This document shows, in pieces, positions 1 to 64,000 of a stretch of 64,000 bases of DNA; position 1 is the first letter of the stretch; every line of letters begins with the position of its first letter. The notes beneath the pieces are model-generated. The model was not told the DNA's origin and made no database searches. It worked only from the letters and a program-made list of their open reading frames with translations. The DNA comes from Calcarisporiella thermophila CBS 279.70 (lineage: Eukaryota > Fungi > Calcarisporiellomycota), in the NCBI RefSeq assembly GCF_041956535.1, contig NW_027192197.1, positions 747,264 to 811,263 of the forward strand, read 5' to 3'. Both the position numbers and the translations under genes were made by a program.

Positions 1-864
1 GACGCTACCTTATCTCTCTCATGTATCGTCTCTGTTTTGTTCTTTTAATAGGTTCGCGCTTGAAGACGCTTCAGACCTCTTGCTCTCGGGAGTGCCGCCG
101 GCTGCCCCTCCCGGGATTGGTTGAACTCAATGCGAGCTCTCCTCATCGCACAGCGAATATTCGGTGGAACCTCATTTTACGCTTATTACTTAAATTTATT
201 AGGTGCTTAGCTTTGCAATCTTAACCGCTTCGCAGGTTACCGGGTGATAACGGGCGATTAGGTCCCAAGGCAGGCCGCCATGCATTGTGCGGAAGGCGAG
301 ACTGGAAGGGAGATGGCCCGGCTGGATGGGTACGAAAAGAAGCCGCAGAGCAGCTGAAAAAAAAAAAATAAAGCAAATAAGCGGCATGCGTTAGGTGGCA
401 AATGGCCCGTGGGAGATACGCCTCACATTAACAACGTGCCAGCCTGGCAGCAAGGGGGGAGGAAGGTGAACCGCCAAATGCAATATAGGGTATTTTTAGA
501 CATTAACATTTTGGATTATTAATTAGGTAACGCTGTTCCATCTCATAATTTATGACGGCCTCGGACCCTGTTTGAGGCTCTATATGGACATTCAGCATAA
601 TGTTAACACTTAACCACGCCCCAATGATACATCCCCAAACATTGCCGTGCTCTGATTGGTTCGCAGTGATGGTCTTTTCTCGAAAAATACGATTTTGGGC
701 TGAAATGAAGGATAAATGTGCCAATCCCATTGCTTTCGCCAAGGTGCGGTGCCGAGCCGACTTCTGCCCATATATATTATGCTGGACCCGAAATTCCCGA
801 ATTTTCGTTTGAGATAAAATAAAACTTAGAGAATTGGCCTTCTCCCCATTGACAACATTAAGAA

Positions 865-1822
865 ATGGAGACAACAACAACCACACAAGCTAGCACATTG
901 CAGTTCTCATTCCCACTGACTGTAGACCCATTGCCCCCCATGCCGTTCCAGAAAGAGGCAAGGCACCGGCGACGTAGCGCCCCCGTGCGCTCCTCATTAG
1001 TCACCCATTCCATGGCAACCCCACCCTTTTTCTCCCCCAACACCCATGAGCCATTCAGCTTCTCCACATTAACAGGAGAAGAGCCATCCCTACTACCACT
1101 TCCTAGCAAGGCCTTGTCTGGTATGCCATTCCGCTCTAGCTTCTTCGACCCCCTATCACGGTATTAATTAGGTCATCATGCTCTCTGATTTTTTAGGCCC
1201 AAGACCCATTGCTCCGGCCCCAAGCCCCTCTTTGACCTCCGCTTCGATGCTGACCCCAACCCCGCTATACCCTTCAGTACCACCCCCACCTCCTATGTCG
1301 GCGAAGCGCGCAGCAGCGCTTACCCGACGTGCCGCACAAAATCGGGCTGCACAGCGGGCCTTTCGCCAGCGCAAAATCCAATACATCAAGGATCTCGAGG
1401 ATAAGGCCACCGAGCTGGAGAAACTACGCGAGTCGTACGAATTGCTCAAGCGGGAGAACGAGCAGCTCCACGCCGCCATCCAAAAATACGAGCAACAGCA
1501 ATACTATTCGAACCGAAGCGAGAGACATAGCCTCTCGCCTGCCTCCGAAACAGAGCGCTCCCAAAGCTCCTCGTCCCCCTCATCAATAGGCCTCCTGCTT
1601 GGACTGGATAATCCGCAGGTGCTGAAGGATTTGGGATGGGGGAACGATGGGGCCTTGATCTCGAGCGAGCCGCTACAAAAGCACGCGCTGCACCAGCCCT
1701 CCATACTGCAGCAGCTGAATTTGCCCGACCCCGAGTCGGCCAATTCTGACAGCTCAGTGCAGGCGGAGCTGCGGTTTGGAGACTTGAGCATGGAGGATGA
1801 AAAAAAGCTCTGGAGAATATAA
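865..1822 (+). CDS. bZIP transcription factor (Yap/AP-1-like basic region); exons 865-1120 and 1197-1822
   Basis: RRAAQNRAAQRAFRQRK basic region followed by a leucine zipper. A GTATGC...CTGAT...TTTTAG intron at 1121-1196 joins ORF 865 to ORF 1178 in phase. Confidence 0.85.
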
Positions 1823-2292
1823 ACCAGATTCTCGCGATGATTCCCCTTGCAATAACTTTTCTTTTGGGAGCATGAGGCTTCTCCCGTTGTGTAAATACTT
1901 TTCATTCTTTTGCATTTTTTTTTTACATCTACATTCAAAATTAAGCCTCCGTCTATTTTCTCGTGATGAGAAGATACAAAAAAGTATACAGTCTGTTAAT
2001 ATGTTAATGCCGGTTGTCTCTTTTGAGCACTTCTTTTTGGTTTGTTGTACTAAGGCCAGAAAGCCAAAGATTGCGTTTAGCATATAAAGTTCGTGTGATT
2101 TTCATCCCCGATGATTGGCCAATGAGGCAAGAGATAGGAATCATGATGCAAAGCGCGGGCTGGGCCCCTCATTTCTTCTTGGAGATTTCGGCCAAGGATT
2201 GACGGGCAATCTGTGGAACGCATTTTGGGAATCCTATGTCTCCTCCCTCTCCTCCGCTCTTGCCGTGCTTTTTAGAGAGAAGCTGCTATTGA

Positions 2293-3719
2293 ATGAGAAG
2301 GAGCATGGCGGTCAATCTTCCTTTGAAACCCAACGTTATTGTTGCGCTTTTCGTGTTCTACACGCTGATAATATACTTCTGCTTCCGAATGGACACGGCG
2401 CCCAAATGCGCCTGCGACAGCGAGCGAATCATTCTGGAGTTGGAGCAGCGACTTCGTGAACAGCACCGCGACCTACCCGCTCCCACTTCTCCCCCAGCTC
2501 CACAGGATTATTGCACAGACACGGATCGCAATGCGGATCCCAATCACTCGAAGAATCATCTCGAGTTCTGGCGTCATTTGTCATCCCCTCTGGTCGAGGA
2601 ACAACGTGAGCAATGGCAGAGATTTGCCCAGAGCGTCTCCCCGTATCCCGAAGAGAGGTTTGGCGGCAGCGGTGTCGTGTTCACGGCAGGCAACAAGGAC
2701 ACGCTCGAGTTGACGTTGGTGAGTGTGCACATGCTCAGAAAACTGGGTTGCCATCTGCCAGTGGAGATATGGCACTTGACTGACGAGAAGCCGCCCGCCG
2801 ACATCTCGCTTCCCGCCAATGTGCAGTTGCGCGACCTAGGGAGCCCAGAGAATGTCCATCCTGCGGTGCGTCGTCACGACGCTGATAAGAACTTCCAGAT
2901 CAAAGCCGCCGCCATCATCAACAGCCGATTCGAGGATGTCCTCTATCTCGACTCCGACAACCTTCCGGTCCGAGATCCAACCCCCTTGTTTGCGAGCGAG
3001 GGCTACAAGAAGACGGGGGCGGTGTTCTGGCCGGATTATTGGAAGACCCACAAAGAAAATGCGATCTGGCGGGTGTTGGGGGTGAGGTGCTTAGACGAGT
3101 GGGAGCAAGAGTCTGGCCAGATCGTGGTGAACAAGCGGAGAGGGTGGAAACCACTGCAGCTGGCCTGGTATTTCCAGAATGAATACGAGTTCTATTTCCA
3201 GGTAGGCATTGGATTCCTGGTGAAGTCTGAGTTTAGCAAGCATGGAAATGTCCATCGATTTCTTTAACCCATGCCTATAAAAAAAATGCTTAGCTATTGA
3301 ATGGGGACAAGGACACCTTCCGATTTGCATGGAAGGCACTCGAACAACCCTACCACATGATGCCTCATTTTGTTGCGGCCGCCGGAGTCAAGGTTGGCGA
3401 TCGCTGGTGCGGTCACTCTATGCTGCAGCACGGCGATGACGGGAAGCCCCTTTTTATCCATGCAAACCTTATGAAGATCACCGACCGTCGTGTGCTCGGC
3501 GATCACCCATGGCAAGGGGTCAAGCGGTATCTAACGTCGAGGAGAAATACTCGGCTGCGGCCTGAGTTCTGGATCTCTTACGATGGTCGCGCCTGCATGG
3601 ATTTCATGGGAGGCGAGGGGGAGCCTGAAACCACCGTCGATGATTTTGAGCAAGTCCTTCCTGGGTTCCGAGATTTGTATTTTCAGGTTGGAGGAAAAGG
3701 AGGCGAAGAGCGTGGATAA
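2293..3719 (+). CDS. Golgi alpha-mannosyltransferase, MNN2/MNN5-like (GT71); intron 3202-3293
   Basis: N-terminal type II TM anchor; motifs YLDSDN, FWPDYW, EQESGQIVVNK and GDKDTFRFAW. Confidence 0.88.
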
Positions 3720-4421
3720 ACCACTGTAGGGCCGGCACCGCTCTCCCCATCCCACCTCCTTCCTGGTCCTCTTCTATAGAACTATTTCATATATATATAT
3801 ATACGCAAAGTTGCATAAACCCTGAGCTACCTATTTTTTCCTTTATCTTGTAAAATTGCTAGCGATTTGCTTTTGTTTCGTTTTCTCCAGCTTTCCTGTT
3901 CCTTTATCGAGACATTTTAATAAGAGCCCGAATGGCTTCTGGAATGGCACCCTAATCCTGTATGGTACAAGATTCGAGGCATGAAATTTCAATAGAAACA
4001 TTCATCTGTATATTTTATTTCCAATCAAAATGTATCCAGTACGGCTAGGGACATCATTTTCTCCGCCTTTCATCCTTCCCTTTCATTTCATTTCATCCCA
4101 TTTTGTGTCTTTGACTTGCTAGCAAAAATCAAGGTAATTCTTATCAAATATCAGTCGGGTATTCAATGGTGCGTGTGCGTTTCGACCCCGGATTTGAAAG
4201 GACCAACCCAGGATTCCGCGAGTAGGTCCTCAATATATGAGCTGATCGTGTTTATCCGTTATCATCCCCTAGCAGAATGGACTATGACTCTTGTACAAAA
4301 AAAAAGGACATGCATAGCTCTTTTATTTATCTTCATATTGCAGTACATTTTTTCAATTTTTTCCGTATTGAATGCATATTCAGCATTGATCTCTCCCCCG
4401 ATAGAGCGTGAACGACATGGT

Positions 4422-5658
4422 TTATTGAGGTTGCCACAGCGAATGGGCGACGCCTAATCAGAAAGAAGAAGTAAAAGGAAAGTTCAATGCGGCTCAATAT
4501 CAGTACACAGCCGAAGTTAACTTACCAGGTGCCCAGGTCGGATTGGATGTATGGCCCTGGAGACATAGGTAAGTGCGGCCATGATACACGACACGATCAC
4601 CAGGAGCATAGCTAGATGCGCCGGGAGATTAGGAAAGCTATGGATAATGTAAAGGGCACAAAGACTCACGTTCCAACGGGATCCCATTCGCGACCAGAAG
4701 CGCCATGGCCCGCCGGTTGCGCTTGATATTGACCGCCACCCTCCGTCACAAAGGCAGGTTCCTCCTTTTCAACAACAAAAGCAGGCCCTCCTCCCCCTTG
4801 TTGCTGCTGGAACTGCGCTTTGTTCTGCTCCCACTGTCGTCTCTCTTCTTCCAGTTTCCGCTTCTCCTCCTCGAACCTTTGACGTTCCTGCTCAACCAGC
4901 TGCTGCTGTTCCTGTTGCTGTTGGGCCGCCTGCTCCTCCTGGCGCTTGATCTCCTCCTCCTTCTTATTATGGTCGGTGATCAGTTTTCCTGCGAGTAGAC
5001 CTCCTCCAATGGCAAGCGCCGCACCCAACCCGCCAATGCCAGCTTGGGCAGCATGCCGCTGGTTCTCCCAATTTTTCATGCGCTTTTGATGCTCCGGATT
5101 GATGACCGAGTAACCTCGTCCGGGCTCTCCGCCCACTTGCTGGGCTTGTCCCCCGGGGATCAAGACGAGATTGACCTCTCCGGTCGTTTCGCCCTTGACG
5201 CCGAATATTTCGAACCATGCATTCAATGCTCCGCCTTGGACCTGGTTCAAGGGAATGGCGGCAAAACCAATCAGCTCGTCCATCCCGACTTTTTCGTCAT
5301 ATAGCTCGACGAAGAGTTCCTGGCTACCGAAGGGCTGGAAGTTGAAGGCTTGCCCGAACTATAGCCCACGGATATCCATTGATATCTTATCAGACTCCAA
5401 TATTTTAGGGGGAACAGCAAATCGAGTAGAAATAGTACCTGAGGATTTTGGCCGCCGTTTTTGGCGGTAAATGTGTGAGCGACCTCTTTGCCCTGCAAGT
5501 CGAAGCCGAGAATAACATAGGGATCCATCTGAGAGGGGCGCGGAAATGAGTCAATGTAGGAAGAATGATGGGAAGGCCCTTCTCACCTTTCCAATCATAC
5601 TCTGGTTCTTCAGGTTGCGCGCAGCATTCACTCGCACTTCAAGGAGTCCGGAGGCCAT
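4422..5658 (-). CDS. C2 domain - Gly-rich hydrophobic helix - coiled coil - C-terminal CBM5/12-like chitin-binding module protein, copy 1 (5 exons)
   Basis: Spliced translation MASGLLEVRVNAARNLKNQ..KMDPYV..GGQNPQF..ELYDEK..DELIG (C2). C-terminus WDPVGT|YAPGDRVVYHGRTYLCLQGHTSNPTWAP|GVAHSLWQPQ* fits the ChtBD3/CBM5-12 pattern. Canonical GT-AG introns. Confidence 0.8.
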
Positions 5659-6419
5659 GGTGGGTGATTAATTCAGAGAGGAAGAATTATGAAGGAAGAA
5701 AAAAGAGCAAAGTTCTCGTGAGAAAGAAGAGAGACTAAAAAAGAAAAATTGCGACTTGCAGGAGCTTTATTAAATCCCCCCTCGGCGCCTGCGATTTTAT
5801 CTCCCGCATCGCGCGCTGCTTTTTTCAAATGCAAGTAGATGGGAAAATAGGACAAGCCGAAGTAGCACTCCATTTGCCACCGCTCTCAGGCACCCATCGC
5901 ATTATGAATCCCGGTGGAACTCTGCCTGCTGCTTTGAAATTGACTGGCTGCTCGATCGGACTCCGTGACTACGTAATGCGAGCGCCAATGTCTTCTTTTC
6001 AATGACGACTTGGCACACCAGAGCCAGCCTATATTTAGCCTCCTCGTGCATACTCGAGTTGGGGCCCTGACGCGTCTTTCTTCGCACTCACCCTTCTAGA
6101 AGTTTCCTGCGTTGCTGGCTTGGCAGCCACAGAGACCATCCAGCTCTCCATCTCTAGAGAAGGATGCCCAGTTAGGAGAAATGGACACGGTGTAGCAAAC
6201 GCTTGGTCTCGTTGGAGCAGTTGTCTTCCATATGATTTCAGATACATAGGCTTATGTTCAATCTTGTGGTTTGGGGCAGTTCTTTTATTTATTATTTCGC
6301 TGAGGCCCGCTCAGCTATATTTGTTTTACAATTTCACGTCGTCAAGTATAACTGAGATTGTTTGTACTTTATCTGAGTACATTCTAATGTTCTCTGAAAT
6401 AAATGAGGCTACTTAGAAC

Positions 6420-7260
6420 ACTGACTTCATTTCAAAAAATAAGGTAATAGCTATGAACTTAGGGTGTGAGGAGAAATGCCGCTACGCCCATTCAAGTTTT
6501 CCGCGAAAACGGGTAACACACGTGGGGCTTACAGCCGGCGAAATCTTCGCATCGAATGTGAACACCGTTCCTCCATCCACATTTAAGCCTAGAATGTACT
6601 TTTGCCCAAATGCATTTTTTCTCGAGATGGTGCGCCACGGGTAAGGGGGTCCATCGTCGTCAGGACGGAGACGCACGAACAATTTTTTGGCGCATTCAGG
6701 GAACCTGTTCAACCAAATTAACGTTAGCCTGCCGGAAAGATAATTACTTGGAGGCATTTGGCGCTCACTGATCAAGTTGGAGCAATATATCGTGGTGCTT
6801 TGTAGTAATGCGCTTTTTGCCATAATAGGTGATCGTCCCATCTCGGTTCACCAGAGCGCTAATATCCTCTTGAAACGATGCCACCTTGCCGATGAGCAGC
6901 AAGAGAAAGAACACGGTGTTGCGCATATACATGCTCAAATAGTCTGAAAGAGAGCCGCAGAGCGGGTGTGCGGATAACCTGCACGTCGTATATCAGTGCG
7001 ACAACTCTCTTTGTAGAGTGGGGGTGTGCTTATATCATGATTTTCTATTTAGTGAGAAGCATGTTGCAAAAAATTGAAAATAAACTCGGGAATTGGATAA
7101 GCAACAATTTGCCATCCCATCTTTTCAAATCCTTTTCCAGTTGTGTATGATTTGATTCCCCTGAAAATAAGAACTCTTATCGAAATGCTCCGCTTCCTCC
7201 ATCAACTGTGAGAAGCGGTTGCCTATTTGAATCACCAAATTCCAGGGATGAGCTGAAGAG
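6420..7260 (-). pseudogene. Probable decayed, spliced gene of unknown family
   Basis: A clean intron GTGAGC...GCTAAC...AACAG (about 6706-6769) joins MYMRNTVFFLLLLIGK...LLQLDQ to FPECAKKLFVRLRP...KLEW. Upstream frames are interrupted and no domain is recognised. Confidence 0.3.
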
Positions 7261-8595
7261 TATAAACGACATCATGGGCTCTTGAATATCATTTCGATAA
7301 TTTTTTGGCTCTGTAGCTGAAATAGCCTATCCTACGATTGGAGTTGCATTGAAATGCTAGAGCCGATCGCACCAAATCTAGGATGATTTAGTTGGTTAAG
7401 CCTCTGGTCAGATGAATTTCAACCCTGTTCTGAATGTCGTCGCGTCACCCATCTTAGATTTGATATTCATTTCTATTAATATCTCTGTATTCACGATTCG
7501 CCAAAGGTATGTATTACGGACATCGCTTTTGCACAAGCCTTCGAAATCACCCCACTTTTTAATACAATTTCAATTTGGTCACCTTCGGAAAGTGCGGGAG
7601 GGAGAGAGTGGGTGCTAAGCGCCATCCATCCTGGAGGAAATGGCAGCTTGAAATCTATCTATATTGTTTCTATTTCGGCCAGGAAGATTTCAGAATAGAT
7701 CGGGTTCGGCTTCAATTCGGATCGGCATTAGTGGGCAAGGCATCCTCTTTTGCTGAACCCCACAAGTATCTCCAAGCTATTCCCACTTGGAAGCAGATAA
7801 GTCCGTTTTTCGTCCCATGCGGTTAGGGCGAGGCACTACAGGTTTTCCCCCAGGCTAATTTTGGCTTTAAGGCGACAAAAGAGTTTGAATTCAAAACTAT
7901 CACGTTGTCTTATCTCAATGTCATATAGAAACGAAGGTAAGCAGTTCATATGCTTCAGTTCTAAAATTATAAACACTCCTACTAAGCATTGGCCTACAAG
8001 ACAGCATCCGATTTGGTCGATTGAATATCGGGAGTTTTTAGAGTGCGCCCTTAATTGTGACTCACAACACCCATTTCCTGAGAGTCCCGTTGAGAGACAC
8101 TATACCAAGGGAATCAGGGCAGGGCGATGGGGGTTGGCCGAGCTAGCATGTAGAAAGGCGAGGGAAATGGTCGGTGACGTGCATACGATATCGGTAGGAG
8201 CGTAGATAGGGGATAGAGCGCTTATGGTAACCTCCGATGATGCAAAGGGGCTGGTTTGAATTCAAAATTCGACAGTCAGTTACCGTTGAGGTTAGCATCT
8301 TCCCTTGGTGGCTTTGCAACCCAGAGTAATTCGGAGTTGAAACTGCCAGAAGTCTTAAAAATAGGTCATTCTCTTCGAAAGGAACAAACAAAATAAGACA
8401 GGCCAGCACATCGCTAGCTGCGATTTTTTTTTATTCTACTATTATATTTTAGCCTTCTGGTTGTCCATCCCAACTGCATCTCTCCACTTCTTGCACCTCC
8501 CTTTTTGCTCTATTTACTCTTTTCCCCTCATAATAACATCCATCATCAAAATAATCAACTGGAGTTTGCCATCAGTGTCTTAGTGTCCATACATT

Positions 8596-11388
8596 ATGAG
8601 ATCTATAGGCTTAGTTAGTCTGGCCCTTATAGCTCTGCTTTGCGGGTCATCATCGGCCGCTTCTTCAACTCCTCATAAACTTGACCATAAAAATCGACAT
8701 TACTACTCTGTTGAGATCACAGAAGACACACATCCCACTATCATTGCACGCAGACTTGGGGCAGTATGGGAGGGTCCAATCGGAGAACTGACCCGACATC
8801 ATTTATTCAGCATACCTAAACGAGACTCGGAGAGACATTTGTTGGCTAGACGTGATGCGACAGAAGGCATCTTGTCGATGAGCAAGCAAGTGCCTCGTCT
8901 CCGCCACAAACGTGGGCCTATTCCAAATCTAGACGTCAATGACAAGGAATGTGTACAGCTGGAGAAGCGAGCACCTGAGCAGGTCTTGACTAGCTCCAAA
9001 ATAGCCAAACAGCTTAAGATTTTGGACCCCGGATTCTTCCAGCAATGGCATCTGGTTTGTACCACATCCCCACCGGATTCTCATCCCATCGGATAATTTA
9101 TTCTTTCTGTGCTTTTTCTTTTTCTTAGTACAATGAACATGAACCCGGAAATGATATTAATGTTACTGGGGTTTGGAGACAGGGTAAGTAGTGTTTGCCG
9201 CTGCTAAATTCCATTGAGGTTATTTATTGATTGAGTACCCTTTAGGAAACTACGGTGAAAACGTTGTGGTTGCCATCGTGGATGATGGACTGGACATGGA
9301 GAGCGATGATTTGAAGGAAAACTTTGTAAGCCACCTTCACTCCTATTTATACTTGATTCGACAAAATCTGATTTACATTTCTTTCGCTTTTTCTAAGTTT
9401 GCGCCTGGCTCATATGATTTTAACGACCATACTGACCTCCCTAAACCCCGTCTTCCTGACGACTACCATGGTACTCGCTGCGCTGGTGAAATCGCCGCCC
9501 AGAAAAATATTGTGTGCGGAATTGGGATTGCTCCCAGTGCAAAGGTTGCTGGTAATTAATGGCAATTTCAGATGGATTCACCCTTTCGCCAAGATCTTCA
9601 TGAAAACATATGCTTTGACTTAAACGAATAGGCATCCGTATTTTGTCAGCAAAAATTACGGACGCTGACGAAGCGGCCGCCCTCAACTACGGCTATCAAT
9701 ACAACCACATTTACTCGTGCAGTTGGGGCCCACCGGACAACGGTAAGGCAGTGGAAGCCCCCGAAGGGGTGGTCCATCAAGCACTTGTAAATGGAGTAGA
9801 GAAGGGACGCGGCGGCAAAGGTTCGATCTTCGTGTTCGCATCCGGCAACGGTGGAATCTATGACGACAACTGCAATTTCGATGGATATACCAATAGTCGA
9901 TACACTATCACCATCGGTGCCATCGATCACATGAATAACTACCCGGCCTATTCGGAGAAATGCTCTGCGATGTTGGCGGTCACTTACAGCAGTGGAAGCG
10001 GCAACTACATTGTACCTATCCCATCGGTTTATGAGTTTTATTTCAAGATTCGGCAAACTAACTTGGCCCTGTTTTATCAATAGTTCACCACGGATGTTGG
10101 GAAAAACACATGTGCCCAGCGCCACGGCGGTACATCGGCTGCGGCTCCTTTGGCAGCTGGTATTTTTGCCCTTGTCCTCTCGGTTCGCCCCGATCTTACC
10201 TGGCGTGACATGCAGCATCTCGTGGTGCAGACGGCAGAGCCGATCTCCCTTGACGAGGAGGACTGGGAGAAGACGGCATCTGGCCGTATGTTTAACCACA
10301 AGTTTGGGTATGGCCGGCTCGACACCTATCGCATCGTTGAAGCAGCCAAGACGTTCAAGAGCGTTGGCCCTGCTACCGTCATTAAGCTGCCCGTGATCAA
10401 GGTGGACATGACCATTCCCCAGAATGATGTTGGGATGACCTCGTCAGCCATTGTTTTGCTGGATAATGTGAAGTCGGCGAAACTTGGACGACTGGAACAC
10501 GTCACCGTCACCATCAATATGGAGCACGAGTATCGTGGCGATGTGGAGATCTTCCTCGTCAGCCCTGCGGGTGTCACGTCCGAGTTGGCGGCGCACCGCC
10601 GGTTCGATGACAGCACGGAGGGGTTGAAGAATTGGACCTTTATGACCGTGAAGCACTGGGATGAGAATCCCATTGGTAGCTGGACGTTGAAGGTGGTGGA
10701 CCAATTCAACCCCGACAAGGGCGGCAAGTTGTTGGACTGGCAAATCTCGTTCCACGGAGAACGCAATGAAAAAGCGGGAGAGGGTGTGGACTCGGGGGGT
10801 CCCAAGATCCCCGTGCCGAGCGTCCACTCCCCGGCGGCGACCAAAGGCAAACCCGCAGCAGCTAAACCCGCCCCCCCTCCCACCCCCAAGCCCCCAACCA
10901 CAACCTTCTCTGCCCCAGCTCCCAAAGAAACTACACCATCCACATCATCATCACCGTCGTCCATCGTGGAGCCCTCCAGCCCCAATGCCCAACCCACTAG
11001 CGCCAATCCAGCGGTGGAGGAAGGAAATGAACCCGTTACGCCTCAGGATGGGGCCATCTTTGACATTCGCACTATCATGTATATTGTTGCAGGCGCCCTC
11101 ATCACCGGGGTTCTTGCTGCTTTCGCCTATTTCGGGCGCAAATGGTGGAGCGACCGGAAGCAGAGGGATAACTATGAATTCTCAGTGCTCAACGGAAGTG
11201 AAGATGATGAGTCCCGTCAGCCACTGAGAGATGTCAAGGAAGAAGAGAACCAAGAGCTGTATGATGCGTTCGGAGAGAGCGATGAGGAGATGGAGGATGA
11301 AGAGGAGGTGTGGAGGAGGAGATTGAAGAAAAGAAGAACGACTTGTGATAACGTACATATTGGTATATACATTTTATTCCTTCCTTGA
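8596..11388 (+). CDS. KEX2: Kexin (S8B proprotein convertase), copy 1, about 6 exons
   Basis: Signal peptide, prodomain ending RHKR/LEKR, catalytic motifs AIVDDG, HGTRCAGE, ASGNGG and HGGTSAAAP, P domain, Ser/Thr/Pro stalk, TM helix, YEF plus acidic tail. Confidence 0.95.
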
Positions 11389-11794
11389 AATAGATTTTGT
11401 GCTTTGCTTTACAGGATATTGGATTTCTCATTTTACAAAAGCTTCCCCCCCTTATTTATCACCTTTCTCCCCCTTTTTTTTATTCCTTTTTTTTTCACAC
11501 CTATATTAGGTGTGTTTCTTCTATAGGTTTTTTTTTCTTTTATTCTTTGTCTGCTTGAATTCTGTTAAAACCCTATGGTATCCTCTTGGATATGAATGTC
11601 TATTCTCGATTTTCGCTCCTTTTATTCTTGTTTCCCTACTTTTTCTTTCTTTTTTTTTATATATTTAATAGTATTCATATTCCCATTTTTCTTTGAAATA
11701 CATTAATATTCAGGATATGAAAGCAAACAGATATAAAGGTTAAAAAAGGAAAGGAAAGACAAAAGTTCTACTCAAACAAGAGAATAAAATAAGC

Positions 11795-14282
11795 TCAGTC
11801 CTCGTCGCTGTAGCTATAGGAGCTCTCCTTCTCCACTACCATGACGCCTTCTTTCGGCACTTCCTCCTTCAATGTGCTCTCTTCGTCGTCGTCATCTTCG
11901 TCGTCGACGCCATCCAGAACATTTAGCGCCTCAAACTCATAGTGATCTCGCTGCCTCTCTGCTTCGATACCATTTTGCCCCGTTAAGCGACGATAGGTGA
12001 GCCAGATGGCAAGCGCCGCCGTCAAAGCGGCGGCCCCCAAGAGCAAATAGGGCACCCATCCGTGATAGCCATATTGATTGGGTGGTGTTTCCTCGCGCAT
12101 CTCATCCAAGTCGGCAATGGCGTTGGACGCGATTGGCCCAGCTCCATCGCTCATTGTTTCTGTTGCAAGTGTTTGTGGAAGCGGCCCTTCTATTGTGGAA
12201 GAGGGGGCTGCAGTATTGTTCGGCTTCGCCTCTCCATAGAAGACAATTCTCCAATCAATAAATCGCCCCCCCGCCTCGGGATTCACCTTGTCCACCACCC
12301 GTAGGGTCCATAAACCGGTGGGCTCTTCCTCCCAGTGCTTCACCGACATAAAGGTCCAATTTTTCAGGCCTTCGTTGCTCAAATCGAAACGCCGCCGCGC
12401 CGCCAGCTGAGATGTAACATTGTGAGGACTCATCAGGTATATCTCCACGTCGCCTCGCCGCTCGTGGTCCATGTTCACGGTGACAGTGACGTGCTCAACG
12501 CGTTTCAAGTCCGCAACAGAGTCCTCGGTGACTCGCATGACGCTATACAGTCCCGTCTCGTCCTGTGGAATCTCGGTGTCCACTCTGACAATCGGCATCT
12601 TCACTCTGAGTTGGGGGCCAACTTTCACATGGTTTCGCGCGGCTTCCACAATGCGGTAAGCATCCAGTTTTCCATAGCCATACTTGTGATTGAAGGCGCG
12701 GCCCGCAGAGGTCTCTTGCCAGTCGTCGTCGTCAAGCGAGACTGGAATCGCGGTTTGAACACAGAGGTGCTGCATATCTCGCCAGGTGAGATCCGGGCGC
12801 ACGGACAGGACCAAGGCGAAGATGCCGGCGGCGATGGGGGCGGCCGCAGAGGTGCCTCCATGTCGGGCGGTGCAAGTTTCGTGGGAAATTTTGACAACAT
12901 CAGTGGTATACTAATCACATAGAGCAAATATACAATAAAGACGTTAACATTAGGCTGAGGAGAGAAAAGGAGTTGAAGGTCGCTTTTACAATGTAGCTGC
13001 CAATCCCGCTGCTGTAAGTAACTGCCAGCTGTGCAGAGCATCTTTCCGAATAATAAGGGTGCATGTTCATTCGGTCGATGGCCCCAATAGTAATGGTATA
13101 AATACTGTTCGTGTACCCGTCGAAGTTACAATTGTCGTCAAATCCTCCGCCGTTCCCCGACGCAAACACATAGATCGAGCCCAATCCCCCGCGGCCCTTT
13201 TCAATCCCCTGCAGAATGGCCTTCTTCACCAGGCCCTCTGGTGCTTCCACGGCTCGCCCATTGTCTGGAGGACCCCAGCTACAAGAATAGATATGGTTGT
13301 CCTGGTAGCCATAGTTGAGGGCGGTGGCTTCGTCGGCTTCGGTTATCTCCGAGGAGAGAATGCGGATCCCAGAGACCTTCGCCTCATATGCCACGCCAAC
13401 CCCGCAAATATCATTCTTGACTGCCGCTATCTCGCCGGCACATCGGGTTCCGTGGGTATCTTCGAAGAGTTGCGGGCGGGGGATGGCCGTATGATCATTA
13501 AAGTCGTAGGAACCAGAAGCGAACTTGATTCCAGAAAAATGCCCAAGATTAGTAGAAAGAAGACAGAGTAGTTTAGCAGGTCCGCTCAAGTCCTATGCTT
13601 ACAAAATTTGCTTTGAGATCCTCACTGTCAACGTCCAGCCCATCGTCCACAATAGCAACTACTACACCCTTTCCAAGCACCCCTTCTCGCCATACACCCG
13701 TTACATTAATGTCGTTTCCTGGATCTGCATCGTTAAACTAAAAGGAAAGAGTATATGTTATTACTTTTGAGAGCTCCCTGTGCTGGCCAGCACGTTTACC
13801 AAGTGCCATTGATAGGAAAATCCTGGGTCTGAAATATCAAGCTCTTTTATGATTCCCATTAATCCGCCCTGCTTGTCTCCAGGTTTTTTGCGCTTCTCAG
13901 CCACTTCTCCTCTCGATGTCCACACTGGTTGCCTTTTCACCAGCCGTTTTGGCTTTTGCTCCTTAATCCACTTTATACCCTCTACCACTACTCTATCCTC
14001 CTGAGTTAAATCCCTTTTCCGTAATTGGTGAAGTGAGGTATAGATATCGGGCACTCCCTTGACAGCACTAAAGAGGTGATGCTGTGGAAGCTGTCCTATA
14101 GGGCCTTCCCATCGTGCCTGTAACACGCGGCCCACATCTGCTGGAGTGACGGGTGATGAAGCGTCAAATTCAATGGCATAATATATGCGAGAGACATAGT
14201 CGCGTTTGTGTAAATGAACGGCGAAGGAGAGACACACAAGCACCAACCAAGTAATTAGGCTTATTATGGATACTAATAACAT
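11795..14282 (-). CDS. KEX2: Kexin (S8B proprotein convertase), copy 2, about 4 exons
   Basis: Signal peptide MLLVSIISLITWLVLVCLSFA, RLVKR prodomain site, AIVDDG, HGTRCAGE, ASGNGG, HGGTSAAAP, P domain, TM helix, YEF plus acidic tail. Confidence 0.95.
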
Positions 14283-15601
14283 AATGATGCAAAAATGATT
14301 AAAAAAAATGAATGTGAGGATGAAGATCCCAATTGAATGTATCGACAAAGGGAGTAGAACACCAAATCATTAGTTACATCTAATTCATTATTCCTAATGC
14401 AGAAGTGGGTGACGTAAATTATCAAGTTAGTAAGTAAAAATACCCTCAATAATTCAAGCACCCACCAGCTTTTTTCACTGTCACCCAGACCCATAGGAAT
14501 CAAACCACATTAGTCATAGGCAGAGAATAAACTCGACCGAACCAACGTAATTCAGCCCCCCAGTAACTGGTATAATTTTTCATGATATCCTGGTAAGCTC
14601 ATGGAAAATAAAGCATACAGTCGGGGAGTTGAGAGAAACCGTTCCCAACCTTGTCAACCGCGCCGAGCTTCTCGGATATGCTTCCAAGATTAAGCTAGGA
14701 GTTTTGCAGTCTCCCAAGGTTATTTTGAATAGGGCATGTTGACATCTGCACCACTTCGAGGAGATATCTGCAGGTGGACAAACCATTTAATAATTTTGAA
14801 TGTAACTTTGTTAAAAACCAATATGATACCTTATAATAACATATTAGAATTGTAAGTTCAACCTTTTATTAATGCACCATTGCGCTTCAAATTATTTAGA
14901 CGAGATAAAATAATTTTTCTGATATTATCTTTACCAATTTATTCATTTTGCTCTTTTGAATTATATAAAGATGCCTAAATATTTATATTCCGGTAAAAAA
15001 TAAAAAGTGGTAAAATATAAGATGCAGAAAAGGTAGCTGAGGTAATCGGGAAATTGACGTAAAAAAACGATTCGGAGTAAGAAAGGTAAAAAAAAAGAAA
15101 TTACTCTTTCATTTCAATACCAGCGCCACACTGACAGCTTCTTATATCGCTACTCACCTGCTTCGAAACAGCTTAATATCCCGCCTTTTTCGCGCCCTTA
15201 CCCATTCGGCCCCTATGGCCTCGATCTCTAATTTGGCAAGATGATGAGAGACTCGGATGATGCTTAAGTGTTATCGAAGTAGTAAGCAATGTGGTCCGGG
15301 TGTATAGGCTACGGTACCGACAATGCTTGACATGAGAGTTTGAAATACAGCCAACACTGTTTTAAATAGGAGAGTAAGATGAGTAAAAGCATTAAAGTAC
15401 GGAATGTATAAATAAATTGCTTGATGGAATGGTGTTACCATATTGTTTGTTTGTTGTTTATAGTGGCTTCAAAAGTTACTCAAAAGTTTTAAAACTAGTT
15501 CAAACATTTTCAAACTTCCTGTGAAATTGTTTTTTTTTTTCTTTTTATATAAAAGTCATCGCGAAGTGCTTGACTTGCCCTTGCAATTGGACCGTATCCC
15601 C

Positions 15602-17440
15602 ATGTTTACTGGTAAGTTTAATTCAATTGGAACCAAAAAAATTGGGTGAACACCTTGGATGCCTAAAATCCTATGTATCAAAACTAATCCTAAATAACTC
15701 GGTGTAGAAACAAGTGTAGAATTTAGTGCCGAGTACCCGGCTGCTGCGCGCAAATTCAACAAGCTAGCCGAACTCTTTGATAGCCAAGGGCAATATGAAC
15801 AGGCTGAATCACTGTATCAGCAAGCGTTGACGATTGTTGAGAAGGAGTTGGGATCAGAGCACCCGGATACTGTGAACACGCTCAGGGTTCTAGCTGAACG
15901 CTATGATAGTCTTGGAAAATATGCAAAAGCTGAACCATTGTTTAAACAAGCACTGGCTCTCAGAGAGAAGGTGTTGGGATCAGAGCACCCGGACATTGTT
16001 TGCATACTTAACAATCTAGCCGGAATTTATAAAAATCAAGGAAAGTATGAAAAAGCTGAGCCGATATGTCAACGAGCGGTGAAAATCGCGGAGAAGAAGT
16101 TGGGATCAGAGCACCCGGAAACTGCGGGCGCACTCAACACACTAGCCGCACTTTATAAAAATCAAGGAAAACTTGCACAAGCTGAGCCCCTGTATAAACG
16201 AGCGCTGGCGATCGTTGAAAAGTCGTTGGGATCAGACCACCTGTTTGCTTCGTACACACTTAACAACCTAGCTGCACTTTATAGGTGTCAAGGAAAATAT
16301 GGGCAATCTGAGCCACTGTATAAGCGAGCACTGGCGATCTCTGAGAAGGAGTTGGGAACAGGGCACCCGGATACTATGAGCGCACTTAGTAACCTAGCCG
16401 CACTCTATAATATTCAAGGAAAATATGAACAGGCTGAACCGCTGTTTAAACGAGTGCTGAAAATTAGAGAGAAGGTGTTAGGGCCAACGCACCCGGATGT
16501 TGCAAGTTCACTTAACAACCTGGCTGCACTTTATAGAAACCAAGGAAAATATAAACAAGCTGAACCGCTGTATAAACAAGCGCTGGCGATGTTTGAGAAG
16601 ATGTTGGGTCCTGACCACCCGGAAACTGCGGGTATGCTCAACAATCTAGCCACACTCTATGAAAGTCAAGGAAAATTGGCACAAGCTGAACCGCTGTTTA
16701 AACGAGCGCTGGCAATTAGAGAGAAGGCTTTGGGGCCAATGCACCCGGAACTTGCAACCACACTTAGCAGTCTGGCCGCACTTTATAAAGAGCAAGAAAA
16801 ATATGATCAGGCCGAACCACTGTGTCTACGGGCGCAGACGATCGTTGAGAAGAAGTTGGGGCCAGAGCACCCGGATACTGCGAGCACGATTAACATCCTA
16901 GCTGGAATCTATGAGAGTCAAGGAAAGTACGATAAAGCCGAACCGCTCTGTCGACGAGCGCTGAATATGGTTGAGAAGGGATTGGGGTCAGACCACCCGT
17001 TTTTTGTGGGCGGACTCAACAATTTAGCCTCAATCTATGATAAGCAAGGAAAATATGAACAAGCTGAATTGCTGTATAAACGAGCACTAACGATCGTTGA
17101 GAGGAAATTGACACCAAAGCACCCGTATACTCTAACCACACTCGACAATATATCCGAATTCTATGGTAATCAAGGAAAATATGAACAAGCTGAACCGCTG
17201 TATAAGCAAGCGCTGACGAACGCTGAGAAGGTGTTGGGACCAGAACACCCAGATACAATGAGAATACTTACCAACCTAGCCGCACTCTGTGGTAATCAAG
17301 GAAAATATGAGCAGGCTAAACCACTGTATGAACGAGCGCTGAAAATTAAAGAGAAGGTATTGGGATCAGAGCACCCGGATACCGTGACCACGCGTAACTG
17401 TCTAGTCGTAATCCAGTGTGTTCTACAGCAAAAGCCGTAG
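15602..17440 (+). CDS. TPR-only protein: 13 kinesin-light-chain-type (TPR_10/12) 42-aa repeats; exon 1 15602-15611, exon 2 15708-17440
   Basis: Repeated LGxEHPDTAxxLNNLAxLYxxQGKYxQAEPLYxRALxIxEK at a 126-bp period. ATGTTTACTG|GTAAGT...CTAAT...TGTAG gives an in-frame Met start. Confidence 0.88.
15720..17400 (+). repeat. 126-bp coding tandem repeat (TPR array)
   Basis: Recurrent GTTGGGATCAGAGCACCCGGA and CAAGGAAAATATGA motifs at 126-nt spacing. Confidence 0.9.
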
Positions 17441-17994
17441 TAGCCTACTTCAAAAGGGACCTCTAATTGTTATTCCGAATATATTTTGGTGATAATGGAA
17501 TTTTCCATCATGACCTAAATTTTTTTTTTTCATACTTGTTGATGCTATCTTTCACAACACATCACACGCTACTATTTTTTTTTTCCTTATATTGCTTGCA
17601 TTTAATAGTCCCATTCATGTATATCAATACCAAAAAAAAATGGAGTTTCTGTGTGTCATAATTGCAATATAATGCACTTTTAAGGGTTCATAGGGTCATC
17701 TCGTTTCCAATAGTAAAATTCATAGTTTCATTCAGCCCATCATTTTCTTGTAGTTCATTGATTTTTCTGTCGAAAATTAAGGGATGAGATGGGGAGAGAA
17801 AATTATAAATAAGACAAATGTATGGCCCCAATAATTTTTGGTTTAAATTGAATACACTTTAATTGATAATTATTTCAATAGTGGCTTGCAATAGTGCCTT
17901 AGTATAATGGTTCAGCTGGCATTTCTTTGCGCTCCAGACTACTCTCACAAGTTGTTGCCTTAAATAAGGCTAAGTCAGCTCACTGCTGGATCCT

Positions 17995-19580
17995 TCAAAT
18001 ATCATTCATAGCCACTAGGAATGTTTTAGGGGTTTCAGTTTGACTACCAATGATCAGTTTTTGACTCCACTGGCTGTCCAGCAGAAGTGGATGACATGAA
18101 AGAATTCCTTGCTTTTGTGTTGAAATCTCTGCTTTTGTTGCCTTTGCTGTTGCGTCAGCTTCATTCAGCACCGCAAGTACCACCCGACCTCCCATCTGCT
18201 GCAGTTCTCCAGCAAAATCCAAGTCCTGTTCACATATCGCTATTGACAGCATAATGGTAAGACAAGGCTGTTGATATTGATTAGAACGACACCACGGCTT
18301 TTCTAAGGCATGAAGCCAAGGGGCAATATCATTTGATAACGGCAGCGACTCAGAGATTGTGAATTCTTGCACGCGGTGAGCTGCATCTTGACGTGACATT
18401 GGCCACTTTACCAATGCACCAGCCCCTATGGCCAACATCATTTTCTCCGAAAAGTTGAGTTGAGACCTCAGGTTTGCCGAGATTACCTTTACAGTGTCAC
18501 TATCACCGCTTCGTATGCAACGTTGGAGTCATTCCACTGCCGCAAACAGTCCTCTATTAACATCAGGATTAGCTATAGTACCATCAGGACTAGTTATCAT
18601 GCTCTTGGGACTAAGCAGGACATTAGAGCCTTTCACAATGAATCCGCCTGCTTGAAGTTCAAATTGAAAGCTTTCTCGCTTCACTCTCCAATGCACTGTG
18701 CATCCACATGCTCTAATGCGCAATTGCACACCGCCTTCTGGAGTACGGCTATGATGAAGTTCTAATGGTATTAAGGAATTTGTTCGGATTGCGATTTGCT
18801 CCAATGCATGAAACAGCTGAAAAATCCTACCAAATCTTATTCTGCAAAGAAATGGGGTCCCACTCGCCCCTATTGCCGTGCTCAGAATAGCATCCACTGC
18901 AGTGTAGGGAAGTAAACATCCAAGCCTGTCAACCATAATGTATGCGTGGATGCATTCGCCTGGAGTGCAGGGATAAGTGCATGTTTTAATATCACTCTCA
19001 ATGATGGCGTCGACTAATGCCCACACCAGTTGTTTAGCAATCCACCTATGTCCAGCTACTACACATTCCCGAGCACCATTTTTTTGCAGTCTGGCAACCA
19101 GCCATCCTAATGGGACTTCTAGGCAAAACGATGTAAGCCATCCAACCAATGCCAATAGTACGCTTCTACTCTTCATCGTTGTAAAAAAAAAAACAAAATT
19201 TGAGATAACCCATGTACACCCGATTACCACAGACAGCAATGCATGCGCAGTGGTAGGAAGATTCTTTTCTCTTCGATCATTCCTACCTTTCCCAAGTCTA
19301 TCCCACAAGACATCAATATCTTCTGGTGTGAGCATTGTAAACTGAGACCCAAACCAATTCATCAGCTGTACATTCGCCTCACCCCCGTGGCCAAGACAGC
19401 AAGGCATTACCTGTGTTCTCCTATTTCCAATGCCTTGACTTGTGAGAGCTAGCTTAATTCCATATTCGGCTAAATCATGTTGACTTAAGAAATTCTCTCT
19501 GTGACTCAGCCGCCCAGATGAATCCTCCAATGGCAAGAACAAGAGCTGCAAGATCCACTTGCCCAAGGATGTCAGTCATC
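17995..19580 (-). pseudogene. Frameshifted gene of unknown family with a hydrophobic N-terminus
   Basis: A plausible start MTDILGQVDLAALVLAIGGFIWAAESQR shifts frame into the long ORF 18529-19566. After its TGA another ORF (17995-18441) follows in a different frame. Confidence 0.4.
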
Positions 19581-20214
19581 GCAAGTAATCTTTTAGACAA
19601 GGCATATATGCCTAAAAAATTAGAGTAAGCCTGGAATACTCGCCATAGTCCTCAGAGGAGGCTGTGTGTGATGATGAATGTTGGGTCGACAGAAATATGG
19701 TTTAATCTTGTGAATAGTGCTATCACAACTTTCGGTTGCACTACACATATTACACGATGGAGAAATTACTGTAGTTCGTTAATCGATTGCATTTTACAAT
19801 ACTTGAATCAAAATGCTCGAAATATGGCCCACACCAGTTAGAAAGTATGTTTAAAAATATTCAATATAGTATATGGATATATTGATAAATAGATTGGAGA
19901 ACGGAGGATTTAGTATGTTAGTTGCCCAAAATGGCTGTATGAGGCTTCCAATAAATAAGCTTTTCTTTGCCACACTCTTGTCGTGAAACGTGAAAATTAT
20001 TCTCCTCTCCTCTCTTTAGTTCATCGCGAAGTTCTCGAGCCATTCTTGCACTTGAGCGAAATTACTCTACGTTTTTTTGGGAGGAGGCTCTTTAATAAAG
20101 AGTATCATTTTCAATATCTAAACGATATTACTATATTGCCTCAATATATGGTGGTCATTTTAAATTGGATGGAGCTAAATCAGTCGGCAAGTAATCTGTA
20201 TAGTCTACCTTCAA

Positions 20215-22390
20215 CATGACTTCACCACGTATTGCTAATTTGATTAAAAGATTCACGCAAAACCTACAATGCTAATGTGATCTCATCAAAGAATGCCAGA
20301 AAAAAATTCTATGGTGTTCCATTGAAAAATAATGCTTTTGTTGAGCGCCCCATTATAATCAACAAAATTGGTGCAGCTCTTGAGAGAGAAGGTTCAAGCA
20401 ACGAATGTAAAATCGTTGCGTTAAAGGGACTCGGTGGAATGGGGAAAACGCAGTTGATGCTCAGATATTGCTATACTCCGCATAAGCGATATGACTATGT
20501 GTTCTGGCTCAATGTCGATGGCTGGTCGATGGCTGGTCGATGGCTGTCAGCTCCTTCCGTAAATTGGCAACTGAGCTTGGCATCATAAAAGCAAATATGG
20601 ACGAGAAAGCAACAGAAGAGCACATCTTTGAATGGGTTCGAAACTTGTTAGAAATCAATTCGAATTGGCTACTCTTACTGGACAATGTGGATATCGAAGT
20701 ATCTGAGAAAATATATGGGTTATTGCCTCGGGAAGGCGGAGATATCATCATAACCACACAAGAGCCAATCCAAGAATACTATGCGACGGTAATTGACGTG
20801 GGCAAAATGGAAGAGGAAGAGGCTCTCTTTCTGCTATTGAGACAAGATGCGAATTCGATCAACCGGGATAGTCTACGATTTCACCACGCCTGCAGCGTGA
20901 TCCACGAGCTCGACTACATACCCTTTACGGTAGGGCTTGCGCGTGGTTATATCAAGAGCCGCGGATGTACTCTTCAAAGCTATCTTAAAATGCTACAAGA
21001 GTGCAAGGAAGCTTTGTTCGTATTTAATGATAAAAGCGGCCCAAACAGATATCACTGCACAGTGAAATCTGTTTGGACAGTTTCTTTTGAGAGTATTCAA
21101 TTGTTGAATCCGACCACTGTGGGGATTTTACAAGCTTGTGCATTTCTACATCCAGATGAAATATCTTCTTATCTTTTTGTGCATTACTGTTCAAACTTCG
21201 ATAGTGAATCGGCTCCATAAAATATATCATCTGAAGGACTGGAGGATGATGACTTATGAGATGAAATTCGATCTGCGCTCTCTGTTCTGATTAATTATTC
21301 ATTTATTTATCTAGCACATGACGAAGCTGGAGATGAATACGATATATTAAATACTACTTTACGGACCCATCGGCTTGTTCAGAATGTGGTATATGGCACA
21401 ATTTCCAACGGGGAAATGTTAAAATGTGCCCAGAATATAATCAAAGCGCTCGATTGTGAAACGACATATTGGTGCATAAATAACCAATTTGATCCTTGCG
21501 CACGATTTTATATGAATGCCTATATTCAACACATTCACTATTTTGTTGCAATACTTGAGGATATGAACACTGAACAAATTAAGTCAGAGCAGCTGACTGA
21601 GTAAACTGCTTAATCGGATAGTCAATTATTTACTGGATAATTGGATGGTAAATGGTACAGAGAAACTAGCACACTTCTCCTATGATATTAGCGAAAAGTA
21701 TTGGGGTCAATGCACTTGTGTACAGCGAACGCACTTAATAATTTAGCTAAACTCTATGGAAGGCAAGGTAAACGTGATCAAGCTGAACAACTATTTCAGC
21801 GAGCACTGGCAATCGTTGAGAGAGGGTTGGGATCTGAGCACCCGGATACTGCGAATACACTTAGCGAGCTAGCTAAACACTATAGATATCAGGGAAAATA
21901 TGAACTAGCTGAAACCTTTGTTTCAACGAGCGCTGACAATCGTTGAGAAAGTATTTGGATCTGAGCATCCGAATACTGCAAACAAACTTACCGATCTGGC
22001 CGTACACTATCAGAGACAGGGAAAGAATGAGATAGCAGAGCAGCTATATTAACGAGCGCTGACAATATTTGAAAAGATGTTGGGATTTGAGCATCTAGAT
22101 ACCACAATCATACTTGTCAACCTAGCGAGACTCTATGAGAGCCAGGGAAAATGTGAGCAAGCTGAACTTCTGTTTCAACGAGCGTTGACAAAAGCGGAGT
22201 TGTTGGGAACTGACTTGGATATTGGAAACACACTTTATTACCTAGCCGAATTCTATGAGAAACAGGGAAAATATGAGCAAGCTGAACCGCTGCTGAAAAG
22301 AGCCTTGGAATTGAAGAGGGAACATGTCCAGAACTGGTCCCCTAACACTAGTCACTCTTAATAAATTAGTTTTCTGCTTAATTTAGAAAA
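20215..22390 (+). pseudogene. NB-ARC + TPR NLR-like pseudogene with a very short N-terminus
   Basis: P-loop GLGGMGKTQL, YDYVFWL, Walker B WLLLLDNVD, IIITT, ACAFLHPDEI, THRLVQ, then TPRs. Several frameshifts and stops; a MULE is inserted in the last codons. Confidence 0.9.
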
Positions 22391-24946
22391 GGGTAATTCT
22401 ATTTGTACCCGGGTATAACTATTAATTACCGCTAAGTTGGTTAATTACTGCTAAGTTGGTTAATTAATTTTCTTGAATATTTAATCGTCAAATTCCAAGA
22501 TACACGCTACATGTTATTAACTCTCAGTAAATCAACCAAAAATTGAACTTAATAGTATATGATGTGTATCAATAACATCTGCCACATTTCTTACTTTTAT
22601 TCATTTATTATCAATAATATTATTTTTACATACATTAATTCCGACTAGGACAATTACGTAGGTCATGGCCAGTCTGCTTACATCCACGGCAAAGACGCAT
22701 CTTTACCTCATGCTGAGACTTCAGGCGTTTATTGGATTTAGGTCTACCTTTTGTCACGACTTCTTGTGGGTCGGCTATGCTAGCGATCGGCCCGGAGAAC
22801 CATATGGCCCAGCCGTAATAATTACCGGCTCCGAACGAGCAATAAATGAATTAAGTTCCTGTTTAGCCCTTTCAACAGGAAGATGCTGAACAAGCTGTTG
22901 AGCAGTTGATATAGCACGAGTAACCAAATTGAACAACACATCGTCGTCCACACATTTTGGAAATCCCATTTTAGCAATTTCCCAAGATTCCAGAGATTTA
23001 GAGGATTGCTGCTCAAAATTTGACGGCTCAGTGCTTTCCAATATGGTGGATCTGTGCGGTGTTATGAACCAGCGCTGTGCTATCTCCGATTCATAGATCA
23101 TATCCTTGCCTTGCTTTTTACGAAAAGTGAAGAGATGGGCATACGGGAGAAGATATTGCTTTACTGAGCTGCAGCCGCAGACTGATATATGACTGCTGTG
23201 CGATATTGGATAGTATTTTTCTATATTAAATATGGTGGTTAATTACTATCTTCTCTTGCCTGATATAATGATATAATAACTATCTTTGCCGCAGATCAAA
23301 TATAACCCATCTTTTTCAACAAGATCGAAATTCTCTATACGATGATACTGTTCAATAAGTTTTTCCATCGCGAATTCAGAGATTTTATCTTCCAAGTTGC
23401 CGAATGGGTGTGAGGGATAAAGCTTGTGTCGATTTCTAGCTTGATAAAGACAAAAAGCTCGATGTTTTTCCTGCTCATTAAAAAGTATGTCGAAAGACTC
23501 GAAGAGTTTGCTAAGACTGGCCTGAGTGGTGGTGAAACGCTTGAGAACTGCATGTTGCCCTTCTACACGCTGAGTCGAACACACGCCTAGATTAGTGTAA
23601 TCCGAGACAAATGCCTCTGCACACATTTCACGACGATTATACCAACGTTGAAGATAATCTGCCGTATTGGGGTATGCTTTAATTATCTCATTGTAATGCT
23701 CGTCGAATTCGTTTGGTGTCTGTGAGCTAAACAGCTTAGTAAGCTCTTTTGCAAAGTCTTTGTAGTTCTCAACCTTCCGGCACAAATGCACTTGTATATC
23801 CTTTGTTATATACCATGAACAAAGCTGGTGCTGAGCATGTGGGATAACATTACGGACAGCACTTATGAACGCTGGGTCTGAATCGCTAATCACTGTTCGT
23901 ATACTCTCAGTTGATTCTCTTTTCAAACAAGATATAAGTTGCTGGAGCGCCCACATAAATGCATGGGTAGATTCGCGTTTTAGTAGCGCAATTCCCATCA
24001 AAATCGTTTTGATATTTTCATCTACACCGACTAAAACCAAGCAAGGAAGGTTGAGGTGGTTGGTGCGATAGGTGCTATCAGCAATCGCGACCTCAGGACA
24101 CTTGTCCGCAAGTGAAACATGCGAGTTACGCACCCAAAATATTTTTTGCAGCTTGCCATTTTCCAATACGTATTTGACGGTATATTCGGTTGTATTCTCA
24201 AGCTTGGTCAACAAGGCAGCAATTTCGGACAGCTCACCCCTTTCTCTTCTAGTAATTGTCGCTAAAGCATTATGGAAATCCTTAGCCTGAATGGATTCAA
24301 TTTGGCTACGAACAAGACAAGTTGTGAGAGAAACACTACCTCCAAATTGAACAACATTCTGAGCAAACTGAACTGTTTCAGGGTTGGGTCTACGAAATCT
24401 GCGAGCAAAACGGATATCCTCGGGCTCCAAAGGATGATTATGCTCGATATTACCAGAGGTAACACAATAAGCATTTACGGCTTTTGAAAATCGAAATCGC
24501 AATATGAAAGGACAATCGCATTTCACTGTTGATACGGTTCTCATAGGTATTTCGTTATTCGAACTGTGTTGGCCTGATCGTGAACATGAAATAGTTAGTG
24601 CAGTGAGGAATCCAATAGTAAGATCTGAGCGTTCTACCCTCCATTCAAACCCAATACTAACTACATAATTGTTCATCCATTCAGTTATTTCGTCTCGATC
24701 TTTGAACATTCGGGATTTGAGATCAGAAATGGAGATGATAGTCATTTTTACAAAGGAGAATGGAAAGATTCAAATTATAAAGGTTACGCTCAACTTGAAA
24801 ATAATAAAATTTTAATTTTACGCGCAAGTAATAAAAGTGAATGTGTGACTTGCTGTTAAATAAAATTAAATAATTAACCAATTTAGCAGTAATTAACCAA
24901 CTTAGCGGTAATTAATAGTTATACCCGGGTACAAATAGAATTACCC
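22391..24946 (-). mobile_element. Mutator-like (MULE) DNA transposon with complete ends
   Basis: TIRs of about 75-80 bp (GGGTAATTCTATTTGTACCCGGGTATAACTATTAATTACCGCTAAGTTGG...) and a perfect 9-bp TSD TTTAGAAAA at 22382-22390 and 24947-24955. Confidence 0.95.
22635..24745 (-). pseudogene. MULE transposase (FAR1-like DBD, DDE, SWIM, CCHC knuckle), probably defective
   Basis: ADSTYRTN, ISDSD and TQRVEGQH catalytic motifs. CSWY replaces CxWH and SWIM reads CGC..LPYAH. Terminal KGRPK..CRGCKQTGHDLRNC lies out of frame. Confidence 0.85.
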
Positions 24947-25475
24947 TTTAGAAAAACAACCCTAACGGTCTGCTCCTAATGAGGATTTTTAATTGTTATT
25001 CTAAAAGTAGCTCTGTAATAATCTTCTACCTTTTTTTTTCCTTGTTATTGATGTGTTTTTTCATAGGATCTAATTCGAATTTCTATTCCTGATAACTTCG
25101 AATGTATTACAATTAAGTGCTCAGAATCATTAGCTTGAATTCCATAGGCGTCGAATGCTTAACATTCTTTGACAGATAACACAGTGCAACGGAAGACAAC
25201 GTTAAACAAGGTGACTTAAGCGCATTCTCAAATGATTTAATACAATTTAGATATTAAAGGCGAGCGTTTATATTGGCCTAGCAATAGGAGTATAGAGATT
25301 ATGGGATTACAATTGCTTGCACATCATTGTCCAATACGTATGTCGATAACAAAAGATGGATTTTTTGTGTCATTAATTCAATAAAATGCTTTCTTAAGGG
25401 TCCATATGTCTTCTTGTTTCAATTGGCAAATTCATAATGTCATAAAGTCCATCGTCATCCAGTAGTCCATTAGTC

Positions 25476-25790
25476 TATGAGTGCCAGGGAAAATACGACC
25501 TAGCTGGGCCATTTTTTCAACGAGTGCGGACGAACATTGAGAGAGGGATGACAATCGATAACCCATTTACTGCAGACGAACTTAATAACTTAGCCGGACT
25601 CTATGAGAGCCAGGGGAAATATGGGCTAGCTGAGCCTTTATTTAATCGAGTGCTGACAAGCTTGGAGAAAGCGCTAGGATCTGAGCACGCAGATATTGCG
25701 AGAACACTTAATAAGTTAGTCCGACTCTATGAGAGCCAAGGAAAATATGAACAAGCTAAATCTCTACAAAAAAGAGCTTTTAGCATTTAG
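25476..25790 (+). pseudogene. TPR fragment (about 2.5 repeats) of the same NLR/TPR family
   Basis: LNNLAGLYESQGKYGLAEPLF and LVRLYESQGKYEQAK repeats; no plausible 5' end. Confidence 0.75.
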
Positions 25791-26112
25791 AGACATTACA
25801 TTTTGATCTGTTCGCAGAGCACTGTAGTCATTCTGGAAAATTTAAACTTGATCCAGAAATACCATAGCAGTCAAATTCTAAAAGGATTAATAATTATTAT
25901 TTTAAAGAATGGTTTTGTGATAATCTATTTAGTATCTATTTTTGGTGCGATCTTTTATAGTGCTTTGACATTAGTGCAAAGACATGTTTTGAGAAATGAG
26001 GTTTTTATTAAACCCTACAAAACCCGCCCGGTGAAAACCGCTAGAAAACATATAGAAGCATGTTTAACAGATGGAGGACGTTCACGATTCCCTCAAATTT
26101 TCAACAAATTCA

Positions 26113-26926
26113 CTAAAATTTGTAGACTCTTCTCCCATTATGAATATCGTGAAAAGTAGGTGAAAAGTTAGTTTTTAAAAAATTTAGGAATCGTGAACGT
26201 TCAATGGGCTCACGATCCACAAACAAAGAGTCGAGAAAAGCTTCAACTAGCGGTAGTGGTTCTGTATCGTCGCAAAGTTCCACATCAGAATCATATTTTG
26301 TAGGCACGGTGTGAGTAATATAGGGTCATCCTCTTCAATTGCTTCATGAAGCTACTTGTATATCATTACTAAAGCGAGCAATTGGGAGAACAATAACAAA
26401 GATCAAACCTACCATTTCAATAAACCACTTTTCCTGCAGAATGTTTTCAAAAACCAATGTACGCCCATTGTCATCAGTCGGCCGTGCAATAATGTGATAT
26501 GAAGGTTTCATCGTTGAGGATCCTGTATGCTGATGTGCACTAGAGACTGCAAATCCGGATGCACTCCCACAATGTACCCCGAAAGGTTCCTGCAATACTC
26601 TAGTGTAGACCTCAAACAAATATCTGCAAATATACGCAAATATTTCAGCATTTGTTGACCACCGCATCCACAGGTTCAATTCCACTCACCTGACTATGGT
26701 ACTCTCTTGAAATTGATCGCGTCTAAATACCGACCACCCTGGCGACACTTTTCACCCGTTCAAGAAAACGAGGAACATCATCGACTATTCCAAAGGCAGA
26801 CATTCCTCGTTTCACTAGAACATTATCTTCATTTTTACGCTGAAGAGCAAACGCTTGCGGACCACAATCATCTGTTCGTGCCCTATCGTAAAAAAATACC
26901 GTCTCATGAAATACAAATTGCTTCAT
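26113..26926 (-). pseudogene. Archaeo-eukaryotic primase (PrimPol/NCLDV-type) relic
   Basis: FAVSSA...KPSYHII...VFEN resembles AEP motif II (SxH), and a frameshifted YLDA(D) resembles motif I. Stops and frameshifts are present. Confidence 0.5.
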
Positions 26927-27128
26927 GTATTTGATGGATGGCTAAGTGGATAACAAGATAAAATTTTTCTGATTCCACCCCCCCCTCTCCCCCACAAGCC
27001 ACTATTTGATTCTAGGAAACTTTTGGAATCGATGGGAAGTTTGGGCAGTTGAGTACCTCCAGCCAAATTACTATGCGCAGCACAGCCTCCCAACTGGATC
27101 ATTTCCTCCTTGCCTATTACCCAACCTA

Positions 27129-28781
27129 AAGTACCTCCGGAAAATTTTGGGGCAACTTCGTATTTTTAATAATTTGATCATATTTCCTGAAAGTCTACTA
27201 TTACAAATAAATATTATTTATATTTTAAAAACTAACTTTGCCTGCTTTCATTATGTTCACAATATTGGTTATTTTGTTTGCAACTTTACAGGGATATAGC
27301 GATTTATTATTAAAATGAAGTGGGACAATTTTGACCAATATAAACCGGGGTTGATTTGTACCCTTGTAACTCGATATCTAAAGGTGTCTATGGCGCGAAA
27401 GTTGCTCAACGTTTTCTGCTAACCAGACTCTTATTTATTGTATAAAACAAGCCCTATGCCTCGAATCACCCCAAGTAAACGTGCTCGCTTATCCGTCCTC
27501 CTCGAAGAGGGATACTCGACACGCGAAATTGCCGCCCGAGAAGGCATTGGAAAAAGTAGCGTGGCAAGAATACTCCAGAATAAAGAGAATGCATCAATTA
27601 ATCCTCCAAGAAAGAAAAGGGGTCGCCCACGCAAATTATCCATCCGTGGTGAAAATAGATTATGTAGAAGCGTGGCGACAGGAGAGTGTAAGAACGCAGT
27701 CAAGGCGCAAGAACTTTGGAACGAGACGACTGAGGAGGCTATATCCGTGAACACTGTTCGTGAAGCACTCCATCGTAATGATTTTGTAGCTAGGGTCAAG
27801 AGAAAAAACCCTTTTCTATCGAAAAGGCATCGCCTTAGGAGACTGGCATTTGCAAAGAAATACAGCAGTTGGACCATAGAAGATTGGAGCCGTGTCATAT
27901 TTTCGGACGAGTGCCAAATACGCATCTTTGGCAATGAAAGGCGAGAGTGGTTCTGGAAGAAGCGTAATGAACCACTACAAGGGCGTCATATACAGCCAAC
28001 GATCAAACACGGTGGCGGAAACATTATGATGTGGGGATGCATGACTTCATACGGCATTGGAAGGGCATGTCGCATAATAGAAAATCTTAACACTGAAATA
28101 TATTCAAGAATCCTCGACCAAGAGATGATAGCCACTCTTCAACTGTATAATCTCAGCAAACAAGAAATAATGTTTCAACACGACTACGACCCCAAGCACA
28201 AAGCCAAACTCATTGATCGATGGTTTGAAAATAATCAAATCCAAGTTCTCGATTGGCCTTCACAATCTCCAGATCTCAACCCCATAGAAAATTTATGGGC
28301 TGAGATAAAAGTACGTCTGAGGAGCAGATTCCCAAAGATAACGAGCCAGGATGATCTGTGGGAAAAGGTGAATATCGTCTGGGAGTCACTCACTCAGGAG
28401 GATTGTTTGAAGTTGATCCGCACGGTGACGGAACGGATCCAAGCCGTTATTAAGGCAAAAGGAGGATATACTAAGTGGTAGTGGGAGAGCACTTTATTTA
28501 TACAAATTATTGAGTATTCATTATAATGCCCATGTAAAGAAAGAGAATAAAATGTTGGCACCATGTAAAATCTCTATATATGAATTTAAGAAATTTTCCG
28601 AAATATATTAATATTTCACTTGAAGAGAATTAGTAAAGGGTATTCAGTTGTATATGTAATGGTAACGGTGTAAATGGGCTTTTCAAATATTTAATAGTTT
28701 TTTATACGGTCGTTGTTTGTAAAGAAATATTTAGGTAAAAGAAAAAATTTTTAGGTGCCCCAAAAATTTCCGGAGATACTT
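27129..28781 (+). mobile_element. Tc1/mariner DNA transposon
   Basis: Imperfect 28-bp TIRs AAGTACCTCCGGAAAATTTTGGGGCAAC / GGTGCCCCAAAAATTTCCGGAGATACTT, flanked by TA at 27127-27128 and 28782-28783. Confidence 0.92.
27456..28481 (+). CDS. Tc1-family DD34E transposase, open frame
   Basis: HTH with GRPRK, FSDE, FQHDYDPKH (usually DND), WPSQSPDLNPIENLW; 34 residues between the second D and the E; ends GGYTKW. Confidence 0.93.
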   Translation: MPRITPSKRARLSVLLEEGYSTREIAAREGIGKSSVARILQNKENASINPPRKKRGRPRKLSIRGENRLCRSVATGECKNAVKAQELWNETTEEAISVNTVREALHRNDFVARVKRKNPFLSKRHRLRRLAFAKKYSSWTIEDWSRVIFSDECQIRIFGNERREWFWKKRNEPLQGRHIQPTIKHGGGNIMMWGCMTSYGIGRACRIIENLNTEIYSRILDQEMIATLQLYNLSKQEIMFQHDYDPKHKAKLIDRWFENNQIQVLDWPSQSPDLNPIENLWAEIKVRLRSRFPKITSQDDLWEKVNIVWESLTQEDCLKLIRTVTERIQAVIKAKGGYTKW

Positions 28782-29041
28782 TATATACCTATCATTTTAT
28801 TTTCTTTTTTTTTCACTTTTTTATTATTTCAAAAAATAAAGATTATAAAAAACAATAAAGGATAACCCCCCCCCCCAGTATATGAAGATCACTTTATGAA
28901 AAATATTCATAGGATGATATTCTCAGCAGGGAATAAAAAAGATTTATAAGAATATAGCATATAAACCGAAACAAAAATCTTAATACTAGTATTATACTTA
29001 TAACAAGACTATTAGAATGGGCTCATATATCATGTATAATA

Positions 29042-29224
29042 CTAACAGGACTCTCCAGGTTCATCACATCTAGGACCTTTCACACACTGGTATCCTGAAC
29101 ATATGCATCCAGGATCACAGTCCAGGGTAGCTCTACAACTACCACAACAATCACACCATCCCGCGTTTACCACGGACAGTGATGCAATAGCAAAAATCAA
29201 AAAAAGGGTCGCTGTTATTTTCAT
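29042..29224 (-). CDS. Small secreted cysteine-rich peptide (21-aa signal peptide + 39-aa mature peptide, 10 Cys)
   Basis: MKITATLFLIFAIASLSVVNA|GWCDCCGSCRATLDCDPGCICSGYQCVKGPRCDEPGESC; TATAAAT about 55 bp upstream on the minus strand; AT-rich flanks. Confidence 0.8.
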   Translation of the reverse strand: MKITATLFLIFAIASLSVVNAGWCDCCGSCRATLDCDPGCICSGYQCVKGPRCDEPGESC

Positions 29225-29789
29225 TTCTTAAATGAGTTATCAATTCTTGACCGTTAAATTCCCAGCAAAAGGACCTATTTATAGGGAGAAACTATTGAAA
29301 ACCTAATATCAATGCGTATATTCTTTGGAGTCGTAAAATTTCTCTCACCTGATTTAAAGGAAGCTGCAAAGTACATGTGCTATACCGGTCTAAGATAAGG
29401 ATAAAATCCGCCATATAGTTATATCCTTTTTAAGTCATGTTTTTTGGACTTTATTTGAAACTCACTTATATTAACGGACTCGGGTCCGTATAAAGCATAG
29501 TGAAAAATATAAAAAATTGTAAAGAGAATTAACGTTCCAATATATGATATCAGGTGTAGAGAACTTTGCAGCATATATGCTTCTATGGTTATTGCATAAT
29601 GGTGGGTTTTTCAATTTTTCTCTACTTTTTTTTATCAAATTGATCATATTAATTAAAAATTGCATGAAAATTAGTGGTATCGATACAATTGTGCTAAGCT
29701 CTCAATGGATGCTTGACTGTAATTAATCAAATATTCGTATACCAAAGCAATGCCATTGACGGTTCAGTCCTCCTTGAGCAGTACGTGCT

Positions 29790-30545
29790 TTAAAAATATA
29801 AGGCAACATTCGTCGATCGCCTGGAAGGGAGAGCTTCCAGGCGATTGACGAGTGTTGTCTTTCCCATCATATTAGTACTACTGATATTAGCCTGTGCTCG
29901 CACATAGTCTCGAAATTTTGAATAGATGGCTGAAGAGGGTGTATAAAGCTTTCGTTGAATCGCTTCTTCTAATGGGAGCAACGCTTCTGCAATCTCGCAT
30001 TTTTCCGTCAGAAAGTGCTCAAAATAATCAACGTCTCGCCAAAATGCTCGAGTATCCTGTTCAATGGATGCTGACCATTTGATCCGGCGTTCCTGATAGT
30101 AACGATAAGACCCTCGCAATAGCCAGAGCAAAAGTTGACGTCGAAACGTCACTTCCAGGACTTTGTCGTCGATACATTTGTCCGCCACACGTTCGTTTTT
30201 TTCCAGTTCGTCACCCGGTTGCTTCTCTGTGTTGAAGAATATATTGAACTTGAATACGCGTATACGAGAAGTTAAGGAGCGCTCAACCTGGACGCTGGGC
30301 ATCGCGTTTGTGCTCACGATGAATGTGTGTGTCGGATAACGTATCGTAAATGATGACTATCCGTACGCCTTACGAATTATCAAGGCGTCTCCTCCTGAGA
30401 GCTGCTTTAGTTTAGCCACATTGAGCTCTTCGTTCACGTTTAGCTTGTCTATAAGCGCAAACAGAGCTCCGAACAAGGCAACCAGTTGGGCTGTGTGTGC
30501 ATTTTCACTAGTTTTGGCCGTTTTAGAGATCACCTTTTTATGGAC
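29790..30545 (-). pseudogene. D5/P4-type SF3 helicase relic (C-terminal half)
   Basis: Manual translation AQLVALFGALFALIDKLN..LKQLSGGDALIIRKAYG*..TFIVSTNAMP..SRIRVFKF..DYFEHFLTEKC..SSAIYSKF matches D5 Walker B, motif C and the winged helix. It has an in-frame stop and no Walker A. Confidence 0.8.
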
Positions 30546-30915
30546 ATTTTATCTCCATAATCAAGGTGAATTATCCAGAGAAAGTCATCTTCGTTATCAT
30601 ATAAGATGGTGCGGAAGCTATGTTCCAAAAGCAACTACTAAAGTCTCCCTTATACGTTTTGCCGCAGCCAACGCATTTGGACCCCGCGCCAGATAAAGTG
30701 CTTGTCGCGGGTCGAATGTCAGCTTTCGTGTTATTTATAGAATTCTCGAATTAAATAAAGGGGATAGTGTAGCCAGTCAGGCTTGGTGTGGGAGCCCCAT
30801 TGTTGGTGGCGGGAATTCGAAATAAATTGGCCGGGCTTATATCTCGTTCCTCTTTCGTTCTTCTCTTTTTTCCCAACCATCTGTCTCGTTCTTTTCTCGT
30901 ATTTCACCACGCATC

Positions 30916-32297
30916 ATGGCCTCCGGAAACCTCGAAGTTCGCGTTATTTGCGGACGCGACATGAAAAACCAGGTAAATGCCTCTTTTGCACCTCCTCCAT
31001 GAAGTCCCCAAGAATCTAATGCATTGCATCCGTGAACCATTTCGCGCATCCTTTTCATCAGGAAATTATGGGCAAACAAGACCCGTACACAAAGCTTGGA
31101 TTTGACGTCACTGGCAAGGAGCTTGCCAAGACTCAAACACATCGCGCTGGAGGTCAGAATCCTCAGTGGAACCAGAATTTCAACTTCAATGTTTATCCCC
31201 AGAATTCCGAACTTTTCGTGGAGGTGAGTTCAATTTTCGTCCAGTACATCGTTATCCAATAACGCATTGATTTCTCTGTTGAAATTTAAGGTATGGGATG
31301 AGGAGGCTGCACTGGATGATCTCATTGGCTTCTGTGCAATTCCACTCGATCAAGTGTACCGCAACAACGGCTATATGAACGCGTGGTTCGAGATTTTTTT
31401 GGTAGGGTTGTTATTGGGAAACCTTAATTTACAATCAAGGGTCCCGGGCTGACGTTTTTATTCTCATCATTAATTAGCCCAAGGGTTATACCTCGGGAGA
31501 AATCAATCTGATTCTTATCCACCAAAACCAACAGCCCCAAAATACGGGCTATGGCCCAGTCAAGGGCTACTCCTACATGAACCCGCAGCACCTGCAGCGC
31601 ATGAAGTCCAGTGAAAAGCGCAAGGTTGCTGCTGAGGTCGGAGCGGTGGGTCTTGGCGGTGCACTTGCCGTCGGTGCTGGCTTCCTTGTAAATAAAATCA
31701 TCCAAGACCAGCGACACGCGGAAGATGAGAAGCGTCACCAAGAGGAGGAGGCAGCGCGTTTACAGCAGGAGGCCGAGCAGCGCAGACAGCAGGAGGAACT
31801 CGCACGCCGGCAGCAATTGGATGAGGAGCGACGCCGATTTGAGCAAGAGAAGCAGCAGTGGTCTCAGCAACAGCATCAATCACAGACATCGCCACAATAT
31901 CAGCAGCACCAAGGTGGTGGTGACTTTGGTGGTGTGAAGCATTATGGAGGTGGTCATGGTGCCCGTGAATGGGATCCTGTTGGCACGTACGTAAACCATA
32001 ATTGATGCGCTGGTCCTCTAGGTATTCTTTTAACGCTATTTTGTAGATATGCTATGGGAGATCGCGTCAGCTATCATGGCCGCACCTACGTCTGCTTACA
32101 GGGCCATACTTCCAACCCTACCTGGTAATATTTTAACCTGTATTGGATATATTTTTATTTACAAGCAATTAACCCGTGTATTTATGTAGGATGCCCGGTA
32201 CCTATACATGCTCTCCCCTTACTGTATAGTAAAACACCTGACCTTTTTTCTCTTTGTTTATATAGGTGTAGCTCACTCGCTCTGGCAGGCCCAATAA
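30916..32297 (+). CDS. C2 - Gly-rich helix - coiled coil - CBM5/12-like protein, copy 2 (7 exons, including an 8-nt microexon)
   Basis: MASGNLEVRVICGRDMKNQ|EIMGKQDPY..GGQNPQWNQ..WDEE..DDLIG; ends WDPVGT|YAMGDRVSYHGRTYVCLQGHTSNPTW|MP|GVAHSLWQAQ*. Confidence 0.85.
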
Positions 32298-32957
32298 ATA
32301 TATCGCAAGCATCCCTGATGACACTCATGTTTATGCCATTAGTATTATCCAGTGAGGATATGTCTATGGGAGGGGTTGGGAAAATACTAATTTCATCTTC
32401 GTACTTTCTTCAAGTGAATATAAAATAAATATGCATTTTCTTATCGACTCTTGCAACCAAGTGCTGAGGATAACAGCAGATTGTTTTTGAATGCACTGGC
32501 AATTGGTAGGATAAAAGCCAATTAGCCGTTGGTTTTCTTGAGTAAGATGACGTCAACTTACCCTAAAATGGGCATAATAAGTCTCTCAGCCTTTATTCCT
32601 ATCCCGACAACACTCGAGCTGCTATCCCAGTAGCCTTTGAATGACGTTGGTAAATTTTGCAATGGAACTACCGCCAGGGGCACGTTGCTCATTTCGCCGA
32701 CTCACGAGAGCACCTAGTGTCTCTGCTTCAGTGAACCTGCTGCGGCTATCAACCACACCATAATAATTCTAAGAAATGCGAGAGAGCCAAATTGTCCAAT
32801 GAACTCCGGCAGAAGCCCAAAGAAGCAAATTTCCGACACTCGGCTTATCAATAGATAAGTTTGGGTGGCTAATGAAAGGAGTCACAAAATCCGGGGAACG
32901 CCCAGTATCCAGAGGAGAAACGAGCGCTTTATAAGAGTGGGCAACCATTATTAAAAG

Positions 32958-35695
32958 ATGACTAGACAGTCCCATGAAATTTCACATTCATCAGATATGG
33001 CGCGCTCTACATCAAGCGAACGCTCACTAACCCACAACAATCTTGAACATCATGCTCCCTCTAACCACCACCATGTAAAGCATTCCTCCGAATCGGGAAG
33101 AGAGAACCTGGATTACCACTATGATGACAGCGAGGAAGAAGAGGAGGAAGATGATGCCGATGTAGAAGAACTAGATTTGGCAATGGTGATGGCTGAAAGT
33201 GAAGACAGCAACAAGCTTCAAGGAGTTGCACGTATTAAAGGGTGGACACGAACTTGGCGCATGATACTGTTAACCATTTGTTTAGCTGGGTACGTTGCCA
33301 CTTTAATATACAACCTATATTGAGTAATGGAGGAATGTCAATAGGTTACTAACTTTTGACAATATTCTTTAACCTGCTTGCCACAATTACCTTTGATATT
33401 AGGCTACAATTCACATGTAATGTCTTGTTTTGAGGATATATCTACTCACTTTAGTCTCATCGTTTTATCCTAACATAGGGTCAGTGGAAATGGCATACGG
33501 CACCCCGTACCTTCTCTCGCTAGGACTTTCTAAATCTACCATGTCACTCGTGTGGATCGCCGGGCCGCTTTCTGGCCTCGTAATGCAGCCGGTCATTGGC
33601 GCATTCTCAGACAGCTGTACTTCAAAATTAGGGCGCAGGAGACCATTCATGCTGGGTGGCTGTGCGTTTGTCGTCGTCACATTACTTATTATTGGGTGGA
33701 CGCGGGAGATAGGAAAACTCTTGACTGGAGGAGAAGATAGTACAGCAGTATGTGATACTAGTAGAGCTAGCCTTGATTCCTCCAGCTTATTCATCATCTT
33801 ATTTCTCGGATAGTATCCCAAATTTATTGCAGCCGTTGGCGTGGCGTCCATCTATATTTTAGATTTTTCAATTAATACAGGTAGGAGTCGATTCGAAGGG
33901 CGTACACGGATTTTTCTTTGAAAATACAGGGTGCTAAATCTGTTACCTTTTCCATTTTGCTTTGTTTCCCAGTGCAAGCTGCATCTAGAGCATTGATTGT
34001 GGATAGTCTTCCCCCATCTCAACAAGAAGAGGGAAGTGCCTGGGCCAGCAGGATGATTGGGTTGGGAGCTATTGGTGGCTATTTTATGTATGGCATCAAA
34101 GCAGTTTTTTTTTTCTCACCTTCAGCTTCACAGTCGTGCTCACCTCTTTTGAATATAGGGGCTTCATTAATCTTGTAGCGATATTCCCAATTTTTGGCAA
34201 CACCCAGCTGAAAGTTCTATGTGTCATTGCATCGGCCGTCCTCATTCTCAGTGAAGCCATCACCTGCTATGCCGTCATTGAACGCGTGCTTCCCAAAGAT
34301 TCCGCGGCAAAAGCAACCAAGGCAGCGTCCCGCCCCCTGAGAACCTTTGCGGTCATTGCAAAACACATGTGGCATCTCCCGAAACCAGTGCAAAGGCTTT
34401 GTAATGTGCAGTTTTTCGCGTGGATGGGATGGTTCCCATTTTCCTTTTATTCAACGACGTGGATCGCCGAGATATATGCGAAAAACAATGCTGATGCGGT
34501 GGTCAGCGTCCCTTCTGGCGATAAAGTCGGATCTGCAACCCGCTCTGGCTCATACGCAATGTTAATCAATTCCGTTATATCGCTGCTCTCCTCTTTTCTT
34601 CTGCCCGTGTTCGTCAAACCCACGACTAGAAACACGCGGAGAAACTCCCGAATGGTGTCTGCGGCGTCGTCGGCGTCATCCGCGAATATTTTCCGGCGGG
34701 CCTGGGGTCGTGTGCAGCTTGCGTTTGGGCGAGTTTTACCCCTCGATTTCCTCACTCTACCCCGTACGTGGACCGCGTCGCACTTTTTGTTTTTCTTGGC
34801 CATGTTTTCCACCTTCTTCGTCGGGGATGTAACGGGGGCAACTGTGATCATCGCGATATGCGGGATGAGCTGGGCCGTTAGCATGTGGGCACCCTTTTCG
34901 CTCCTGGGAGAGTACATCACGAGACAAGATGAAGAGGTAGAGGCAGTGGCCGATGGGTTGGAGGGAGATGCAGGGATGGGGGTCGAGGATGTCGGTGCGG
35001 AGGAAGATACCTATCGACTTGTAGAGGCCAGGGGGAAGGGTGGTCGAGTGTCTTTTAGCAGCCACGAGGAAAACCTCGAGGAGGAGGAGATTGGCGACGA
35101 GGGGCACCCGGTGAGGGAGGAGAGAAGGAATGGAGGTGACGACTCCGCGGAAGAGACCCGGGGGTTGACCTCGTCGGGCGAGGCCGAGAAGGTGGGCGAG
35201 ATCAATCCGCCTCCCCCGGCAGCGTCGAATATGCGCCGGTCTTCCATAGGCTCCCGCCCTTCTCATCAGTGGCGGCGAAAGCTTGCGCAGCGCCGGCTCA
35301 CGAATCTCGCCATGCAGTCGACGTTTTCGCTTGCCTCCACCCTCGCGGTTAACCGACTTCCGACCCAACATGAATTGGAGAGGGGAGAGCAGCATGCCGA
35401 CGACGATGACACGCCCTCTGCTGGCATTCTCCTGGGCATCCACAACGTGTACGTGGTGCTTCCTCAGTTCGTAGTCACCTTCTTCTCTAGCGTGGTGTTT
35501 GCTCTGTTGGAGCCCGCACGGCCGGACGGATCGGGCGGCCATATGTTCGCCGATACGGGCAACTCGACGGTGCCCGCGGTGCCCAGCGAAACGGGAGAAA
35601 GCCATAGCGTGGATTCCATTGCGGTGGTATTGCGTTTTGGCGGCTTGATGGCCGGTGTCGCAGGGCTATTAAGCATCTATCTTTGGAAATCCTGA
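32958..35695 (+). CDS. MFS sucrose/alpha-glucoside transporter (SUT1/SLC45-like), multi-exon with a 14-nt microexon
   Basis: LAG|LQFT|WSVEMAYGTPYL, WIAGPLSGLVMQP, SDSCTSKLGRRRPF, QFFAWMGWFPF, GILLGIHNVYVVLPQ. Confidence 0.9.
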
Positions 35696-36527
35696 GCCAA
35701 CGGGGGGAGGCGGGAAGCCCGTATTTCTGCTAAAAAAAAAACAATGTCTTCTATTTCATGACAAAACTCGCCCCACCCCTTTTCCTTCTCATCTTTTCTC
35801 TCCTGTACTTATATATTCGCGCTATTTTTATTTTATTTTATTTTATTTTACATTATTTTCTCTTACTTTATTATACTTTACTCTATTTGCCCTGTTCTAT
35901 TTCATTCTATAGAATTTGAAAAGGCTTTTCCATAAACTCTTTTGCCGGTACAATTCCATAGGGCTGTACCCAGTCCTTTCTCCTTCCAATCTAGAAAGCT
36001 AAAATGACCACAGCCGCAGCCGAAAAGGTTGCCGGATCACCCAGGGTGATGGTGAGCAGCTTGGGGGGGCACTCTCCCATGCTTGCAGAACACTGTGAAA
36101 CTAACGCAGGGGCCAGCGTGTTGGGTTGGGCCGTGTTAGAGGAAGAGGTTGGCCTAATGAGTCATTTACATTAATTTATTAATTTAATTAAGAGTGTAGT
36201 AAACGCAATACGGGGAATCCAATGCTGCAAAAAAAAAGGTGAATTGGGTATGCGTATAAAGCATGGTATATCATACGAGAAAAGCTAGCCTAGGGTTGAG
36301 GGAGAGAGAAGGGGAGGTGGGGGACGGGGAGGTAGGAGGCAGGAGACCCTTAAGGATAGGAGCGCCGTGATCAAGGAGGCAATATGGCTTTGACCAAAAC
36401 TACGACAAGAATCATGGATTAGAAGACAAAACTGTATATATAAAGACCGTTCAACAATGGTGCTGACATGAAATGATGTCGATGACAAACGGCACGACAA
36501 AGCGCAATCAATGATGGCGGTGAGCAC

Positions 36528-38435
36528 CTAGACTCGCTCTAGAGGTGGCACCACCACAACATAAGGCTTGGTCCCTCTCGAGCCAAGCTCACCTTCCCGC
36601 TCCACGCATATTTCGACTCGCACCGCCCGTCCTGCCCCATCCAGCTCGCCCGGCTCAACTATGGAATAGTTGCGACGATTGTACAAATGCGGGGTCTTCC
36701 GAGGAGCTCCGTGGACATCCTCCTGGAACAGACCGAGGGAGACTTCGCTTGTGAATTCATTGAGTCTATATTTTTTGGCCTGCCAGTTGAGGACCCGGAT
36801 CAACAAGGAGGGGGGAGGATTGTTGACGATCGCCGAGGACACGATTTGGTACATGCAGAAGGGGTCCTGCGTTTCCGCCGGGTGGCGGTCAGAGTAGAGC
36901 TTCCCGGCATAGCAGCAGTGCACGTCGCCCGAGAATAGAGTGACTCGAATGCGGCGCGACTCGGCCAACTGCTGCAGACGCTCCAGGAAGTGCTTTCGCC
37001 TACACAAGAGAGGGGGATGATGAGTTCAGCTGGTCCCTCGGCTTTCGCCGATAATGCGCCCCACCACTTACTCTGCGATATGGGTCAATCCGGTCCACTC
37101 ATCCGTCAGGTCGTCGAGCCAGGTTGGATCCTGATTCATGACGTTCATCAGCTTGTCCGACACCAGGCAGGTGAATTTTTTGATGCCCTTGATCCACCGG
37201 AAGAAGTACTCGGCGAACGACAGCCGCGGATAAATGACGGGCACCCCCACGTTGATGAAGAGGTGCCGGACGTGTTTCGGAAGCTCTTGCATCCGAGCGA
37301 AGAGAGCATCGTAGGTTTGCTGCGAGCAGATCATGTCCTGGGTGCGTTCGGAGCGAGCATCAAGGCAGAGCATGGCACTCTCTGCGCCGAACATAGCAAG
37401 AAAGTGTACGCCCTCTCCTACCAATTGGTACCCGTCGCTCGCGGCGCGCTCCGGAGTGGTATGGTGTTGGAAGAGCAAGTAGAAACGCTTTGCGCTGGCG
37501 CCTATCCCTCGGAACACCGGGGAATCCTGGAGACTCGGAGGATAGCTTCCGTAGCCATCGATAATGTCGTGATCTGAGCAAGGAAGGACAAAAAAGGATG
37601 AGTCTCGCTATATTCATTTTCGCCCCTTGCGCAAGGAGATTGAGTCCTCGAATTTACCATCCCACATGTTCACCGAGGGGACGCTGGCCTGTGCTCTTGC
37701 GTACATGCCCGAGGAAAAATGCCGACAGTAGTGGCGAAAGTAGAAGTCGTCCACCACCCCTCGGAACGCGGCCGAGAATTCGGTGCGGAACCGCTTCTTG
37801 CGCGGCCAAGTATTGAGCCAGTCTTGAAGCATCGGCTCCTCCAACAGATAGTCCGAGTAGATCTATATCAAAAAACGACATGAGGCATCCCATTCGAAAT
37901 AAGGCACATGGCCCGGCCCATTTTTTCCTACTTGGTCACCTCCCCCGACCATCACATGGAACTCTTTCTCCGCATGCTTTTTCATAAAGTCCACCCACAG
38001 CTCGTCCTTAGCCTCGTACACGTGCGGGTCGGTAATGTCGGTGGAGAGCCCGTTGCATGAGAAATACATCCACCGGAGCTCTTGTCCCAGGGCGGGCACC
38101 AGAAACTCGTGATTCTCGTTCACATCCTCCACGCTATACATGACACGGATCGGCTGGGATGCGAGAGGGATTCGGAGCGAGAATCGCCAAAAGTTGCTCT
38201 CCCGATAGCGGTGAATTAATTGGGGAAAGAGAGTAGTGCGGTACAATGGAGCCTTGTTGTCAGCTAGGACGGAGGAGTAGAAGATCGAGAGCTTGAGATA
38301 GGGGGAAGACGTGGCATTGGCGGGGGCGGAACGCTCGACCATGAGCAGGGAGCCAAGCCAATGCCCTTCCTTCACATTCTCGAAGCGGAGGAGCGGCCCA
38401 CAAATCCAGCGTGAAAGGGTCGAGCTTGTGTCCAT
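36528..38435 (-). CDS. PhoD-like metallophosphatase domain protein
   Basis: CGPLLRF, FSCNG, HVMVGGGDQ|IY, NMWD|DHDIIDGYGSY, DARSER, LSGDVH-like FSGDVH, QIVSSAIVN. Confidence 0.85.
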
Positions 38436-39078
38436 GGAGGGGGTTTGGGGGGCGCAACCATGCAATGGCAAGACTTGTTGCAAAATTGGGAGGGGAGGGG
38501 AGAAGAGGGGGGGTAAAGAGAGGAAGGGATCTACTATGGGAGAGAGAGGGAAATAAGGTTATTTCTAGAACAGGCTGGAGCTAATGTGTTAGAAACAGCA
38601 ATGTCTTTCTTTTTCGCGTTTGTGGAGCCGAAGTAGCAGTCAGTGTCGCGTTTTCCTATTCAACAGGCCAGTGGAGCTCGGATAGAGCTCAACCCAAGGA
38701 TATGGGAGAGAGGAAATGAAGCTCTTATAGTCTTCAGGCACGGCTCCTTCTTTTCACGTCTGCTCCCACACTCTCAGACCCAAAAAAGAAGTCATCCGGC
38801 TCATGACGAGTCAAATTTGCCCATTTCCACCCCTTCCTCTTCCTCCATAGCCACACTATCACCAGGTAAAGAGCAAAAAGTTTAATTCTAATATAACTAA
38901 GTTTTTGGTACTAAATAAAACTCTCAAACAAACAATCCGATAAAAAGAAAAGCTTATCATATCTACTCATTTTGTAAGATATACCTCACGTTGTAAAATA
39001 GGAAAAGGAAAAGGAAACAATAAAATGGAATGAAACAAGAAAAAGTAGAAAGGAAACACCCTTCCATGCACATGCTCA

Positions 39079-40380
39079 TCAGACTTGCACCAATGCAGTG
39101 CGCAGCAAATCACACCGCCTCTCCAGCATCACCAGGCAGGCCTCCATTTGGGCCCGATCCATGCACGCCAACAGCCGCAAAAAAGACCCGTCTTCTTGGC
39201 TGGCGGTGGTGGGCTGATGGCTATGGCTGAGGGATTCAGGGGGGGAGGCGGGCGAGTTATCCGGCAAGAACCCAGAACAAGAAAGGCTATTCGACAGAGA
39301 CGGCAATTCCGTCTTGACCGAAACGCCTTGCGACGCCTGTTGCAGCTGCTGTTGCAAGAGGTGCAAGAAGGAGAGGGTGGTGTTCATTACGGGTTTCGCC
39401 TCTTGGTTCTCCACGGCGCCCTCGAGGCGGCTTGAAAACTCAGTCCTCATATCAGAGGAGGGAGCAGCTGGCCGCTCTTCTCTCCAACAGTCACGCCTTC
39501 GCTTCTGGATCTTGCTTCGACAGAGGGTGATGGGCCGGTCGCGGTGATGAAGCCGAGCATAGAGCCCACAGGCATTGCAGATCGGCTGGCCTTTGTCATT
39601 CTTACGCCAGAGCGGCGTTTGGGTTTGGGAGCAGTTGACGCATACCAAGGTCTCCGTTTTCTTTTGAGTGGCCGCGACTGGATTCGACTGCGCACCGCCT
39701 CGCGGGTCGGCGCGCTTGTTGCGTGCGGGAATATGGTAAGGCGCGCTCGAAGTCGGAGATACCAAAGTCTTGTTCCGAACGTTTAGGGGGCGGTGCGATC
39801 CATATTGCTTGTAGTAGAGCCCGCAGGCGTTACAGAGGGGATGCTTGCGATCGGGTGTCCGACGCCATAGGGGAGTCTTTGTAACATGGCAGTTGAAGCA
39901 CTCTAGGTCGCGATCCTTCTTGGGCTTCGCGGGGTGCGAAGACTCGCTCGACGGCGGCGAGGGATCCACCGATGGGGAAGTAGCCACGGGCGAGCTAGGT
40001 GGTGAAGCGATGGATGACGGGGAGTCTCCGTTTTGAGGCTGCGAGCTGCTCGCATCCGTATGCATGGAAAATCCGTCGGGAGCGTCTCCCTGCTGCTGCT
40101 GCTGCTGCTCTTCAAGGGTGAAAAATAGCGACAACAGATCCTGGTCGTTGACCATCGAGGGCAGGGTAGGATCGTCGAGAAAATCGCTATGGGGACTGCT
40201 AGATGCGCTGCTTCCGCTGCTCGTGAAGTCAAGTTCCGACATGCTGAGATCCGGGGAACCGAGAGCAGATGCACAGGCGTCAAATAGAGCAGCGTTGTCT
40301 GCAGAAGAAAGCTCTGGGAGAGCGGAGGCCAAACTGGCGGCGATGGAAGCGAATTCCTTGGCTGGATTGGAGAGAGGCAT
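39079..40380 (-). CDS. GATA transcription factor with two C-X2-C-X17/18-C-X2-C zinc fingers
   Basis: CFNCHVTKTPLWRR...LCNACGLY and CVNCSQTQTPLWRK...ICNACGLY. Confidence 0.92.
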   Translation of the reverse strand: MPLSNPAKEFASIAASLASALPELSSADNAALFDACASALGSPDLSMSELDFTSSGSSASSSPHSDFLDDPTLPSMVNDQDLLSLFFTLEEQQQQQQGDAPDGFSMHTDASSSQPQNGDSPSSIASPPSSPVATSPSVDPSPPSSESSHPAKPKKDRDLECFNCHVTKTPLWRRTPDRKHPLCNACGLYYKQYGSHRPLNVRNKTLVSPTSSAPYHIPARNKRADPRGGAQSNPVAATQKKTETLVCVNCSQTQTPLWRKNDKGQPICNACGLYARLHHRDRPITLCRSKIQKRRRDCWREERPAAPSSDMRTEFSSRLEGAVENQEAKPVMNTTLSFLHLLQQQLQQASQGVSVKTELPSLSNSLSCSGFLPDNSPASPPESLSHSHQPTTASQEDGSFLRLLACMDRAQMEACLVMLERRCDLLRTALVQV

Positions 40381-41808
40381 AGTGGGTGTACGTACGTCCG
40401 AAGATAAGTCAAAAGAGCCGAAGTGGTTTCGTCTTTAAGGCGGGGGTAGCGGATAGTAGTTAAGAGCTCGGTGAGGTAAGATGGGTTGTTATCAGAATGG
40501 GATGAATAGAAAATCAAGCGTTTAGTCTCAAGAGGGAAATTTGAGCAGAAACTGGGATGCGCGATGGGGGGTTAAGTTTCAATCGACGTCGTTACCAACG
40601 TGTCCTCCGTCAAGTAAGTAGAAATAGGCCATAATGAATAGATGAAATTAATTAATAATTAATAAAGTCTTTCGTTTCTTGCGAATAGTTAACGAAAGCA
40701 GGTGGGAATTTTTTTATATATAAAAAAAGGAGAAAAGTTAAAAGGCGGCCATGGTTGTCCGCACTTAATATCTTCGACAATAGAGAGCACAAGCTGATTT
40801 AAATGAAATAGAAAGAGATGAAATGAGAATGCGCAATGGGCAAGTTAATTAAGAGCGGATTGCGGTTTCCAAGAAAATGAAGGACCCCCAGCGAGAAAAA
40901 GATAGCGAACCAAGCGGTGAGAACAAACGCAAAAAAAAAGTTATTTATTTACGAATCAGTCAACCCTATCTCTCCAAGCCGCGCAATCCCGTGAACTGTA
41001 CAACGCCAATGGTAGTGTAATAATCACTCATCAATATGAGCAGGCGGGTTGCACCTAGTCAACGGAGGTTCCTGTGGATGAGCCATGATGAAGTCTCCTC
41101 GGCCCCGGCCAATTAGGATGCGATCTGGCTTGTCCAGGATGTTATCCGCCTTGGAAGGCCCCCGGTTGGGAAATTGGCCATTCCAGGCCAGCCTCCGCCC
41201 GCACTTGCCACAGCCGAGGCTTGCCTTCGTCAAATCATTCCTCCTGCTGCGGATCCTCCTGAGTCGACCAAGACTTGCTTCCCTGGGATGGGTGTTTTGA
41301 ACGCCCCCCCACCTCCCTGGCTCAGTTCCTCCTCATATCCCGGCTGTTCTATTTGCCCTCCATTCTTGCTATACTCATCTCTCCTTGATCGGGAGGGAAG
41401 CCTGGCCAGGTTTCCATGATGACAATTCTGTATGTATATGGTCTCAAAATTAGGCCAGTTATGGCGAAGAGGAAAATAAAACGATGCGTGCATCTCCTTC
41501 GAGATGCATTACTTGGTCCCAAATTGAAAAACGGCCTCCATCGAGAAAGGTTTCCAAAGCTTTAGGTCAGGATGGTTACATTTCAGAGTGCTTGCATCGT
41601 GGATCAAACTTGCCAACATTCTTAACATCAAAAACGCCCTATCGGGGTAAATATTTATATCATCGACAACTTTATTGCGGGGGGGGGGGGGAATGATAAC
41701 CAGCCTCCATCGAGGAGACATTCAACATGGTGCACAATAAAACAATAAAATGCAAAACATAATAGACATTTCGAGATATAAGAGAGAATATCAACTTAGG
41801 ACGGTATA

Positions 41809-43708
41809 TTAGTTTTGCTTGGGGTAGAGGTCAAAACGCGTGCAGCACTTTTTGTAGGTGGGGGCCACGCGCGCCTTGGTGGCCTGTTCAAAGGCATAGG
41901 CAACCCGGAACAGGACATCCTCGCGCAGCGATCCGCTAATGAAGACCAGACCGTAGGGGAGCCCGTCTTTATCGAGAGCAATCGGCACGCTAATGATGGG
42001 ATACCCGGCCACTGCGGAAGGGGTCGAGAAGGGCACGTTCCCATAGGCCGGGAGGACCAGGGCGTCGACGCCATGCTTGGTCATCAGGGTGTCGATACCC
42101 GTCTCTCCATCCCGGAACTTCTTGTGGCCGCTAGCAAGCGCAGCTCGGTACGCCGGGTCCTCGAGCCCTGTCGTGTTTTGCGAAGCGAGGAAGAGCTCCT
42201 GACCGAAGAGCGGCATCTCCTCGGCCTTGTGCGCCTCGTTAAAGGCGATTGCGTCAGCAAGGGTGCGGATGGGGGTCTGCTCCAGCTCCGAGAGGTACTT
42301 GTTGAGGTCGTGCTTGAACTCGGTGGTCAGCACGATCGACTCCGAGTTGTTGGGATCGGTCCAGAAGGTGGGCTTGTTGGCGGCGAGATCGGCCATTTCC
42401 GCGTCGGAAACGAGGTTGACGGGGTCCAGCACCGTGCCGCCCAGCTCCTTCAGCTTGGCGAGCGCCTGCTCAAACGTGGCCAGGTCGTCCCCCAGGGCCC
42501 CCTTGTCCCAGAAGAGATTGCGGGGCACTCCCAGCTTGATGCCTTGCAGATCCTTCTTCAAGAACTCGGTGTAGTTCAGCGGCGGTTTCCCCTTGGCCAC
42601 CTCCGTGGCTGCATCGCGCGCATCGTACCCGGAGATCACGCTCAGGATCAGGGCCGCATCCTCCACGGTGCGGGTCATGGGGCCGATGGAGTCCTGGGAG
42701 TGGGAGATGGGGATGACCCCGTCACGGGAGGTCAGGCCGACGGTTGGCTTGATTCCCACGATGAATCCTCTTGAGGCGGGGGCCGTGATCGAGCCATCGG
42801 TCTCCGTGCCAATGGACGCGACGGCAAGGTTGGCCGCGACGGATGTGCCGGAGCCAGAGCTAGAGGCAGACGGCGATGCGCTCAGGACGTAGGGGCTCAC
42901 GCATTGGCCTCCGCGGGCACTCCAGCCTTCTTTAGAGTTCGTGGAACGGAAGCTAGAGGGGATCAAGAAGTTAGTTTATGCAACCCAATCTTGTAGCACC
43001 CTCCGCGGGGAGATGCAGGAAGAAGCTTAAGTACTTGGCCCATTCGGCGAGGTTGGCCTTGCCAAGGATGACGGCCCCGGCTTCGCGCAGCTTCTTGATG
43101 ATGAAAGCGTCCCGGGGAACCTTGGAGCCTTGCAGGGCCAGCGAGCCGGCAGCTAAGTGCAACAGGGGAGGGGGGGATCAGGTTAAGTGCCACAAACACA
43201 GAGCGGTGCATCGAAATAAGACAAGACGCTTACTGGTGTTCATAGAGTCTTTGGTGGCGATATTGTCCTTCACCAAGACTATTCAAAAGCGGCGATGGGC
43301 CATGCATCCAGTTAATAAAGCACAACCAATGTAAACAGAAGAGGCATTCCTCTTACTCGGAATTCCATGGAGAGGACCCCGCGGGCCCTTCTGCCCTCGC
43401 TCGGTATCCAGCTGCTCGGCGATCGCCATCGCATCGGGATTGACCTCGATGACCGAATGTAAATAGGGGTCAATGGCTCGAATGCGTTTAATGTAGCACT
43501 CCGTCAGCTGTTTTGCGGTGAGCTTCTTATTGTTGAAAGCGTCCTGGAGCGCGAGGATATTCGTCTCGACAATGGTGACGCCGTTGCAGGAGCTAAGGTC
43601 CCGGTCAAGCTCGAGGATGTCAGTGTCATTGGCGGGCTGTAGAGGCGCCGCGGCGGAAAGGGCGAAGAAGCCGAGGGCAAGGACGACGAGGTAGACCTTG
43701 TTTACCAT
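41809..43708 (-). CDS. Secreted amidase-signature family enzyme
   Basis: Signal peptide, GPLHGIP|VKDNI, LGKANLAEWA, SASSSGS, GTETDGSI, GIKPTVGL. Confidence 0.92.
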
Positions 43709-44874
43709 TGGAATGCGGATGGGGAAGAGGATGGGGAGCGACAAGGAATAAACGAAGGTATGCGAGGGGGAGGGGGGAGGAAGAGGGCAAGGGCAGGGAG
43801 GAGGGGGCAGCCTTTATGGCCAGGAAAACAGCGGGTGAGCTAGATAAAGAGGGGGGAACGGTCTGGTTCCAAGCTGAGGACCGGAATCGTGGTCAAATCC
43901 TGGTGAAACGGAGCCAGAAGCTTTGTGTGTAGCTCAGCAACCGTACGAGGGGGATCGTAGGGCACGCTTTGGCGAAAGGGGAAAGGGCCCTCGCGGGAGC
44001 AGGCATGCGTGTGGTCACTTGCCCGCCCGATTTTCCATGCTCGCTTGCATGGAAAAGTGCTGGGTTGCAGGCCGCCGGCCTCGAATCCTCCCCGCCCGTG
44101 GCATCTGACCTCTCTGCCAGTTGCAACCTCCCGGTCCGTAGCACAATCTAATCACAAAGAAAGCAGATTTCAGCCTAGAGGCCGGGGATTTCAGACACCT
44201 CTCGGGTTTCCCGCTGCGTCCCGCTCCACTGGTGTTTGTTTGAGTTGGAGCCCGTCGACCTAGACCTTCACACGGCCGAAACCCGCGCAGTGGTTAGCAG
44301 GCCAACTCGCGGCATGGCCAGCTCCAAGCCGCGCGCAGGGGAGCTGCGCAGGGCGCGGCCAGTGCCTGCACCGCAGCAGCTCTTCCAAGGGGCGAGGGCG
44401 GGATGGGGCGGGGAAGGCGAGGCCGGCAACGCCACCCCTCTTGGCAGTGTAAAACCTCGGTGTCTGGGATTGTCTCCACAAGCCTCAGAGGAGACGGCCT
44501 CTGAAACTCGGGCCGGATGCTCTGGTCGCAAGGTCTTAGTTCGTCGCCCTTTTAGTGGCCGCTTTTGGAAGATTATTGCGCAACCGCCATGTTCTTTTGA
44601 TGCGCTTTTATGACAATGTGTCTTGCTATATATTTCTTTTCGCTGTTTTCGAACCCTCCTCGCTTAATTTTTATTTTTTCGATCATCCCATATTCCCGCT
44701 CAGCGGCGTCCGCTAAGTTCATCCCCGCCTATTGCTGCAAACATACGACTCGATCATACCGCGTGTGACTGCTGGTAAATTGCTTCCTAAAAATTGGCCC
44801 ACTTCTTTTGCGCTGTGCAAAAGCTAGCGACCGACACTCACTGAAATGTCCTATCCAGCATCCTTTTCTGCACA

Positions 44875-45929
44875 GATATTCTCGCTTTCGTGGGCGTGTA
44901 GCTCGTGGACAAAAGGTCTGTGGGGCTCTTGCCTCTGTGCCCTCCGCCTCCCTCTCTGAAATCACAAGGGAGAAGCTAATCTATGTTCCCCCATTCACAG
45001 CCACCCTCCTTATTCACAACCAGCTTGTCTTCTTCAGGCGAGAGCTGTTTAGTGAGGAAGAGAAGCGCTTGGTCGCATTCTATCATCTGATTATTGCTTA
45101 TAGCGCCCTCCGTTGGTCCCGGTGGAAAGTGAGAATTGAACATCCTACAGTGGTTTTATACCTTTTCGCATTAACCCCTCCCCTCCCCTCCTCCTCCTCC
45201 TCCTCCTCCTCCTCCTCCAACCCAAACCAATCCCATACTTAGCGGCCGGAATTAGCCTCGACTAATATCCAAGTGATTCTTCCTTTCCTCATGATGTTTA
45301 CCCTTCTTGGCACCCTCGTGGATGAGGCGGTGCATTTTTTCCTCATCCGCCACTTTGCTCATCTCCGCTTAGGAATCGTGCTGACGGGCAAGCCTGCCCC
45401 TGACGGAATGACGGATGCCGACTGCGCAATATGCTACGGAACAAGGATGATATCGAAGAGCGCCGACGACGATCCCCTGGAAAGCTACTGCGCCGTGCCG
45501 CACCACGTGTTCCACCGGCAATGCCTTAAGGCTTGGTGGCTGGCGGGGTATTTCAGTCGCTACCGCGTCACCGTCGCGGACCACACCTTGACGCTGGGGA
45601 ACGAGTGGATTGGCGACGAGTTGCTGGGGGGCTCCTCCGTCAACGGGAGCCGGTGCTCGTGCCCCACTTGTCGGCAGCCGCTTGTCTACCGAGTGGTCAA
45701 CACGTGGGAGGAGGCGACCCGAGATAAGGCGCAGGGCCAAGCATGGCATGTCGTCGCGCGGAGACGGGCATCCCATTTGCTGAGGGAGGCCCAGAAGCTA
45801 GTGAAGTGGCAGAACGTGCTGCTGCGAGGCTCCTTGACCGTGGGCTACGGAATGCTGATCTATGGGGCCATCTTGGCTAGAATCTATCTGCTGAGGCGGC
45901 AAATCTGGAGGCGAAGTGTCAAGGCATAG
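44875..45929 (+). CDS. Membrane-associated RING-finger protein (5' exons uncertain)
   Basis: CAICY...C..PHHVFHRQCL..W...CPTCR flanked by hydrophobic helices; upstream GT-AG exons. Confidence 0.6.
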
Positions 45930-46228
45930 CGCCGGGCTATGGCTATTGTACGTCTATGTATGTGTACAGGAGAAAATATCCACCGCTTTGAATGTAAATA
46001 TATGTTGTTTTGTATGTGATCCCGCACGAAAAGAGACGGCCGCAACATGCGCCGTGGCCAAGTGGAAAATTCCTTGAGACGGCGAGTGGGATAAGCCCTA
46101 AAAATTTCCACCGCCCTTCCAACATGATATGATGGCGCAGTGCTCCCGCTTCGCGCGGCTTTCGCTTATTTGTACAATGTCAAAAATAGGATCCTTGGAA
46201 GCATTTTAAGGAACCATTCCGAGACATC

Positions 46229-48242
46229 ATGCTCAAAGCTCGTGCAATCTACGACTGTACGGCCGATGAGGAAGGCGAACTGTCATTTCGCGAAGGGGCC
46301 ATACTTGTAGATGGTAATATTTTGCCGCATGCGCTGCGGAGACGCGTTGAATGAATAGGATTGTATTTAACATTCCGCCCGATTCTGCTTGCATTTTGGC
46401 CATGTAGTAAGGGAGTCGGAGGAGGAAGGCTGGTATGAGGGCAGGCTAAAAGGCACCAACACGCGCGGCCTATTTCCATACAACTACGTTGAGATTTTCA
46501 CAGACGACGAGGGCGTGGAAGGCGAAAAGGTAACGCTTTCGATCCCTTGGAATTTTTTTCCCCATTTCCATCCTCACCCTTCCCCTTGTTCGCCATCGGT
46601 AGCCGCCATCCACTAGCGATTTCACCCAGCTGGCGCAACCTGTTGCAACCGCTGCCTTTTCTCAGCCTAAGAGCTGGATCACTTTTAATGCCGAGCAACC
46701 CGCTCCCATCCCCGCCTCCGCCCCCTCTTTCTCCCCCTCCTCCCAAAATCCTTCCACTTCCGATACCGCGCAATTCCCAGAATGGGCGAAGCCAGTCAGC
46801 AAAATAAACTCCAATCTTCTTGCCACTTTTGGTGGCTCACAGCCATCGCAGCAAGCGTCGCAAACGCCATTGGGAAAGCCGGCTCTGAAGCCGAAGCCGG
46901 CGACAAAATCAAAGCCATTCGTTGGGGTGGAGGAGAGAGAAAAGGGGGAGGCGGAGCCCCCGCGTGAGGCAGTATCGGTCAGGGAATTGAAGAAAAATCT
47001 GGAGAACGTGAGCCTAGGAGGGATTGCTGCGGCGAAGCCTAGCTCAGGAGCAGGAATGGCAGGGGCGGGGGGTGCTCTTCGCTCGAGTGTCGGCTCCCAT
47101 CTCCTTGCTGGGGCATTACAGTCGGCCGAGAAGACGGTGGGCGGAGACGAGAGGAAGCAGGCGGCCGGGGGGGTAGAGACCGAGCCTAGCAAGCCGCTTT
47201 CCATCCGCGAGCGTCAGGCTCTGTTTGAAAACCTTAAACAGGGCTCTCCTGCGGGGCGTTCGACCTCCATGGTCAGCTTGCCCCTTGGCGGGAAACCGCC
47301 CGTCGCGGCTAAACCAGTGCTTGCACGGACCTTCACGGGCCCCAGGACTGCGTCCCCGGAGCCCCTTCAACCCCGAACCATCACCTCAGCCCCGCCAGCG
47401 CTGCCGAAAAAGCCGGCCGCCATGGCCGCGAGAACAGAAAGTGCCCCTCCCCCTATGCCACCGCGCCCAAATTCCGCCTCCATCCATAAAGTAACTCATG
47501 CCCTTCGCCTCTCTTTGTTCGAATGGCTTATTAACTCTCTGCCCCACTCTAGCTGGACAGTTCTTCTCAAGCGAGTCCAGCCACCAATTTTGCTCCGCCG
47601 CTCCCCTCACGACCCCGCCCCCCTCGTCTCCGCAATTCGTCGTCAGACCCTGACAAAGCAAAGGAGGAGCCGGCTAAACCTCCCGCCCCTGAGGGGAAGG
47701 CGCCTCCAAATCTGCCGCCTCGCCGCGCATCGAGCAACGTGAAGAGCACGAGCTTGAGCGCGGGCGAGAGCACCCCTAAAGTTACCGGTGGGTATTCAGC
47801 AGGGGTGCGGGAGATCCCTCCTCCTCCGGGAAAGACCCCCCCTAGACCCTCTCGCAAGAACCCGTTCCTCGTGGAGAATGGAGACGGGATTCCTGCCGAT
47901 GCACGTAGACGCTACGAGGCTCTGTTTGATGAGACGGCGGCTGGCGCCGAGTACATGGAGGGCACCCAGGTGCGCCAGATCTTCATGCGAAGCAAGTTGG
48001 ATAAGAAAACACTGGCGAAGATATGGTAAGCTGACTCTCCCTTCTCCGTTTCGGGGCATGATCCCCCTCTCCCATGGAATGGGGCTGCTGACCGCCCGGA
48101 CCTCCTTCGTAGGGATCTGGCCGACTACGACGAAGATGGGCGCCTCTCGCGCCACGAATTTTGCGTGGGGATGCACCTCATCGATGAGCGGCTGCGCAAC
48201 CATCCCTTACCGGACGAGCTTCCCGAGAGTTTACGGCCCTGA
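46229..48242 (+). CDS. SH3 - proline-rich - EH domain endocytic adaptor
   Basis: ARAIYDCTADEEGELSF..GWY..GLFPYNYV (SH3), PxxP stretches, NPF, and an EH domain (YEALF..SKLDKKTLAKIW|DLADYDEDGRLSRHEF). Confidence 0.88.
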
Positions 48243-48603
48243 GTTTGCTCCTTTTCTTCCTCTATTCTACAATAAATCTTAATGCTGGCGAGGCTGGGCA
48301 TCGTTGAAATGGCGGGTTGCCCCCCAGGATACCTTTTTGCTTTGTTTTGGTCTTGTGCGTTCTTTTCTTTCCATTCTTCGGCAAGGTTGGAGTGATTTTC
48401 GGGAAGGGCTTTGGTTGGGAGGAGCCAGCTCACGAATCAAAGCCTCTCAAAAAAGTACAAAAATACTTGAAAAATGCAGGCGACACATTTGCTTCATTAT
48501 TTTAGTTGGTTTAGTAATAGCCCGCTGCCCACTCCATAGGAACGCATTCTTCCCCGATCCCATCAGCCTAGTTTTCAGAGATTCCTTGGAATCGGATAAA
48601 GGA

Positions 48604-49964
48604 ATGACAAAGAAGGAGGAGAAAGACTCGTCCAAGAGCCGGAAGCCAGCCAGTAAGTGATCGCCATCCTTATCCATGGCATCGCTAGCCTCCCCGATGG
48701 GACGCTGACAAACCTGATCCTTTCAAACATTAGATACTGCATTCAAGCAGCAGCGGCTAAAGGCATGGCAGCCCATCCTCACCCCCAAAACCATGCTTCC
48801 GGCCCTCTTCGCCATCGGCCTCATTTTCGCCCCATTGGGCGGCCTCTTATTATACGCGAGCAATCGGGTGACCGAGCTTGAGATTGATTACACAAACTGC
48901 AACAAAGCTGGTCCAAACTTCACCCCCATCCCCCCAGGATCACATTCCTTTAATCTCTCGCCCAATGACACTAGCCTGCAGCCATCCTATAAATTTCGGA
49001 CGGAGACATCTTTCCTGGTGGGTAGGAACCCAAACAACCGGACGGTGGGTCGGTGCACTCTGCGCTTCACCCTTCCAGAGACGCTTCGCGCCCCAGTGTT
49101 TGTGTACTACCGGCTGACCAATTTTTATCAGAATCATCGGCGCTACGTTAAGAGCCTTGACGTCAATCAGCTCAAGGGCGAAAGTGTCCCAGCCGCATCT
49201 CTGCAGTCGGGAAACTGCTGGCCGCTCGCCACCTCTTCCGACGGCCTGCCCATCTACCCCTGCGGCATGATTGCCAATTCACTCTTTAACGACACGATTG
49301 GAAATTTCACCCTTGTGTCCCAGTCGCCAAATCGCACCTACGTGTTCTCCCCCAAAGGCATCGCATGGCCATCAGACGCAAGCAAGTTTGGAAAGACCCA
49401 ATATTCCCCGGCCCAGTGCAGGCCTCCCCCGAATTGGGCCCCAAGGTATCCGGATGGAAAATACACCAACGAGTACCCACCCCCCAACATCAATGAGGAC
49501 GAGCACTTTCAAGTGTGGATGCGAACCGCTGCGCTCCCGAACTTTAGAAAGCTCTATGGGCGAAACGATGGGGAGAGCATGTCCGCAGGAACGTACGAGG
49601 TCGAGATTGATATGAGTATGTATACACTGTTCTACGCAAACTCCGTCCAGGTGCTGTGATGTACTAATGCGTGGCTTTCAACGACATAGATTTCGACATG
49701 AGCTCCTATGGCGGCTCCAAAGCGATCATCCTCTCCACCATCACCTTCCTAGGGGGCCGCAACCCCTACCTTGGCATCGCATACATGGTGGTGGGGGCGC
49801 TATGTGTTTTAATTGCTCTGATATTCACCGTGTGGCATTGCGTGCGACCTCGCAAACTCGGCGACCCGAGCTATCTCTCTTGGAACAATCCCGCAAAGGC
49901 AGCTGCCATGAGCAACGCTCACAGGCGGGGGTGGGGCCTATTCCGGCGGAAAAAACAGGGTTAA
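48604..49964 (+). CDS. CDC50: CDC50/LEM3 family P4-ATPase flippase beta subunit
   Basis: SRKPA|NTAFKQQRLKAWQPILTP, YYRLTNFYQNHRRYVKS, YPCGMIANSLFND, VWMRTAALP, GGRNPYLGIAY, PRKLGD. Confidence 0.95.
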
Positions 49965-50344
49965 ACTCGAAATAGATTCGACGGTGACCCTAATGTGAAT
50001 ATAATGTTGTTTTTCTTTATATTTAATTTATTCTTTATTTTTTATTTCCTTCGCCTTCTTTCTTGCCCTCCCTCTTCTCTTTCTTCTTCTTCTTCTTCAT
50101 CTAATTCATCCGACAGCTATTCCTTAATATTTCTATGGAGTTATCCCTACCTTTTTGTAGCAGCCTCCCTGACCTCCCCCCCCCCCCTTTTTTTTTCCCT
50201 TCTTTCGTCTCTATATTTATAATTTATGACTTTACAATATCAATCGTCTCCGTTAGTTTCTTTTGTATGATACTGATACGCTTTGCTTTTTCTTCATATA
50301 ATAAAAAAAAGGTATATTCAAAATGTACAGGAATTCTATTCAGC

Positions 50345-54032
<3,688 letters not shown>

Positions 54033-55073
54033 GGTTTTATTTTACAAGGCCCTACTCACAACGAAGAGCTTTTCATTTCTCGGGATCTGAAATGTGACTT
54101 TCAAACAGTCACATTGAAGGTAAACATCGATTTGAACCCAATGGCTGGTGTGTTGCATTGAAATTAACCAAGACCAGGTTAATATACCATAAATGAAAAC
54201 TATCGAGGTATCTAAAATTTTATTCACTGGAGTGCTGGTTACTTGTCAAAGACCTAAATCAATTAGGTGGAGTTTTATAGTATGTTTATTTGCACTCCTT
54301 CTATTACACTCATGTCTTTATTTGATTGTCCGTGCTCCCTAAGGGTGGAAAAGCTTTGAGCCCATACTAGTTTACTACCACCAATTTGCCATGGTAATCT
54401 CACTATCTGGATATCGGCCGATTCCACAGCAAGTTCCTCCCCAGAACGAAAACAATGGTTAACAGCAGCCAACTGCTCGAGTCGGGCCACGTGTATTATC
54501 TTTTTGGCTCCAAGGAGTTACAAAGGAGCCTTTTTTATATTTTTTTTAAATGAAATCTAACGCGTGATTCGCAAGATTAAAATTATCATTATCATATCCA
54601 TTTGCCGAATCCCGGACGTCGTAGTAAGAGGATGGATATGTGATTGCATCGAACCCAATTTACTCTGTATAGACCTTGAGGGTGCGGCTGATTGTGTATT
54701 TTGACTAACACAGCCATCTTCTATTTCGATGCACTATTATATTGGCCTCTAGCTAGACACCATGGCAAAATTTTTTTAATTTCTTCTACTTTTATTCAAG
54801 AGGTATCTTTTTAAACGGAATAAAAGAAAAGAACGCTCTCTCAATGCGGAATAAAAGTAAAACAAATGAGATTACAGCGGCGGAGAGGATCGCAAAACTG
54901 GATAGGTTTGCTCGATACTAGAATTCTTTCAACTGAACTTTTTTTTTCGCTATTTTAATATCCTAGTCGATTTATTCAGCCACCCAAATAAGCATAGTGG
55001 AAATCTACAAGTGTAGAAGGCAGAAATACAATTTTTTATTCCCTTCTGGTCGCGATCTAGACAAATAGCTGCC

Positions 55074-58000
55074 ATGGCATCAAGCGGGCGACTAAACGGA
55101 TCAGCGGATGAAGGTAACCCATTGCCAAGATATGGACTGGGATACGCGATAGGATCAGCATGTACTTAATGCACCTCTTTTATCGTTCATCTCTTTACTT
55201 TTTTTTTGTAGTTGTGAAATCTCAGCTGAAAGAATTGCAGCGCATCAACGCAGAGCTAAATAGTCAGGTAAGAAACCCGTTCTCTTAGCATATTGATACA
55301 CAATTTCCAATTATTGGCTTCATAATTGAGCTGAAACTCTACGAATATCATGGATGGGAGTATAATATATCTTCTGCTTGTTAATGCTCTTAATTTCACC
55401 GCAATAGCTTGAATCCTATCGCAAGAAATCCTCATCCCAAGATGACAAGGATCCTTATGTTGCTGACTTGGAACGTCTTCTAGATCAGAAGGAGCAGCAG
55501 CGCCAGGAACAAGAAAAAATTGCGCGGCGTGCCAAGGACCTTGAGGACAAGCTTTTCCGTGCCGGTGGTCATCTCAAAGCGCTAAGCAACGAAAACGCGA
55601 AAATCAGCGAACATCTTCGCGATCTCCAGCTAAAGTATGAACAAGCTGAAAAGCGTGCCAATGCTCTAGAAAATGCAAGCAGCAAGGGCACTCCCGCCGA
55701 TGAGACGAAGATTGCTGACCTAGAAAAGGAGCTCGAAGCATTACGTGCGGAGCTTGACAAATCCAACAATTTACGAACAAAGGCAGAGGAGGATTCTAAT
55801 GCTGCGCTTCAGCGCTTAGCAGACACGCTCCAACGGCAGAGAGAGGAAAACGAACAACTTGAGGAGCGTGTTGCTGACTATAGACGACAGCGTGAAGAGC
55901 TATCTGAACAGCTTGGGAAACTGAAGGCTGAATTAAGCAAAGGGACTTCTACACGGGAGGAAAGCGAGAAAGCCAAGGAGAAGTTGGAAGCTGATTTGAA
56001 CGAAGCAAGGAATCGACAGCAGGCTGTCGAGTCAGAGTTGGAAAAGCTGAAGTCGCAGTTGAGTTTAACAAATTCGGAACGCGACAAACTTCAAAAAGAG
56101 TTGGACCGCTTGTCTGAATCATGGAAGCAGCAGGGAGAGTCGGCTCAAACCGAACTCGAGCATTTACGAGGAAAGGTTAGCGCGGCCGACGATGAAAAGA
56201 AACAACTTGAAATGGAGGTTAGCCAGTTGAGGGAGCAGTTGGACAAATTGACGGTGGAGCATGAGCAGTCAGCGGCAGCTAAAATTGCCGAGATCAAAGC
56301 GCAGTTGGACGCCGCCAACAAGGAGAAAGAGAGGCTACAAAAAGAAGCTGAGAAGTCGGCAGAATCCTCAAAACGAGCTGACGAGTCGGCACTGTCCAGT
56401 ATCAAAGAGCTGCAGTTAAGAATCGAGAGCATCGAGGGCGAAAAGAAGCAGTTGGAGCAAGAAGTCAAGCAGTTGAAGGAAGAGGCAGTCGAATCGGCAA
56501 AACAGTTCAAAGAAAAGGCCGAGTCAGAGCTCAAGAATGTGAAATCGGAGCTGGCTGCTATGGAGAAGGAAAAGAATCGAGTTCAGGAGGAGTTGAGCTC
56601 TGCGGTGAAGTCTTCTCAATCTGCTGAGTCGGACCTCTCGGCACTTCGAGCAAGCTTGGATGCCGCCACAGCTGAGAAATCACAACTCCAAGAAGAAATT
56701 AAAAAGCAAGCAGAATCTGTCAACGGTGAACTAAAGGATTTGCGCACCAAACTAGAAGCTTCGAAGAAAAATATGGAGAAATTGAAGAGCCAGACTGCCG
56801 AATCCTTATCCCAGAGAGAGCGAGAGGTTGAGGAGGAGCTTGAAGCGCTACGCTTAAAGCTAAATGCGGTCGAAAGCGAGAAGGGGCAGCTGGAGCAAGG
56901 CATTGAAGAGTTGAAGCAATCGTCCAAACAAGCCACAGACGCTCTACAAAAAGATCTCGAAAACGTAAGGGAGGAGCTGGAATTCATCACAACGGAGAAG
57001 AAAAGGTTGGCAATAGAAATAGAAAAGTCGAGCAAAGACGCAAGCGAACGAGAGAAGTTCCTCGAGGAAGAAAATCAAAAACTACAGTCTCGGTTGGAGG
57101 AGGTTAAGGCTGAGAAGAAGAAACTCGAAAAGAGCATAGAGCAGTCGAATCAATCTAACGAGAAGAGGATTAAATCATTGGAGGGTGAGATCGAGAAGAT
57201 AAGAAGCTCTCTCAAGGCCGCGGAGGAGGATAAAAAGAGGTTGTCGAAGACGATCAAGGAGATGGGTAAGTCTGCGAAGGATCGGGAGCAGGAGGTGGAG
57301 GCAGCTAGCAAGGATTTGCAGTCCAAGCTGGCCGCTGCTGAACAGGACAAGGAACAACTAAAGAGAAGGATGGAGGAGGCAGGCGAGAATTCCAAGCAAA
57401 AAGTAGAGACATTGGAGCAGGAGCACGAAATTTTGCGCGAGAAAATGAAGAGTATGCAAGACGATAAGAGAAAGCTTGAGCAGGATCTCGAGGAGGTCAA
57501 TAACTCCAAGAGTAAACAAGAGGTGGAGCTCCAGAAGCTGCAGCAGAGTATGGAGTCCACGAGACTAGAAAAGGAAAATTTCCAGAGGGAGCTCGAGGAA
57601 AAGCTCCAGTCTGCTGAGGCGCGTTGGCAGTCCGCAGAGGCTTCCCTCAAGGATACACAGAATAAGCTGAAGGCTACGGAGAGCGAGAGAGATCGGGTAC
57701 AGAATGAGATTTCTCAGCTCAAAGGCCAGTTTGAGGAGTTGACAAAATTACGGAAGCAGCTGGAGATGCGAAAAGAAGAACTACAGGCTAGCGTTGACGA
57801 ATTGACCGCAAAATTGACTATCTCCGAAGAAGAGAATGCAAAACTAATTACCCAGATCAAGCAGCTAGAGGACGAGCGGAAGAAACTGCAGGAGGAAACA
57901 CTTGAGAAATCTACCCATCTCAAACAAAACGAGGCAGAGATGGAGAAGAAACTGGCAGAATTCCGGGAACAAATCGTACAATTGGAGGCACAAGTTCAGC

Positions 58001-59876
58001 AAGCCAGACTTGATGCCATTAGCGAGACCGAGTTAGCCTTGTCAGAAGCCCTCAAGTCTCTTCACCTCAGCGAACAACTCGACTCGAAGTCTTCCTCCAT
58101 GTCACCCTCGCTCCTCTCTGCCCTCAATGCCATCAAAAATGAACTTGAGTCACAGAAGAATAACCTTTCGGCGGCAGAGGAGCAGGCCAAGGCGACAATG
58201 GACAATCTACAAGCTGAGCACGATAAAGTGACTGCCGAGCTCCAAACCCAGCACAATCATTTACTGGAAAAGAATGAGCAGCTCGAGAGCGAGAGAGCGA
58301 ATCTGTCTGAACAACTGAAGATGCTCAAGGAAGAACACGAAAAGGCAATGGCCCAGCTACGCCAAGAGAGCGCAAATCAGGTAGAGTCTGAAAAGGCAGT
58401 TGCGCAGGAACATCTTTCAAAGTTCGAAGCTGCAAAATCGGAGCATCAGCAGACAGTCGCCGAGTTGGAGGCCAAGCTTACCAAAACTTCTCAGGAAAAG
58501 GACAAGCTCGCACGCGAGCATGGCCAATTGCTGGAAAAGCTACGCACACTTGCTCCACGGCTCCAAGCCGAACGCGAGGAGGTGCGCCAACTGCGAGAGA
58601 AAGTAACTGCTTTGACGCAGCAAAACACTGAGCTTCAGGCTACTGTCGAGCGAATGCAGGCAGAATTGCTTGCCTCACACGAGCACTATGAACGAACTTC
58701 TCGCGAATTGGAGCGCATACGCTCACGCATGGATGCCGTGCAGCGACAGTCGGAGGAAGCGACATCGCGCCATGAGGCCGAGGCCCAAGAATTTCAAACC
58801 CACCTTGAGCGCTTGGACCGCGAGCGAGAAGAATGGGAAATGCTGGCGCATGAAGAGCGTGGAGCAAAAGAGCAAGCGCATGCCCGCGTCAAGCAACTTG
58901 AGACCGAGGTGGAGACTCTGTGGAATGACAAGGAGCGGCTTCGCAGTGACAAGGAGAGAGAGTCTCAGAGCCTAGCGAACTTGCAGGCAGTGCTAGAAGA
59001 GTTCCAGACCGCTAAAGAATCTGAGATTCGCTTTGCTGTCGAGGGCTTAGAGAGTGACCTTGAACAAGCAAAGAAGGAGCTGAAGGAGTATAAGGAGCGG
59101 GCTACACACGCTGAAGAGCAGCTCTCTCAAGCGAACAGCGACATTGCCCGAGTGCAGCAGCTCGAGAAGCAAGTAAAGGAAAAGAATCTACTTATCGGAA
59201 AGCTTCGGCATCAGGGTAGGCATTTTACATTGGCGAGTTGTCCCTCAAGCTTACTAAAGATTCCCCATCCCCCTCCCCCACTCACTATTCTAGCGGTGAT
59301 TCTCAACGAGCATTTAACTGAAGCGATGCGTCGCCTAAAGGATGAGAATAGCGACAACATTATCGATCGGTAACTCTTTGCTTCTTATTCTAGATTTTCC
59401 AAAGTGGTTTTACTGATTCTTTCTATCAATATCTATTGCCCTACAAAGACGTCTGATTTCTAATCTAATCATTGGATTTTTTAATGCTCCCCGCGGTGAT
59501 CGAAAGCGTTTTGAGATCTTACAAGTTATCTCCAACGTCCTCCAATTCACGGATGAGCAGAAGGAACTTGTGGGCCTTGTGCGAAAAGGCTCGCTATCCT
59601 CTAACTCGGCCAGTTCACCTGGTTGGTTGAGTCCATCGGCGTTCTCGGACAAGCACAAAAAGAGTATGGAAGACTCGCTCCCTGGAGAGGTAGCTCTTTT
59701 TTAGATGAACTTGCACTTTTGCCAACATGCACTAACCACGTACTTTATAACTCCAGTCGTTCACAGATGCTTGGATCTCATTTCTGCTTAAGGAGTCGAG
59801 CGTTGACAATACTCCTCGGGCTAGTATGGATGAACCACGGAAAACGCCCGATAGCCAAACGCCGCCGTCAACTTAA
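55074..59876 (+). CDS. Long coiled-coil golgin with a C-terminal GRAB domain (Rud3/GMAP-210-like)
   Basis: More than 1200 aa of heptads, then EKNLLIGKLRH, NIIDR|RLISNLIIGFL..RFEILQVISNVLQFTDEQKELVGL and SFTDAWISFLLKES. Confidence 0.85.
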
Positions 59877-60145
59877 CAAACAATTTTTCTTAGAAGGTGA
59901 TCTGATAAAGCGTTTTCATTTGAGGTTGTCTTATCTGTTTTTTTTTTTCAATATGCTCTTGTAAAATATCTTATAATATTCAAGATTGCCTTTATATTTT
60001 GCGATGTATTCCTCTTTTTTTTGCCTTCTTCTTGTTTCCATTATGATGTTTGGGAGAGTTCAAACAATTTGGTAACCTACTTGAATTTACGAGACTGCTT
60101 TTCTCAACATAAATACGCTTTAATCCATTTAACTAAACAATACCA

Positions 60146-60999
60146 ATGACAACCACAATACACCGAAAAGTACTTACCCATCTTTCGGATTTCCGACGCG
60201 CCCTAAAATTATGGTCTGACCTAAACGGCGATGGGCTCACCGTGGCCAATGTGTTAATGAACGCGCGTCTAGAGGAGAGGTTGTTTTAGCTTATACCGGA
60301 TGAGCATTTTAGAATTATTTTGTTTTCCAGTAATGCTTATCGCGTAAAATTTTCTCTCCAGAGTAGATTCGTAGATCATTCTGATTGTTGGCATCCATCG
60401 TTGATTGACTTTGAGAACTTGAAAGAGAAATACGAAGAGAAAATGGTCGAAAGAGTACAGGAGTTAAAAGGGAATCTAGAAGCAATTTTGGAGAAGATGG
60501 TAAAATGCCAGTTCGAAAAATGAGGCAGTTTGGAAACTTCATATAGATTATGATTCTGTTGGTATAAACTACGATTAGAGACAACAATATTTGAAAATTC
60601 AGACACAAGTTTTGCGGTTAGAAGAGGCACGGATTCGGGCCTGTGAATTGTATGGGCAAGAGTTTGTATACGAGCGGCCATTATTTCGAACATGTACACT
60701 CGACAAAATTGGTGAGTAAACTATAGAGGATTGAATCTCTTTTAGCTGGCAGCATGCTCATGATACCTTCAGCAATCTATACACAGCAAATATTTTCGAA
60801 TTATACCAGGGAGCTTGAACTTAAGCAATCCCTAGTAGCAAAACTAGCTAATATCACTGAGCAAGAGGTGGGAACCGTGCTACTCTCAGCGTGGTTGAAT
60901 CAGCCTTTCTTAGACACATCGCTAGAGAGAGAGTTTGAGGAGCTCATCGAAGTGGAGACGAATCCAATTTCGCCTTCAGCTGCTGGACCAGAAACGTGA
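60146..60999 (+). CDS. CINP-like (CDK2-interacting protein-like) protein, multi-exon
   Basis: N-terminal LKLWSDLNGDGLTVANVLMN and C-terminal YTRELELKQSLV...LLSAWLNQPF resemble CINP as I recall it; not confirmed by a search. Confidence 0.55.
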
Positions 61000-61161
61000 A
61001 TAAAGAAAATATCAAGCTCACTCTTTCACCTGTGTAAATAAATTTTAATAAGCTTTATAAACTTCCTCGATAAAGATAGTCCTCTTCTGTACTCTTCTGA
61101 CAAAAACAAAAAAAAAGAACTGAGTTGTCTTGTATTTGTCATAAATGACAAAAAAATGTAT

Positions 61162-61234
61162 TGCCGGATCCCGGGATCGAACCGGGTACCTTAAGATCTT
61201 CAGTCTTACGCTCTCCCAGATGAGCTAACCCGGC
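61162..61234 (-). tRNA. tRNA-Phe (GAA)
   Basis: GCCGGGTTAGCTCATCTGGGAGAGCGTAAGACT-GAA-GATCTTAAGGTACCCGGTTCGATCCCGGGATCCGGCA cloverleaf, followed by a T-run terminator. Confidence 0.95.
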
Positions 61235-61252
61235 TATGAGTTGGTTTTGTTG

Positions 61253-61272
61253 NNNNNNNNNNNNNNNNNNNN
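61253..61272. other. Assembly gap (20 N)
   Basis: Run of N. Confidence 1.
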
Positions 61273-62927
61273 AGTTTTTTGTCAGTTTGAAAGCATAATT
61301 GGACGTGAAATATTTTGGTATAAGATATAATCTGAAATTTATCCTAAAAAATTTTATCAATGCCAGTACTAGAGATGTGAACAGGACACGCTCTAGGAAC
61401 TGTGCTATAGGCTACTTCGTTACAACTCCCCAAAAATTGCAGTAAAATGCGTCAATGAAACTCTTCAGTATATACTTTCTTCTTATTCTGTATCTTTCTC
61501 GGTACAAGCAATTCCTCTCTACAAGGTTGGCCAGGAGCATTACCCGAGTGATTTTAACGTAGAAGTCTACCCTTCTTATAACTTGCATAAGAGACTTTTC
61601 AATAAAGATTCTTAAAAAAATTTGTCATCAAATTACCCCGCTCATTCGTGAAACCATACCAGATAGAATGAATACAGACAATGAGACCGAGAAGTCAGAG
61701 AAGAAACAAGAAGATACCAGTTAAATATCCAGTACTCCACAGGTAAATGCATCGAACATCAAACCTCTAGGATCCAAAGTATTCATCGAAATAACCGGAT
61801 TTGAACTATCCATTGTGCCAGCCAAGGGGAGCCTCGAAGTCAAAAATAATTCTATTATCAAAATGCTTTCAACTGCTCATAGCCATATATTTTTATAGTT
61901 TATCATTGCTCCTTCCTTTATGTTTTTCTTTTTTTCTTTTCACCCCTTTTTTTACATTTACTCCTTTATTTCATGTACATAAAACACATATTTCAATGTT
62001 GATGCATACCAATCCTTTTTTTTTCATTTTCTTTTCCTTTCAAGGAAGGTCAGGATCACTACCTGAGTAATTTTGATGAAGAAGCTAGCATGCCTAATTC
62101 ATTTCACTATGATACTTTACAATAATAATCCGTAGTTTAAAAAAATTATCAAAAATTGAGAAGAACGGTGCTACTCTCAAATGCATCTCTCTACCTAATC
62201 TACCTCTTGCAATCAAAAGACACTGGCTATTGACAGAGAAAAAAAAAAAATATGAAGTGGGATTCAGGCAGAAATGGGAAAGAGCTAACACAGCTTACAC
62301 ACCCAAAGCGGGTAAGTTTCATAATCAGCAAGAGGCGGACTTAATCATTGTGGAAGGGTGAGATATTTTCAGAGATACCAACAGAAGGAAGAGGGCATAG
62401 GCCGGGTGATAAAGGCGCATATCAGAGCCCAAGTACAGGATTCTTCGTTAGAAACTTCTAAAACATAAAATATTTACCGTTATCATCACGAGTGAGTAGA
62501 CTAGAGAAGCAAATACTTGTAAAAGATGTTCTCAAAGAATACCCCAAACCATTGTACGCCCTTCTTGAACTGCCCGGCCATCGTTCATATCAAAGAGTCG
62601 ACGAAACAAGCCATCGAATAGTTGGCATATCTCCGTACAATTCAATAAGGGAAAATAGCTGATTTGGTCATGGATTGAGCAAGTAAAAAGATCAACCCGT
62701 TAACAAAATCGATCAAGGATAAAAACGGTCTCATATGATAGCTCTTTAATCAATACCAGGCAGCCTGAAAGTATTTTAACCTTTTGAATAAGCCCTAGAT
62801 GCCAGGTAACTTGAAAAAAATTTAGGGTTCTATACAGATCATAATCTTGTTACCTATTATGACATAAAACTTAAACTAATGATTCAAAAAAAAAAAGAAA
62901 ACTTCGTTTCAGAGGCAGAAAAAACAA

Positions 62928-63000
62928 CGAGCGTACCAGGGGTCGAACCTGGAATCTCCTGATTCGTAGTCAGGCGCCTTATCCATTTGGCCATACACCC
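62928..63000 (-). tRNA. tRNA-Arg (ACG)
   Basis: GGGTGTATGGCCAAATGGATAAGGCGCCTGACT-ACG-AATCAGGAGATTCCAGGTTCGACCCCTGGTACGCTCG, followed by a T-run terminator. Confidence 0.95.
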
Positions 63001-63014
63001 AAAGATCTCCATAG

Positions 63015-63729
63015 TGTTACGAGATAATTGGTTTTTGTACGGGGAAGTCACCTTGACAGTCACATTGACTCGAGAGCCCAACGGGGGAGGGTTAGTGTAG
63101 TGGACTATCCCTGGGATGCCGATGAGAACGGCGTGGGTTCGAATCCCACCTCCCCCACCAGCACTTACTCTTAGCTTGTGACTGCTATCCACTTGATCAG
63201 AAGCAGAGTCTTGATTATTGAAAAGATTGCCCTTAAGATAAGTACAAAAGATTACATCGGTTTCACGTACATGCTATTCACGACAACTACGATACACGCA
63301 TATCGATTGAACGTCTAGCGATCAAGGACCTATATCTCGTTATGTTAAGTCCATTGACATTAACTTCATGTAATATATGGAAATTAAATAAAAGTTTCCA
63401 TTGATTGATCAAAAAAAAAAATTCAGGAAGCGCGATATCTTTAAAGTGGAGCAGCCAATAGAATTGTTTACCGCTACGTTGCCGACCCCTCGTGGTTACT
63501 TGCCGCCCTCGGGGTTACTCTTATGCTCCCTCATGGTTACTTTGTTGAGGTTGATTGCTATTTTGTTGGTTTACCTTTGTTTATCCTTGAACACCAGTTG
63601 AGCTATTTCCTTTATCTCTTAATTCTATTTAAACCCTTCTATTTTGTTTTACTGTTCCTCACCAATCTCTTATTTTTATTATTAAGGAATCCGCACAGCT
63701 CTCCACGAAATCTCCCTTTGCCTGTAACA
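63015..63729. mobile_element. LTR-like insertion (solo LTR or small non-autonomous retroelement, possibly composite) 14 bp upstream of tRNA-Arg
   Basis: Termini TGTTAC...GTAACA flanked by the direct repeat ATAG (63011-63014 and 63730-63733); no coding capacity. Confidence 0.65.
63083..63160 (+). ncRNA. tRNA-like element with encoded CCA and no anticodon loop
   Basis: 7-bp acceptor stem GGGGGAG/CTCCCCC + A + CCA, T-arm GTGGG-TTCGAAT-CCCAC, A-box TAGTGTAGTGG, B-box GGTTCGAATCC, variable-arm hairpin GCCG-7nt-CGGC. Confidence 0.75.
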
Positions 63730-63733
63730 ATAG

Positions 63734-63981
63734 TGTCTTAACTCGAGTCACATATCAAGCTATCCCAACGATATTCAAGCTCCGACATTAATTAGGAACT
63801 AGTTATAAACCAGTATTCATTAGCTTTATTAGTTAACAGGTTAAATAGTTATTATATCTTATAGTATAAAAGGAACACTCTAAGGAGAACTTCTAAGATA
63901 CATACCTTGTTCTTGAATAAACCTTTAGTTTTACCTATGTTCCCCGAGTATCCCCTAGTTATCTCGCTCTAGTTTATGACA
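63734..63981. mobile_element. Second possible solo LTR, followed by a third TGTTACG start at 63984
   Basis: Termini TGTCTTAA...TTATGACA form an imperfect inverted repeat; no clean TSD. Confidence 0.35.
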
Positions 63982-64000
63982 GCTGTTACGGGGATTAGAA

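Follow-up and report, generated by a model that had tools for sequence, protein, structure and literature searches.

Fungal genomes are known to harbor tRNA-derived short interspersed elements (SINE2 type), such as MgSINE, Foxy, and AfuSINE2. These elements combine a tRNA-related head containing A and B boxes with a noncoding body, a LINE-related 3' tail ending in poly(A), and target-site duplications (TSDs), in copy numbers on the order of at least 100. For AfuSINE2 of Aspergillus fumigatus, a "CCA end" of the tRNA-related region has been annotated (PMC5063351). TRE5-A of Dictyostelium and other dictyostelid elements are poly(A) retroelements that insert at a near-fixed distance upstream of tRNA genes and in opposite orientation to them (PMC5911963); in the table of a 2018 review, the non-LTR elements that target tRNA genes come from dictyostelids only (PMC5911963). 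Among LTR retrotransposons, Ty3, Tj1, and Ty3-like elements of Yarrowia integrate at Pol III start sites (PMC5911963). Finally, Helenus (TRIMp3) carries tRNA-like Pol III-type sequence within its LTR; it has been proposed to arise by insertion of a SINE into an LTR (Kojima 2024, PMC10886601), and its fungal families generate 5-bp TSDs (PMC10886601).

Here, we analyzed a 64,000-nucleotide stretch of the genome of the early-diverging thermophilic fungus Calcarisporiella thermophila (the window). Among the publications listed as naming this species, none appears, judged by title and abstract, to deal with its transposons. The window contains a 715-bp element running from TGTTAC (position 63015) to GTAACA (position 63729), which encloses a tRNA-like unit. 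A sequence-only reading had taken this unit for an integral part of an LTR element. Our analysis revealed instead a SINE lying within a solo LTR, and thereby documents a young SINE family together with its partner LINE in this fungus. The family is new but of a known kind. Like the fungal SINE2 elements, it has a tRNA-related head, a LINE-related tail, poly(A), and TSDs. In contrast to MgSINE, Foxy, and AfuSINE2, however, its head is remodeled: the anticodon arm is missing, the A-box hairpin is extended, and a short hairpin adjoins the T arm. This remodeled fold is common to several families, and insertion is position-specific upstream of tRNA genes.

Results and Discussion

A poly(A)-tailed element with the tRNA-like unit as its head

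The tRNA-like unit comprises 78 nt (63083 to 63160, plus strand) and begins 68 bp inside the LTR element. Reading of the sequence confirmed this offset and most of the previously proposed parts: a 7-bp outer (acceptor) stem (GGGGGAG paired with CTCCCCC) followed by A and then CCA, a D-like stem (TAGT/ACTA), a 5-bp T arm (GTGGG/CCCAC) with the loop TTCGAAT, and a hairpin (GCCG-ATGAGAA-CGGC) adjoining the T arm. In the A box (TAGTGTAGTGG, 63093 to 63103, plus strand), 10 of 11 positions fit TRGCNNAGTGG. The B box (GGTTCGAATCC, 63136 to 63146, plus strand) fits GGTTCGANNCC at all 11, and the two boxes lie 43 nt apart. An oligo-T terminator had been reported to be absent, in agreement with our finding that the sense strand of the whole SINE is free of T4 runs. 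The perfect seventh acceptor pair is a peculiarity of the window copy; position 68 is T in 30 of 37 copies, which yields a G.U pair. The folding energy of the window copy was unexceptional (z = -1.64; 12 of 200 shuffled sequences were as stable).

The idea of an anticodon arm collapsed to ATCCC-T-GGGAT had to be abandoned. Such an arm would have a loop of a single nucleotide and would share A25 with the D-like stem. Of 25 distinct sequences, 10 cannot form its C27-G33 pair, and G33T, present in 8 copies, disrupts the ATCCC/GGGAT palindrome without compensation. The place at which a canonical tRNA has its anticodon arm contains no 5-bp stem with a loop of 7 nt. Neither ARAGORN nor the Rfam tRNA model called the unit a tRNA, even at E values up to 10; within the window, the two reported only tRNA-Phe and tRNA-Arg. 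The sole Rfam match over the unit at E values up to 10 was to the 3' end of the tmRNA model and was subthreshold, as was a 17-nt T-arm match on the opposite strand.

A genome search with the 715-bp element revealed that the abundant repeat corresponds to query positions 69 to 407 only. More than 35 copies matched this segment with 95 to 99% identity, running from G1 of the unit to a stretch of 8 to 14 A residues. In the window, this repeat occupies 63083 to 63421 (339 bp) on the plus strand. The tRNA-like unit forms its 5' head, composed of the outer stem, an A-box hairpin, the short hairpin, the T arm with the B box, A, and CCA. It is followed by a body (63161 to 63357) that begins with GCACT...CTGCTATCCACTTG, a core common to related SINE families, by a 3' tail ending in ...AAAGTTTCCATTGATTGATC (63358 to 63410), and by a poly(A) stretch that reads as A11 (63411 to 63421). 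No open reading frame (ORF) above 48 amino acids (aa) was found within the SINE. Using a covariance model of the head, we detected at least 124 heads in the 28-Mb genome, so that a single-copy unit can be dismissed.

TSDs of 10 to 17 bp flank the SINE exactly and were clear in 13 of 17 copies outside LTRs. The last ∼60 nt share 84 to 86% identity with the 3' termini of further poly(A) elements, among them LINE copies and other SINE families. At one locus (L057), such a tail is preceded, at a distance of 76 nt, by the end of a LINE ORF2 with a zf-RVT domain (E = 2.7e-8); ORF2 of this LINE is known here from its C-terminal end alone. Comparisons between copies were based on 37 full-length SINEs plus a handful of older heads. 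The dispersed, short, and noncoding copies with their A/B-box head, TSDs, poly(A), and LINE-shared 3' end thus exhibit the anatomy of a tRNA-derived SINE mobilized by a LINE via target-primed reverse transcription. We conclude with high confidence that 63083 to 63421 is one copy of a young family of this type and that the tRNA-like unit is its head and no part of the LTR. The family is probably active.

Several additional observations were made during these searches. ARAGORN labeled some SINE heads as "tRNA-???" (with a 2-base anticodon) or as tRNA-Thr(agt) with extra 5' bases (e.g., L011:1573-1648), and such heads could be misannotated as tRNA genes in the genome. Elements of ∼309 bp that consist of a LINE ORF2 end and 3' untranslated region were present at L015:2017-2325 and at least 15 other places. 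They begin at one common base and are 97 to 98% identical, and represent either a discrete nonautonomous derivative or a hot spot of 5' truncation. A metagenome scan with a degenerate head/CCA/core pattern yielded a single match (L092), an ordinary tRNA-like gene with an encoded CCA and without a SINE body, which is unrelated.

SINEs within LTRs are independent insertions

The sequence surrounding the SINE is a solo LTR, split into a 5' part (63015 to 63082, plus strand, TGTTAC...) and a 3' part (63422 to 63729, plus strand, ...GTAACA). Throughout its length, the 3' part shows 92 to 97% identity with four other copies, among them the SINE-free L035 and L036. From about position 36 onward, the 5' part corresponds to the "...GACTCGAGAG" type seen at L009. 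The 715-bp element is flanked by a 4-bp target duplication, ATAG (63011 to 63014 on the left and 63730 to 63733 on the right). Duplications of the family were likewise 4 bp at other loci (GACT, GAAA, GGAA, and GTTT).

Searches with both LTR parts retrieved SINE-free copies at L035, L036, L037, L038, L040, L042, L044, L048, L051, and L053. These are ∼345 to 370 bp long, and position ∼51 to 56 joins directly to position ∼408. Conversely, the SINE travels mostly outside LTRs, with TSDs of its own. The previous assignment of the tRNA-like unit to the LTR is therefore untenable: what remains of it is a tRNA-derived, nondecoding Pol III-type module with A and B boxes, whereas its role as an integral LTR component is contradicted by the SINE-free LTRs.

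SINEs that do reside in LTRs have their own TSDs at slightly differing LTR positions (L002, L003, L004, L005, L009, L011, L012, L016, and L018). At L011 and L002b, an identical SINE/LTR junction was found at different tRNA genes, with SINEs of different subfamilies. Since TSDs and SINE subfamilies differ, the LTR-borne SINEs are independent insertions. Joint mobilization of LTR and SINE as a composite was considered and ruled out by the differing TSDs and junctions and by the different subfamilies at L011 and L002b. In 265 kb examined, no primer binding site (PBS) complementary to the 3' end of the unit was present outside the antisense strand of the SINE itself, which speaks against the suggested self-encoded reverse transcription primer. 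Two-LTR copies with such a PBS, which had been proposed as a check, were equally absent from these 265 kb, in which LTRs occurred as solo or stacked copies only.

Solo LTRs frequently formed head-to-tail stacks upstream of tRNA genes, with the same 4 bp as the TSD between them (L035, L036, L040, and L053). This arrangement indicates that integration recurred at precisely the same site.

In the window, further LTR-like starts were noted at 63734 (TGTCTTAAC...) and 63986 (TGTTACGGGG). The LTR types at L009, L011, L016, and L018 have only the first ∼60 nt in common with window positions 63015 to 63076 and are unrelated beyond. The common start reads TGTTACGAG..GGTAC..AAGTCAC..CAGTCAC..TCGAGAG.

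SINE and LTR insert at defined distances upstream of tRNA genes

A tRNA-Arg(ACG) gene is located next to the LTR on the minus strand (62927 to 63001 by ARAGORN; Rfam tRNA, 61.5 bits at 62928 to 63000). The LTR starts 13 to 14 bp and the SINE 81 to 82 bp upstream of its 5' end. This geometry was common among the sampled loci, about half of which were retrieved via LTR matches, so that the following counts are biased towards tRNA genes. Of the 37 full-length SINE copies, 19 had their 5' end in the zone 76 to 110 bp upstream of a tRNA gene, with 17 at 76 to 87 bp and the other two at 97 and 110 bp. All 19 were oriented head to head with the tRNA gene, and 14 different anticodons were represented. 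In this tRNA-biased sample, the SINE thus combines a fixed distance with a fixed orientation upstream of unrelated tRNA genes, as TRE5-like elements do. The distance of ∼76 to 87 bp differs from the 40 to 54 bp of the dictyostelid elements, the host is a fungus, and the rider is a Pol III SINE. On the sampled loci, these data support targeting of tRNA genes by a LINE/SINE pair in a fungus.

The LTR family behaves similarly. Of 34 LTR starts, 19 were found upstream of a tRNA gene at a distance of 8 to 22 bp, always in one orientation, showing that the family integrates at this distance from tRNA genes. The position of the TGTTAC...GTAACA LTR relative to mature tRNA 5' ends, its single orientation, and its stacking at the same site are reminiscent of Ty3, Tj1, and the Ty3-like elements of Yarrowia; unlike these, the present family was seen as solo LTRs only in the loci sampled. 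Because SINE and LTR both measure from the tRNA gene, SINEs repeatedly land ∼55 to 75 bp inside LTRs. An LTR start at approximately -13 and a SINE landing at approximately -81 lead to an overlap of ∼68 bp into the LTR, as observed in the window. The apparent oddity of a "tRNA inside an LTR" hence dissolves into the collision of two tRNA-gene-targeting retroelements at one address.

A recurrent motif, ATGGCGCAGTAG(G), was noted 25 to 35 nt from SINE 5' ends, in the upstream flanks at L013, L021, and L030 and in the downstream flank at L020. This motif probably marks the terminus of a further repeat family in the same zone upstream of tRNA genes.

The 3' half of the head resembles tRNA-Leu

The proposed likeness of the unit to tRNA-Leu was borne out for its 3' half. 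The 20 to 21 nt preceding the 3' strand of the acceptor stem are identical to resident tRNA-Leu genes, with GGCGTGGGTTCGAATCCCAC as the stretch identical in tRNA-Leu(AAG/CAG), and the best true-tRNA matches to the head model were all four tRNA-Leu genes in the searched loci (20 to 23 bits). The 5' 50 nt of the unit yielded no alignment with tRNA-Leu or with ∼35 other resident tRNAs sampled; hence, the unit is not a simple deletion derivative, as which it might have been explained away. The encoded CCA and the sharp start of the copies at G1 are compatible with a head that was once copied from a mature tRNA-like RNA. Most simply, the CCA would be a relic of this event. CCA is also a known antideterminant of tRNase Z (PMC3161902), and this inhibition offers a testable reason for the SINE to keep it encoded.

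The head fold is maintained between families

Changes private to single copies occurred at 0.45 per site in the head and 0.29 per site in the body among the 37 copies. Since the head changes at least as frequently as the body, inserted SINE copies decay neutrally, and the intact pairing of the window copy, earlier read as a sign of selection, is no evidence of it. Shared variants affected a somewhat smaller fraction of sites in the head (8 of 78) than in the body (43 of 250; p = 0.16), and no shared variant fell into the A or B box.

We also compared the related head families, designated F1 to F5. F2 is represented by L041, an element of 302 bp that is flanked by its own TSD and located ∼81 bp from a tRNA gene; F4 by a ∼125-bp mini element (L054) and by L036; F5 by L007, L046, and L056; and the decayed F3 by L017. 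A common plan was recognized across the families, consisting of an outer G/C stem, a long A-box hairpin, a short hairpin, and a T arm, followed by A, CCA, and GCAC; F1, F2, and F4 have retained ACCA and the subsequent GCAC. Independent ViennaRNA predictions yielded essentially the same plan for F1, F2, and F4 (z, -1.95 to -3.2). Of the F5 copies folded, L007 broadly fits the plan and L046 does not, nor does the decayed F3.

When 26 distinct heads were aligned under guidance of the model, 96.5% of the cells were paired, versus 51 to 60% with partners slid. Across F1 to F5, 7 of 20 pairs had changed on both sides, compared with 1.7 ± 1.1 in shuffled alignments (0 of 500 reached this value) and 1 to 3 in slid controls; these figures derive from an alignment fitted to the structure of the model and from families that are few and related. 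The check for compensatory changes proposed by the sequence-only reading accordingly turned out positive at the level of families: with this alignment, four helices of the remodeled, anticodon-less fold are indicated to carry compensatory changes across at least four related SINE families. Positions 6 and 7 can be read as an extension of either the acceptor stem or the A-box helix; both versions are ∼90% paired, with no decisive covariation.

The F4 mini-SINE of ∼125 bp (L054:∼395-520, minus strand) consists of head, short core, poly(A), and a TSD, CAGATATACTACCCAG. It lies beside several short A-tailed fragments that repeat this TSD.

Alternative explanations and a putative life cycle

Several explanations other than a SINE inserted into an LTR can be weighed against these data. 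A Helenus/Cassandra-like TRIMp3, in which the unit would be the integral Pol III promoter of a nonautonomous LTR retrotransposon and spread by the LTR-type route, is suggested by the location of the unit, which lies within an LTR that has terminal inverted repeats and a 4-bp TSD, by the junction that L011 and L002b share at two tRNA genes, and by the resemblance of the locus to the first step of the SINE-into-LTR origin proposed by Kojima 2024 (PMC10886601). However, SINE-free LTRs are common, SINE-in-LTR junctions vary by locus, and even the one shared junction involves SINEs of different subfamilies. While Helenus likewise contains tRNA-like Pol III-type sequence within an LTR, the SINE described here keeps its own poly(A) and, elsewhere, its own TSDs; the 265 kb examined contained no unit-linked pair of LTRs, PBS, or polypurine tract (PPT), and the LTR produces 4-bp TSDs instead of the 5-bp TSDs of fungal Helenus. 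We therefore regard this explanation as very improbable and already largely refuted; the SINE/LTR collisions nevertheless supply the kind of starting material that has been proposed for Helenus-type LTR elements. The chance that a resident tRNA-Leu gene gave rise to the unit by decay into a pseudogene or by simple deletion, with no connection to any mobile element, is next to nil. The identity of GGCGTGGGTTCGAATCCCAC to tRNA-Leu(AAG/CAG) and the 20- to 23-bit matches of the head model to tRNA-Leu are consistent with such an origin, but the 5' 50 nt align with neither tRNA-Leu nor the ∼35 other tRNAs, and the copies, at least 124 in number, always occur with the same body and poly(A) and with TSDs. 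Copy number and structure thus refute it. It also seems improbable that SINE heads serve as portable landing pads, whose Pol III complexes would draw further insertions of tRNA-targeting LTR elements, LINEs, and SINEs. One orphan SINE (L019) has an LTR-like end (..CGTAACA; ∼1837-1870) 21 to 22 nt upstream of G1 and pointing away from it, a geometry like that at tRNA genes, but this is a single case among 37 copies. Moreover, no head-to-head pair of SINEs ∼80 bp apart was seen, and repeated insertion at the same tRNA-defined site accounts for the tandem SINEs.

A further proposal adds to the SINE interpretation and does not replace it: the head may be selected as an RNA module and not only as a DNA promoter, its four-helix fold setting an RNase P-generated 5' end and its CCA blocking a tRNase Z cut that would sever the head from the body and tail. 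Covariation over F1, F2, F3, F4, and F5, the architecture predicted independently for F1, F2, and F4 and broadly for one of two F5 copies, the retention of ACCA-GCAC in F1, F2, and F4, the sharp start of copies at G1, and the inhibition of tRNase Z by CCA (PMC3161902) all speak in favor of such a module. Against this, the alignment had been fitted to the structure of the model and drew on a small number of related families; much of the sequence is fixed by the A and B boxes alone; differences in the T arm could reflect exchange with real tRNA genes; and inserted copies show no constraint. Both the selected module and the processing roles assigned to fold and CCA are consequently put forward as tentative. 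The head fold and its CCA provide a concrete case in which to test if selection acts on SINE heads as RNA structures or on their DNA promoter function only. In its broadest form, the proposal would be that a fungal SINE superfamily keeps a remodeled, anticodon-less tRNA mimic with CCA by compensatory change since the RNA fold is needed, and that its heads may also seed Pol III "safe-haven" sites; we consider this version rather doubtful, slightly more so than the module itself. Possible needs for the fold include a 5' end trimmed by RNase P, protection from tRNase Z by CCA, and recognition by tRNA-gene-targeting LINE machinery.

For the SINE inserted into an LTR, a life cycle can be sketched from sequence features. 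The A and B boxes of the head would recruit TFIIIC, TFIIIB, and Pol III, and transcription would pass through the body and A-tail and end at a run of T residues in the flanking DNA. The reverse transcriptase of the LINE would then recognize the shared 3' tail and copy the SINE RNA by target-primed reverse transcription, at insertion sites presumably marked by the Pol III complex of a tRNA gene, as in Dictyostelium TRE5.

The window copy, its inverted twin, and their surroundings

The window SINE has no TSD of its own, and its LTR flanks differ in type: the left flank is of the type seen at L009 ("...GACTCGAGAG"), and the right flank is of the common type seen at L035 and L036. At L002, two stacked LTRs each carry a SINE in the same orientation, i.e., the intact precursor arrangement. 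Recombination between two such SINEs would yield exactly the structure seen in the window and, given the missing TSD and the flanks of two LTR types, is its best explanation. The presence of ATAG at both outer ends is compatible with repeated integration at one site. Alternatively, the structure may result from exchange with an inverted twin 3 kb away (G000:C7:813390-813728; L010; L031:3891-4229). This twin is the nearest relative of the window SINE (98.8% identity over a 328-nt alignment; BLAST and repeat search gave 98.8 to 99%). In its 3' flank, it contains GACTCGAGAGCCC, a motif of the 5' flank of the window copy. It is located 83 to 84 bp upstream of tRNA-Asn(GTT) and also lacks a clean TSD.

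Between the retroelement stacks at tRNA-Arg and tRNA-Asn, two long overlapping ORFs of 541 and 629 aa are present on opposite strands (L031:1719-3608; from window position 63955 onward and mostly beyond the window); neither had a Pfam match. The AAA protein adjoining the window is ClpX-like and not Hsp104.
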